A stretch of 64,000 bases of DNA from Ruditapes philippinarum (taxonomy: Eukaryota), in contig NW_026866227.1 of assembly GCF_026571515.1 (NCBI RefSeq), positions 1 through 64,000 of the forward strand, given 5' to 3'. Numbering within the stretch: the first letter of the stretch is position 1; each line of letters begins with the position of its first letter. Under the pieces are notes generated by a model, which had not been told where the DNA came from, did no database searches, and saw only the letters and a list, made by a program, of their open reading frames with translations. The position numbers were made by a program, and so were the translations under genes. This document shows, piece after piece, positions 1 to 64,000 of this stretch.

Positions 1-487
1 GATAAAATATGTGTTTTTTGTTTGCAATTATGACATATAATCATAATATATCATATAAACTTCTCCAATAACTTGTTCTGAAAAAACTTATATCTTTTTT
101 CTTAAAATCCTGATAACAGTTCACCTAAACATATTAAGAAGAAAAAAAAAAATCAGACAAATATGACAAAGACATCTGCATAATTTATTAACACTTTTAG
201 TTTAAAAAAAAGTCATCTCCGAAACATTTTTGTCATTACCAATGCATAAAACCCTGTTTCGGTAAATGACTGTTGCGGTAATGACATTTTTAAATATTTT
301 TTCTCAATAAGCGTCTGAATGGCCCAGACTGTGTAATGTTTACCGTTATATTTTTCAAACGTACACATATTTTTTTATATACAAATAATAGAGCGATTGT
401 GAATTAATATTACAAATTTTAGTTGCTATGTAACATTCGGTAATGACTAGATATAAAAACATTTACGCATAAAAATCTGAAACTTAC

Positions 488-515
488 CTGGTAAATTTTT
501 CAAAGCGTCAGCCAT
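488..515 (-). CDS. Possible first coding exon of a minus-strand gene (MADALKNLP), divergent from XPC; could instead be transposon-internal
   Basis: On - strand caaATGGCT...CCAG|gtaagtt: good start context and consensus donor. TGACGTCA at 573-580 lies upstream. The region also has repeated cggtaatgac motifs typical of DNA transposons. Confidence 0.3.
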
Positions 516-1574
516 TTGCATGTGCCCACATGCGCCCAAAACAAATTTTCGCGCCGATTTCAAACTTTTCTATGACGTCACGAGTTATTGACGAATAATA
601 ATATCGCTGTCGACTAATTGAAGTTTATTTGTGACCGTTTTTGGTAATGACATGAATTCAAGTTACCAAATAAAAAATGAAGTAAATAAAATTGAAAATT
701 TTGATGTTAAATAAATATATTTCTGGCTCAAAAAATAGACCATCTTATATGTCTATTTAATTCCTTTGAATACAAAAAAGAATTGAACTCTTTTTAACTA
801 GACGCCCAGTAAGCGTATAAAGATGGATGTTAAAACAAGTGAACATTTGTTTAATTTTGGCCCCCCCTTGTGTGAACAAATCGGGCAATTTATTGGGGTC
901 TTTTTTGTGAGAAATGAGATAAAAATCAATCACTTTTCTACCTTAAATAATATTATGTTTAAATTTATATAAACAAATAATTTCGATTTCATTTTTATTT
1001 CATTTTCATTTAAATAAGAACTCAAGGTGGAGTGACAAACCGTTTCGGCAAAAAAAATTAAATCAATAACCACGGATCAATTTAAAGAAAATTTAACAAG
1101 TAATATTCTAATTTCTAGCATGGGCCGATCAAAGTTATAAATAAATGAACAAATGTCTTTTTCGTCCTTCATTCCCAAAAGTGATATACCAAAATTCTGG
1201 TAAAACCCAAATGAACCATTGAAAAGTTTTAAGAAATATCTTTTCAATCAATATATCTATCTGCACCTGGCTGTTTGGACCGCCCTTTGGATTGTCTTTG
1301 CATCAATGCTTTTACCCCTTGTAGTTTATATAAGAATGAATTCCTTTTTTAACAATTGTTTTGTTTTTTTTTTGAAATAACCAACCATATCTTTTATCAT
1401 CACCTATTAAACCATTTTTTTCATGAATTAAATAAAAAAAATGTATATTACAGAACTTTAATTGCTTTCCTACAAACAGAAAAAACATAACATCAATATA
1501 AAATAATCAATCCTGACATGGCTATTAAAAATGGAAATAAATTTGTTAACTTTCCAATAAAAATATCTAAAAAA

Positions 1575-1635
1575 ATGGGAGTGAAACGTCCATACAATTG
1601 ACAAATTGGGAGTGAAACGTCTAGGTGTGAACCGT
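1575..1635 (+). repeat. Short repeated GGGAGTGAAACGTC motif, probably subterminal repeats of a DNA transposon remnant
   Basis: 3-4 imperfect copies; a similar GGGCGAATC triplet occurs at 36832-36872. Confidence 0.4.
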
Positions 1636-2439
1636 TTTGGGAATGAAATGTCTCATTAATGAAATGGCTTGGGACATTCCACTCGGGATATCTTCTCCAT
1701 TATCGATAAGTGTGAAAGAGCCAAGAAGTTGCGAAAAGTAATTATGTAAACAGCTAATATTCCCGCAAAATAAAATTGTTACCACTGATTCGCTCTTTCA
1801 TAGCAATTCCGTAAAGTTTTCACAATTTGTTTCGTTCACAGGTTTGTCAATAAATTATGTTATTCAAATGAAATTGCCTGCCTACAGCTCACGGGTCTCA
1901 CAGAGAATCGAACGTTTCCGTCACTGGAATTTTCGACCCCATCATGGTGATCACACTGACAGATGATAATTTTGCCAAGTGTATCCATGTATCCATATAC
2001 ATAATGTTTTAGCTTTAGTTAATGACTGATGAAGTCCATCTGACGCTTTTTGCTAAAAGAAGTAGCTTTCCCTCTAGAATACAGGAACCGGTGATGTCAA
2101 AAGTCTAGTATCAATATTGCGACTGCAAGACCGACCGATTTTATAATCTGATTTTCCATAGATGTCTGTCTTACAGAAGGGCGACCATCATCTATGCAAT
2201 AAAAAAGCCTTAAAGCGCACAATTTGTTTGGCTAGTCATAAGTCATGCCCTTAAAGTATCTTGACACTCGCCTGAGGTACAAAGACCTCCATTATTTATA
2301 TATAACATTATTACAGTAATTTATTATTAAAAGTTTGTTAATTTTGTATATTAAACCTGTCTCTCATAAACTTTTCCTAGTATATAGCCTAATATGAAAT
2401 TAGGCAAAGCCTATGAACTGAGAAGTCGTTAAAAATTCC

Positions 2440-2760
2440 TTTCATTTTTCGTTCGGTATTTCATCCACTGCTTCCGTTTTTTTTCTTGGAACATTTCTAA
2501 AACGCTTAATTATTAATCAGAAAAAGTTGGAGATTTTTTCTGTTATTGGAATACCCCCGCTGATGGATGCCGCCTATTATCCTTGAGTTTTACATTGTAA
2601 ATTGGCGGCGCCTAAAACTAAGAACTGACACTGAAAATTAATTTGAATAGGTATAAGAATTTCTATATATTTTTTATTTCTTTTTTTTATTTGAATTTCT
2701 TTTAAATAAACACTTGTAGTCTATAGCTGGGCAAGCCAAAGCCCCGCCTGCCAAGTGGGC
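2440..2760 (+). promoter_or_regulatory. Putative XPC promoter and non-coding exon 1
   Basis: Locally CpG-richer; E2F-like TTGGCGGC near 2602, GC box near 2742, candidate donor AG|gtataag at 2650/2651; acceptor at 4384 sits 12 nt before the ATG. Confidence 0.4.
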
Positions 2761-4396
2761 CAGTTGTATAAATACATTATAGGTCATGTTTTGTGAAATT
2801 TTATAATATACCGACAAAAAATGAATTTTGATTTGATTTGAGCCTATAAATGTGATGTTACATGGTGTTATTTCGATCTATCATTCTGGAAATAAGTATC
2901 ACCTGGTCATTAATTTTTTGCAATATCAAATATTAAATTCCTCAGGGGCAAGTAATCTATATAGACTTCAGAAAATGTAATATGCTAGTTCTCTCCCCTG
3001 GCTGCAATCAATGATAAATGACTCTCTGAGTAATAATATATAATGATTATATCATTATAGTATATCAGTATGCCATTGTGCTGAAAAATATCATTAAAAT
3101 GTTGAATGCTGGTTCAGCATTATTGAAAAATAACTATTGTCTTTCAGGGTAATAGTGCATATCAGCTACCCATGACCTGAAATAACACGGTTACACCTGA
3201 GTTATTATGAACTATTACCGTGAGAGTTATTTTTATAATACATGTATGGACAGCTTGGTGCGAAAGGGTTGTAACTCTTTTATGTTATATGAGTTACAAC
3301 CCTTTCGCACCAAGCCCTCGGTATGTATCTAAAAAGTTGCCCTTCAATATAAGAACCCCAATAAATTCCCTGTGTCTGATTGGATTATTTTTATCTTTTT
3401 ATACAAACTTTAAATATTTCTTATTATTGATGAATTTTTGAAATTTATGCTTTCAAAAAACAAATCAAATTTTCTTTTTAAAAGAATTTATCAAAGAAAA
3501 TTTTTTAATCAATATAAAAAAATTTCCCTTTGATGGAAAATTTTTGTATTAAAAATATTTAAAAGTAAAAAAAATTTTAAAAAATATTTGTATAATAAAA
3601 CAATAATTAACAGATTTCCCTTTAAAGTACATGTTTTAATCAAATTAAAAAAAAGGGATGTACATTGGAATTTTTGGGAAAACTTTTTGGAAATTTTGTG
3701 GGACTAAAAAGGCATTTTGGGGGTCATTCCCAAAACAAATTTTAATTTATACTTACAAACACCGCAAACCAAAAGAAAAATGGGTTTTTTTTTGGGTTTG
3801 AAAAAATCTCACAGAACTCAGAATATTAAAAACCCCCGTGTTCAAAAAATAGGGAAGAAAAAGGGTTTTTCCATTTAGTTAAATAAGAGCTTTTTTTTAT
3901 AACCCAAAAAAATGAAAGAAAATTTTATTTTTAAAATTTTAAACAATAAATTTTGAATTTCTTTAAAATTGGGGATCAGTAAAATTATATTGGGTATTTT
4001 GAATATCATTGATAAAATTTTGGGAATCGCAAAAAATTCAATGACCCGCTTTTAATTTCATTAAACCCGTTTTAATTTTTATTTAAAAACAGAAATCAAT
4101 TTTGGGCTTTAAAGGGGACCCAAATTGACCCCATTCAAAATTTAGCCTGACTAAAAGCTCGGGAATTGGTTAGGCCCCGAAGGTGAAATAGGGGACCAAG
4201 GGGGAAATTTAAAACCCAAAAACATTTTTAAAATTAAAAAATTGAAATAGTGGTCTATAACATTGGGGTTTTTCACAATTTTTGTCTTTAACAATTTTTT
4301 AAGAAAAAAACAACAACATGAACTTTTGTGACAAACATACAATTGGTTTTTTAATTCTTCTCTTTTTCATTCACAAATTTCCAGAAACTAAAAATA

Positions 4397-7300
4397 ATGC
4401 CAAAAGGAAGAAAAAAGAAATCAAAAACCATGAAAAAATCAGCAAATGATACTGTAGCGGAATCAGAACAGAAAAAAGGAAATCAAGAGTGGCAAAGAGA
4501 AATGTCAAGAACACTGTTGATCCAGACAATACCAGTACATCATCTGATACATCTAAACCTGGTAGAGGAAAACCTGGGTCAAATATTAAGAGGAAAGATA
4601 GAAATGGTGGTAAAATTGTCAGTTCAGTTGAACAGAACAATAATTTGGAGGAAGGAGTGTCAGAATATTTTTCCTCTTCATCAAGATGTGACCCATCATT
4701 AAAAGATAAGAAAGTGAAACAAGAAGGAAGAAAGTCATCATATGCCCTCTAAAACCCAAAAAACCCCGAAAAACTGAGCATTATTTTGTCTGATGGGTTG
4801 GGGAGTGATTTACGAGTTTTTAAGCTTCAACAATAATATAAAAACTTCCCGGTAAAAAAGGAAAGCCATTCCTCAAAAAAAAATAAAAAAATTAAAACAA
4901 GGGGAAAAACCAAGAAAGCTTAAAAATGTAAAAGTTATAAAAGCAAAAATACCCGAAATTTAACCCCACCCGTATTAAATCAAGGGAATTTAAGACAAAA
5001 TAAAAAAGGCATAGGGGGAAATAAAGAAAACCCCTCCAAACAAAATAAATGAAAAAAGTAAACAAAAAGGGGAAAAATGAAAATCTGGGGAAAAAAAAAA
5101 TAAAAAAAGATACTAAAGAAAATGACCTTTAAAAAAATAAAGAAACCTTAAAGGGGGTTTAAAAAGGGTACTAAGCCCCAAAAAAATTGCATTAAAAGGG
5201 GGGAAAAAGGTGGGAAAACTGAAAAAAGAAGGGGGGAATAAAAAAAAAGACGCAAGAAAAGGGGAAAAAATTAAAAAAACCAAGAATTAAAAATACAGAT
5301 CGGAAAATTTGAAATTTAAAAGGGATGTTGAAGGGGCAACAACAAAAGAAAGAAGAAAATTTTTTTAGATACCGGCAAAGGGAAAAAAGTGAAAAGCAAA
5401 TGATGAAAGAAAATGAAAGGAGGTTTGAGGAAGGAAAGGGTAAAAATTTGATGGAATTTTTTGTCAAAAACCTTCCCCCAACCAAAAATCAGGGAGAAAC
5501 CCTTCTGATTTCCCTGGCAGTCCCCAATGCACATGGAAGGTCCAAAACAAAAACTTTCCTTGCTGAGAAAACCCTTTTTCCCCTAAAAAAAGTTTATGGG
5601 GTTTTTAAGGTGAACAAATTTTTGTCAGAGAGGAATTGCGAAGATGAAGTAGAATAAATCCTGCCTGGGAAGAATTGAGGATCCGTTGAAAGGTTTAATT
5701 TGCGAAAATTCCTGAGTTTTTTAATAGCAAATTAAGTTTCACCTGCCAATGACATGATAGCAGCTGTGTATGTCGTATAAATGTTAAAGTCGCACACCTC
5801 CAGATGAGCCAAAATATTTTTAGAAAATAAAACTTGAGAAAAATGTAATAAGAGTTTAAGACAATTAAATGATTTAAGATAAAAGTAATAATTTACATCT
5901 TTATAAGAAATAATGTGAGCAAGGAAAAGTTAACTCTAAAATTAATAGCATTTTTTATTCCGGTTATTGTATTGGGTAAACTCTGTATAAATGTAGGGCC
6001 CGTAGTTTTTGGCTTCAATCGGTTTTTCAAGTTAGTTAGACTTTTTTTCCAGTTGATTAATATTTTAGAGATGAAAATTTAATTGTATCGCCATACATGT
6101 CCTTTGCCCAAGTTTTTTTATATAGAAAAATTTTAGAGAGCATTAAGTTAAGTAGTATTCACTGTAATACATCCTTTAAAGGATAGATACATGTACTTTT
6201 ATAATCTCTTTATTTATCTGATGTATTGCTGTCGGTTCCCGGCAGAGTAAAAGTTAGTATTGCTTTTGTTTCAGATCATCATGGAAACAGTCCAAAAAAA
6301 TCTCAGTTACCAAGTGGACCAGTAGAAATAACCTTGGATGCCCCTGTTATCTACAGGAAAAAGTATTGTGATTTAATATACAGTTTTAAGTAAAAAAAAA
6401 GAAGTAAAATTAAAAAAATGTATATTTTGAATATTGAAATTTTAAGGTTAGCCATTTAGATAATATTGATAGCGGGGTAGCTGTATGCAATGAACAGAGA
6501 TGAGAGATTTTTGAAAAGACTGGTAGCAAAACAGTAATATAATTATACATCTATGTGCATGTCTGCAGGTAGAGATTAACTTAGTACTGTCATATAAAGT
6601 GGGCTTGAAATGGCGAGAAAATTATCACAGCACAAAACATACTGGTACAGTAAGGCTTGTAGACTGATAAAAAAATCCATTAAGAAGTCTGTTGTAATGT
6701 GCTGGGCTTAGTTTGCTATCAACCTCATAACAAAATCAGTTATTATGCAAAATTGATATTATCAATTATTTATTGTAGCAGCTGCATGATGAATTTTATT
6801 TAATAGAAATTAATTGTTTTTAAATTTTGTAATATACAATTTTCAAACTTTAATACTTTAAAAGTGAATTGTTCCATGATGGAAGGTCTTTAGTATAATT
6901 ATTATACAGTAGATAATTACATGTATGTTGAATCAAATATTTGAAAAGCACTAAAGGAACAGGATTTGTCAAGTCAGTGTTTTTACTTTCATTTGTCCAG
7001 TCACAGACAAAATAATCCTTGTTGTCAGTCATCAGTGTTGAGCTTTACCTGAATCTTGTCAATTTTTTTTTTTACTTTCTTCATATTTTAGAAAAAAGAA
7101 AGGGGAGTTTGACCTACAAGCTTACTTCAGGCGTCAGATAAATAAATTTAAACGAGAAGTTGCTATGGATATTCACAAGGTTTGTATGTTTATAATTATA
7201 GTTTTATTAATATAAAGTTTCAGGTCATTGACTTCAAACCACTTGCCCCTCACCGCTGGGTTCGAATCCTGACAGGGACTTTGGATTCTTTCATGTGAGG

Positions 7301-10300
7301 AAGCTATCCAGCTAGCTTACGGAACGTCCGTGGTTCTACTCAGGAACCCCCGTTCGTGCCTGAAATAATGCACGGAAGGGCACCTGAGGTCTTCCTCCAC
7401 CAGTAAAGCTGGAACGTTGCGATATGACCTATACTGTGTTGATGTGACGTAAAACCCAAAACAAACAAATATAAAGTTTTGATTGAGCTTTTGAGAGGAA
7501 CAACAAGAGGAACAACTTTAAATTTAACACAGCATTAAAGGCATAATTACATAGATTGTACTACAACAATCTCATTAAAATCAGATCATCATTTTCACTC
7601 TGTTACTTCACCTAGTGAAGCATTGTGGAGCGACAAGATATGGTTTTAATGAGATTTGTTCCATAAAAAACTAAATTTGAGTCACCAGTATACAATGTAA
7701 TAGGTTGGTCAAATTTTGAAGATAACAGTATGTCCTAACTCTGTACTTGTGGCTTATTCCTGCATTTAAAAATTAAGAGTGTTGAATATTTATTAATAAG
7801 TGTTGAAGCCATTTATTATCAAGAATTATTTTGAATATTATTTGTGATTTAGTAAGTGGACCATGAAGGGTTTGTCAAGGTCAACAACAGGCAATCTTGC
7901 ACACAATATTTAATTTTTTCTTGCCTCTGCGTAATACAAATTTGTAACAAATTTTCTATGATTGCATGAAATTGTTTTGGTTTTATCCTTCTTGGGAGAA
8001 GTACATGTACTAGAAGGTTTTATTTTCTTCAAGGTGCATTTATTATTTTTATTGGCAAGGTGCCAATATTTGAACAATCTGTGCATGGAGGAGACTGTAC
8101 AAGCACAAGTGTTTTCTATCACCTTGGTAACAAAAGAATTGAAATTACCCCCCACAAAGTCATGTACAGAGAGTCATGTTACACGGGTATTATCCTGGAT
8201 CCAAGAAAAGCAGCATTATTTGGTAAGTTTATAGTATTTTATATCAAAATTTAATTTAAATAAGCAAGTTGTGGAGTCATTACAAAACATCAGTGGTACT
8301 GCTCGAGTGTCCATTTGTGCCTGAAATGATACACAGAGGTTCACCTGAGGTCTCCCTCAACCAGTAAAGCTGGAAAGTCACTTTATGACCTACTGTGTTG
8401 GTGCAATGTAAAAGCCAATAATTGCATAACCCCAATTGAATTAACTAAAAGTCGGGGGGTTTCAATGTGCCAAGGATATCTCTCTAACCAGTATTATGAC
8501 ATTACATTATTAAAATGATAAAAAAAAGGAATTGTTAAGCTAAGTTGTGACATTTTTTGTCACACACTTGACATGTCTTGCACTTACTTTTTGTTGTGTT
8601 GCCTTGAAAAGGCGACATATTGGGGTTACTTTTGTCGGCGGCGTCATTGTCGGTGTCTGCGTCGTTGTCGGCGTCCCCTAAAGCTTGTCCGGAGCATAAC
8701 TCAGTCACTATAAATCTGATTGACTTCAAACTTGGTATGCATGCTTCTTTCAATAACCCGTAGTGCATTGCACAAGAACTGGTACTCTGCACTTCCTAAT
8801 TTTTCAGTTATTGCCCTTTGTTAATTTTCATACTTTATTTTTGTCCAGGCCATTTCTCCTAATGTATAAAAACCATGGACTTGAAACTTCATAGGATGAT
8901 AGATCTCATTAAGAAGAAGTGCATTGCACAAGAACCGGTACTCTGCATTTTCTTATTTTTTGAGTTATTGCCCTTTGTTAATTTTCATACTTTATTTTTG
9001 TCAAGGCCATTTCTCATAAATGATAAAAGCTAGCAATGGACTTGAAACTTCATAGGATGATATACCTTATTGATAAGAAGTGCAGTGCAAAGAAACTGCT
9101 GCTCTGCACTTCTTATTTTTTTAGTTTTTGCCCTTTGTTAATTTTCTTGTCCTGGCCATTTCTCCTAAACTATATTGTTCACAAGGCGACACATCCGACT
9201 CGCGGAGTTCTAGTTGAATAAATTTATTAGGATTTTCTCATATACCGTACAATTAGTGACTTTAAATGCACGATAGTAAATAATTGTAGATCTAGTACAT
9301 GTAATTTAATGATCCCCAGTGCATGGGTTTATACTCGGTCAGGGGCCAATCATTATTTCCTTGAGCATGAAACTACACTCATTGCACAGTACTTGTTGGT
9401 TCCACGAATGGATTCGAGAGTGTTTCATTAAGCTTATAGCTTTCAGCACAATTCAATGAACTGAAATTAATTCTGTATAAAACAACGGTTGTAGATAAAG
9501 ACCACATATATTCATATTGTACACTCATTAAACATGAGAATGACTGATGACAAGAATATGTATACAAAACTTATTAGTTTAGTTATGTTTTTATTCTCTT
9601 TCAGAGTGATATAATGGCAGAAAGTTTTAGTAAAGTTTCTACACAGTTGAAGATTACGCTGGTAACAATTTGATTATAATCAAAGACACGTTGTTATATG
9701 TACTTAGAGTAGAAATGCTGTAAAGAAGGAGTAGATTTACCTAAATAGGTCCTTCTAAATAAAAAATATAAATATATCAAAATTTTTAGATAAAAAAAAT
9801 CTGGGCTTGTTATAACTTATTTATAAATTTTAGCTTTATGTATGTAATAATTAAAGTTTTGTAAGTACAAGAAAATAGCATTGCTTAAATTGCTAACACA
9901 TAGATGAAGATATCTTTACACGTGTAATATTGTAAAAGATTTAGATTGGCTGTTAAGTTTCACTATCTTAATTATAGAGATAGAGCTTCCTAAGAGATAA
10001 ATCTTGTCTTCTTTTTCTATATTATGAATATGTTAGATTTGTGTGGCTTTACTGCGTCAAGTTGGTTTTCTGACAAGATTTGTGACATCACTTCAGCCTG
10101 TACCGTTTAAAGAATCAGGAAGTAAGGTAATTATATGTTTCATTAGTTAATATTACCATAAATAACTAGTTAGTATTAGTTGTATATACATGTTGTTTCT
10201 AGCTGTCAAAATTGATTGATGTGTTGTAAACACTAAAAAAAGTTGTTATAATAAAGATCTATAAAATTAAAACAGTCATTGTGGCATCTGCCATAATAAA

Positions 10301-13300
10301 TAGAGATATTTGCTGCGTAAACTTGTGTATTTACTTTATTTTTTGCATTGAATTAGTATTATATAGAGGATATTTGTTTGTTTTGCATGTAAGATTGAAA
10401 TATAATTTCACTGAGTGAACACCAGATGCAATATTTTCACGAGTGGCGTAGCCACGAGTGAAAATATAATAGCTGGTGTTCACGAATGAAATATATTTCA
10501 ATCTTATATGTAAAACAAATAAATTTTCTTTTTATTTCATGCTTTTTAAGTGATTATAAGTATTTTTCACTAATTTTGCCGCGTAATGTCGCGCATTCTC
10601 CTTTGTGACGTCATCACATCATGACGTCACATCATCAATTTTGAAATATAGTTCTGTTAAATTTCTCTAATTATGATACATTTTTAACATGATGTATGGT
10701 AACATCGACTTTCTTTCCCTAAAGAATCACAATTTACGTATGACGGCATTTATTTTTGCCTGTTATTCCATTTAGTTTTGATTGTCTTTTCATCCGCATT
10801 CGGATATAGTCCGGCTACAGTGAAAATTATATTTTATAAATTTCACTAGTGGTTTATCAGAATATAATCATCTGATATATTACAATAAAACACTGGTAAG
10901 CATGAAATAAAATATTCATACAGTGATATTAAATTATTTTCTTACAAAGAAATTATTGTTCTATTACACTTTAATTCAAAAATTGCCAAAAACATACAGA
11001 TCGTTACTACATGCCAGAGCTGTTTACAGAAAGTACTGGAAAACGATGTTTAGCTAGGTTTTTGAATTTTGAATTATAATATAAGAACATATAGGCTGGC
11101 CTTCCTCTTCTCTTATGCTATTTATATGTTCTTGCTATGATAGCCTAGTTTATATTATTCAATGGAAATAAATTACTTGTTAGTAAACTGTATTGGTTTA
11201 AAGTTGCTTAATTTCTGTAAAAAAAACAACATAGCACATGGATGAGAAACATTGTTGTTTCAAAAAGCCAATTTATGCAATGAAACAAAACTATGAGAAT
11301 TTTGTATTATTTCTGAAATTTTAGTCAAGTTCTTCAAAGAAAGGAAAATCGCCAAAATCTTCGAAAGGGAAGGAAAAAGGTACAACTGAAAGTAAAAGAT
11401 CTACCTCAAAATCTGTGAACAGTAAATCAGGGAAGAAAAACATCTCAATTAAATCTGAACAATCTGTCAAAACTGAACAAATCAAAACAGAGAAAATGGA
11501 AATAGATGAAGATGTAAGTAATAATAGAAAAGGACCTAAAGGAGGAAAACTAGTAAAAAGGAGAAGTTCTGACAGAAAATGTTCCAAGGTCTCAAAAAAT
11601 GCTTATAAAGAAGATGCCAGCTGTGATGATGAAAAGTTAAGTGATGATAATGATGATGATTATGTTCCAAATGATGTCAACACTGATGATGATCAGGAAA
11701 TGAAGCATAAAAGAAAAAGAAGTAAAATTAAGAAAGAAACAAAAATATCTTCAGATGAGAATGATTCAGTAAAAGAGGAAAACTTGTAAGATTTTTCTAC
11801 TTTATACAAATAACAACCTTTAATCTTTACACGCATCTGGTTGTTAACTTTTGTTATTGATTCATATTGAATCTTTTTACAAGATGTATAAAGTAACTTA
11901 ATGGTTAAAGAAATATTGTTCAACATAGTTTTATTCAGACACCAATTTGTTGTAAATGATGCACTCATAAATTACTTAGAGCAGGGTCTTTCAAATCTTA
12001 TAATTTGATTTTTGAATGATGATGTACTATGACAGAACATGTGACTCAGCCGAGATATCTTTTTTCGTACAATTGGTCCAACTCCAGATCATTCTATTTG
12101 AAAGACCCTACTTAGAGCCATTGATTCTATAATCCAGTAAGATTTATCTTTAATTTTGTTTATTAACAGTAGTTGGTAGAGAGAATCCGACACTAGTGAA
12201 CTATTCCTCAAATACAGTCAAACTTGCATTCAGCGACCAAGCTAGGGAAACACCAAAAAAAAATTCGCTTAATACAACAGTCTCAGGGGACAAAGCATGA
12301 GAAAAAGTCAAAAAAAATTATTTTTGATATCTTCCCATTGCGATTTGGGAGTTATTCAACTTCATTTATATACATGTTTAATAGTTACAAGTCTCTTATA
12401 ATCTAAATAGATGATAAATGAAAAAATACTTGCTGGTATTTACTTAATCCGTATGTACATGTTTGAAAAAATTCCAGAATTTATAAGATCCTTCAAATCT
12501 TTTCATGTCCCAGACAATAGACATTTTATAAGTGCTGAATTGATGCTTTCTGTTGTGCATTTTTCATCTGAAATAAACAACCTACGTCTTATTACAACAA
12601 GTAATTCAATAAACTGTGGATAACATTCACCGTCAATTGAATAGTTTAAATATGAATAGAGTAGGGTATACACCATCACAGTAGGGACAGAGCGTTGCTT
12701 TGTTTTATCAATTTTATTGGATAATACACACCACACATACACATCTACTTAACTTGGGAATTTAAGTGGAAATTTAAGCTTTTCAAAATTGCATTGGGTT
12801 TTGATTTTTGACGCTTGTGATGGCATGTGGCGGTGTTCTATAAAAACACAAAAATTTGACATGTAGAAGTGGTTGCTCCATGAAAAGATATATCACAATA
12901 AACTGGCTAATTAGGGGTCACTAGTTGTGTTTGCAAAAGTTGCTTAATACGTTAAAGATATAAAGAGAAAATAATCAGGGGGATGTAAAGTCAATACAGG
13001 CATAAGTTGCTTAATTAATGCATGCGGTGGCATGGGAAAGTTAGACTGTACATTGACATCTTCCTGTTAGTAACTAAATGGTTTTTTTTAAATATTTAAA
13101 TTCATAATGCATATTTTAGGTCAGATGATGATTTTGAAGAGGACAGTATTTTGATTAGAACCCAGCAGTTGAAGAAAGAGACATCAAAATCCAAAAATAG
13201 GAAGGCATTATCTAGTGATTCGGACCCAGACAACATTGGTAAGTCATTTTAAACTTAAGAAAAAGTTTTGATTATGAAACAATATGTAAGTAAATACAAT

Positions 13301-16300
13301 TACTCATTAATATCAGAATTAATGCATGAAGCACAAGAAGTCTTCTCCTGCCATTAATAAAACAAAGTCACATTATGTTCAACCTTCATTGCCAAGGGTT
13401 GCTGCCTGCTAAGGACATTGGATTATTTCATGTGAGGAAGCTAACCAGCCAGCTTACAGACACGGTTGGTGCTACTACTGCATGTAATAACAGTACATTG
13501 TATATATCAGTCTTCTTCCACTAGTAAATCTAAAAAGTTGTCAAATAACCTTCATATTATCACTTGACTTAAAACTCAACAAACCAGTCATATTATGAGA
13601 ATGGTTTATAACAGTCATTTTCCAACAGGAAAGTTTTCTTGCCTACAGAAAAAAGTGCCATAAATAGGGTTGTGTAAGAGGAAGCCAACATGTGTAGTTG
13701 TCATAGTTACTGCAATTTTGAAAATAATTATATACATGTATTTCATTTATATTTTTCTAGTTATTTTCTATATATTGTCTAGGTGTTGATAATTGGACAG
13801 AAGTTTATATTGAGAGAGAAAAGAAATGGTTATGTAAGTTAAAATATAATGTTAATGTCTTTAAGTTCTTTATACTTTTAAGGATTTTCAGAATTAATTT
13901 TTATATTAGATCTATGTTAGAATTAATTTTATCTAATAAAGAAACTAAAGCATTAACTTATTTTATTGCTTTTGTTTATGTTTTAAATCAAGTTTATTTA
14001 CATGGTAAATTTACATGTTTAGATTATATTTTGTTATATCTATATTTAAAATATGGATGTATTTAATCTGCTGTTTTGAAAGGTAATTTTACCTGAAGAC
14101 AAAATATTTGAAAAATATGGTTTCATTTTGACCTTGATTATTATATATATTCTGATTATGTTATAGGTGTAGACTGTGTCAAGTTACAAGTTATGAAACC
14201 ATATGAAATAGAAAATAAAGCTACACAACCAGTCAGCTATGTGGTAGGAATCACACAAGGTAATTGTTTATACAAGAGTTTCCTCCCCTTATGTTTGATA
14301 TAATGTTTGTAGAGAACTTATTGGAGGAGGGTTATTTTGATAAGTACAAGAGTTTCTTCCCCTTAATTTGATATAATGTTTATAGAGAACTTATTGGAGA
14401 AGGGAAATCTTGATAAGTACAAAAGTTTTTAGAATCATAACAGTAATTGTGTGAATAAGATAAAAGTATGATAAATATTTCTAGACTTCGTTCTCTATTA
14501 TAGCCTCTGCAGTGGCATTATTATAAGAATTTCTAGAAATGGTTCTTTAACATGAATTCTTTGAAAATGACAGGTCACTGTAAAATTAGTGCATCATTAT
14601 TTTATCTTTAATCCTCTTCGCTGCATGATTTTTACTTTATCCAATGAAATCTTTTTCCTGTTTTGTTTATTGACTTATAATATTAATACAATGTACCTTT
14701 TTAGCTCACCTGTTACAAAGTGACAGGGTGTGCTTTTGTGATCCCTTTTCGTCCGGCGTCCGTCTGTCGTCCGTCCGTCCGTCCGTAAACTTTTACTTTA
14801 AATGACATCTCCTCATAAACCTCTAAGCCAATTTCATCCAAACTTCACAGGAATGTTCCTTTGGTGGTCACCTTCAAAAATTGTTCAAAGAATTTAATTC
14901 CATGCAGAACTCTGGTTGCCATGGCAACCGAAAGAAAAAACTTTAAATATCTTCTTTTAAAAAACCCTAAGAGCTAGAGCTTAGATATTTTGCATGGATC
15001 ATCTTCTAGTGAGTGTCTACCAAGTTTGTTAAAAGAAAATCCCTGGGGTCAAAATTGGCCCCGCCCCAGGGGGTCATTGATTTTCCCTATATGCATATAG
15101 TAAAAGCTTAAAAATTCTTCTTTTAAAGAACCCAAAGAGCTAGAGCTAAGATATTCAGCATGAAACATCTTCTAATGAGTGTGTACCAAGTTTGTTCAAA
15201 TAAAACCCTGGGGTCAAAATTGGCCCTGCCCCAGGTGGTCATTGATTTTCCCTATATGCATATAGTAAAAACTTAAAAATTCTTCTTTTAAAGAACCGAA
15301 AGAGCTAGAGCTAAGATATTCAGCATGAAACATCTTCTAATGATGTGTACCAAGTTTGTTCAAATAAAAGCCCTGGGGTCAAAATTGGCCCTGCCCCAGG
15401 GGGTCATTGATTTTCCCTATATGCATATAGTAAAAACTTACAAAATCTTCTTTGAAAGAACTCAAAGAGCTAGAGCTAAGATATTCAGCAGGAAACATCT
15501 TCTTATGTGTGTCTACTTAGTTTGTTCAAATAAAAGCCCTGGGGTCAAAATTGGCCCTGCCCAGGGGGTCATTGATTTTCCTTATATGTGTATAGCAAAA
15601 ACTTAAATAATCTTCTTTGAAAAAACCCAAATAGCTAAAGTTTAGATATTAAGCATGAAACATCTTCTAGTGAGTGTCTACAAAGTTTGTTCAAATAATA
15701 GTCCTGTGGTCAAAATTGGCCCCGCCCCGGGGGTTCTTGATTTTCCCTATATATGCATATAGTAACAAACTTAAAAAGTCTTCTTTGAAAAAACCAAAAT
15801 AGCTAGAGTGAGATATTAAGCTTGAAACATCTTCTAATAAGTGTCTACAAAGTTTGTTCAAATAAAAGCCCCGGGGTCAAAACTGGCCCTGCCCCAGGGG
15901 TGTCACTGTTTTAAACTATATGTGTGTAGTAAAAACTTACAAAATCTTCTTTTAAAAAACCCAATGAACTAGAGCTTACAGGGGGATGAGATCATTGTTT
16001 TTCATTACATATGTGTACTAAAAGCTTAACATTGTGAAACATCTTCTAATGAGTGTCTTCCAAGTTTGTTCAAATAAAAGCCCTGGGGTTTAAACTGGCC
16101 CTGCTCCGGGGCCTATATACAGGTGAGCGACCTCAGGGCCATCATGGCCCTCTTGTTTCAATATTTCATAACACAAGGTTGTTTATCTGGAAACTCTATC
16201 CCATGATGTTATTAGAGGGTTATTTATAGAGTATTTTATTTTATGATATTATTAGAGGGTTATATACGAGATGTAACAGCAAGGTATGCTAGCCAGTGGT

Positions 16301-19300
16301 TAACAGAGACAAGGAAACATCGTGTAGACAACGAGTGGTGGGACGAGACATTACAGCCGTATAAATGTCCCGACAAGACAAGAGACCAGCAGGAGGATCA
16401 CGAACTGAGCTCTCAACTTCAGCAGCGCCCTCTACCTACATCTATCGGAGCATTTAAAAGTCATCCATTGTAAATATTCTTCCACTTTAATTTGCACATA
16501 GCTTTGAGGTACTTATTGTAGTAACACTTTGAGAATGTTTCGTTTTAAGTAAAAAGACTACCTACACATATATCCACAAACTCCGCACAGTGATAACCTC
16601 CCTTGGTAGAATTGTAATCACTGCCTTCACAGACGTCACATGATGATGAAAGTCACATGAAGTAACATCGAAATTCAAATGTAAATATCAACCGTTACAT
16701 AGAAAATCTAAAGTCATTTTTGTCTTTCTGTTTTATTTTTAACTTTTCGTACCTACGTTCATTATAGTTTATCCAAAAAAATATCAAAAGTATACAAAAT
16801 AATGAAAAATGAATTCAAAAGCTAAGAAATATAAAATATTAAAATAGTGATAAAAAAATTTTGTGATGGCAGAGATTTCTGTACTGATAAGGGGAGATCA
16901 CTGCATAGGAGATTGATATATCCAGTATATTACAGTAATAAATTGTGTTAATTTGATAGTTTATTAGTCCCCTACCGGTTTACCGGAGGGGACTTTAGGT
17001 TTACCCTCCGTCCGTCTGTCCGTCCGTCTGTCCGTCCGTCCGTCTGTCTGTCAGTCCGTCAGTCCGTCTGTCCACAAAACTGGATCCCGCGATAACTTGA
17101 AAAGTACTGAAAATATTTTTATGAAACTTGATATATGGATAGATGGCAGTATGGAGATTATGCACGTCTTTTTCTTTTCTTCCTATGTTGAAAATTCTGG
17201 TTGCTATGGCAACAGATAGGCTGAAAATATGGCAAATTTTACACATAAACTGGATCCAGTGTTAACGCAAAAAGTACTGGAAATATTTTTATGAAACTTG
17301 ATATATGGATAGATGGCAGTATGGAGATTATCGTGTCTTTTTCTTTTCTTCCTATGTTGAAAATTCTGGTTGCTATGGCAACAAATAGACTGAAAATATG
17401 GCAATTTTTACAAATAAACTGGATCCAGTGTTAACGCAAAAAGTAATAGAAATATTTTTATGAAACTTGTAATATGTGTAGATGGCAGTCTGGAGATTAT
17501 ACACGTCTTTTTCTTTTCTTCCTATGTTGAAAATTCTGGTTGCTATGGCAACACATAGACTGAAAATATGGCAAATTTTACACATAAACTGAATCCAGTG
17601 ATAACTCAAAAAGTACTGGAAATATTTTTATGAAACTTGACATATGGATAGATGGCAGTCTTGAGATAATGCATGTCTTATCTGTTTTTCCTATTTTGAA
17701 AAAATATTGGTTGCCTTGGCAACAAATAGGCTTAAAACATGGCAAATATAACAATATTTGTGATTAGTCAAAAAGAGCTGAAACTTTTTATGAAATTGCA
17801 TCTTTAATTCCAGAGTTATCTCCTCTTTAAGAATTTTGCTTTTTAAAATGTTATATTTTGGTAACAGGGATGTTTCAAATATTAACTTTAGAGTGTCCTT
17901 CAGTCCGTCTGTCTGTCTGTTCATAAAAACTTTTTCCTGTGATCACTTTTAAAGAACATTTCCAACAAATTTACTTAAAATAGAGAAAAATTTACACATT
18001 AGTCAATGGCCAATGGCCCTTCAGAATGCTGATGGGGTTCTATCCGGTAGGGGACTTCTGGATTGCTTGCAATACTATGATAATTGCTTGTTTAAATTCG
18101 GCATCATGATTTAAGACAAAATTGTATGATCTGAATTTTTTTTCCACTATTTCTAGATATGTTTTGAAGAGACATCTTTTAAAGTTTGAAGCTTTGTACC
18201 CGGACACTGCGATACCTGTAGGATATATACGAGGCGAACCAGTTTATGCTAGAGAATGTGTTCATACTGTACGTACATGTTATGATCTTCTAACATTGTT
18301 TCCATCGTCAAGTGGTTGAAGTTGCTGCTTTTAAACTACATGTATTCCCCCCTTCCCAGATGTTTGTACAAATCCTGCCAGGGATGATGAATTTCTTTAT
18401 GTGAGGAAATTGTCTGACTATTACGAGGAAGGTGAGTGGTTCTACTCGTGCGCATCCTGCTTGCAGCCAAAATGATGCAAAGATCTCTAAACCTGCTACA
18501 TGACCTTTACAGTTATGTTTTAATAAGAAACTTCATGATGTAAATACAGGTTACCTGGGGAAGACATCAAAAATTCAGATTACACTGAAATGTATTATAC
18601 TGACCTCTGTACTAGTAATGCTGACTTCTATACTAGCAACATGAACAAATTATAATAAACCTCTAGCTACCATTATTTTATATGATTTTACAGTCAGATT
18701 ATGTAAAGGAGCTTGATTTTGATTTTAATAAAATTTTGAGTTTTAAAATCAGAACATTCAATATTTGATATTCATTGTTAATATGATTTACTGTGTGGAA
18801 ACATAAAATGTTGCAGGTTGTTTGATTGCAACCATAATATGTAACTGTATTAAAAAAATTGACTCAAATTTGTAATGGTTCTACAAACTTTAATCAAAAA
18901 TGTTTTCAAGTTTTTTTTGTTTTTTTTAAATCAATCAGCTCAATGTAAAAGGTATTTTAAGTATAGACCTTTGTTTCCAGCTTCATTCCAGAGAAAATTG
19001 GTTAAAGGAAGGCAGGGCAGTTAGGGTAAGAAAATAAATTACTATAGATTTTCTATACTCATTTAATTGGCTGAGTCTTAAGTATAAGTTTATCTTCCAT
19101 ATGTACCAAAGCTCTGTGCTTGAACCAAGGTATGTACGTTCACAAGTCTTCCTCCGCTAGCTGTGCTGGAATGTTCTGTTCTTGTCATCCCATGTGTTAC
19201 TGTGACTTAAATCTCCAATCATTATGATATAAATGTTAACATACACAACTTAAAACCACACAATCACATACCCGTGTCGATTTTGCGACTCCATAAAAAG

Positions 19301-22300
19301 GGTATTGCACAGCCGTGCATATATTTTGATGTGACATCATTTACTGTATACAAACATAGTGCTAAATGTTAGTGCTCCACTTAAAGGGCATTGTGAAAAA
19401 TAATTATTTTTTCACTCTAAACACTCTTTATTTTGGATATGTGATAAATAGAATATTATATTCGTGCAAGTTCAATACTGACTTTAATGAACGAGTTGAA
19501 TAAAGATATATTATACTAGCCTCTGGCAAGCATAATATTATTTTATTCAAGGAGTTCAATAAACTTAGTTATTCAATATCCTTTATATATATATTTTTGA
19601 ATTCTTACATTATAAACTTAAATATGTTTTGAAGGTTTTGTCAATGAAAGAAAAGAAGTTATCTCCCCTTCTTTGAGATATAGAAATATGATATAGAAAT
19701 ATGTATAACACAATTTCAGGTTGGAGAAGAACCGTACAAGTTTGTGAAATCAAGACCAAAATGGGTAAGTTATCTGCAATATACAGATGTGTGTTTTGAA
19801 ATCACTTTTTAATAAGTGTTATACATGTATCATGAAATTGCCTTTCATAGATTAAAACTTAGTACAGTGAAATTTGAGAAAACCGGACGCTGAGAAAATC
19901 GGAACTCTTTAAATACCTGACGAATGATTCAGTCCCAAATTTTCCATTCTTTAAACTATTGTATTAAACATTGACAATACCGGAATCTGTAAAAAACCTA
20001 ATATCGGACGGTTGATAGGGGACTACAAAGTCAATAATATAGACAATTACCCTGACAATAACGGACGATGAAGGTGTGAATAACTTTGTGTACTTATCAA
20101 TTGGTTGTGTCTAATACGTTAATTGAGCGGTAACGGAACAATGATTGTCTGATTTGTTAATTATGTCTCATTTCACAGTTTGATTTATTTTAAGGTATAT
20201 ATGTTACCGTTTTATATAAATGCCAAAATGCACGAGGAATTGATGAGTAAAAATCAGTTGACGAGAGCTGTCTATAAGTGACAAATTTAAAATAATTAAA
20301 AACAGTGAAACTTTGCCAAGACCTACTTTAAAAATCTTTATCTGACAAATATGGTATAGGCAATATTTACAATTGGGGAATTATTATAAACAAACAAAGT
20401 AATCTACATGTATGTTCGTTAAATCATTATTCATTACCCAAATGTAAACATATGCGGGTGTAATCGGACTTTATCGTTATGATGTAATTGTTGATTGTTT
20501 GAATCCAAACTTTTATTGTATTCATATGCAATCTGGGACATGAGTAATCTTATGTCCCACTAGCAATAATGGGACAAAAACAATTAAAAAATATTTTATA
20601 GATTTTTTATCATTCCTTTATTTAGCAATATACTTACTCATAATGATGAAAATGCAAAACATATGTTCAGCATCCTTTGTAAGTTATTGCTCGGTTTATA
20701 TGATCCTGAACAGCTGAATGGGACATTGAGAATACCGGACCACTGAGAAAATCGGACAAAACCCTCGCTCCGAAAGCCATCCGGTTTTCTCAACTTTCAC
20801 TGTATTACAGTTATTTGTATTTCCACTAATAAATAAAAACCAACAGTGCTTTCTCAAATCACACTGCAAGATATAAAGAAACATCAACAAAAGTGAAAAC
20901 AAGTTTGTAACTTTATTTAAAAAAAAAAAAATATATAATTGATAATATTTAGGAAATAGATATAGGAAATAGATATCAATTTATAGTGCACTGATGTAGA
21001 ATAATGCATGGTTTGAGTTCAAATGCACAGGAATAATTATATAATCACAAAAGGCCAATTAGTCTGAGTGAATAATTGCAAAGCATTTGGGCGATAAACC
21101 ATGCATTATTACAATGCAAGAAAATTTAAAATCTATTTCCATTTTAACATGCTAATAAAAAAGAGAATTGATGAAAATATACTGAAATACATTGAGCATA
21201 GATGTAATTTTCCTGACATCATTTGGTTTATTAACGTTATATTTGACATCATATGGAGTTTAAGCATTCATTTATGGTAGAATAATGCACTTGACAGCCC
21301 TTTCTCTTTGATTGAATAGTGTGGAGCGTGTAAGAATGTACATGTATGTATATTTCAGAATCGGCCGAAAGAAGATCCTGAGGCAAAAGATTTAGAGTTG
21401 TTTGGCCTGTGGCAGACAGAGCTGTATATACCACCACCTGCTATTGATGTTAGTATATTATACATAACAGTAGCATATTGTCTTATCTTCCTTGTAAATT
21501 TATACTTAAACATATATTTGTTGGTTTGTCCGGCTTTTTAAACTTCCATTACACCATTTGTTTCTGATAGCACCTCCTGTATGAACTCATTCCTTAAAGA
21601 ATTTGTGTCTTAGAACCTCTACTCTTGGTTGAATGGTTCAATTTCACTGAAATTCCAAAAGATTTTCCTCAAAAGTAAGGAACAATGTTGATTCTACTGG
21701 GGATGCCTACTTATGATTGAAAATATGTACAGAGGGGCACTTGAGACTTCAGCTGGAAAGTTGTTATATGCAATTATATACCTGAAAGTCAGTAACATTT
21801 ACTTGTTGGAAAGACAACTTTGACTCAAAATCACAGATTATCTTTATTGTCTTTGTGTATACTTGTATTTACAATTTTGACCAACCAAAACAAACTTCAC
21901 TATAAAAGTCAGTCTCTATAATTTACTTTTGACATTTTGTATATTTTATGTAATTTTTGTTGATACTTTAACTGTTAATAAAAACAAAACATTCCAGTCT
22001 GAGGCCTGTGTTGAAGACAAGTTGAACTTGCTTCTGATACAGTGGAAAAAAATGTTTTGTGGCAGTTTTTGCAAACAAAAAAGTTGAGGTCAACATCAAC
22101 AAAAAAAGTTTATCAAATTTACCAACAAAAAATATCACCATCTGTCTTGCTCTTATGTAACTATGTTATCATATGCATGTTGTTTTAGGGAAATGTATAA
22201 ACAATTAAATTGAACAAGTGTGAGAGTTATCTCTCTTACAAGTCTTTGGTTTGAATGGAACTACTGTAACCTAGTGACATGCAGACATTATTATGCTATA

Positions 22301-25300
22301 TAAATGATTTAATTTTATACATAAATTGACAGGGTAAAGTACCAAGAAATGCTCATGGTAATGTAGAAATGTTTCTACCTTCAATGTTACCTGCAGGGAC
22401 GGTCCATTTAAAAGGTAAGTTAAACTATGGTTACTTATACTTGTTTATCTGAAAGTCACCGTGTCCACATAAATCATTTCAAACAGTGATTAATTACATT
22501 AATCATAATGATAATGTCATCAACAAACTTTCACAGACATGTATGTACAGCAAACAATACTAATAGATGACAAAGTTGGAATTAATGTTCACATTTAGGG
22601 AGTATAGGATTGTTATTGCATGTGATATGCACAGGGAGACTTTTTATAACCTCTAGTATTTAAGTTTTAGTCAGTTTTTCATTACAGAAAAATGTTAAAA
22701 CACTGATTATGTTTATTTTCTTGCCTGTATTTATGAAGTAATAAGTTACATATATGCTGATGTGCTTGCTGTTATGTTATTATATATATATGGTCATTTT
22801 ACTTCTACCTTATTGTACATAATTTACTTTATAACATACAGTTAAAATGTTCGCTAATATATAAGTGGTATTAGATATAATAATAATGCAAATGAATTCA
22901 CTCAAGTTTTAATTGGTTTATACACTTTTTGTATGATGCCATAAATTATATGCTGTGAAAAACAGAAGCATGTTAAAATAACAATTTATTGTCTATACTT
23001 TTAATTTTATTGTTGAGTTTGTTCTATATGGCATATTTCTTTATTCAAATGTTATTTCTGAAAAAAAAAACAGTCAAAAGATACAAAGCTATGATGACTT
23101 AATATTTTAAATAACTTAAATGCATAGCTGTTGAACATCTGACGCCATCTTAATTTTGTGTGCCTTTTTTCCATCCTTCTTTGAAAACAGTTAAAAGTTG
23201 ATGTGTTTTGTTATGAACTTGTTGTCAATACAGTTTGTATTATTATTAAATCGCTATGCAAGTTGTTGATGGAATTATAATAATAGAGGAGAATATGGCC
23301 TTCTGATATAAATGTAATCCTCAGCTAGCACCTTTAGGTCATATATCACATTTAGGCTATATTTTCCCATATATCCCTTCATCAACTTGTATAATTAACA
23401 TTATATAAATGCCAAAACTTGTTTATTTTCAGTTCCAGCTTTAAACAAGGTGGCTAAGAAGTTAGATATAGACTGTGCACCAGCTATGGTCGGCTGGGAT
23501 CATCATTGTGGTTTCTCACATCCACTGTAAGTTTATTACTCTGTACTGTCTAATTTGTTAAAGTATTTGGTTTAGCAGTGGAAATTATTTACTGTATGAT
23601 AATAAATGAAAATAACACATGTCAATTGCAGTCATTGAATTTAAGATTTTGAATTTACTGGCCCGAATTCCAGTTTTGAATTTATTCTACTATATATTTA
23701 ACTAAATTTTCTTAAAATTTACACTGACCCGGGCCAATGGGCCAGTGCTATATTCGATGACTGCAATTGGTACACAACAGTTACTATGTTTATTCTAACA
23801 ATTTTAATTCAAACAATTTTCCTATGAGAATGGAAAAGGCAAACACAGAAAATAATTTTATGAAATGTGAATTTTGACTATAAGCATCTCTTTGACACAG
23901 ATCTGTGATTGCCCCAAAGTCTATTTTCAGATGTATGTAAGTGTTTGTGACCCAGTTGCCTTTTCCCTATGGTTAATTCAAAACAAAAGTCGAGGGTTGC
24001 TGGTTTGTGTATAATTTGTAGTAGACACTAATATATCATATACAGTCCATCAGATCAACATTTCAACACATACATAGCACACATATATCATAGTACTAGC
24101 GTAGCATAGCAACAAGCCCTGAAAATATACATATTAAACATTCCTTACATCATGAAATATATGATACAACATATATATATTATCTTTAAATACATGTGTA
24201 ACAAATCCATTATATCAACAGATCAGTCCATAGGAATATTCTAAAAATTTTACCTTTTCGAAATAAGATCATTCATACACAAAATACATATCTGATCCTA
24301 CTGAACTTGCATCTAGTGACCACTTAACCAGTTATTTCTAAAAACAATATTAAATGTATCATTACCTTAAAAATATACATGTAGTTACAAAATATATAAT
24401 AATTACATATAAACATAACATACCTACATCACACCTGTCTGTCTCACTGTGCTGTGAATTATGCTGTATAACTGTAATTTACAAACATCAGTGTAATACA
24501 AATATAAACAGTGATTTCTATGAATTACTGTAAGACAAGAAAGTATGTTGCCATCTGGAATTCTAACACTCAAGAATATTACTAATTTATCAAAATAACT
24601 TCTATCAAATCCACAACTGTATTAATTGAAATAAGTCTTCATTTAGTTGACATTAGAATATTTAAGAACAAATAAATAAAACATGCCAATACCAAATTCC
24701 TCAAACCTTAATATTTAAATGATAATTTCTAAGTCAGAAAACACATATACATGTCACAATGACCATCAACTTCTGATAACACAAAGAATGACCTCAGATG
24801 ACCCTAACTTTAGGATGGAAATGTTAAGGATGAGCAGATAGCATATTAAAATTTTGGTCAAAGGGACATAATCACACAAAGCTAAGATTAAAATCAAACA
24901 AGGTGGACAGATTTGTCTTTCTTGGAAAATAAGAATAGACCTTAAAAATAGCACTTGGGATATGTATTTTGGAAATTATGTTCTGGGGTTTAAGACAAAT
25001 ATGTGATAGAACTGGCAAATAATGCACAAATTTAAACAATCAGTGTTATGTGAGATATAATCATATACAACTATATTTCCATATTGTAGGGAATTCAATA
25101 CGAACAACTTTTCATTACTACAACAAATCTTGCTTTGTTCCTAACTGTCATGTTTATATGTAGACTTGTTATGTATAATACATATTTATTAATGTTTATA
25201 TTTAAACTTATTATATATAATACATATTTAGTAATGTTTATATTTAAAGCTGCATGCCTCCAGATGAGTCAAAATATTTCAATAAAATCAAACTTGAGAA

Positions 25301-27716
25301 ATATGTACTAAGATTTTAGGAAAAGTAAAATGATTAAGATTCAAGTAATATTTTACATGTTATGTGCGGTTAATGACTGATTTTTCGGTAATTACAAGTA
25401 TATTTCTACTGCTTTACTAAGGCAGTAAGGGCTATTTATGCATATTTTGACCATTTTTTGGTAATTTACGTGGTTATAAGTGCCATTGATAATGTGTAAA
25501 TTGCTTCCTTTTGGTTATTTCACAATATTATTCATTCAAATACATTTTCAAAATTTTCATGAAAATTAGAATGAATCTGGAGGCGTGCTGCTTTAAACTT
25601 ATTATGTATAATACATATTAAGTTATGTTTATAATTATTTAAACTTGTTATGTATAAAACATATTTATTAATGTTTATATTTAAACTTGTTAAGTATAAT
25701 ACATATTTTTCATGTATAGAATGGATGGTTGGATAGTATGTGAGGAATATAAAGACATTCTATTAGCTGCCTGGGATGAAGAACAAGAAATTATTAGAGA
25801 AAAAGAACAACAAGTAAGTATATTACCAAGTTAGTGATCATAACAAGTAATTTTTATACCAGAAGTGGTAAGTAAGTAACATTCTTACTTGAGTAAGTGG
25901 TAACAACAAATCAATATTACACAAGCTAAAAACTGGACAGTTACAAACAGGTTATGAAATTAATTAAGTAAATAGATAGAAAATAAAATACCCTTGGTAA
26001 ATATATAAATCTATGTTTTATGGTAAAACGATCTGTTAACCACATACAGACATGATATATAAACAATACTTCATGGAAAGGTATTAATATAAGTGTTATG
26101 CTTGTTTTCCAATCCATATATATTGTGATGTAAAAATGTAACATGCTTGTAAAATTGATAAATAAAATATGTTTAAAGTAATACTTCATTAGACATGTTG
26201 TTATAATTTTGTTTGTTTAGAAACGAGAGAAGAGAGTTTATGACAACTGGAGGAAACTAATCAGGGGAATGATGATAAAAGAAAGGTTAAAGAAACGATT
26301 TGATCTGGAGGCAAGTTAAATACGTGTAATTCTTCATCTTAAGCTCGACATGTAATATAGTCTGGAAATCCTACTAACCTTGGCATAGGCATAACATTTA
26401 ATGACTTGTAACTAAGTTAATCACTTCACTTATGTACTTGGAAACGTATCTGTAGGTCACTTTCATAAGATTATAGATGGTGATTATCATTTCTTTATAA
26501 CCCACTTATCTATTTTGAACCACAGTGTTATCTATGTCTTATTTTCAGAAATTCTGCAGTATGTCAAAAATATGTATGCCAGTTCAGATTGACAGCTTCA
26601 TAACATTTAATGACTCTTAAAAAAAAAAGTAATTCAGTTAAAACATGCACTTGGAATCATATATGTAGGTTAATTTCATAAGATTATACATGTCAGTACA
26701 TGTACTTTCAAATTCACTGTATGTTATGTTCATGTATATATATATACACACCATACATAGAGGGGAGTATAATTTCTTTATAACACACTTACCTATTTTG
26801 AAGTACAGTGTTATCTACGACTCATTTTCAGAAATTCTGCAGTACGTCGAACCTTTTGAATGTTTTTCCTTTGGCAATTTCATAACAAACATGGATTTGT
26901 TTATAGTGTACCTCTGTTCAAATTTAAAAAGTTTTCTGTCTACAATTTTTATTAAAATTTACGTTTTTATTGTATGAAAAGGTTTTTATCAATTCCTGCA
27001 CTGCTATGATAAAAATTATAATGTTTATTATTGTTTTCATAATGGCCCTGTTATTGGGCTGAAGACTGACATCCAAAGATAATGGCCTTGTTATTGGGCT
27101 GAAGACTGTCATCCAAAGGCTAATATGACAGTCTAAAAGCCCAATAACAAGGCCATTATGAAAACACTTGGATTATTGACAATTTTGTTCATTAACTATA
27201 CATAATATAAAAAAGTTAAGTACTTAGTGAACAAAAAATAACTAATGAGAAATTCCAATGTTGTGAGATAATCAAAGTTGTCCAATCTCATAATAGCCGA
27301 GTTTTCTTATAAAGGCCGTACTTTTTGTATATTGGCCTTGTTTTATGGTCATAATGTTGTGGTGAACTTCATATTAGCCTTACATTTGAAGTGAAAACGT
27401 TCCTAAAATTGAAAAGTTGATTAATAATGGATCATATTCAATAAAATATGTATGCCAATTCAGATTGACAGCTTCATTTGAGATGCATGTGTCACTTTAC
27501 AGTCTTTATTGAAATATTCTGTTACTACTTGTTATACAGGAGAAACCAGTAGAGGATGGTAATAAACCTGATGATATAGTAAAACCTGACAATAAACAAC
27601 AACCAGCAGGTACAACAAATAAAGTTGTAGAGAAAGCAACAGACAAGAAACATGCCTGGCCTCAAAATAGAATGGTGAACAAACAACAACATGTATGTGC
27701 TGTAGAGGAACTCTGA
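4397..27716 (+). CDS. XPC: DNA repair protein XPC (Rad4 family), multi-exon
   Basis: Phase-consistent exons: ~4397-5691 (error-ridden), 6275-6362, 7092-7179, 8034-8222, 9605-9661, 10037-10126, 11325-11785, 13120-13238, 13783-13833, 14167-14259, 16256-16469, 18157-18268, 18981-19025, 19720-19764, 21359-21448, 22333-22414, 23433-23526, 25720-25813, 26221-26310, 27540-27716. XPC motifs: [115 protein letters not shown]. Confidence 0.95.
7221..7467 (+). mobile_element. tRNA-derived SINE, 5'-truncated, with 12-bp target-site duplication (probably a bivalve Meta-type family)
   Basis: B box GGGTTCGAATCC at 7258-7269, (CAAA)n-like tail, direct repeat AATATAAAGTTT at 7209-7220 and 7468-7479. Decayed copies near 8270-8420, 13340-13580, 18310-18510, 28920-29150 and 53375-53600 (+), and 31845-31980, 35330-35560, 57930-58110 and 60400-60610 (-). 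Confidence 0.85.
8590..9215 (+). mobile_element. Helentron/DINE-1-like non-autonomous element with ~156-161-bp internal repeats
   Basis: 5' hairpin TGTTGCCTTGAAAAGGCGACA, GTCGGC-type microsatellite, about 3 tandem monomers, inverted copy CAAGGCGACAC at 9182, 3' palindrome. Confidence 0.75.
10360..10912. mobile_element. Hairpin-ended non-autonomous element (Crypton/MITE-like)
   Basis: ~150-bp imperfect palindrome at 10370-10525; TTTATTTCATGCTT near 10532 has an inverted copy AAGCATGAAATAAA near 10898. Confidence 0.55.
12215..13048. mobile_element. Tc1/mariner-type MITE
   Basis: TA|CAGTCAAACTT ... AAGTTAGACTG|TA inverted ends with TA flanks. Confidence 0.6.
14271..14422 (+). repeat. Tandem duplication of ~74 bp in an XPC intron
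   Basis: TACAAGAGTTTC..CCCCTTA..TTGATATAATGTTT.TAGAGAACTTATTGGAG occurs twice. Confidence 0.8.
14698..16158 (+). mobile_element. Helentron/DINE-1-like (CvA/Pearl-type) element with ~166-bp satellite array
   Basis: TTTTTAGCTCACCTG start, (GTCC)n microsatellite, monomers at 15045, 15210, 15375, 15541, 15706 and 15873, inverted CAGGTGAGC, 3' palindrome AGGGCCATCATGGCCCT, T-rich end. Confidence 0.85.
16961..18076 (+). mobile_element. Helentron/DINE-1-like element with ~170-bp satellite array
   Basis: AGTCCCCTACCGG (16966) with inverted CCGGTAGGGGACT (18044), (GTCC/GTCT)n tract, monomers at 17079, 17249, 17418 and 17588, 3' palindrome ATTGCTTGCAAT. Confidence 0.85.
19865..20802. mobile_element. 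Tc1/mariner (pogo/Tigger-like) MITE
   Basis: TA|CAGTGAAATTTGAGAAAACCGGA ... TCCGGTTTTCTCAACTTTCACTG|TA. Confidence 0.8.
25248..25592. mobile_element. TTAA-flanked MITE (Kolobok-like)
   Basis: TTAA|AGCTGCATGCCTCCAGAT ... ATCTGGAGGCGTGCTGCT|TTAA; related copies at 58267-58609 and a fragment near 5785. Confidence 0.75.
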
Positions 27717-28004
27717 TCACCATGACTGTGCCAGTTACAATCATAAATAGTCACTATTTTTCTTTGTGACACAGGAAGATTACTTTCATTTGCATGAAAA
27801 AATTTACATAAATATCAACTTTTTTTATACAAAACAACTAAATTTCCAGTTCAGGAATTTTATTAAAGTCTTCCTTAATTAATGATTGTTAAGTTAGTGT
27901 AATGTGTAAATGTCAACCATGTAAGTTTTACTTTGATGTTTTCATAGAGAAACATAAAGTCACTGTTATAAACATTTGTACATGTATTATAACAGTTACT
28001 TGTA

Positions 28005-28010
28005 AATAAA
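28005..28010 (+). terminator. Candidate XPC polyadenylation signal
   Basis: First AATAAA I found after the stop at 27716; further candidates near 28041, 28383 and 28818. Confidence 0.4.
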
Positions 28011-30795
28011 ATATTGAAGCTATATAAAGATAGGCACCCATACATTTAGGTGCAAAAGTAATAAACAATTCTAACACGACTTGCATTTTTTCCTATTGGG
28101 CATAAAATTGAAAGTGTGTTATTATGCAAGAAAATCTCTGTTGGCGTTCTATATTAAGATATGTGAAGTAATCATTTTATGTTCGATGTAACCACTAAAA
28201 ATGCGACCCCCTGAAAATAAGTACGGAAACAAATCAGGCGCAATTTAACGTAGCAGTTGTGTAAGAATCAAAATAATATATCCAAATAGGTGATTTTATT
28301 GCTTGATAAAATCAATGTTTGTTGAGATGTGCATCATTATATCACTCGGGCTACGCCCTCATGATATAATTCCTCGCATCCAAATAAAGTTGTTTTTTTT
28401 TAGTGAAAATCACTGATTTGGATATATCATTTCTTAAATATAAGCAGGGCATAGTCTAGTATAATCTATTTCTCAAATACAGTGTAATTAAAATGACTGG
28501 CCAAGTTAATTTTATAGAGAAATATTTTTTGTTATGGGTAATAATCTCAAATATTGTTCACTATACATCCTTTGTAATTTTCATATGTTGAATCTCTCAA
28601 TCAGACGCATCGTGGAATATAGGAATATATTAGATATAGTGTTTTATGAATGTTGAAATATTCGGTTGTTATTCTATTGACTATGTGATGGTATTTACCA
28701 GAATACATGTATATATAGCAGTGTTACATATAACCTGTCTTAACTAACCAATTATAGTACCACATTTTGTGTTCACTTGATATTTGATACAATTTTTATG
28801 CATTTATGTTGATTATTCAATAAAAGTATAAGTACCATTGGTATCTCTTTCTTATATATCCATATATAACATACCCCTTACAATGTTAAAGGTTTGACGT
28901 TTTGGTGTCTGTTAAGCATCCATTTATCAAACTTGCCCTTCACCTCTGAGTTTGAATCTGCTAATGACTTGGGATTCTTATATGTGAAGAAGTTCTCCAG
29001 CCAGCTTACAGAACATCGGTGGTTTTACTCTGATGCCCTTTTATGCCTGAAATAATCCATGGAGATGCACTCAAGGCCTTCCTCCACCAGTAAAGCTGGG
29101 AAGTTGCTGTTTTACCTCTACTGTATTGGTGCAATGTATAAACCAAAAGAAAAGAGAATGAAAAATTGTTTGAAGATCAAAAATGTTTAGATAAGGTAAT
29201 AGACCCATTTACGAAACTACATGTACTTCATTATTCTTGAAAAACTAAATCACTCCCCGGGGTGGGAACATTTCATATGTGCACAAGTCTTAAATTTCTC
29301 CTTTTTTTTATATAGAGGTCTTGAAGGCAATATCTCATTCCAAATATATTAGCTTGAAGCATTATAGTCTTCAAAGCAATGTTATATGCTAAATATATAA
29401 GCATTATACATTTTGTAGTTTTCCACTCATAAGTTTACATTAGTGTATGACCCACTGGGCGGCGGAAAGTGTAACGTTTAGACGACTTCAATTTGATGCT
29501 ACATGCTAAATATTTAAGCTGTGCTTGGCAGTTGAGAAACAAAATATTTCCAAAATCTGTACATTATAAAAATCTACATAAACTTAGGGACCTCCAGGGT
29601 GTGACCAATTTTTATGTCAGAGTGATGATTTATGTAACTTTTGTAGAGGTTTACTTAACAAATTCTACATGCCAAATATCTAAGCTTTGTGCATCATTGT
29701 TTCACAGTATAAAACATAAATGTATTTTCCTATACAAGTCTTTTGTTAATTAAGTAACCCCAGAGTCGGTCCAATATTGACCCTACCTGAAATCCCCACA
29801 AAGAATTAAGGTCCTTGTAGGTTACAACACACTAAATATTTAAGATAGCAACAAATAAAAGATGCCATCAGAAAAGATAAGTTTAAAGTTTTGTCAATTG
29901 CAGAAAGTATGGCATACCAGCAACTATTATATATTCCACTGACATGTTTGGGAAGCATACATATTTGCCTAGAGTGAATAACACATGCACAAAGTGTAAG
30001 CAAAATCTTTCTGTTCAAATTACAATTTTAACCAAGATCTTTAGAACATATAATTTTCTCGTCTAGTGGATAGGAACATGGATAAAAGATGACACTTGCC
30101 GATATGATTTGTTAAATTATTCAAAGGCTAACTAGGACTTACATCTTCAAACAATATTTTGTTCATATTTTACAAGTAATGTCTTCGTGAAAAATGACTA
30201 TTGGAGGGGCCCTAAAACACAGATTTTTAACTCTAGTAAAGTCAGGATAGCAGACACTCTGATAAATCCTTTATTTACACATTTATGTGCAACAAATAAT
30301 CAATAGACAGTTCAACAGAGAAGTTAATTAAATAATGGGCTGTTGAAATTTAAACCAATACTTTTGTATATCACAAATAGGGCAGTCATATTTACATATT
30401 CTAAGAAAGCTGTTCTGAGTGATGATAAAATAGACAGCTATTGAAGTTAATTTGCACAAAATATTTACCATACATAATGGATTATTGATAAAATAACAAC
30501 TTAACAAACTTTCATATAATCATAATCAACATTAATTTTTTAATTTGAATTTAGCATTATTAACATTAAATAACACCAAAATTATTTAAAAGATACTTTA
30601 TAATCAAATATTTTTATTTCTTATTTCATGATAAGGTTTATTGTTTCAGAAATCGTATAATTATTATCCCTTACAACGTTATAAACATTAACAAATAATG
30701 TCATTAAATCCTTAAAAATGTCAATTCCAATTTGTACAAAATAGTATAAATCAGACAGTTTTAATTGACATTAAATCTTCTACAGATATATAATA

Positions 30796-31266
30796 CTAGG
30801 ATGTTTCAGTGTGAAATGTTTTAGTTTCCTCCTGGCTCAGCGGAATATTTCCAGGAGGTGCGACGAAATAATCTTCATCACGTTTCACTGCATTTTGAAG
30901 AATAGATTTTTTACATCCACCTTCTGTCACAATATCATCACGAAGCAGGAGTTCACGATCCTCTAACACTGAATACATAGGTTCTACATCGTCTGTATTA
31001 ACCATATATAACTGATTTGCATATTCTATAGCACTCCGCAACCTGTCTACACCTGCTTTATTATTCACCTCCACTAATGACAGTCGTTCAAGATGATTAA
31101 TCATTTCATCTGTAAGGTCTGGGACAGGAGGAAGATTCTTTGGGTTTATTTCCTTCCACTGGGGTTCATTTGGTATCTTGGAGTTTAAACAACAAACTCT
31201 CTGACCAAAGTTAACACTGCATAATCTATTTAGTCTCAACACTTTGAAAGCTATATTAAGAGCCAT
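30796..31266 (-). CDS. GATC: Glutamyl-tRNA(Gln) amidotransferase subunit C, mitochondrial (156 aa, intronless CDS)
   Basis: HLERLSLVE, AIEYANQL, VNTDDVEPMYSVLEDREL.LRDD.VTEG and EDYFVAPPGNIPL are GatC motifs. The N-terminus MALNIAFKVLRLNRL is basic and lacks acidic residues, like a presequence. ATG context aaacaATGg. Confidence 0.93.
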   Translation of the reverse strand: MALNIAFKVLRLNRLCSVNFGQRVCCLNSKIPNEPQWKEINPKNLPPVPDLTDEMINHLERLSLVEVNNKAGVDRLRSAIEYANQLYMVNTDDVEPMYSVLEDRELLLRDDIVTEGGCKKSILQNAVKRDEDYFVAPPGNIPLSQEETKTFHTETS

Positions 31267-31354
31267 TGTTTCAATAAACAAATTAAACTGCACACCAAAA
31301 AAGATTAAGATAGCAAAGTACACAGTATCAATGTTTTCTTTTTTAAATGTGACC

Positions 31355-32942
31355 TTAACCTTCAATTTCTTCTTCTTTGGCTTGCATTGCTCTGATCTCT
31401 GCTTTACGTATTTCTACTTTTTCCTGAAATCCCTGAAATAAAATAAAAGAGGAAACATGTAATAACCAGTATGATTCAGGATAAGACACAGCAGCATTTG
31501 TTGTTGTTTTATCCTGCTACTGTCTATATCATCAGCTGGATAAAGCCTTGCCCGATAAACTTATCTATCTCCGGTCATTTAGTCACATGATGACGTCACA
31601 TGTTAAGCAGCAAAAAGAAACTGCAAATAGATGCTATTTTATTAGGGAAAAAGAAGAATGAAACCATTTAATTATTCTAAAAACATGATAAAAAGCAGGA
31701 TTAATCAAATACATGGTTGATGTCGGGATGGAGAAAGTTTATCCGGTTCACGGCGCCAGTGAATCTTGGCTCGCTAAAGCTCGACAAAATACACTTTCTC
31801 GCTCACCGGATAAATCTTCTCCATCCCTACATTTTTTCTATATATTTTGTTGGTTGGGTTTTACGACACACAAATACAGTATAGGTCATGTGGTAACTTT
31901 CCAGAGAAGATCTCAGGTGCCATTCTGTGCATTATTCCAGGCACAAACGGGCACCTGAGTAAAACCGACCACATTCTGAAAGTTAGAGCAGTAATTGTAG
32001 AACCAGACTAAATGCCCAACAAGGTATTCCATAATGGTTCTGATTAAATATATAAGAAATTCCTTGATAATAAAAACAACAAAAAATAAGTTCATTGTTT
32101 AAATTTTTGAAAACTAACCTAACAGTTTATTTAGTTTGATTTGAATATGGTTTAAACATATTTATTTAAACTCGATTGCGAAACAAGTTCTTTCAACTTA
32201 TATTAATCACTTTCGAGTCCGCTTCCTGGAACCAACCAGTACTGGTGTCATATGAAGAAACATGGCCATGACCGGATAAGAGCTCAAACCAATGATCCAT
32301 GGGTTGAGAGGCAGACACCTAACCCACTGCTCTCCTTTAGTTTGAATATCAGCTACAAATAAAATGTGTATATTGTAATAATATTATAATATATAATAAT
32401 ATTGTAACACATGAACCGACATTTGTATTTATAAAAATATACAGTTACACATGAATTACACATGTTAAAAACAGTCAGTTTAGTTCAACAGGTAGATTGT
32501 TCAATAAGTTGGAATATGAATCAGGGGACCAGGGTTCTATACCCAGAATGTGCATATAAATATCATTTTCTTTGTGATATTTCAAGAAATCTTATCCATG
32601 GTCAATTGTACTGTCCCTCTGCTCTGGCAGAAGTTACCAGTTCCTTGCAAAAGTGAAAGTACTAATACTGGTTAACTGCCTGACAGTATACCTAGGAACA
32701 ATGCAGTGGCTCTGATGAATTCAAAGTGGCTTACAACTGAACTACCAACACCACCAACACATATTTTAAAGAAATACTGTTTTTACATCTGAATTAACTT
32801 ACTGACATGTTAAAGTTTTATAAATATATCTTACAGCAAGTGGTTTATATATACTGTGTGTAAACTGAGATCCCAGTAACATTGAAAACACTGCAGCTGC
32901 TGTTACTGTTAAATATCTTTTCCATGAAACTCCAGCAGGCAT
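31355..32942 (-). CDS. UQCC6: BRAWNIN / UQCC6 / C12orf73 (sloth2-like) microprotein, 61 aa, exons 32942-32835 and 31432-31355
   Basis: MPAGVSWKRYLTVTAAAVFSMLLGSQFTHSIYKPLA|GFQEKVEIRKAEIRAMQAKEEEIEG*. MPAGV start, hydrophobic helix and H..Y[KR]P match human BRAWNIN as I recall it. GT-AG phase-0 intron. Confidence 0.88.
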
Positions 32943-32989
32943 ACTTCAATCAAACTGTAATATAAAATTAATTAATCATTATTTATCCA

Positions 32990-34080
32990 TAAGATGTATA
33001 TGTATCTAATGAACTATCTCTGAGATGAATATGTATCTAATGAACTATCTCTGAGATGTAAATGTATATTATGAACTATCTCTAAGACGTATATGCATCT
33101 AATGAACTATCTCTGAGATATATATGTATCTAATGAACTATCTCTGAGATGTATATATATCTAATGAACTATCTCTGATATTTATCTAATGAACTATCTC
33201 TGAAATATATATGAATCTAATGAACTATCTCTGATATGTATCTAATGAACTATCTCTAAAATATATTTGTATCTAATGAACTATCTCTGAGATGTATATG
33301 TATCAAATGAACTATCTCTGAGATGTACATGTATCTAATGAACTATCTCTGATATGTATCTAATGAACTATCTCTGAAATATATATGTATCTAATGAACT
33401 ATCTCTGAGATGTATATGTATCAAATGAACTATCTCTTAGATGTATATGTATCTAATGAACTATCTCCGAGATGTATCTAATGAACTTTCTCTGAGATGT
33501 ATCTAATGAACTATCTTCGAGATGTATAAAAATGAACTATTTCTTCGATGTATATGTATCTAATGAACTATCTTTTAGATGTATATGTATCTAATGAACT
33601 ATCTCTGAGATGTATCTGATGAACTTTCTCTGAGATGTATCTAATGAACTATCTTTGAGATGTATCTAATGAACTATCTCTGAGATGTACATGTATCTAA
33701 TGAACTATCTCTGATATGTATCTAATGAACTATCTCTGAAATATATATGTATCTAATGAACTATCTCTGAGATGTATATGTACCAAATGAACTATCTCTT
33801 AGATGTATATGTATCTAATGAACTATCTCTGAGATGTATCAAATGAACTTTCTCCGAGATGTATCTAATGAACTATCTTCGAGATGTATAAAATGAACTA
33901 TTTCTTAGATGTATATGTATCTAATGAACTATCTTTTAGATGTATATGTATCTAATGAACTATCTCTGAGATGTATCTAATGAACTTTCTCTGAGATGTA
34001 TCTAATGAACTATCTTTGAGATGTATCTAATGAACTATCTCTGAGATGTATATGTATCTTATGAACTATCTGTGAGATGC
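32990..34080. repeat. Minisatellite of 25/31-bp units (ATGTATCTAATGAACTATCTCTGAG[ATGTAT])
   Basis: Dozens of tandem copies in the intron between the SMIM4 and BRAWNIN exons. Confidence 0.95.
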
Positions 34081-34593
34081 AGTTGTAAGACCAACACATA
34101 AATGATAGTCAATCATCTAAATTTTGTGAAACTTCTTGCTACATGAGATTGTTTGTTTCAGTTCCTGTTGATATGTAACATCATACCATATTAAACATTC
34201 TACACAAATCGAAACATTAACATTGATGATATTACATGACTGTACTGTATCATTTGTCTGTATCATTTGATTTGACTGTATAAAGTTGTATTCCCATGAG
34301 TGTTTATAATGGTTGTATACTTTACACAACACAAGTGATACTATTCCGCAGAACGGCACACTTCTGTACTTTATACATTTTGTGCATATCACATCATATT
34401 TACCAGCCAAAAAGTCTATATCCTTTATATAACATGTATATTTATATTCATCATTCATAAAATAAAAACAGTTAATATACCCTGAAATTGATTTGTAATT
34501 CTTACTTTTTAACCAATCACAGAAAAGTAACTATTTCAAAGATATTTATAGATAATATAATAATATACAATATGGACATACCTAGTGGACAGT

Positions 34594-35746
34594 TTATTTT
34601 TGAAATTTTAGCTGTGCAAATACTTTTTCTCTTAGTTTTTCTCGTTCTATCTGTTTCCAAGCCTCTTCTTCTACCTGTTTCCTTGTGTATGTTTTATCTG
34701 CAAAAATAAACATCATTGTCAAGCCCCTATTACTGTAACCCTCGTTCTGCTTGAACCTACTGTGATTAACTTTTGTCATCAGTATCGAGCCAGGCCAGCC
34801 TGCACCTCCGTGTAGTCTTACAAGGTTCTAGTCTGTTAGCCAACTTCAAATTTTCATTCTAATATTACCAAAAATAGATAGGCAGTTCCAAAAATGGAAG
34901 CTGGCAAAGCCCAGGAAATTCAGCAAGCCAAAAGAGGTATTAAGGAAGTTAGATTTTTATATCTTTTTATATTTCAAATAAAATGTTTAAATATCAATAT
35001 TCGTAAATATAAGAAAACACAGGTAGACATAAGTCTTATGATTTCCTTTCATTTATATTGTTTTTTTCATAATTAAATATTTAGAATCATATCAATTTTC
35101 ATCCTTACGCTTCTACATATCTATATTTATACTGCCATACATTATAATAGATATTTCATAACACTTACAAGATAAAGTTGCTTTTTCCCTTGTTTTTGTT
35201 TCTCATTTATACAATTAAGGAACTATGACAAACATAAATGAAATTATAAAGCATTACTTCACTATTTAAGTAAAGGTATCTTGTGACAACTTCATCACAA
35301 AATTAATTAACTGATGCTTATTGATTTGTTTCAAGTGACTAGTCACACCACCAACAATATACAATGTACAGTAATTTATAAGGTCGATGTCATATGATGA
35401 CTTAGATTAAAGACAACCTCTTTGTGCATTGTCTGACATCACTAACCTTCCATAAGATAGCTGGATAGCTTCCTCACATGAAAGAGTCAATATCTGATGG
35501 GAATTCAACCCATAGCAGTTTGGGGCAAGTGTTTTAAGTCAGCCATCTTAAGCAATTAGCTACATACCAGTAGGTCACACTTATCTTAATATTTCAATAC
35601 TTACAAAAGTTGTGACCATTCACAGTCCACTTGATCATAGCCAATTCTAAAAGAGCTCCATAAACAAAGAAGAATGGCATAAACCTGTAAACTCCTAGCC
35701 TTCTCTTGCCTGGTACTTTATTTAAGATGTTTTGTATGAAATGCAT
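34594..35746 (-). CDS. SMIM4: SMIM4 / UQCC5 (sloth1-like) microprotein, 81 aa, exons 35746-35605 and 34697-34594
   Basis: MHFIQNILNKVPGKRRLGVYRFMPFFFVYGALLELAMIKWTVNGHNF|YKTYTRKQVEEEAWKQIEREKLREKVFAQLKFQK*. VPGK.R.G.YRF.PFFFV.G..E..MIK...FY..Y.RK matches human SMIM4 as I recall it. Phase-1 GT-AG intron. The start could extend to in-frame ATGs at 36336 or 36366. Confidence 0.92.
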
Positions 35747-35859
35747 TATCTCATTTTTCCATCCTGAAAAAAGAGACATTAAATAAAATATAATTAATGA
35801 TTAAATTGTCAAATTAAGTAATCAGTGTATCAAACAACGATTGGAACATGTGACAAAAA

Positions 35860-36295
35860 GTTGCCCAAACCAAGGCCCAACATCACCTTGCCCTAACCTG
35901 ACTGTAGTGACATCATCTTGCCCAAACCTTGGTCTGACATCACCTTACCTGAACCTTGGCCTGATATCACCTTGCCCGAAATTACCTTGCCCTAACCTTG
36001 GTCTAACATCATCTTGCCCTAACCTTGGTCTGACATCATCTTGCCCTAACCTTGGTCTGACATCACCTTGCCCTAACCTAGGTCTGACATCACCTTGCCC
36101 TAAACTTGGTCTGACATCACCTTGCCCTAACCTTGGTCTGACATCACCTTGCCCTAACCTTGGTCTGACATCACCTTGCCCTAACCTTAGCCCATGTCAC
36201 CTTGCCCTAACCTTGGTCTGACATCACCTTGCCCAAACCTAGGTCTGACATCACCTTGCCCACACCTAAGTCTAACACCACTTTGCCCTAACCGT
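35860..36295. repeat. 27-bp minisatellite CCTTGCCCTAACCTTGGTCTGACATCA
   Basis: About 15 tandem units in the first intron of the SMIM4 unit; explains ORF 35841-36221. Confidence 0.92.
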
Positions 36296-36317
36296 ACGGG
36301 CTAGCTAATATACGTAC

Positions 36318-36400
36318 CTGCCGTGAATGATGTCATACGAGGTCTCGCGTGGCACCTAAATGTCATGGCCCACTGTGGTCGGCGTTATTGATGTTTTACA
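36318..36400 (-). promoter_or_regulatory. Putative exon 1 / promoter of the SMIM4-BRAWNIN-GATC unit
   Basis: Small CpG-rich patch ending in donor GGCAG|gtacgt (exon ends at 36318); matching acceptor tttttcag|G at 35763. Confidence 0.55.
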
Positions 36401-37204
36401 GTTAAAAAGGCAATTTTAATGACGGTATTAATATTTCGATACTTTAATTGGTATAGAACAATGTTAAAAGAATTGTTTTATTGTAAAATGCACAAGAATT
36501 GATTTGGTCAAGTGTATTTGCAAGTGAAAAATAAGGTTAAATCAACTTATGTTATTCCGTTTAGGTTTCGTAACGGGTCTAAACTTTAATGCTGCATCAG
36601 ATGACAAACAAAAATGTTAAATAGCGGCTTATAAAGTTTTAGAAGCCAGAACTACTTAGCCCCACGATAATAAGAGACAACAGGATACACCAGTCTAGGA
36701 TAATATTATATATCATTAAATATAAAAAAATATGGTTTTATAATGTCTTTTCTCATGATTAGCAATGTCACACGCCGAAATTTTGTGACATGTCACAATT
36801 ACATGATCATTTTTTTCTTCCAAAAGTAATGTGGGCGAATCGGGTGTTGGGCGAATCAAGAGTGGGGCGAATCATTTCAAAACAAACAAATTTTACTGAT
36901 TCACATCGTTAGTAGCTATTTTATTCTATAAAGCTGGTTAAAGATAAGCATTTAAGTAGATAAAAAAACTTAAATTTAAATTATAATGAAAACTTATTGA
37001 AGTTATAGATCTAGATCTATTTCACGGTTATGTAAATACATGCCTTCTTCGACCTTCGCAGCGATTACCTCCCTTAGCAGGCAATTTTCCGGCTTTTTTC
37101 CGTCAGTCTTCCGACGATGGTCCGATTGATCCGAAGACTGCCGGAAAGGACCGAAAAGTTGCGATGCAGCCAATAGGTCAGACTCTCGTATTGGTTTTTC
37201 CAAG

Positions 37205-38170
37205 ATAGAATAGAATAGAATAGAATAACTTTTATTTCCAATCAAGGGTCATGTTAAATGACATGTGAATCACAATAATAATAATGAGATCAAAGATCAA
37301 ATAAAGACGTTAAAGAAACTAAAACTTGATTCGTATTATAGTAACAACAATAAACTTAAAGAAAAAACAAAAACAAAACAAACACAGCAAATGACAGGGT
37401 TTCGCGAACTATAATTAAACATCATAACTACATATATATATATGAATTGAAAATTACATTTTGTTTTTATTCTTCGAATAACATTTAATTTACACAAACA
37501 GATAGCGTATACCTGTTTTGTAACAAAACTGTACAATACANNNNNNNNNNNNNNNNNNNNNNNNNNNNNNNNNNNNNNNNNNNNNNNNNNNNNNNNNNNN
37601 NNNNNNNNNNNNNNNNNNNNNNNNNNNNNNNNNNNNNNNNNNNNNNNNNNNNNNNNNNNNNNNNNNNNNNNNNNNNNNNNNNNNNNNNNNNNNNNNNNNN
37701 NNNNNNNNNNNNNNNNNNNNNNNNNNNNNNNNTGTTTTCTCATTACCATTTCTGAGTTTAAAACAAGTAAAAATAAAATCTACAAATTGTTTTATGATTT
37801 TTTCATCTTCGTTGCTCATTAACCAAATGAATTTGCTTATTTCAGACATTTTTTCAAAGTTTAAATTCTTATCTTTTATTTCACTATATAAAATGCTGCG
37901 TTGACTAGTAAAAGCATTGCAAGCAGTAACAAAATGTAGCTCGTCTTCAACTTCATTTGAGTTGCAAACTTCGCAAACTCTTTTATCAGACTTGATTTTT
38001 TTTATATCTCCCAATCTCTATTTGTAATTTGTGAGAACTTATCCTTAACTTTGTAAAACAAGCTCTAATATTTTTATCTTTGATTACTGCTAAATAAGGT
38101 TCCCTACAAAAATTTGTTTTAAACAGTGCATAAGTACGTAGTTTACAAGGTATGACTAATTACCGTTCAC
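37205..38170 (-). mobile_element. 3' end of a non-LTR retrotransposon (CR1/L2-like), frameshifted, spanning the assembly gap
   Basis: LRTYALFKTNF..EPYL, LRISSHKLQIE and RVCEVCNSNEVEDELHFV..C; AATAAA plus (ATTCT)n tail at 37205-37235. Confidence 0.8.
37541..37732. other. Assembly gap (192 N)
   Basis: Run of n. Confidence 1.
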
Positions 38171-38739
38171 GTATTTGAAGAGAATACCGAATATGAATAT
38201 TTTTTTCATAAAATTTTGACGTAGGGTCAAATATTGCACTTTATTTAACATATTCACGTACCTTAGTGAATATTTGTTTTTCCATAGACATTATGAGAAA
38301 ATTATGGTCTAAAATTGAGTGTTTTTTTTCACCCAATCGCTGGCCAATTTGAAAGTCTGAGCTGAATACATAATAAAACACAGACAATGCATGCATACAC
38401 TCCCAACTTTCCCTAATTGCGTGTATTTCGCTGAGAAGGCACAGGGCACTGCCCGGCATCGGCAAAAGGTTTGCGGCTTGGCGGATAATAAACTTAAAAA
38501 TCACTCTGTCCGTTATCAGCACTTGTATACTTCGTCAACAATTTGGGACCAGCAGCCGATGTCCTGATTTAAGCCAATGGGAGTGGCCCTACGATGTATG
38601 CAGAGAGGATGGTACGTGTGCTAGGGAGCGTGAGCCCCTAGCACAGATGGACGGCTTGTAAGGCAGCGCCTTTGCTAAGCACCAACAGCACTTTTAAGGC
38701 CGCTACGTACCTCCTTTCATAATTGTCACAAACAAACAA

Positions 38740-40010
38740 TTTAAACAGATCTTAATTATTCTCCTTGACTTCAGCTAAGCAATTTATAAAGTAAATCACC
38801 GTAAATTACTTCTTGCCTTTGAACAAGACAACGGTGTCCCAACAAAACTTCTCATGCATTTGGACACGCTCTTCCTAATAGGTAGGAGCACGGATCATAT
38901 TTACAATAGTAATATAAATCCGTGGTCGGAGTCAATTGGTTGTACTGGATGATGAACACTCTACAGAAGTCCCAGTAAAACTGTTGTCCCCCAACGCTCT
39001 GTCCTTGGCGCGCTCTGCTTTCTCATTTATATAAATGAACTTCCATCTACTGTCTTCAAGTCTCAAATTCGCCTCTTTGCAGATGACACCGTGGTCTACA
39101 TCAATATAAACTCTTCCCCAGACTCGCAATCCTTACAGGAGGCTCTCAGTAAGATGCAAATCTGGGAAAGGGAGTGGGACATGGAATTCAACCCCTTTAA
39201 AATGCAAGTCCTTCAGATCATAAAAAGTATTTCATGGCCAAGTTTTAACATCAAATACATAGGTCTAGTCCGCTCCACATATTTAAACTACAATACACAC
39301 ATTTCAAGAATAACATCAAATGCAAGCAAAACCCTACGATTCATTAAACAAACAAAAAAAAAGGAAAAAGTGAACCAATTTACTAATATATCCCAAGTAA
39401 GTGCATCAACTGTTTTGAGCCCTCGCACACAATCGAACACCCAAAAAATAAAGAAGGTCCAAAGACGAGTGATACGCTGGATGAAACGCGACTATTCCCC
39501 CATTGTCATCAGTATTAACAGTCATACGGGAAGATCTTGGCTGGCGTTCTCTCAAGCATCGCATATTTTAGACTTTAGACTCATTATGTTTTTCAAATTT
39601 ACCACAACCTAGTAGCCATGCACTAGCCATTGATATGCCAGCACTATTAAGTGTTGAGAATCGAGTACCGCTCAAGCCGGTGCTATGGGGCGTGGGGGAT
39701 ATTGCACTTATTCATTATCCCTCATTTACAGACTCAACCAAACCGAGTCTGCAATTTTCATGTAATTTTGTTGTGATTTATACTTCCGAGGGATCATTTT
39801 GTTTCCAGATTTGTATTACTACCTACATAAAACCCCCATCTAGGCTTACTAGACATATTCACCCCTTTCTCTTAGGAACATACAGATAACACCAGACTAC
39901 CCTATATAAGATCTTGTTTTCAACCACTGTATCACACTTTGGGACCAGATTTCCAGTAACATTTTGACCCTGCCTGATCTTAATCAATTCAAACAGGTGG
40001 TGACTGAGAA
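38740..40010 (+). mobile_element. Decayed LINE reverse transcriptase fragment
   Basis: LILLDFS*, FLIYINELP, IRLFADDTVVY, SLQEAL..MQIWEREWDMEFNP and KKVQRRVIRW, with stops and frameshifts; interrupted at ~39645-39810 by an element also present at ~44132-44300. Confidence 0.8.
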
Positions 40011-41238
40011 GTAGTATTATAGTTGACTTGTTGTGTTTTTATTTCTAATCTTCCTTCACTCTTGCTAATAAAAACATTTTAACAATGACCCGAAGCTTTT
40101 AAAGTCACTCATTGTCCTACCTAATAATGTTCATTTTCAAGTTTTTACTTTCTCTCACACCATTTACTAACACATCCGACGTGCACTTTTCCTGCCTATA
40201 TATATAACACTTGCGAGAGTGTTTAATTCGCTTGTGACTGTCTAACTGGTTGAAATTCACTAGCCTTTCACATTTGCTATAATACAAAACAGAATCTTTG
40301 AAATTATATATTTGACATCCAACGGAAAATAAAATCTGTTCCGGTAAAATTATTATTGAACATATACCTGACAATCATAATCAATTATGAAAATGCTCAC
40401 TGATGTCTAATTATAATCCAATCCGTAACCTCGAAATACACAGAACGGATACGATATTCCGATCTAACCTACTCTAGAAACAATTTTAATGCTAGGAGTT
40501 GAAGAATAAATCTATACGAATATATACTTAAGGATTGGACCAAATGGTTTTGCAACATTAATGTTTAAATGCCTTTAAATGCCTAACATCAGTTTCACAA
40601 AGTAAAGATATATTATATTAAAGTTAATATGCATTAAGTAATTCTACATTTTTATTTTTAAAGATGAACTAAAAATGAAGAGGAAACAAAATGTTGCTGT
40701 ACTATCTCGTTTTTCTATCCCGCTAACGACCTTATCATCTTTAAAATTGCCCGAATTTTCTGATAAACGTCTGTGACTGATCAAATACGAGGGATTTCTT
40801 TTATTATTTCAAATGTTTCTAAAGAAGGTTTTCTGAACTGTTGACAATCTTTTACGGCGTAAAAAGTTAAAATACTAATAATCGCTAAACTAATTATGCA
40901 AATAAAGCAAACATATTTAAATATCACACATTTGGCATTTATCTTATCCACTTGAACTGATTATATTAAACGGGTCATCCTAAATAATCATGTTTTTATT
41001 TTTGGGATTTTTCACTCATTTAAGTTAGTCATGGCATGTAAAGTACTGGTTGTACAACTACAGCTTACATCATTTTAATCATTTTTCAAAACAAAAGTGG
41101 TAAACACCCAAGGAATAAAAATAGATATATTTTTTACAATAAACTTCCTGGTTCAATCTTATTTCCCCAATATGTATAAATATATCTTAACTGTCTATTA
41201 CATCCGGTTTCATTTTCAAAACCAAACTACGCATAAAC

Positions 41239-43833
41239 ATGGATAAACGGGTAAATATATAGTATAAAATTTAAAATAAATATATAAAAATCAAGTAAAC
41301 TAACATATTAAGAGTGAGTGTTTAAAATATTCAAAAGGTTTGAACAAATAAACAGTTTCTTTTACAACTCTCTCTTATTTTATATATTTTCATTTTGATA
41401 ATTGTTTCTGAGATTGTTTTTTAAAAATCATGTAATCAAACTTAAGCGTACCCTGTCATATTTTAGCAGCTACTTTATATGTAGAAACACTTAACATCCA
41501 GGCTTTAAGCAAAATAAAAAACTATAAAAAATTCGATAATTATCTTAGAAGCGGCCTTGTTCTTATACACTCAGGAACCTGAGAAGAATGAAGGTAACCC
41601 TGAAAAGAATATAAAACACTCTGACCAGAAAGATAAAGTTGTTAAAAGAAAAAACAGAGAAGAAGATAGGAAAAAGCGTTCAAAATTACCAAGTCAAGAT
41701 AACTTTAATGAAGGGAATGGCAATAAAACACCCCAGCAAGAGTTGAGCAGTGAAGACAACGGGGATGATGATGAGGAGGAACAGTCAAATTTGAGTAACA
41801 CAGGAATAAGAGATGTATGGCAAAGATCAGAATTAAGTGGCGGCGAAGAGATTAACAATGAAAGGAAATATTTAAAGCTGAGTAACAAAGCAAAATGCAC
41901 TGAATGGCAATATCCAGAGCTAAGCGATGGGTATAGTGATGTTGAGGTGAAAGGATCAGAGTTCAGTAACAAATCGAATAGAAATGAATGGCCACAACCA
42001 GAGTTGAACAATCGAGAAAATGACAATGAAGGGGAAGATTTAAAGTTAAGTAACAAAGGGAATGACATTGAAGGACAAAAGCCGGTTTTGAGCGTTAGTG
42101 TCAGTATTGATGAGGGAAAGAAGTCACAGGTAGATGGTGAAGCGAATGGCAATAAGGACAATTGCCATAAGTTATTCGATAAAGACAGTCATCGTGATGA
42201 GAACACGTATAAGTTGAGTGGTGAGAGCAGTGATGGTGTGGAACAAAACGTGAGTTATGGCTACGATGGCAATAAACGTCAACGGCCAGAATCGAGGGGT
42301 GATGAAGAACAACACAAACAACTAATTGATAAAGGACAAGAACAGCATCCAAACTCGAGTGACGGGGACAATAGTAATGAAAGAAAAAGGCCAGTGTTGA
42401 GCTGCAGAGGTGTTGACAATGAGGGAAGACAGACACCACTGAGCTTCAAATCAGATAAACACGAAAAAGAAAATAATGACGGAGAGATTCGTTGTGAAGA
42501 CGATATTGATAATCATTTAAAATTAAGAAATGAAAACGACAGTGATGAACAACGCAACTCATTTTCAAATGACAAATGTATGTCGGGTAATGGTTTCAGA
42601 AAATTAAAAGAAAACAGCGATGATTGTATACTTTACAAGCGTAGTTATGATTCACCATCTTCAAATGAAACCTTTCTGTATACTCGCATTAATAATAATG
42701 TAACTTCTAGGGAAAGCATGCCCCAAAATAACGAGTCAGGTAAAGAAAATATTACACCTGAGCCTCGCATTGGATTATTTAAGGTTCATGACAATGACAA
42801 TATGAATGATTCTGTAACGGGCAAAGAAGAATTGCACATACACATATCTTTTGATAGTGGAACCGATAATCATAGTCGAGAAAGCGAAACAATCCCTAAA
42901 GAGAGAATAGATCGAAATAATAATTATAGGGAATCTGGAAGTATAAATGTGCCATTAGAAATATGTTCCGAAAGAAGTGAACATCAGCATCAAATGGAAT
43001 CATTAAAGGAACCACCCGAGTTTGACAATGACAGTCTTCTTCAATCTTTTAGAAATTACTCAGACGTATCATCATCGAACAGAGATGCCAGCTCTTCAAC
43101 ACAGTTTGATAGCGGGATAGATACAGACAGCCAAGGAAGCGAAACAAATCCTAAAGATATACTTGTAATAGAACGAGTCAACAACAGAATTCATTACCAT
43201 AGCCAGCATTTACATCAATTGAGTGTTAACCCTGATGAAGATATTGATATCAGCACTAATGAAACAAAACGAATGACAATTAATGAAAGAAACGTTGAAA
43301 GATCTGGTAAATCCATACATTTAAACACTCATGAAACAGAACCAAAGACGATTAATGCAGATATCAACGTTAAAACCGACGAATTAATGAAAGTGGACAT
43401 ACATGAAACAACACCAAAGACACTTAATGTAGATGTCAATGTTAAAACTGACGAACTAATGAAAATGGACACACATGAAACAAAACCAAAGACAATTAAT
43501 GTGAAAAACGATGTAAGACCATGTACAAATTCTAATAAAAGCACTCATGAAAACAATCAAAATTCTAAAGATGTAAATGAAACTGCCCCTCTAGGGACAA
43601 ATGACGAAAATAATCTTTTGTCTAGAAATACACCAAATTTTGACGACAGACTAATGAATGATAGAACAGAATTATGTGAAAGTCCATTTCACGGCAGTGA
43701 AAATGAAAGTGGCCAATCGGATTCTGAAGTTGTAAATGATAATGAGGCTAATGAAATTGTACCAATGTCTCAAATTCAGAACGAAAATATGGAACAAAAT
43801 TCTAGAAAAGGAACTGATCTGGATCCACACTGA
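41239..43833 (+). CDS. Uncharacterised acidic, N/S/D/E-rich disordered protein (~756 aa), exons 41239-41250 and 41575-43833
   Basis: 2.26-kb open frame in AT-rich DNA; ATG GAT AAA CGG|gtaaat joins in phase 0 to cag|GAA CCT; TATA-like motif at 41175; AATAAA directly after the stop; internal 28-aa and 24-aa repeats. Confidence 0.7.
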
Positions 43834-45739
43834 ATAAAATGGTGGAAAATCTATTAATAATTAATATTCATTAACAACCAGTCTTGCTCGATCGGATATT
43901 TTTTATCTACACATCAAAGGAAAATTATTTAAACCCCAAAAATAATTCTTGTAATAATAATAAGATTTGATTATACAAGATATTTCATTACTATTTAGAA
44001 CGTTGCATGTTGATATTAGAATATAATCCTTGTTAAATACAGTTAAGATAAAACTCGTATAGAAAGCAGAATGTTGAAATCAAAGCTAACAGAGTCTTAC
44101 AGATTCTACGGGATCATTGAGTCCAGCCATTTTAAGTGTTGAGAATCGAATATCACTCGGACCGGTGCTAGGGGGAGTGAGGGATGTTGCACTTTTTCAT
44201 TTTGCCTCATGCACAGACTCAGTCAAACCGAGTTTGCAATTATCATGTACTTAAATTGCTGTTTTTGATGCTTCTGAGGGATCACTTTTTCCAGATATTT
44301 ATCTTCAGACGAATATTTGTATGTCATTGTCGCATGTGCCTTGATTTAAACTTCACAAACGATAAAAATGACACATGTAATGAGGAACGAAAAGGGCAAT
44401 CAAATGTACAGTATATAAGAAAAGTATGAAGCATCGGTATGTTTAAAGATGATGCGAACTAAGAATTTCAGTCACATGGTAGAAACTGATTAGTAGACTT
44501 AATTTAACGTTTGCCAAAAAGCGATATCGACATTATGGTTTACCACTTAGTCGATAGTTAACATGACATCATGACATATCAACTCCATTGTCAAAAAATA
44601 TGATAAACAAGATCAACAAGGAAAGGCGACGTTCAATAAACGCAACATCCACACGACATAGCAACAAGAACCAGCGGCAAGGAACCAAGGAGGACCCCCC
44701 GCACCCACCCCCAAAAACAAAAAAAAACAGGACAGGGCAAATCGCATCTTCTCGGCCATCTTCGTCATGAATAATCATCGAGGTATTCCGATTGCTCCAT
44801 TGTTGGTTGTGCGATAATTTGTATCTTCTTTTAGTTGGAGATTAAGGGTTCTGAACCAGAATGAATAATAACAACAGCTACAAGGTTAGTAATTAAAAAC
44901 AAAAATATCTAAACCCCAGGAAAAAATATTTTATTTCTTTTAATTATTAGATATCAGTCGTAAATGAATTTAATTTAAATCCACTTTCGATTTTGACTTT
45001 TTTGTTATAACGTTTTGTCAAATATGACATCAGTGAAAATACAGATTTAAACAAATGCTTTTTTTTAGGATTCTTTAGAATATCAATTTAAAGTCATGTA
45101 TGTCTGATTAAAAATGATTTTTAAGATTGTTATCAAAATTGCACTTTTTTTGGAAATACATCAGTGGAATCCCATGATTTGACATAATTCCTATCTTTAG
45201 CAATATCAAATCGGAAGTTGCCGGCTCTTTTCGTCATTATTTAGATAAGGACTCCGAACCAGTTAAAAATGTTTCCAAAAAAATCACCCCTCTATTTGCG
45301 GGATGTCGGTTTAACCTACACATGTAATATATTCGTGTACAAGTTTACATAAATAGAATAAATTCTTAAATATAGAAGTGATTATAATTACACTTACTAT
45401 ATAGTGTCTTTAGAAAACGAAAGTACATGTAGATCTACAAACTTTATAGCTATTGACGACTTTTCAGAGTTGGTTTTAATAAGTTGACAATGGGCATTCT
45501 TAAATCGATTTTGACTGACAGACTTATTATATTTTCAATCATTATTTTTTCGAAAATGACATTTTTCCGTTGGATGTCAAATAAATACATTCGTTAAATA
45601 CTCATTATACAAATATTACACCCTTTGTTTTTGTTTAAATTTCATGATCTGAAATAATGTGGTAGAGTTACTTCTATCCGTATTGACTCTAATATTTTTA
45701 TGAAAATCCGTCAGTGTGTCAACTGATTTTATTCTGATA

Positions 45740-45860
45740 ATCGGGGAGATGTTCCGAATCAACTGTAACTTATTCGGAAAACCTCACTGATAATAGTCAG
45801 AAATTGACTGAAAGTGAAAGGGCTAAGAAATTGTGATTTTGTAATACCGTATAAAGCTAC
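45740..45860 (+). promoter_or_regulatory. Putative immune-type promoter (ISRE-like, kB-like, TATA)
   Basis: GAAAGTGAAAG at 45810-45820, TATAAA at 45850-45855, GGGGAGATGTTCC near 45743. Confidence 0.45.
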
Positions 45861-46340
45861 CATAATATCAAAATATTCCAAGTACTACTATGAGTCAGAA
45901 CGACCGTCTTTCATATAGTCCGGCCATGTATGAGTACATGTATTCAGGTCATTTGTCTGCGCAATATTGATAAAAATAAGCATTGCCAATTAAATAGTCA
46001 TACCTTTATTCTCAAACTGACTGATTGATATCTAGGACATACATAAAAATAGAAACTGTTGTTATCGAGTACTAACGGGACATGTCACCAGTCATGCCCT
46101 CAAGGGTTTAATTTTGAATACAATTAAGTAGAGATAATTTACCTCTATGTAATTTTTAAAAACAAAATATTATCCAAAAGATGAATACCCCAAGCGTTTT
46201 CTATATTAACAAGCAATTAAAAATCTGTTGTAACTAATACAGTATAGTATGGTCTTGATTTTTTTTGTTATAATTCATTTTCATTTAATAACATGTTAAT
46301 TGGGTTTTGATCAATACTTTAGGACAGCCATGAGAATGAA

Positions 46341-47996
46341 ATGAGTGGAATACAAGAATTAGAACGAGACAATCGTCGTACTGTCACCGATCCACATGGA
46401 TGTCATGGTATGGTGGTAGCTGACTCAGGAAGTCGTAATGCCCTACAATCGTCTTATCATGGTACAACTACCGTTGAAACTAATGATGAATCTAAGCTGA
46501 ATCTTGAGCGAAAATGTGTGCCACTAAAATTCGAAACATCATCATGGTGTGATGAAAGGAAAAGGGAACTTCAATCTACTGAAGGTAAGTTTCAACTCAA
46601 TCTCATTACCCCTGCTAATGTACTTAGTCTTTTGATAGTATGTTTTATTAGATTTGTTGCAGTCTCTTTATGACACACAATTGTTTTAAGTAAAAGAACT
46701 AATCAAGATTAGAGAGGACCAAATACTTATTAACTTGTTACACAAATTAATTCACTTATAACAAAATCTAATGTCGGTATTAAAATGAACCCATAACAAA
46801 TAACATGCCACTAAGTACACATTCAACTTTGTTTTCTAGATGAAAGACCTTTACGCGATTTCCTGTGTCGAGCCATTTCAAAGAACGCACGAATGATTGC
46901 CGTTGACCTAGATGTGTCCAATTTGTTAGACCATCTTTTATCCAAATACTGCATTACTGAAGATGAATACAACGAGCTCCGTTCTTTGGATAAGTCCAAG
47001 AATCTTGCTAGAACCGTATTAGGATTAGTTTTAAGAAGGGATTGTCGTACACTGCTGTCCTTCATTGACATCATTTTCGAGTGTGGTGAGCATATAGCTA
47101 GTAGTATCACGGTCGCATATGATAGCATCGTCAACAATGCAGACTCCTCACGTGCTGAAACAGGACGATCATGCTCGCACTGCCTTCTGCTAGAAAGGAC
47201 GGAGCCTATTTTAATTATCGATTCACTGATAAGCCATGACTATGAAATGTTTTTGCCATTTTACGAACAAGTTGCAAACTGCAGGGATAACGTTCCAGAG
47301 AAGAGAAAGGAATGGTGGGATAACTTTATGACGCATGTCATGAAGGTCGAGGCTTCAGCAGAGATGACACAACTAATTATAGAAGCTCTAGAAGAGTGTA
47401 GATTCCACTCGGATATTATAAGGAACCTGCGTGAGGACCAAAGCAAAAATGTTAACAGCTTTCTGTGCACACATATCTGCAGTGTGGTTTTGAACTCTAG
47501 TCCTCGGGCTGAAGACGAAGAACATGGACCACGGATGCAAGAATTAAAAGTTGATTATGAAAACACCAACTTGAGAATGTTTCAACGAACAACAATATCG
47601 TCTAAGGTCAATGTGAAGAAGATGCACCATCTAAAATCATTTGATTTGGAGAATCTGCCTGACGACCAAAGACACGCTGCCAACCGTTTCATGTATAGAT
47701 ACACACACAAGTCCAGTCGAAGTACTGAAGAAAACATAAATGAACCACGGATGGAAGAATTAAAAGAATTTGATTATGAAAATACTAATCTAAAGATGAT
47801 TCAAAACGCAACGGGGTCGTCTACAGTCACGGCAAATGATATGCAAGAGCTGATACCGTTTGAGTCAGGGTCGGGTGACAGAATGGGGCATCGTTTTGAC
47901 GACAGCAGGAATAGACAGGGTGGTGAAAACGCAAATACTAGGGAAGGTGATCACAATGAGTTAACGCAGTTAACACTTATTTTTGTATTTTGGTAA
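46341..47996 (+). CDS. Death-fold (tandem CARD-like) protein, exons ~46341-46584 and 46840-47996 (~466 aa); 5' end uncertain, possible extra exon from ATG 45890
   Basis: G|gtaagt donor and ctag| acceptor in phase 1. IAVDLDVSNLLDHLLSKYCITEDEYNELRS...ARTVLGLVLRRD..LLSFIDII fits a CARD helix pattern. A second, weaker unit reads TEPILIIDSLIS...WWDNF...LIIEALEEC. Confidence 0.7.
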
Positions 47997-49143
47997 AACA
48001 CTCAAACATCAAAATTGTTAGTAAAGAAAACTGAATGAGTTTACTTCGAAAGACGTATGATTAAACGAAAGGTCTGGGAACATGGGAGTAATAAAGTTGT
48101 AATAATGAATAATGTTTTCGAAATAAGGATTTACCAAATGACAATAAATCTTATGTCATCATTCTTCGACGCTGTGGAAAAGTGTTTGTTACTGCCGTGG
48201 TTAAAAGGAAACATTGGTACAAAATTCAATAGATGCCAGCCGGTATATAACTGAGATTAATGGTACTAATAATATATCGTATAGAATTCTAGATATTGCA
48301 GCGCCGAAGAAGCAAAAAGTTTTTTTTTTATAAACCTGTATTGTTTTTGTATTAAAAAGTTGAAAAAGGACAAAGTTTATTTACTACAAACTATTTTTTA
48401 ATAATATGTTTACTTATATTATACCGGTATGTACATCCTGTACTTTATTATTACATGTTTATATGCCTGAAAAGGACCATTGTTTTTCTTTTTATTAATT
48501 GTATGAATATAAATTCATTTTGAATTTCAATGAATATTGGGCGCATGTCTCTTACAACATACACTTCATATGACGAAAATGTGATTTTTTAAAGTAGAGC
48601 AAATGTGAGTTTGATACCAATGATAGGATATGGATAATTTGATTGCTCAGAAAAGGTGGATCATGTAGATATTTTTGTACAATTTGTTTTGTTGTGTTTT
48701 AATCAGTAGTGAGATTGTAAGATTTTTTTTGTACCTTTTATATAGATTTATAAGTTTCATATATATTTTATATATTGTCAAACATGTCAGGGTGAAGTTG
48801 GGTAAACTATTTTAGATATTTTTTAGTGTGTTGAAATGTATAAATTACAATTTATTTTGCATTTTATATATAAACATTATGATATTGCGTTGTGTTATTT
48901 CAAACAAATTAATCAACTTTTTTTCAGATTTAACTGTTTTATAAAGCACTTGTATAATAGTCAAAAGTACAAGATGAATCAGGCACGGGAAAACATTATG
49001 AAAATAACACATTTCTCTGTGCATATAAGCAACGTGAAAACTGAAGAAACGCCCGAGACGGTCAGTTCAAGGGTTGCTAATATGCACTTTTACCCCGAAC
49101 CAACATTTTAATGTATTTTTTCACCGCTGTCGAGAGCTATTCA

Positions 49144-50378
49144 TTTTTAGCTCGACTATTCGCAGAATAATCGAGCTAATGCAGTCACCCATTTGTCGGC
49201 GTCGGCGTCCCTGTGGTTAAGTTTTTGTATGTAAGCTGGTATCTCCATAACTACTGAAGGGCATGGATTGAAACTTCACACACTTGTTCTCTGTGAATAT
49301 CTAAGATGATTGGCACAAGTCCCATAACTCTGATTTGCTTTTTTACATAATTATGCCCCTTTTTCGACTTAGAAATTCTTGGTTAAGTTTTTGCGTGTAA
49401 GCTGGTATCTCCATAAGTACTGAAGGGAATGGATTGAAACTTCACACACTTGTTCTCTGTGATTATCTAAGATGATTGGCACAAGTCCCATAACTCTGAT
49501 TTGCTTTTTTACATAATTATGCCCCTTTTTCGACTTAGAAATTCTTGGTTAAGTTTTTGCGTGTAAGCTGGTATCTCCATAACTACTGAAGGGAATGGAT
49601 TGAAACTTCACACACTTGTTCTCTGTGATTATCTAAGATGACTGGCACAAGTCCCATAACTCTGATATGCTTTTTTTCATAATTATGCCCCTTTTTCGAC
49701 TTAGAAATTCTTGGTTAAGTTTTTGTATGTAAGCTGGTATCTCCATAAGTGCTGAAGGGAATGGATTGAAACTTCACACACTTGTTCTCTGTGATTATCT
49801 AAGATGATTGGCACAAGTCCCATAACTCTGATTTGCTTTTTTACATAATTATGCCCCTTTTTCGACTTAGAAATTCTTGGTTAAGTTTTTGCGTGTAAGC
49901 TGGTATCTCCATAACTACTGAAGGGAATGGATTGAAACTTCAAACTGTTGTTGTCTGTGATTATCTTAGATGATTGGCACAAGTCCCATAACTCTGATTT
50001 ACTTTTTTGCATAATTATGCCCCCTTTTTCGATTCATAAATTCTTGGTTAAGTTTTTGCGTGTAAGCTGGTATCTCCATAACTACTGAAGGGAATGTATT
50101 GAAACTGCACACACTTGTTGTCTGTGATTATCTAAGATGATTGGCATAAGTCCCATAACTCTGATTGCTTTTTTGCATATTTTTTCCCCTTTTTCGACTT
50201 AGAAATTCTAGGTTAAATTTTTGCTTGTAAGCTGGTATCTCCATAACTACTGAAGGGTTTGTACCTTTTCGGACAATTTTATGTATTCATATAGGTAAGC
50301 ATTATTATACTCAATGAAACACCCTTGTGACAAATTTTCAAATAGTCGAGCGTTACTGTCCTCCGACAGTTCTTGTTT
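49144..50378 (+). mobile_element. Helentron/DINE-1-like element with a homogeneous 166-bp satellite array
   Basis: GCTCGACTATT (49150) with inverted AATAGTCGAGC (50341), GTCGGC microsatellite, monomers at 49215, 49381, 49547, 49713, 49879, 50046 and 50211, 3' palindrome ACTGTC-CTCC-GACAGT. Confidence 0.88.
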
Positions 50379-50711
50379 TTATTTTCATCAATTTTGCAGG
50401 GGAGAGAACAAGAGCACCATATTTTCTTAGGTTTATATAGATTAGTCGCCCCTGGGGAATTATTTTAACAGTGACATAACATAAGGCTATATCGTGAGGT
50501 ATAATATTATCTATTATGTTGCCCTTTTCTTAAAGTTTCAAAGGTAATTCTTATCAATGATTTAAGTTTATCAGCTTTAAACACTGAAAACCGTTTTATT
50601 TTTTTTAAGTAATCATATGTATGTAATATATAAATGCCATTTAGTAATGTAAGTATACACTTACCTATCATAACATTGTACATTTACCTTTACTCAGTAT
50701 ATGTATTATGT

Positions 50712-50825
50712 ATATGTTAGTGTTCATCCGTGCTGTTCTACAGAAATTAAAAACTTCGACGGGAGGACAACGACAGGAGAATGTTTCTAATTTCTGTATA
50801 ACAGCACGGATGAACACTAACATAT
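50712..50825. repeat. Near-perfect long hairpin, end of a Crypton/MITE-like element
   Basis: ATATGTTAGTGTTCATCCGTGCTGTT.TACAGAAATTA pairs with TAATTTCTGTATAACAGCACGGATGAACACTAACATAT. Confidence 0.75.
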
Positions 50826-53112
50826 TTAGTGTCAAACTTTATTTGGCCTCATTATCATTCACTTTATTACGTCACTATGCGGTTTTATGAAGTACTATGA
50901 AAAATAGAAGTCGACTATGGACGTAGTTCGATATAGTATCGACTTTTGTACTTCTATGAAAATTAACGCACATAATTTTTAAGAAATACAGCGTTTTCAT
51001 TGGATGACAAATAAAGCTGGACACTAAGTAATAGTTGAAAGAGAAACATGGTATTAAATTACGGTCCCTCCCATGCAATACTAAGACACCTTTGGCAAAT
51101 TTTAATGTGTTATTTGTAATTATTTGTTGGTTTTTTTCGGAGTCATAATAGCTAAATCTGTGATATTGTATAATGAAAACTGTGATATAAGATCTCAAGT
51201 ACATAAAAATAAAATATGATATATCTTCTTCATGTTGTTCATAAATTCCATTGTTCTTCATCAAAAGGTACACAATTTTAAACTGTAAAAAATCACAAAG
51301 AAAACAACATAATGTACAATTATTTTGTCACAACACTCGTGGCATTATATTAAATCTATTAAAATGAAATGATCAATATCTTCGTACACGGCTTATACAC
51401 ATGATTTAATATTTCAAATATGTGTAATGTTTATACATACCTGCATCAACAACTGTTAAATTTCCCGCCACGAGGTTCCGCGGTTGCACTGCTGTCTTGC
51501 ACGCGCACTTATTCTACTCATCAAACAGATGTCATCACGGAGCTAAAATGAAATAATGTACAAATCTCTGATTTTACATATATTTAAAAATGAAAACTTT
51601 GTGGTATATACTTTTCAACAAATAACCTGATTAACTCAGCTCCGAAATAATGCTATCTGAACTTCAGTTTATATTTATATCGCGCACATAAGGACAATTT
51701 CATTGATATAGACTCACTGATACTATCTCGTTAAATATTTTGAGCGGTTTAGAATACAGCTTCGGAAAAAATCCGTTTAAATGATTGGTTTTCTTTTGAA
51801 AATAAATGGCGGGATTTCGTGTTATACGTACATGTATAAACATTTATCACTTAGGGTCACGCTTGCCAAATAGCAACCTGGTGTGTCTTTTCTTGAGAAT
51901 GTTACAGGCGTTAAAACTAACCCAGTCGAAGAGAAAGTGCTGCAGTTAGTGACATAGACAGAAATGACTGTAATTTCGAGGCTGACGATAATGACATACA
52001 AATTCTGAAAGTGGCTAACATTCTGACAGAAAATCATGATCACTCTTTATTACTTTTTTAAAAATCTTTATAGCATACTTTTATCCACAATTGAGAGCCC
52101 ATTAAAGTTTCATTATGCCTCGGAAATGCTTTCATTTTTATTTCTCAAAAACGCTTTATTATCTTGATATATTTCCCAAAAAATACTCATTTGTCATAAA
52201 CATGAACTATATTTTGCTATATTGCTCTGTTTGCAGTTGGTATAATTGTTTTGAGTGGAAGTCAAAATACTGTGTCGACATTTCGCTAACTTTACGACAC
52301 ATATAACTGCACATCAAGTGCTACTTCAGTTGACAAACATATTACATGCTCTTTAACATTATTAAAACACTATTAAACAAATATTTGAAATTTCCTGAAT
52401 AATTAAAAATATATGGATTTCTGACGCATAATGTGCCTTTAAATTACCAGGCATAATGTGTCTTTAAACTGTCATTTAATTGTAATACTCTTCTCAGGAT
52501 AGAAAATATTGAAGTAGGTACATCGAAAACGTTTCATATTGACAGACAGTAACAGGAATATAAATAATATACTTACTACGACCAAATTGCAATTTAAATT
52601 GATCAATAGTGAACAGGAAGAAATATAATTATCTATGTAAGTAGGTCTCGCTCACTATTGAGTTCAACATATACATAGGGTTGTTCTTTATATTTTCATA
52701 AAACATAAAATCACATTGAAAAGATGGACTTTGTTCGATTTTAAGTTTACCGTGTGTCACTTTTCCATCTTGAGAAAATATTACAAACGAAGTTTGAAGT
52801 TTTATGCCACAGATATTTTACGACGTAACATTACGAATGTATATTTATAGAAATACCAAATTGAGTAAACTTGATATATATACCTTTAAGCATAATTTAT
52901 AACCAGTCGCTTATCCAGTTTACTTCAAGAATGTGCCCTATGGCAGAATATCGAGTCTTCCAAATGAAGTCATCACTTACGTATGGACGTAATGTATATC
53001 TTATCATGAAGAAAATATGATCTAATGAGGTCATATTAAATGTGAATATTCATAAATCGTTAAAACCATAAATATAATGAAGTTGAAACAGATACATAGT
53101 GGACATTAAAAC

Positions 53113-54605
53113 ATGACGGAATCTAGGACAAAGTACAGTCGATGGATGTCCGACTTACCACAATGGATAACCTTTGTACCGATCAGTTGTTTAGCAATTC
53201 CAGGTTAGTCTGTTTTTATGTCAACATGGTAGCGTTATTGTCCTTTTTTTTCTTGTAAACATCTTTACAATTTTTCAATGTCTCTTTTTAATATCTTTGT
53301 AACATGCAGTGTTCTGTGTGCAGTAATATTACGAAATACTTTAATATTATCTTTATTGTTATAAAACTTTTTAAGGGCGGCCTCCATGACCGTGTGATAA
53401 AAGTAACATCCCTCGCTGCTGTGGGTTCGAATCCCATCTTAGACTTCGTGTATTGAACCTATCCAGATAATGAACGAACGGTCGACGCCGTTCGTGCCGG
53501 AAGTAATGTACAGAGAGACACCTGTTGTCTTTATCCATCCGTAAAGATATTGCCTTTTCATTATAGTGCATTAATTGTCTATGTGGCTTAAACCCCGATC
53601 AGGTAATACATTATATACTTAACTAAAGTGTGCACTACTTGCAAGTGTATTATTGAAACGGTGATCGTTCTGTCTCTGTTTGACATTTAGTAAAATGCAC
53701 TCATGGTTGTTTGAAATATTTTAACAGGGTCCCATAATTCCGGCACAAGTGACCTTGACCTGACCCTTGGAACAGCTGTCGACCAAACTTCCGGCGTTAG
53801 AAGGTTAGGAAACACGTGTTGCGGCCAGCGTGTTGTGCACAGATGGTCCAAGACTCAGAATCTCAGCATTATGGAACAATTGCACGCGGGAGTTAGATAT
53901 TTTGATTTCCGGGTTGCTGTTCATCCAGACACCATGGAGTTTAGATTTGTTCACGGGCTATATGGCGGTCTGGTACCACTAGCTTTACAAGACATTAACA
54001 CATTCCTAAATCAAAATCCATACGAAGTTGTCATCTTAGATTTTAATCATTTCTATAACATGAACCAAACTGCGCATAATATGCTTCTTACTGAAATACG
54101 TAATGTTTTTGGACAAAAGTGCGTGCCTCCACCATTCTCAATCCCGAACTATAAAATGTGGGGTACAAGTCTTGCGGCGCTATGGCAGACACCATACCGG
54201 GTTATAGCTATATACCACGATGACAACATCATTCAGTACCCGGAAATCTGGACTGCGAGCACGATAGAAGCCCCGTGGGCAAACACAAGTGATATAGCTG
54301 CTCTGATAAGATTTCTAGAATCAAATTACTCCAACAAAATGAGGTATAAGAATGACTGTCTATATTCCTGGCAGGGTTTACTCACTCCAAATTCTAAGAA
54401 TATAGCGTTTAATCTCGGCTCTAGTTTAGAGGAGAGAATGGCGTCTAAAGCTACCCGCGAGTTTGTAAAATGGCTGAACGGCGGGAAAGTTCCAGGACCT
54501 CAGGGTATTAACATATGTAATGCTGACTTTGTAGAGAAACACAACTTTATTCAGACAGTTGTCGGTCTCAATCAATATATATCGGAAGTACCATCTACAT
54601 TTTAA
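53113..54605 (+). CDS. PI-PLC X domain-containing protein (PLCXD family), 322 aa, exons 53113-53203 and 53728-54605
   Basis: WMSDLP...LAIPG|SHNSG, WSKTQNLSIMEQLHAGVRYFDFRV, FVHGLYG, FLNQNPYEVVILDFNHFY and INIC.ADFV; both catalytic-type His present; phase-1 GT-AG intron. The paralogue (PLCXD1/2/3) cannot be assigned. Confidence 0.92.
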
Positions 54606-54650
54606 AACTGTGTGTTAGACATTTATGTAAAGCTTACGCAGGTTGTAAAT

Positions 54651-54770
54651 GGTTCCCAATAAAACCAGGATCAGTGGTTCCAAATAAAACCGGGATAAGT
54701 TCAAAATAAAACCAGGATAGATGGTTCAAAATAAAACCAGGATAAAAGCTTCCAAATAAAACCGGGATAA
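54651..54770 (+). repeat. ~24-bp minisatellite, each unit containing AATAAA
   Basis: Five copies of GGTTCCAAATAAAACCRGGATA starting about 45 nt after the PLCXD stop. Confidence 0.85.
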
Positions 54771-55679
54771 TATATCACGTTGTAATCTATATCCCTGTTA
54801 ATAAAAGCTGAAGATACTTAAGTCATCTCTTTTTTAAAATTTAAATGAAAAAAAAACGAGTATTAGAGGGAGAGTAAAATGTTCAGAATTTCCTTAGAAT
54901 ATGCTAAGGCTGAAGAATGCTGAGAGCGGAGAAATGCGTAATTCTTGGTTTAATTGTTATCCGGGATAGATGGATCAACGCCGAGACATGATCAAAAATA
55001 TGTTAAAATACGGCGTAAAAAATAGAAGACAAACAAGTAAATATTTCCTTTAACTACGACAGATTTCATATTTAGTAAATAAAGTGGGAATGTTTACATA
55101 GCGGTCACTTCCGGTGATCTTTTAACTGGGATCAATTAATAGTGACCAGGTGACAGATATCATCGTTGCTGGTCAATAAATTGACATGTAGATATTAACA
55201 GTACAGTAAATGTATCATTTTTGACTAATTGAAAATTAATTGCCCTGTTTAATGAGTCTAGTGCAATTAATTAGTAACCTTTCTAATTCTTATGAATTTG
55301 ATTTGATGTCATTTTCCTTTTGTATTTCTGTTTTAGAAAACTGACTGTTTAACAATTATATTACTTGACCAGCAAATATAAATGAGTTATTTAAAATATC
55401 AACTTATATAAACATAGGATACAAAGACAAAGAAAAATCACTATGTGTGAAACTCTGAAATTAATAAATAAAAGTACTAATAGATGAAAAGAAATAAAAC
55501 AAAGGAACAAAGGTATAAAACAGGAAAATATTTTATTAAAGCAGGTTATATTATGATGTGGCCCCCAAAACAATTGATAGGAGTAAATTATAAGTTAACT
55601 GTTATATATAACAAAGAAAAAGAAACAACTGATAACATTACTACAAGTATAAAGTAAAATAAAATATAATAAAGAGTAA

Positions 55680-55865
55680 CCAAATATTTCCAAGTATTAC
55701 CAAGTATTACAAAGTTAATCCAAGTATTACGAATTATATCCAAGGATATCCAAGTATTACATGTAATTTCAAGTATGACCAAGTATTACAAAGTAAATCC
55801 AAGTATTACTAATTATATCCAAGTATATCCAAGTATTACATGTAATTTCAAGTATTACCAAGTAT
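55680..55865. repeat. Degenerate CAAGTATTAC minisatellite
   Basis: Repeated ~10-bp units with a larger duplicated block. Confidence 0.8.
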
Positions 55866-56829
55866 TTGTACATGAATATACACCAAGAATGAAATAAATA
55901 CTATTTCCCTTTTTTGTAAGCATTTTCCACTTCAAACATTAGTTCCCAGTTTATATAAATGCCACCATAGTTTTCCTGAGTATGAATGAAATATTTTTAT
56001 TAAGGACAAAATATCTGTCTGATCTTTTCTACATAGAATCATTTTATTTTACAACAACAATAACAAGAAGTTTAAACTTTAATATGGCACACATAGAAGT
56101 AAAACAAATCTCTGTTTCAATCCAATAACTTGATTCTATCAAGCGTAACTGTGTAGGTCCAATAATACATAGGGTAGCTAAAATCTTTAAAAAGCTAAAA
56201 TAATTTTAAAAAGCAACACCCTAGAAAAATAAAAACTTAAAATATGATTACAGTAACAAAATGTTCAGATCAATTGGATTAATATATGTAATAGAAATAG
56301 AATGTTTGTACAAAAGAATAATTAATAGAAAAAAAATTGTCTGCAAATATATATCATAGATAGCATTATTAATACTAGAGTTTATGTTAATTTTAACAGA
56401 CATTATCCAATTACTATTATACAGGAAATGGTTACCCTACAGGTTTCAGTTTTCAACTAAATAAAACATTATATAAAAATGTATTGGTTAAAATCAAAGA
56501 AACAATGTACCACTATCTCAATATTGTAGGAAATTTGAATTATTGATGACTTTAAACAAATCTGAACTGTTCTCTTCATTGTTAAAGACCCATTATGTCA
56601 CAGATATGCTATTTTAAGAAGCTTTTAATTCTAGTGTCCAGTTGCAATGTCTAAAAAGTTACTCTTTGGCCAATTATATGAACCTTCTTAAGTTTCTGTT
56701 GCCTTCTGGCAATTAGTAAAGTTATAGTGATTTATTATTTTGTATGCAAGTAAAAAACTACTTTGTTTACATTTTGCTGCTTTAATGACATATAAGTTCC
56801 TATTTCTACAAGTGGTAAGCATTTAAAAT

Positions 56830-57006
56830 GAGCCGTGTCACGTCAAAACCAACGTAATGCGTTTGCGACCAGCATGGATCCAGACCAACTCTATTACAAG
56901 TAGAGAAACTAAGCGAACAGCATGGATCCTGATCAGACTGTGCGGATACCCAGGCTGGTCTGGATCCATGCTGGTCGCAAACACACTATGTTGGTTTTGT
57001 CATGAC
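56830..57006. mobile_element. Palindromic MITE
   Basis: AAAACCAAC....TTTGCGACCAGCATGGATCCAGACCA has an inverted copy TGGTCTGGATCCATGCTGGTCGCAAA....GTTGGTTTT. Confidence 0.75.
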
Positions 57007-58266
57007 TAAAATCATTACTCATATATCATTTCCTAAAGAAGAAAAAAATTATTCTTTTCTGAGGCATAATGTGTCTTTAAATGTCAAAGTTTATATTTGT
57101 GGTAAATCAGACTGGACCTTTAAAACTTCAAGCAGAACAAATCCTTATACAGAACAATAAAGCTAACATAAACAGTCATGTATTTTATAACTAACAATCT
57201 ATCCAAGGTTCAAGTTTCAATAACTAATGCCTATATTACATTTCTCTAACCATGAAACAAGTGTTCAAATAACATAACAAAACACTAAAATTGTAAAAAC
57301 AAAGTTAAAATGACAAGTAAAACAATTAAATATTCTCCCTGCAAGCAAATAAGCAAATAAAATCTAAAAAAATGCTTTATTTAAACAGCACCTCAACTAA
57401 AACTTATGAAAACTACATAGAAATTTTCAGTAAAAAAGGGGCAAAGTTTCATCAATTGGCTCAGTGAAAAAAGGTCTGAAATTTTTTTTTCTCAAAAATT
57501 ATAAAAAAAATTCTGAAAATTTTCAGTTTGAAATAAAAATACATTCCATTAATTTATTACTGCAAATAATACCTTTTTAAACTTACTAGTTTTCAAAACC
57601 ATTCTGAACAAGTGGATATCCTTCATAAACAAGGAGGTGAAAATGTAGGTCACAGTTTTATTCAGACTGTTCATCAAAGGTAATAGAAAGTGTATCATTA
57701 CTCATGCAGCAAGCATTGGAAGCAGTATTACGTCTCTTAAAGGGCAGAAACATAAATAATCATTGATGCTGTAAGTATAACCTGATTGGTATACAATCAT
57801 TGATATATGACTTATAGTCTAGTTTTCACTCCTTTTTTGTGTCTGGCACCATGAAGGTAACACTCAAGTTTATCAAAACAAGTATGACTCAAGGTGCCAC
57901 TCCAGGTGCCACTCCAAGCAGTGCCCCACCACATTTTTATTTCATGAGCAAGTGACACCTGTGTAGAACCACTGACCTGCTATAAGCTAATTTAAAACTG
58001 TCCTCATATGATCAAATTCAACGTTCATGTACAGATTCAAACCTATAACAGATTGTTGCAGATGATTTAAAGTCGGCAAACATAACCACTGGGCCATGCA
58101 GGACCCTTACTTTCAACAGATCAAGATACCTACCATGCATATTAAAATTATTGTTTAAAAATAATAACTAAAATATCTACAAGTAAAACACAATCAACAA
58201 ATCAACATAAATATTTGAGATCCTATACAGCAGTTATCATTTGATTTATATATAATACAATGTTAA

Positions 58267-58609
58267 AGCAGCATGCCTCCAGATTTATGCTAATTTCTGT
58301 GAAAATGTTTGTATTAAAAAGTAAAATATTGCCAAAAGAACAAAGAAAGTAATTAACACATTGCATACTTTCAATCCATGTAAATAACCAATGGTCAAAA
58401 TATGCAAAAAATAGCTCTTACTGTATAAGTCATTCAGTAGAAATATGGGGATAAATACTTCAAAGTCAGACATTCATTTCAAATAATATGTGAATCATTA
58501 CTTGAATTTTGAATGTTTTTACTTTTTTAAATCTTTTTAAAATCTATATACATTTTTGTCAAAGTTGATTTTCTTGAAATTTGTTTGGCTCATCTGGAGA
58601 CATGAAGCT
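58267..58609. mobile_element. TTAA-flanked MITE (Kolobok-like), related to 25248-25592
   Basis: TTAA|AGCAGCATGCCTCCAGAT ... ATCTGGAGACATGAAGCT|TTAA. Confidence 0.75.
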
Positions 58610-59474
58610 TTAAAAACTGGCTGCTGCTCACCTCTACAAGCTTTAACAAAAATAGCAAACAAAAAATACAGCTGTACGGCAAACTGTTTTAACAACTCAA
58701 AATTCTGTATTCTATACAATCATATACTTCTACCAACACACAGGGGCTCAGAGTTATAAGTAAAATAATAAAAGAAGTCTTTGAAAATTTAAACAGCAGT
58801 TAATTTTTTAAAAAAGCTGCTCCACAAATAACTTTAAAAAGAAGTCAGTTTGGAAAATTTAAGGTCCTTTCACTTAATTTCAACAACTTATGGGTCCATT
58901 CACCTAATATTCACCGGGAACATACCATGGTCTAACACAAATTAGATAAATCAATTTTATCTTATATAAATTATCATAATGTTATTTAGGAAGAAATGCA
59001 TAAAATAAAAACCCACTATTTGAGTAAATTTCTCATTTCTGTATAAGAAACCAACAAAGTTATGCAACATATATTTACACAAATTTAACACACAAGATTA
59101 AAATCTCCAAATTTGCTCATTCCATTGCTATTACAAACCAGTAATTTACTACATCACCAAATGATAAATATTGCCTTAATATTTACTAGTGTCATATAAT
59201 TCTGACTACTAAAGACAGTCAAGATGAACATTAACAAGTTTATTATTTTTCCAGTCCTTATTTTCATTTCACAAGACCAAATTTTTATGCAAGCCAGCTT
59301 GCTCCATACAACCCATGATCAAAATAAAGTTATATTTTAAAGTTTTCTTTGAACCAAATTAGATGAATGATTTAGAATATTTCAAATATCCTCAATACAA
59401 TTAGATATTTTACAATGCTGAAACTTTAACTAGTACCATTTTGATGTCCTTTAGATCAACTGAGAAAACTGTCA

Positions 59475-59680
59475 ATTGGAAATGAATTAATGACTGACAG
59501 ATAGGAAATGATTACTAGAACAAGAGTCAATTAGGAAATGAATCATTGACTGACGTGTGACTGATAGTAAAAGAGGAAATGAATACATGAATGACTGTCA
59601 AATAGAAAATGAATCTCTGAATAACAGCCCCAGGAAATGAATTAATGACTGACAGCCCAAAAGAAATGAATATATGACAG
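59475..59680. repeat. Degenerate GGAAATGAAT...TGACTGAC repeat
   Basis: About 7 imperfect copies. Confidence 0.6.
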
Positions 59681-62600
59681 ACATACAGTCCAAAAGTGTA
59701 AAGCAAATTCTTAATTCTAATCTCAAGCTCTCTAGATCTAATTAATGTATCGTAAAGTACACAATTAGAGACAGAGTTCTTTATAAAACATTTGCTTAAT
59801 CATTTACTGTCATAATACTATATATAACTAAACAGCAGTCAAAGGCATTAAACTTAAAATAAATGTGACATCATTATATCATACATCATATTACATATCA
59901 ACATAATTATTAAACATCATCAAGAGCCCTGACAATAATGTTACATCATAATTATACAGATCTAATCATACAATTACCATATCAATTAAATAACTACCAT
60001 TTCTATACTAATTAATTAAAACATCACCATACAACACACAGAAACATAACATCTTATATCTCAGTAATATAAACTTAACAGAAGGTAGTATTAGAATATA
60101 CACTCTGTTTGCAAACTTTAACTGATCTATTTTATATATAAAACATTATTAGTCATAAAGATTTTTGACAAATTATATGGCAGTCAGTTTAACATTTTAA
60201 GGCTGGCTTAAGCCCTTTGGCGAGAGCTTATACAAGTAATCTTATACACAGATATATAACCTGTAAAAAATCTTTATAACAAATTTATAGTACAGTGGGA
60301 ATATGAAATTAAATACAAAAATTTATAGATGCTGTGTATATAAATTATATAAAAAACAGGACAATCCAATAAAAATGTACATCATATTATTATATTATAT
60401 ACTTTTCTTTGGCTGGCTTTGTACACTTTAAAAAGACATAAGGAAATATTTCAGCTTTACTGATGAAGGAAGACCTCAGGTGTCCATCATACATTATTTC
60501 AGGTATAAGAGGACACCAAAATAAAACTACTGACACACTCTGTAACTTAGTTTGCTTCCTAACATAAAAATCCAGACTCCCCGGCAGGATTCAAACCCAC
60601 AGAAAATGCAACTGGGGTATCAGAGCAAAAAAAACAAAGTGCTGGGTTGCATTTCATAGAAAATTGTAAGTCTCAAACGTAAAACTAAAATTAGGACTGA
60701 AATAAGATTACACACAGGAATTTTCTTGAAATGCAGTTTACGACTAAAACCGACCCAAAGTGTTTTTTTTATGAAACGTACAGCTGATTTTTACGATTAA
60801 TGCTAGTTAGATATACATGAACACACAGGATAAGGTAGAAAGTATATAAAGTTTTAAAAGCTATTCCTGATTATAATATATATACATATACAATAAAGCC
60901 CGGATAAAATATATCAGCACCAAATTAACTTAAATATTAGCTCACCCGAACACCTATCCTGGATTAGCTCCCCTGTCTAACAACACTCGACCCTGTAACT
61001 TTGACAGAGTATTTAACAATTTAAAACATTATGCAAATGGTGGGACTTATAAATCTCAATTTAAAATCAAATTAAAGTCTAAACCTACATAACAAAACTT
61101 CAAAGATTTTCAGATTCAATAGGAGAGAAAACTAACCATTTCATATAAACTTTGGTTCATTTTTTTTTTTAAACAAAAGGTAATTAAAACAAATTGAAAT
61201 TCTTAAAACCAGGAAAAAACAGCTTTTCAGAAGTTAAAATTAGAAAATAAACTGTTACCCATTGCAACTACAATTGTTTCAATTTATCACTTAAAATATA
61301 TGTTTAACACAAAAAATACGAAATTTCTTGGGTAATGAAACAACTTTCTTCCTTATAAAACATGTTTCTAACTAATATACATTGCTACATAATTTGACAC
61401 AACTGAAAGTATAACTTTTACAGCATCTTACTATTTTAAAACTTTTTTCTCTTGTTACCAATTAATTTAAAAAAAAAAAGATACAAGTAGACATGTATGT
61501 ACAGACCAGTATTGTGTAATTAATGTCATATTTCACATTCTACATGATTATATGAATGACATCTGCCAAATACCGTTACTTCAAATGTATAAAGCTATAT
61601 ATCTGCTGCAAAAGTTGTAAGAACGAAATCATGACTAAACATTTTTCTGTTAACATACAATATTCATTTGTGTAAAGAACAGAGACAACTTTAAAATTAC
61701 AACTCCTGCGAGAATCGACCATAGTGTTATGGAAGCAATGCTACATTGGTTAGCTGAACTATTGGTTAACATTTCAGAATTGTGCATGTGTGTAAAATTT
61801 AACTAAAACTTCAAAATTTAATAAACTGACAACATAAAATATTAATTCAAATGCATTGTAACATCTGTTGTACACCTAATAACCCATAAACATGCTTAAA
61901 ACCAGATATGATAAACCTTTGCCACCAGTATAGAGCCAGGCCAGTATTACGATGAAGTCTGACCAGGCTCTTTAATGTTAACAGCTAAATTTTAGTATTT
62001 TGTTATTAAAATCCCTTAAACTTTAAATGGACTGTTCCAGATTAAAAGTAGGACAAAACAATTATACAAATTCAGGAGGTTAAGTGTTAAATTTTACACT
62101 ATAATATCATTATCCTTGTACAAATATATACCGTAATTATTATAATTAACAAAAAAACACACAATACCAAACAAGGCCCCTGGTGGTTACAAAATGTGTT
62201 TACAACAATTATTTTTAAAAAAAATCCCTGCAATTAAAAGCTAGGTATTTTACATTAAGACAGCTACATGTATAGGTATAATAAAATACCATATTAAATA
62301 ATTATAAAATGTTTAAAATTATGTCATTATAAAACTAACCAACATGATAAAATCATCAAAATAAAGCAAATTTTATTCATTTTGATAAATCATTTTCTAG
62401 TTGAGTAAAATATTCTGACACTGTTAAAGTCATGTGATCATTTTCCAGACCACTGATGCCCCTTCAAACATTATTTTTAACAAATGAGGAGACCCAAGTA
62501 AAAAACAACTTCCCTTCCACCAACAATCAAAAATAGCTTCCTCTAACATCACATATTTCAACAGTCATTGATGGATTTCAGCCCATGGTACAGTGTGTCA

Positions 62601-63017
62601 TACAATAAAATTTGAATAAATATGTTACCCTGATTATTAAGCACTGTCTTCTATCGGTGACTTTAAACATTACAAATATGTATTATCTCCTCATATCAGT
62701 GTCAAAAATACTACAAATTGTAACATCATATTAGCACTAGCTGTATGTCTTGTTGATTTACTTATAATTCAGACTGTTTTAAAACAACAACAAACTTCAT
62801 AAATTTACAATCATAACAAAATATCAATATCTTAACAACAATGAATGTTTATTCAAAATGCATAGAAGTTAATCGGTTGATTCCAGCAAAAAATATCTTT
62901 GCTATTTGGTTATAAAGTCTTAGTTGACTGGTTAATATTAGTTTACATTGGGTGCCGAGTTCTCACAGGAAGGATAAAATGCGCTAAAATGGTTAATATA
63001 CTTGTTTTAAAGCAAAA

Positions 63018-63103
63018 TTACAAGACACTGCTTGATTGGTTAGAAGAATCTTGAGGAACATGATTCGTTGGTTGTTGACCAGCTAGTCTGACACTCTGAG
63101 CAT
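63018..63103 (-). CDS. Possible terminal coding exon of a minus-strand gene entering from the right edge
   Basis: ttttcacattttaaag| acceptor then (D)AQSVRLAGQQPTNHVPQDSSNQSSSVL*; followed by kilobases of U-rich (on -) sequence resembling 3'UTR. Confidence 0.4.
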
Positions 63104-63409
63104 CTTTAAAATGTGAAAAATATCACACTTTTATCTGAAATATAAATAGATAAACATTAATAAATAGATAAACATTCATAACTATCAAAACAAACTTACA
63201 TAATCTTATACAATAAAGACACAACTTCTTATAAACAAATTTTCAGCTTTCTTATATAAAATTTTGGCAAGTAATTCAGAGGTGACACCAGACTAGAGGA
63301 GTACACACAGTACAGTAAAACTTCTTCAGAGCAACTCCTGGAACTGGCAAAGATTTAGTTGTTATGGAGAGGAGTTGCCCTAGGAGGTAAATTCCGTGTT
63401 AAATATTAA

Positions 63410-63775
63410 AGGGACTCCACTGAGTGAAATCATAAAACTTAAAAACATAAAAATTAAATGTCTCACAAAGCTGAGTGGAGAATATCAAAACATAATGATA
63501 TGCAAAAAATAATTAAGAAATTTACTCAGAAATAAATTGAAAATCATATTTGTGGTATTATAAGTCTGAATTTATTGAAAAAACGCTTTTCAATTTTTGG
63601 TAATTTTTACAGTTATAATAATTTTTCTGGAAAAAAGGGAGAGTGTGAATGGGGAACCTGAAATTTTGAACACAAGCTATTGGTCTAGACACCTACTTCA
63701 AATGGAACATAAAAGTCGAAAATTTATTTTAAGTCTTCACTCTTGTTATGTCAAAAACCCTCAGTGGAGTCCCTG
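63410..63775. mobile_element. MITE with AGGGACTCCACTGAG inverted ends
   Basis: TTAA|AGGGACTCCACTGAG ... CTCAGTGGAGTCCCT. Confidence 0.65.
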
Positions 63776-64000
63776 ATTTCAACTGATTAGGAGTGTCATG
63801 TGACCGATTATCAGCTTGCGGCCCGGGGCTATAACTGATAATCATAATCGGCCCGCTGAAGACAAGTACATGCACATACTGAAACAATGATGTCACATTT
63901 CACGTCATCAAAACAGCAAGCTTTAATAGCGAAAGTAGGATTGAAGTACAAATTGCTTGATTTTATAGTTAAAACATAAGTGTAATTTCTACAAACACTG

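Follow-up and report, generated by a model that had tools for sequence, protein, structure and literature searches.

Animal mRNAs that stay polycistronic are, to our knowledge, rare, and those carrying three unrelated ORFs are rarer still. In the spliced-leader operons of nematodes, tunicates, and chaetognaths, pre-mRNAs are trans-spliced into monocistronic mRNAs; we know of no description of spliced-leader trans-splicing in molluscs. Members of the SMIM4/UQCC5 family are microproteins of ~70-80 aa with one hydrophobic helix that function in complex III assembly. Cytochrome b is among the mitochondrially encoded proteins whose translation requires GATC, and complex III is assembled around it by SMIM4 and BRAWNIN. 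In Drosophila, sloth1 and sloth2 (SMIM4 and C12orf73/BRAWNIN) form a bicistronic gene (Bosch et al., eLife 2022, PMC9681215). Linked SMIM4/BRAWNIN architectures were also found in choanoflagellate, sea squirt, and lamprey (PMC9681215), so a linkage in a mollusc is expected; that paper makes no mention of GatC. The original prediction knew of no described version with three genes. Our literature search agreed, but a dicistronic mRNA of Drosophila DNApol-gamma35 (PolG2) and GatC (PMC5753349) and a tricistronic animal mRNA, the capped silkworm uENF1-uENF2-PP mRNA translated by context-dependent leaky scanning (Kanamori et al., JBC 2010, PMC2978622), are known.

The window analyzed here comprises 64,000 nt of Ruditapes philippinarum DNA and contains genes for SMIM4, BRAWNIN, and GATC in this order on the minus strand (Table 1). 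The lengths and coordinates predicted for the three ORFs (81, 61, and 156 aa) were reproduced in a joined model, and all modeled junctions of the predicted splice chain, from the donor at 36318 to the acceptor at 31432, were GT-AG, with pyrimidine tracts at the AG acceptors. Recomputation returned the same spacers, namely 24 nt between SMIM4 and BRAWNIN after splicing and 88 nt between BRAWNIN and GATC.

Table 1. Features of the SMIM4-BRAWNIN-GATC locus, with positions in the window.
Feature	Position	Strand	Remarks
SMIM4/UQCC5 ORF	ATG 35746, stop 34594-34596	minus	81 aa, joined model
BRAWNIN/UQCC6 ORF	ATG 32942, stop 31355-31357	minus	61 aa, joined model
GATC ORF	ATG 31266, stop 30796-30798	minus	156 aa, joined model
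Candidate non-coding exon 1	36318..36360	minus	Donor CAG/GTACGT
Exon 2	35605..35763	minus	Two tiny overlapping uORFs (ATGgaaaaATGAgaTAATG), then SMIM4 codons 1-47
Exon 3	34582..34697	minus	SMIM4 C-terminal part and stop, 12 nt, then donor
Exon 4	32835..32954	minus	12 nt linker, then BRAWNIN codons 1-36
MITE-like repeat	31560..31832		~273 bp, high-copy, within BRAWNIN intron
Terminal exon (exon 5), start	31355..31432	minus	BRAWNIN codons 37-61 and stop
BRAWNIN-GATC spacer	31267..31354	minus	88 nt, within terminal exon
GATC CDS	30796..31266	minus	156 aa, single exon, Pfam GatC
3' UTR	30600..30795	minus	AATAAA at 30637-30642 and 30613-30618
Further AATAAA	30270-30275	minus	Beyond 3' UTR stretch

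The gene identities were confirmed by Pfam matches, all over the curated cut-offs. The exon 2 piece of SMIM4 matched UPF0640 (PF15114; 70 bits, cut-off 27, E = 1.6e-19) over profile positions 5-49 of 67, the exon 4 piece of BRAWNIN matched DUF4516 (PF14990; 62.6 bits, cut-off 27, E = 2.6e-17), and GATC matched GatC (PF02686; 42.1 bits, cut-off 23, E = 9.7e-11). The SMIM4 protein contains the hydrophobic stretch MPFFFVYGALLELAMI, and a role of the clam protein in complex III assembly is inferred from its family (PMC9681215). BRAWNIN relatives numbered 76 among 1.84 billion representatives, mostly with the N-terminus MPAGVSW. The GATC protein was 78% identical to a Mercenaria mercenaria 'glutamyl-tRNA(Gln) amidotransferase subunit C, mitochondrial-like', and its first 30 residues are basic and without acidic residues. 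That the three genes are adjacent by chance, or that one ORF is spurious, is very improbable; only the small ORF size would speak for it, and it is opposed by the Pfam matches and by the recurrence of order, strand, and tight spacing on three contigs described below.

A search of the 1.4-Gb genome returned one copy each of SMIM4, BRAWNIN, and GATC and no retrocopies of any of them. The genome's own annotation lists GATC (P0117) alone, and it seems to lack both microprotein genes; a full-length R. philippinarum SMIM4 protein was also absent from the protein database. Two products of run assemblies nevertheless matched the modeled exons. A 61-aa database protein (P0115) was identical to the BRAWNIN encoded by joined exons 4 and 5, and P0116 was identical to the C-terminal part of SMIM4 at 58/59 positions, reading NF/YKTY across the exon 2/3 junction. 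Since the genome is without a retrocopy, these intronless sequences must come from spliced RNA. In the Mactra antiquata annotation, SMIM4 and BRAWNIN are merged in one CDS (P0167).

Four run- or metagenome-derived GATC ORFs of the same species cluster (P0001, P0118, P0119, and P0120) all ran upstream through the spacer into the 3' end of BRAWNIN, collinear with the genome. The longest contig of BRAWNIN P0115 and the sole contig of GATC ORF P0119 were both 1170 nt, and BRAWNIN/GATC pairs on equal-sized contigs recurred in related bivalves, with P0121/P0004 at 955 nt, P0137/P0008 at 1650 nt, and P0162/P0025 at 1499 nt, the last pair also having sources common to both. These four matches compared with 0.56 expected by chance (P = 0.0017). 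Another contig, L050, is likewise 1499 nt long, which is a meaningless size coincidence.

The same layout was found on metagenome contigs from other bivalves (L007, L008, and L009). L007 (1014 nt) opens with 102 nt of intron-like sequence, after which the final exon of SMIM4, an unsplit 61-aa BRAWNIN, and GATC follow, with gaps of 45 and 109 nt between them. It is without the two introns found at those positions in the window and L008, and we infer that it is cDNA-like and RNA-derived. L008 is genomic and carries all three genes in order, with the GT donor directly at the SMIM4 stop codon and with a spliced spacer of 22 nt and a second one of 255 nt, free of AATAAA and ATTAAA. In L009, also genomic, a 112-nt gap separates the last BRAWNIN exon from the GATC behind it. 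The BRAWNIN-GATC spacer thus ranged from 88 to 255 nt across four taxa, and the layout was preserved in lineages resembling Venerida, Myida, and Unionida. The proposal that GATC lies on the transcript of BRAWNIN gained indirect support from the equal-sized contigs in four taxa and the cDNA-like L007. From these two lines, we infer that a mature RNA carries BRAWNIN and GATC; SMIM4 is probably on that RNA as well. The locus is likely a conserved polycistronic unit of bivalves, in which a bicistron of the sloth1/sloth2 type was extended by GATC; it would be a nuclear unit that serves three mitochondrial proteins and is conserved in heteroconch bivalves.

A quite unlikely alternative is that one primary transcript is processed in different ways and that the resulting monocistronic or bicistronic mRNAs are the translated forms. 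The spacer contains an acceptor-like CAG with a pyrimidine tract at 31288. It precedes the GATC start codon by 21 nt and keeps the frame of exon 4, so that splicing to it from the exon 4 donor would produce a BRAWNIN(1-36)-GATC fusion. However, all four GATC ORFs of the species keep the genomic sequence across this putative acceptor, so that its use as a trans-splice acceptor was not found in them either, although a minor trans-spliced form may occur; the fusion was seen in 0 of 114 GATC relatives, and L007, L008, and L009 do not have such motifs at a conserved position. A polyadenylation route at the AATAAA across the SMIM4 stop codon (model 302-307), 12 nt before the donor, would also fit such processing, as would the contig of P0116 (1026 nt), which equals no GATC contig in size, and the 'isoform X2' GATC proteins listed by NCBI in several molluscs.

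Poly(A) signals bear further on the number of transcription units. AATAAA was present at all three candidate positions predicted after GATC. The spacers had been described as free of AATAAA and ATTAAA; this holds in that no hexamer lies wholly inside either, but not at the edge of the first, where the AATAAA noted above overlaps the SMIM4 stop codon. Hexamers of either type also overlap the BRAWNIN stop codon in L007 and directly follow it in L009, and two AATAAA lie within the GATC CDS (model 721 and 809). These hexamers at or near upstream stops and in the GATC CDS would suit two overlapping but separate units, in which the final intron or exon of BRAWNIN holds a start site for GATC, polyadenylation of the SMIM4-BRAWNIN transcript takes place in or beyond GATC, and the assemblies merge the two. 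Short-read contigs do merge overlapping transcripts and render internal starts and early poly(A) sites invisible, and the listing of GATC alone in the genome annotation points the same way. We consider this arrangement unlikely. The hexamers carry little weight because six AATAAA occur in the AT-rich 1271-nt model, the short spacer and the layout kept across three lineages argue against separate units, and a 5' UTR beginning in the intron would hold several upstream AUGs.

In favor of separate units, a patch of near-normal CpG content with a TGACGTCA is found 300-550 bp from the GATC start codon on its 5' side. No second TGACGTCA occurs in the locus, and this one sits in the MITE-like repeat, for which the genome returned 593 first-look candidates, many with ~90% identity. 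The patch is a dispersed repeat and is not conserved, its counterpart being absent from L008 and L009. No private GATC promoter was seen, as this repeat makes up the sole patch with CpG and CRE ahead of GATC. Within the locus, only 36201-37200 is CpG-rich, and candidate exon 1 lies at the edge of this stretch. This exon holds an in-frame upstream ATG, with which the first ORF would be 93 aa. An upstream exon is also needed for SMIM4 in L008 because an acceptor directly precedes its SMIM4 ATG.

The polycistronic unit could be read as follows. The ancient SMIM4-BRAWNIN bicistron has an intron just after the SMIM4 stop, leaving the ORFs 24 nt apart once spliced, and GATC lies in the terminal exon of BRAWNIN, 88 nt past its stop, and would lack an independent transcription unit. 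One promoter near 36.3-37.2 kb may serve all three genes. For SMIM4 and BRAWNIN, translation might proceed as in the fly, through leaky scanning or reinitiation, and low-level translation of GATC may come from reinitiation after the two short ORFs. Simple leaky scanning is made less obvious by the A at -3 in the start context of SMIM4 (ataATGc) and by another four AUGs within SMIM4, ahead of the BRAWNIN AUG. The GATC start context (acaATGg) is the strongest Kozak among the three ORFs; scanning or reinitiation to it would be unfavorable because 12 AUGs and two ORFs (81 and 61 codons) come before it.

The locus would join two steps of one pathway, mitochondrial translation and complex III assembly. 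If the unit works as outlined, the supply of GATC for mitochondrial Gln-tRNA(Gln) would be tied to that of the two factors receiving new cytochrome b, and expression could be stoichiometric or co-regulated without an operon-resolving mechanism. A tricistronic RNA that is real and translated would also be a natural system for reinitiation after ORFs of 61-81 codons.

Compared with known systems, the locus resembles sloth1/sloth2, with the same two families, order, and strand and a short intercistronic gap (24 nt here), and the reading of SMIM4 and BRAWNIN as a bicistron was supported. The fly gap is 5 nt without an intron, whereas the clam gap is spliced, its intron lying 12 nt past the SMIM4 stop and, in L008, 0 nt past it. 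The clam locus also has GATC as a third ORF unrelated to the other two. The likeness to DNApol-gamma35/GatC is that GATC would share its mRNA with a further nuclear gene that serves mitochondrial biogenesis, but the partner differs, being PolG2 in Drosophila and SMIM4-BRAWNIN in the clam. Of 57 metagenome animal contigs, 12 showed a GATC-PolG2 layout; on these arthropod-like contigs, as in Drosophila, GATC comes before PolG2, here as the 5' ORF at a distance of 6-55 nt, whereas it is the last ORF in the clam. The arthropod parallel suggests a repeated loss of independent transcription by GATC. Tentatively, and with less confidence than in the conserved unit itself, GATC may be a serial hitch-hiker without its own promoter, preceding PolG2 in arthropods and following SMIM4-BRAWNIN in heteroconch bivalves, where the trio would be translated by reinitiation from one capped tricistronic mRNA. 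The silkworm mRNA similarly has three separate ORFs with related roles on one animal mRNA; its ORFs are paralogous cytokine precursors whose translation was demonstrated, whereas the third clam ORF is unrelated to the first two and translation in the clam is putative. Spliced-leader operons share with the clam locus several genes under one promoter, a putative one in the clam, but their RNAs are cut apart, whereas the assembled clam RNAs retain the intercistronic spacer.

The exon chain that underlies the original prediction was reproduced in full: the coordinates, the GT/AG junctions, the gap lengths and the identities of the three ORFs were all as claimed. Each acceptor combined a pyrimidine tract with AG, and each donor was GT. 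Database searches were run per exon or with the BRAWNIN protein P0115 as query (for the BRAWNIN exon, the genomic 47-aa ORF took the place of the 36-aa exon piece), while the joined model of exons 1–5 served for ORF bookkeeping and local comparison with fetched loci. Searched exon by exon, all three genes exceeded the curated Pfam cut-offs: UPF0640/SMIM4 at 1.6e-19, DUF4516/BRAWNIN at 2.6e-17, and GatC at 9.7e-11. Each occurs once in the 1.4 Gb assembly, and the nearest named relative of the GATC protein was Mercenaria mercenaria GATC (78% identity), which points to a venerid-like clam. SMIM4 and BRAWNIN are separated by 24 nt (12 + 12, spanning a splice), and BRAWNIN and GATC by 88 unspliced nt. 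The locus has a single CpG-richer stretch, and candidate exon 1 sits at its margin; use of this exon would extend ORF1 to 93 aa via an in-frame ATG. The claim that the spacers lack poly(A) hexamers was borne out in part: one AATAAA straddles the SMIM4 stop, and two more lie within the GATC CDS. Because AATAAA occurs six times in the AT-rich, 1271-nt model, these hexamers weigh little either way.

Features of the window, paired database proteins and GATC-PolG2 contigs
Feature	Position or size	Strand	Remark
Exon chain	36318 / 35763-35605 / 34697-34582 / 32954-32835 / 31432	minus	splice-site reading
ORF1 SMIM4	ATG 35746, stop 34594-34596	minus	81 aa; joined model
ORF2 BRAWNIN	ATG 32942, stop 31355-31357	minus	61 aa; joined model
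ORF3 GATC	ATG 31266, stop 30796-30798	minus	156 aa; joined model
Two minimal uORFs	35744-35762		5' end of exon 2
Acceptor-like CAG	31288		
MITE-like repeat	31560-31832		BRAWNIN intron
Minisatellite	32992-34079		31-bp units, ~38 copies; intron between SMIM4 stop and BRAWNIN
Minisatellite	35861-36293		27-bp units, ~11-16 copies; intron 1, directly downstream of candidate exon 1
CpG-richer stretch	36.2-37.2 kb		
Run of 192 N	37541-37732		~1.2 kb upstream of candidate exon 1
ORF, 758 aa	41557-43833		no Pfam match
Long ORF, CARD match	46893-47996	plus	
Long ORF, PI-PLC X match	53835-54605	plus	
BRAWNIN P0115 / GATC P0119	common contig size 1170 nt		window's own species cluster
BRAWNIN P0121 / GATC P0004	common contig size 955 nt		
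BRAWNIN P0137 / GATC P0008	common contig size 1650 nt		
BRAWNIN P0162 / GATC P0025	common contig size 1499 nt		JGI and Logan given as sources for each
GATC-PolG2 contigs	L010:83-1677, L011:103-1615, L015:15-1529		also L016, L017, L021, L027, L051, L054, L056, L057, L058

Elsewhere in the window, one long ORF matched Pfam CARD weakly (7e-06) and an NPHP3_N-like NTPase below the cut-off (0.002), which suggests a putative gene of the innate-immunity type. Another gave a weak match to the PI-PLC X domain that fell short of the cut-off (0.002).

At the RNA level the evidence is indirect and draws on proteins predicted from assemblies of public runs. Word-index searches returned one candidate per microprotein. 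P0115 (61 aa) exactly matched the join of exons 4 and 5, and P0116, the SMIM4 candidate, was identical at 58 of 59 residues across the exon 2/3 join. Both proteins are intronless and the genome holds intron-containing copies alone; they therefore derive from spliced RNA. Four GATC ORFs from the species cluster of the window (P0001, P0118, P0119, and P0120) were collinear with the genome upstream of the ATG through the spacer, three of them extending into the 3' end of BRAWNIN, and none used the acceptor-like CAG ahead of the GATC start. The Logan contigs for P0115, P0116 and the GATC ORFs measured 1170, 1134, 1139, and 1026 nt, of which 1026 nt belongs to P0116, and the JGI contig of P0118 measured 1466 nt.

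The BRAWNIN protein P0115 was found on six contigs, the longest of 1170 nt, and P0119 on a single contig, likewise of 1170 nt. Together with the further BRAWNIN relatives found with P0115 as query, four BRAWNIN/GATC pairs shared a contig size, against 0.56 expected under a jitter null (P(4 or more) = 0.0017). A chance match also occurred, as metagenome contig L050 is 1499 nt long by meaningless coincidence. The equal sizes are thus indirect evidence that BRAWNIN and GATC lie on one RNA.

Metagenome contigs were scanned for animal GATC alignments, which yielded 57 loci. Three of these contigs (L007–L009), along with the paired database proteins, were nearest to Venerida, Myida, and Unionida by GATC similarity. 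The genomic contig L008 (8.1 kb) contains SMIM4, BRAWNIN, and GATC in this order; its SMIM4 stop lies directly on the donor (TAG followed by gt), the spliced SMIM4–BRAWNIN gap is 22 nt, and the BRAWNIN–GATC gap of 255 nt is free of AATAAA and ATTAAA. On L007 (1014 nt), the first 102 nt resemble the 3' end of an intron and are followed by the last coding exon of SMIM4. A complete BRAWNIN of 61 aa, uninterrupted by an intron, comes after a gap of 45 nt, and a further 109 nt separate it from a GATC that runs off the contig end. The assignment of this first exon to SMIM4 draws on its YDVYRKK motif, an intron phase equal to that in the window, and BLASTP, which matched it weakly (E = 0.016); Pfam gave no match. 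Because L007 lacks the two introns present in the window and L008, one following the SMIM4 stop and the other within BRAWNIN, we read it as a probable partly processed transcript, the alternative being a genome that has lost both introns. A literature search on the dataset of L007 gave no match. The DNA of L007 and L008 aligns in GATC alone, which leaves the comparison of intron positions as the basis for reading L007 as spliced. The genomic contig L009 shows the last BRAWNIN exon with an AATAAA immediately after the stop and GATC 112 nt downstream. Alignment of four BRAWNIN–GATC spacers yielded no common motif that would indicate a conserved element. In the annotation of Mactra antiquata, SMIM4 and BRAWNIN exons are joined into a single CDS, and GATC lies on the chromosome that carries it. 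Single CDSs of 109–121 aa joining an SMIM4-like sequence to BRAWNIN were seen in the public annotations of P0167 (M. antiquata KAL4226605.1) and of P0142 and P0198–P0200 (Neodiprion 'sloth2'); these may be mis-modelled bicistrons or real fusion isoforms.

The main rival holds that the genes form overlapping but separate transcription units, whose transcript ends would be invisible in short-read contigs. The sole CpG-normal patch with TGACGTCA upstream of GATC is a MITE-like repeat of ~273 bp with internal inverted repeats and a perfect TGACGTCA, present in hundreds of genome copies at ~90% identity. As this promoter-like patch is a dispersed repeat, absent from L008 and L009, a conserved internal GATC promoter is less likely and we rejected the patch as a candidate; we regard separate units as unlikely. 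A single transcript resolved by alternative processing appears still more doubtful; no BRAWNIN–GATC fusion protein was found among the GATC relatives. The proposal of one tricistronic mRNA gained partial support from the coding splices, the BRAWNIN/GATC contig matches, and the three-gene layout of L007 and L008; this support is indirect, and separate units stand as its rival. We consider it fairly likely that SMIM4, BRAWNIN, and GATC form a polycistronic unit conserved in bivalves.

In the best-supported reading, a single promoter upstream of exon 1 would give rise to a spliced mRNA of ~1.25 kb carrying all three ORFs. Two minimal uORFs (MEK-stop and MR-stop) precede SMIM4 and are linked to its start through stop/start overlaps, ATGA and TAATG (ATGgaaaaATGAgaTAATG). 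On L008, three out-of-frame ATGs immediately precede the SMIM4 ATG. By fly precedent, SMIM4 and BRAWNIN might be translated through leaky scanning (PMC9681215). GATC is unlikely to be reached in this way past the 12 AUGs upstream of its own, which has the best start context of the three ORFs (acaATGg); we prefer low-efficiency reinitiation following the two short ORFs as its candidate route. The SMIM4 stop lies 12 nt upstream of one exon junction and 132 nt upstream of the next, and one may speculate that RNA stability could depend on downstream translation.

The sloth1/sloth2 architecture, in which the Drosophila SMIM4 and BRAWNIN orthologues share an mRNA, has been described for a choanoflagellate, a sea squirt, and a lamprey as well as for the fly, in a paper without mention of GatC (PMC9681215); the clam pair is an expected new member. 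Our literature search found no paper linking SMIM4 or BRAWNIN to GATC in the sense of a shared transcript, in agreement with the original remark that no described three-gene version was known. Tricistronic animal mRNA is already known from silkworm (PMC2978622), and Drosophila GatC is part of a dicistronic mRNA with DNApol-gamma35 (PMC5753349). Of the 57 metagenome contigs with animal GATC, 12 carry the gene for PolG2, the mitochondrial DNA polymerase accessory subunit (DNApol-gamma35; match to solved structures, 8e-52), downstream of GATC on the same strand, with a gap of 6–55 nt in the three contigs examined in detail. These contigs are of the same type as the Drosophila dicistron, with GATC first, and this arrangement appears to be widespread.

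Follow-up and report, generated by a model that had tools for sequence, protein, structure and literature searches.

SMIM4 and BRAWNIN, two small neighbouring mitochondrial genes, lie on the reverse strand of a 64,000-nucleotide stretch of Ruditapes philippinarum DNA (contig NW_026866227.1, positions 1 to 64,000; the window). A first-pass annotation had proposed that the stop codon of SMIM4 is spliced to the start codon of BRAWNIN. Is this splice used, does the shared transcript end with BRAWNIN, and how would separate proteins be made from it? All the features given below are on the reverse strand.

The SMIM4-BRAWNIN junction

The first coding exon of SMIM4 (UQCC5) was localised at 35605..35763, with its acceptor at 35763 and its ATG at 35746, and the second at 34582..34697, where the TAA (34596-34594) is followed by a 12 nt linker. 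The resulting protein of 81 aa matched PF15114 (E 1.5e-19), and the Logan protein P0002, which matched the same family (E 1.1e-13), read through the 35605|34697 exon join. BRAWNIN (UQCC6; PF14990, E 2.2e-17) starts in the exon 32835..32954, and after a phase 0 intron of 1402 nt with dispersed repeats inside (31433..32834) its C-terminal codons and TAA (31357-31355) form the start of the last exon (31355..31432). The 31432|32835 joint was found in three of the four runs of this species (13 reads in X23 and one contig each in X1 and X2, which we assumed by guess to be RNA and which were both spliced). The first BRAWNIN exon was covered in the same three runs; X21, in which it was uncovered and no such joint was found, had a depth of 0-3 on all exons and was uninformative. 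The Logan protein P0001 was identical to the predicted spliced product of 61 aa.

The codons and splice sites described in the first-pass annotation were correct in both coordinates and letters. A donor, TAG|gtatgt, lies 12 nt past the SMIM4 TAA, so that the exon ends at 34582, and an acceptor, ttacag|, is found at 32955|32954, with the BRAWNIN ATG (32942) 12 nt later. The GT-AG intron delimited by these sites (32955..34581, 1627 nt), the use of which was judged from the fit of the contigs, contains a tandem array of 38 copies with a period of 31 nt (32992-34079, 1088 nt). The RNA alignment of this species covered 30300-32990, so the letters of the 34582|32954 junction were outside its view. 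X1 record 4 is a contig of 581 nt with the 31432|32835 splice; 273 of its letters lie past 32956, just as the exon model predicts, and the model from 31247 to the acceptor at 35763 is also 581 nt long; X2 record 15 has 267 letters past 32956. The fits of both records end 2 letters beyond the 32954 acceptor, which requires an upstream exon whose last letters are AG, with any letter but C before them; only one of the four donor-like sites past the SMIM4 stop, that at 34581, has these letters. Given the identical length of 581 nt and the overlapping AG, we strongly infer that the proposed 34582->32954 splice is used, and that SMIM4 comes first on one mature mRNA. The interval given in the first pass, 32835..34697, does contain this junction but leaves out the 35763-35605 exon, the BRAWNIN exon from 31432 and a third gene, GATC.

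GATC and the extent of the transcript

This gene, which the first-pass annotation had missed, lies in the last exon of BRAWNIN, so the unit extends past BRAWNIN. It encodes the mitochondrial Glu-tRNA(Gln) amidotransferase subunit C in an intron-free frame of 156 aa (30796..31266; PF02686, E 1.9e-10), with 114 homologues and 78% to Mercenaria GATC. The linker between the BRAWNIN stop and the GATC start (31267..31354, 88 nt) contained no AUG, AATAAA or ATTAAA. It was unstructured (z -0.06) and Rfam gave no match across 30000-37540, and an IRES-like structure in the linker was rejected on these grounds. An acceptor-like AG is present in it at 31288, where no joint was seen; a 72-nt intron (31359-31288) was discarded as the main form, because this joint was lacking and P0001 has the end expected without splicing.

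X1 record 4 is gapless over 31247-31431, thus covering BRAWNIN, the linker and the first 20 nt of the GATC coding sequence, and contig depth was 70 on BRAWNIN versus 78.5 on GATC in X1, and 73 versus 63 in X2. These assembled contigs may merge overlapping transcripts and drop rare forms, and no single molecule was seen spanning all three reading frames. No pile-up of molecule starts or ends was seen among those listed over 30300-32990. The raw depth of X23 was 24-58 on GATC and about 10-18 on the linker and BRAWNIN, a difference that either a 3' bias or a distinct GATC transcript could explain. In the GATC cluster of this species, the calls for four of the five members, on contigs of 1134-1466 nt, extend the N-terminus into the linker, in three cases as far as the last codons of BRAWNIN. 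Two AATAAA hexamers (30642 and 30618; 30613..30642) are likely to mark the 3' end of the whole unit, and X23 depth dropped from 38 in the bin 30660-30749 to 2 in the bin 30480-30569. X1 record 1 extends on to 30308, past both hexamers.

Gene order in relatives and the origin of GATC

BRAWNIN was found upstream of GATC on the same strand in three of the 57 GATC loci (L001, L002 and L003), no BRAWNIN or SMIM4 match being obtained at the other 54; the SMIM4 profile matched only in the window and L002. The genomic locus L002 has the same order and four intron sites in common with the window. L001, a single contig, carries a SMIM4-like last exon (for which Pfam gave no match on its own), the whole BRAWNIN frame and GATC, and is intron-free from the SMIM4 stop on. 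In L003 SMIM4 is out of view, and only the last exon of BRAWNIN, a weak match (E 0.005), precedes GATC, with an AATAAA 3 nt past the BRAWNIN stop. The BRAWNIN-GATC linkers of the three loci measure 109, 254 and 112 nt, respectively, with 1 AUG in that of L001 and 4 in that of L002.

The 24-nt SMIM4-BRAWNIN linker of the window is in frame and contains TAG and TGA, which block a read-through fusion, as had been proposed. A fusion protein was also discarded in L001, by in-frame stops, and in L002, by the frame. The spacing of this linker is not conserved: L002, which has the same intron site, has 0+22 nt and a shifted frame, and L001 has 45 nt, so that the 12+12 symmetry is incidental. Because the SMIM4 stop of L002 is a TAG directly abutting the donor, the in-frame TAG at the window donor is probably the ancestral SMIM4 stop, superseded by a new TAA four codons upstream of it.

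In Mactra antiquata the SMIM4(+BRAWNIN) and GATC models have consecutive accessions (KAL4226605.1 and KAL4226604.1) on equally long contigs; the fused SMIM4-BRAWNIN model (P0171) is probably an error of prediction rather than a real fusion. Four of 15 BRAWNIN contigs were equal in length to a clam-clade GATC contig and none of the 15 to the 55 other GATC lengths (1e-5 under a shifted-length null). Equal sizes can arise by chance: L054 also has 1499 nt, and its GATC is split.

GATC is split in 31 of the 57 loci and intron-free in the window, L002 and L003, and the point of divergence between Mytilus isoforms falls within unbroken sequence in the window GATC. On these grounds GATC possibly joined by retroposition, as a retrocopy; single-segment GATC in 13 of the 54 BRAWNIN-less loci, several of which may be transcripts, counts against this. 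In a clam ancestor, the 3' UTR of an old SMIM4-BRAWNIN bicistron would then have taken up GATC. Junction-dependent decay is triggered by an exon junction downstream of a stop codon; an intron-free frame in the last exon would leave the BRAWNIN stop with no junction behind it and hence should not provoke such decay. The landing of an intron-free gene in a last exon may be one way for eukaryotic polycistrons to grow.

Decoding, rival explanations and known systems

The reading that we favour with reasonable confidence is that of a clam tricistronic mRNA of about 1.2 kb, transcribed from one promoter, from which SMIM4, BRAWNIN and GATC would be made separately by leaky scanning and reinitiation. 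Most ribosomes would make SMIM4. Two AUGs precede its ATG in the window, at 35762 (3 codons) and 35754 (2 codons), the stop of the latter frame overlapping the SMIM4 start codon, and upstream AUGs were present in both loci having that exon (window and L002). These short frames might divert some ribosomes, which would go on to BRAWNIN, and a small remainder would arrive at the GATC start, in the window the sole full-length start in optimal context, giving a graded output. The SMIM4 and BRAWNIN starts of the window have a purine at -3 without G at +4, the SMIM4 start of L002 is in optimal context, and the GATC start has purine(-3)/G(+4) in all four loci (window, L001, L002 and L003). The window mRNA model has 11 AUGs ahead of the GATC start (7 of them ahead of BRAWNIN); 5 of the 11 have a purine at -3, and no AUG depletion was visible. 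As to the promoter, a candidate promoter or first-exon motif at 37110..37128 is also found upstream of SMIM4 in L002; its pattern was built after the fact from these same two loci, which makes the chance control circular, and it was absent from the blastn matches.

In the main alternative, the long mRNA could be functionally bicistronic, GATC being no more than its 3' UTR, and the protein could come from a separate short transcript initiated within the BRAWNIN intron or the linker and ending at the same poly(A) site. The 2-4 times higher X23 depth on GATC than on BRAWNIN, the 11 upstream AUGs in the window, the four in the L002 linker and the AATAAA that closely follows the BRAWNIN stop in L003 would agree with this. 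However, X23 depth climbed gradually between 31290 and 30750 and no start place was listed, contig depth was even in X1 and X2, those parts of the upstream intron that are unique stayed at 0-0.4 depth in X23, and an 88-nt linker offers little promoter room, tight spacing being seen in 4/4 loci; we consider such a separate transcript unlikely. Still less do we expect a precursor cut into single-gene mRNAs, by cis- or spliced-leader trans-splicing at 31288|31287 or 32954 and by polyadenylation at the AATAAA overlapping the SMIM4 stop (34593..34598), a possible intronic polyadenylation signal by its sequence. This hexamer, the acceptor-like sites in the BRAWNIN-GATC linker of three of the four loci (in the window, an AG located 21 nt upstream of the GATC start), loose ends of reads beyond those listed and the loss of rare forms from contigs would leave room for such processing, but none of the four runs gave a joint at 31359-31288, X1 record 4 continues without a break through both 31287 and 32954, the depth of X23 does not jump at 31287 (12 versus 10), and all four extended GATC calls read through it. 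No new 5' exon was seen at 31287, as a trans-spliced operon would need as the main form; a minor form is possible.

It is very improbable that SMIM4 and BRAWNIN are separate neighbours, the 273 letters coming from another upstream exon with splice sites matching by chance. The RNA alignment did stop short of the junction, which would allow it; against it stand the exact 581-nt match with its AG overlap, the same intron site in L002, the contiguous stop-to-start arrangement in L001 and the Mactra gene model joining both genes.

GatCAB produces mitochondrial Gln-tRNA. A wider extension of the tricistronic reading, which we advance tentatively and rate at somewhat under an even chance, is that heterodont clams have a three-protein nuclear operon without trans-splicing, in which the 3' UTR of an ancient bicistron captured the sole copy of the essential GATC, ribosomes pass 11 or more upstream AUGs, and Gln-tRNA supply is tied to complex III assembly factors in several clam lineages. 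With GATC included, the unit is a candidate for a natural animal tricistronic mRNA from unrelated protein families, kept in several clam lineages, and it offers a clean test of scanning reach, with a housekeeping third frame behind 11 AUGs. The unit would also account for annotation errors such as the fused Mactra model and the N-terminally extended GATC calls.

In the trans-spliced operons of nematodes and tunicates several genes share a promoter and processing of the precursor yields one mRNA per gene; the clam unit resembles them in having multiple genes on one, presumed, promoter, whereas its spliced contigs are unbroken through the candidate acceptors (30300-32990). An insect tricistronic mRNA giving three proteins by context-dependent scanning was reportedly described, as the title has it, by Kanamori et al. 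in 2010; its genes are unrelated to those of the clam. The first-pass annotation rightly recognised the order of fly sloth1-sloth2, with SMIM4 before BRAWNIN, but suggested that the bicistron is ancestral in protostomes; it is older, because besides the fly the linked architecture has been reported in choanoflagellate, sea squirt and lamprey (PMC9681215). The clam pair is another case of this published bicistron, extended by GATC; the main text of that paper mentions neither GATC nor a mollusc. Leaky scanning was demonstrated by reporter for Drosophila sloth1-sloth2, which the clam unit resembles in both families, their order and their separate, closely spaced frames (PMC9681215). The Drosophila linker is of 5 nt and frameshifted, whereas that of the clam is of 24 nt, in frame and split by an intron (22-45 nt in relatives); the clam unit has a third frame of an unrelated family, GATC, and the SMIM4 start is optimal in L002, unlike that of Drosophila (PMC9681215). 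Drosophila GatC is itself co-transcribed with pol gamma-beta (POLG2), sharing, as in the clam, a transcript with another mitochondrial gene, but with another partner and in another lineage (PMC6926476). Because both differ, GatC likely entered polycistronic units independently twice, which hints that some mitochondrial genes repeatedly tolerate polycistronic positions (PMC6926476).

The SMIM4-BRAWNIN-GATC arrangement

The SMIM4 (UQCC5) stop codon (34596-34594), the donor 12 nt after it (exon end 34582), the acceptor (32955|32954) and the BRAWNIN (UQCC6) ATG (32942) were all found on the minus strand of the window where the first-pass annotation had placed them, and the joined linker, which was 24 nt long and itself in frame, contained the in-frame TAG and TGA it had described. 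BRAWNIN matched PF14990 in Pfam, and PF15114 matched the first coding exon of SMIM4 (35763-35605), outside the span of that earlier finding. The intron in the linker (1627 nt, minus strand) held a tandem array at 32992-34079 (period 31), one of two within introns of the unit, the other being at 35861-36293 (period 27). An AATAAA (34593-34598, minus strand) overlapped the SMIM4 stop, 12 nt ahead of the donor, and could thereby allow an mRNA with SMIM4 only. The second exon of BRAWNIN started at 31432, with its stop at 31357-31355 (minus strand); dispersed repeats in the preceding intron (31470-32369), very deeply covered in all four runs compared, with peaks at 31920-32009 and 32100-32279, are likely short mobile elements.

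An intron-free 156-codon ORF on the same strand (31266-30796; PF02686, E 1.9e-10) corresponded to GATC, subunit C of the mitochondrial Glu-tRNA(Gln) amidotransferase, and started 88 nt past the BRAWNIN stop; its closest named relative was that of Mercenaria mercenaria (78%), which points to a probable venerid-type clam. Scanning of the 88-nt linker gave no AUG, AATAAA or ATTAAA, folding gave no structure and Rfam no match, and two AATAAA were localised past GATC (30642 and 30618). The modelled mRNA, from 35763 to 30620, was 1208 nt long, counted from the first coding exon of SMIM4 onward.

Upstream of SMIM4, a two-part motif was common to the window (37110-37128, minus strand), where its surroundings were CG-rich with CCAAT-like boxes, and to the metagenome locus L002 (266-283, plus strand). 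It is possibly a promoter element or a first exon; it was absent from 56 of the 57 GATC loci, the pattern having been defined after the fact from the window and L002. Elsewhere, the plus strand contained a 393-codon frame with a CARD domain (46815-47996; PF00619, E 5.7e-7), a 771-codon low-complexity frame with no Pfam match (41518-43833) that may belong to the same gene, a 296-codon frame that resembled the PI-PLC X domain weakly, below the cut-off (53715-54605; E 0.0025), and a reverse transcriptase fragment (38956-39612; PF00078, E 2.3e-10), likely a decayed retrotransposon. Positions 37541-37732 were an N gap.

Transcripts of R. philippinarum

RNA comparison was carried out with four of the 24 listed runs, against 30300-32990 only. 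Thirteen X23 reads spanned the BRAWNIN splice (31432|32835), as did a single contig from X1 and another from X2; these last two runs were taken as RNA by guess, and their contigs were spliced. X21, with a depth of 0-3 over all exons, was uninformative. Record 4 of X1 matched 31247-31431 without gaps, then 32834-32956, and carried 273 letters beyond the compared stretch; the model predicted these 273 letters and a total of 581, the exact size of the record. Record 15 of X2 had 267 letters beyond the stretch. Both fits ended two letters beyond the acceptor, with which one of the four donor-like sites 3' of the SMIM4 stop agrees, namely the donor proposed in the first-pass annotation. The 34582 to 32954 splice was thus supported indirectly, by the exact size and the two-letter overlap at the acceptor, the compared stretch having ended at 32990, and we are nearly certain that it occurs. 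The protein record P0001 (Logan) was the predicted spliced BRAWNIN of 61 aa, and P0002 (Logan) agreed with the SMIM4 exon join.

Contig depth was similar for BRAWNIN and GATC (70 vs 78.5 in X1, 73 vs 63 in X2), and in four of the five members of the R. philippinarum GATC cluster, from contigs 1134-1466 nt long, the called protein reached into the linker. By contrast, the raw depth of X23, a sum of both mates, was ~10-18 on BRAWNIN and the linker, climbed gradually to 24-58 on GATC and dropped near 30600; this rise is what 3' bias would produce, and equally what a GATC transcript of its own would. Among the matches listed for the four runs over 30300-32990, there was neither a joint at the acceptor-like AG 31288 nor a site where many molecules began or ended. 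A mature mRNA carrying all three ORFs is, in our judgement, highly likely.

Loci in relatives and origin of the GATC position

Metagenome contigs scanned with a 37-sequence GATC alignment yielded the 57 loci, three of which (L001, L002 and L003) had BRAWNIN upstream on the same strand. In L001 (1014 nt), an intron end was followed by a last exon resembling that of SMIM4, which had no Pfam match when searched alone; a linker of 45 nt led on to the complete BRAWNIN ORF, and one of 109 nt led from there to GATC. Introns were absent from the SMIM4 stop onward, and L001 is possibly RNA in which splicing was incomplete, or else DNA with two introns lost. L002 was genomic, with all three genes recognised by Pfam and four intron sites the same as in the window; its SMIM4 stop (TAG) adjoined the donor, and its linkers were 0+22 nt and 254 nt. 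In L003, 112 nt separated GATC from an upstream last exon that weakly resembled that of BRAWNIN (E 0.005). The remaining 54 loci, many of them near duplicates, gave no BRAWNIN or SMIM4 match, at least 1000 nt upstream being present in only 26 and at least 3000 nt in 12.

A tree of 34 GATC proteins paired the window with Mercenaria (96/86), L001 with Mactra (99/99) and L003 with Mya (99/96). All four loci fell inside a 19-row clade (100/99) that excluded Mytilus, scallops, Potamilus, Solemya and gastropods. The Mactra antiquata model named SMIM4 (KAL4226605.1, P0171; 109 aa) contained both PF15114 and PF14990, and it and the GATC of this species (KAL4226604.1) were both on contigs of 41,948,490 nt; a genuine fusion protein is possible, and a prediction error is the probable explanation. 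Neodiprion sawfly models (P0146, P0201-P0203) also had a SMIM4-like N-terminus joined to BRAWNIN, suggesting that the pair may be linked and mis-annotated there too. Circumstantial evidence of BRAWNIN-GATC linkage came from 15 BRAWNIN-bearing contigs (13 clusters' worth picked from 76 matches by likeness to clam proteins, plus P0001): four, one of them from R. philippinarum, equalled in size a clam-clade GATC contig (23 sizes) and none equalled one of 55 others (1e-5 for four such matches under a shifted-length null).

Thirty-one of the 57 loci had a split GATC, with most breaks close to profile positions 48 and 104; in another 16 GATC was single-segment, and in the last 10 it was partial. Mytilus GATC isoforms and models diverged at one point near residue 30, implying an intron there; this point was uninterrupted in the window. 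A GATC retrocopy that landed in the 3' UTR of the bicistron in a heterodont ancestor would account for this pattern. Thirteen single-segment loci without BRAWNIN count against this step, and we consider its chances about even.

Proposed translation of GATC and known systems

Seven AUGs preceded BRAWNIN in the modelled mRNA and 11 preceded GATC (five with a purine at -3), so that pure leaky scanning would yield little GATC, suggesting that it may be reached through leaky scanning plus reinitiation. The GATC start context, a purine at -3 and G at +4 in all four loci, fits this mechanism. A second feature in its favour is that both loci compared had AUGs in the 14-17 nt just ahead of SMIM4, which could send ribosomes past it; they opened ORFs of 2 and 3 codons in the window and an overlapping one of 42-44 codons in L002. 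PMC9681215 describes a reporter of the fly pair in which a weaker first start gave more second-ORF output. Scanning with reinitiation fitted poorly, however, with the AUGs in the BRAWNIN-GATC linker (four in L002, one in L001), with the optimal context of the SMIM4 start of L002 and with an AATAAA directly after the BRAWNIN stop of L003. Upstream ORFs of >55 codons are predicted to block reinitiation, with exceptions (PMC4705651). SMIM4 and BRAWNIN both come within this prediction, so the block would apply to both. In the model, the SMIM4 stop was 132 nt before the BRAWNIN intron, and there was no splicing 3' of the BRAWNIN stop; under the exon-junction rule for mRNA decay, early BRAWNIN translation would be needed for escape. 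In our judgement, GATC would probably be translated mainly from the three-ORF mRNA.

An insect tricistronic mRNA is reportedly already known. No report of a SMIM4-BRAWNIN-GATC unit was found in the literature searched, outside which lie most subscription journals, and neither GATC nor mollusc had a match in the main text of PMC9681215. PMC6926476 describes fly GatC as co-transcribed with pol gamma-beta. According to PMC9681215, the SMIM4-BRAWNIN pair is bicistronic in fly, a similar arrangement occurring in choanoflagellate, sea squirt and lamprey; in jawed vertebrates the two are split. The first-pass annotation had proposed a bicistron ancestral in protostomes and retained here; its observation was confirmed and its interpretation partly supported, retention in the clam being very likely and the protostome scope being too narrow and already covered by PMC9681215.
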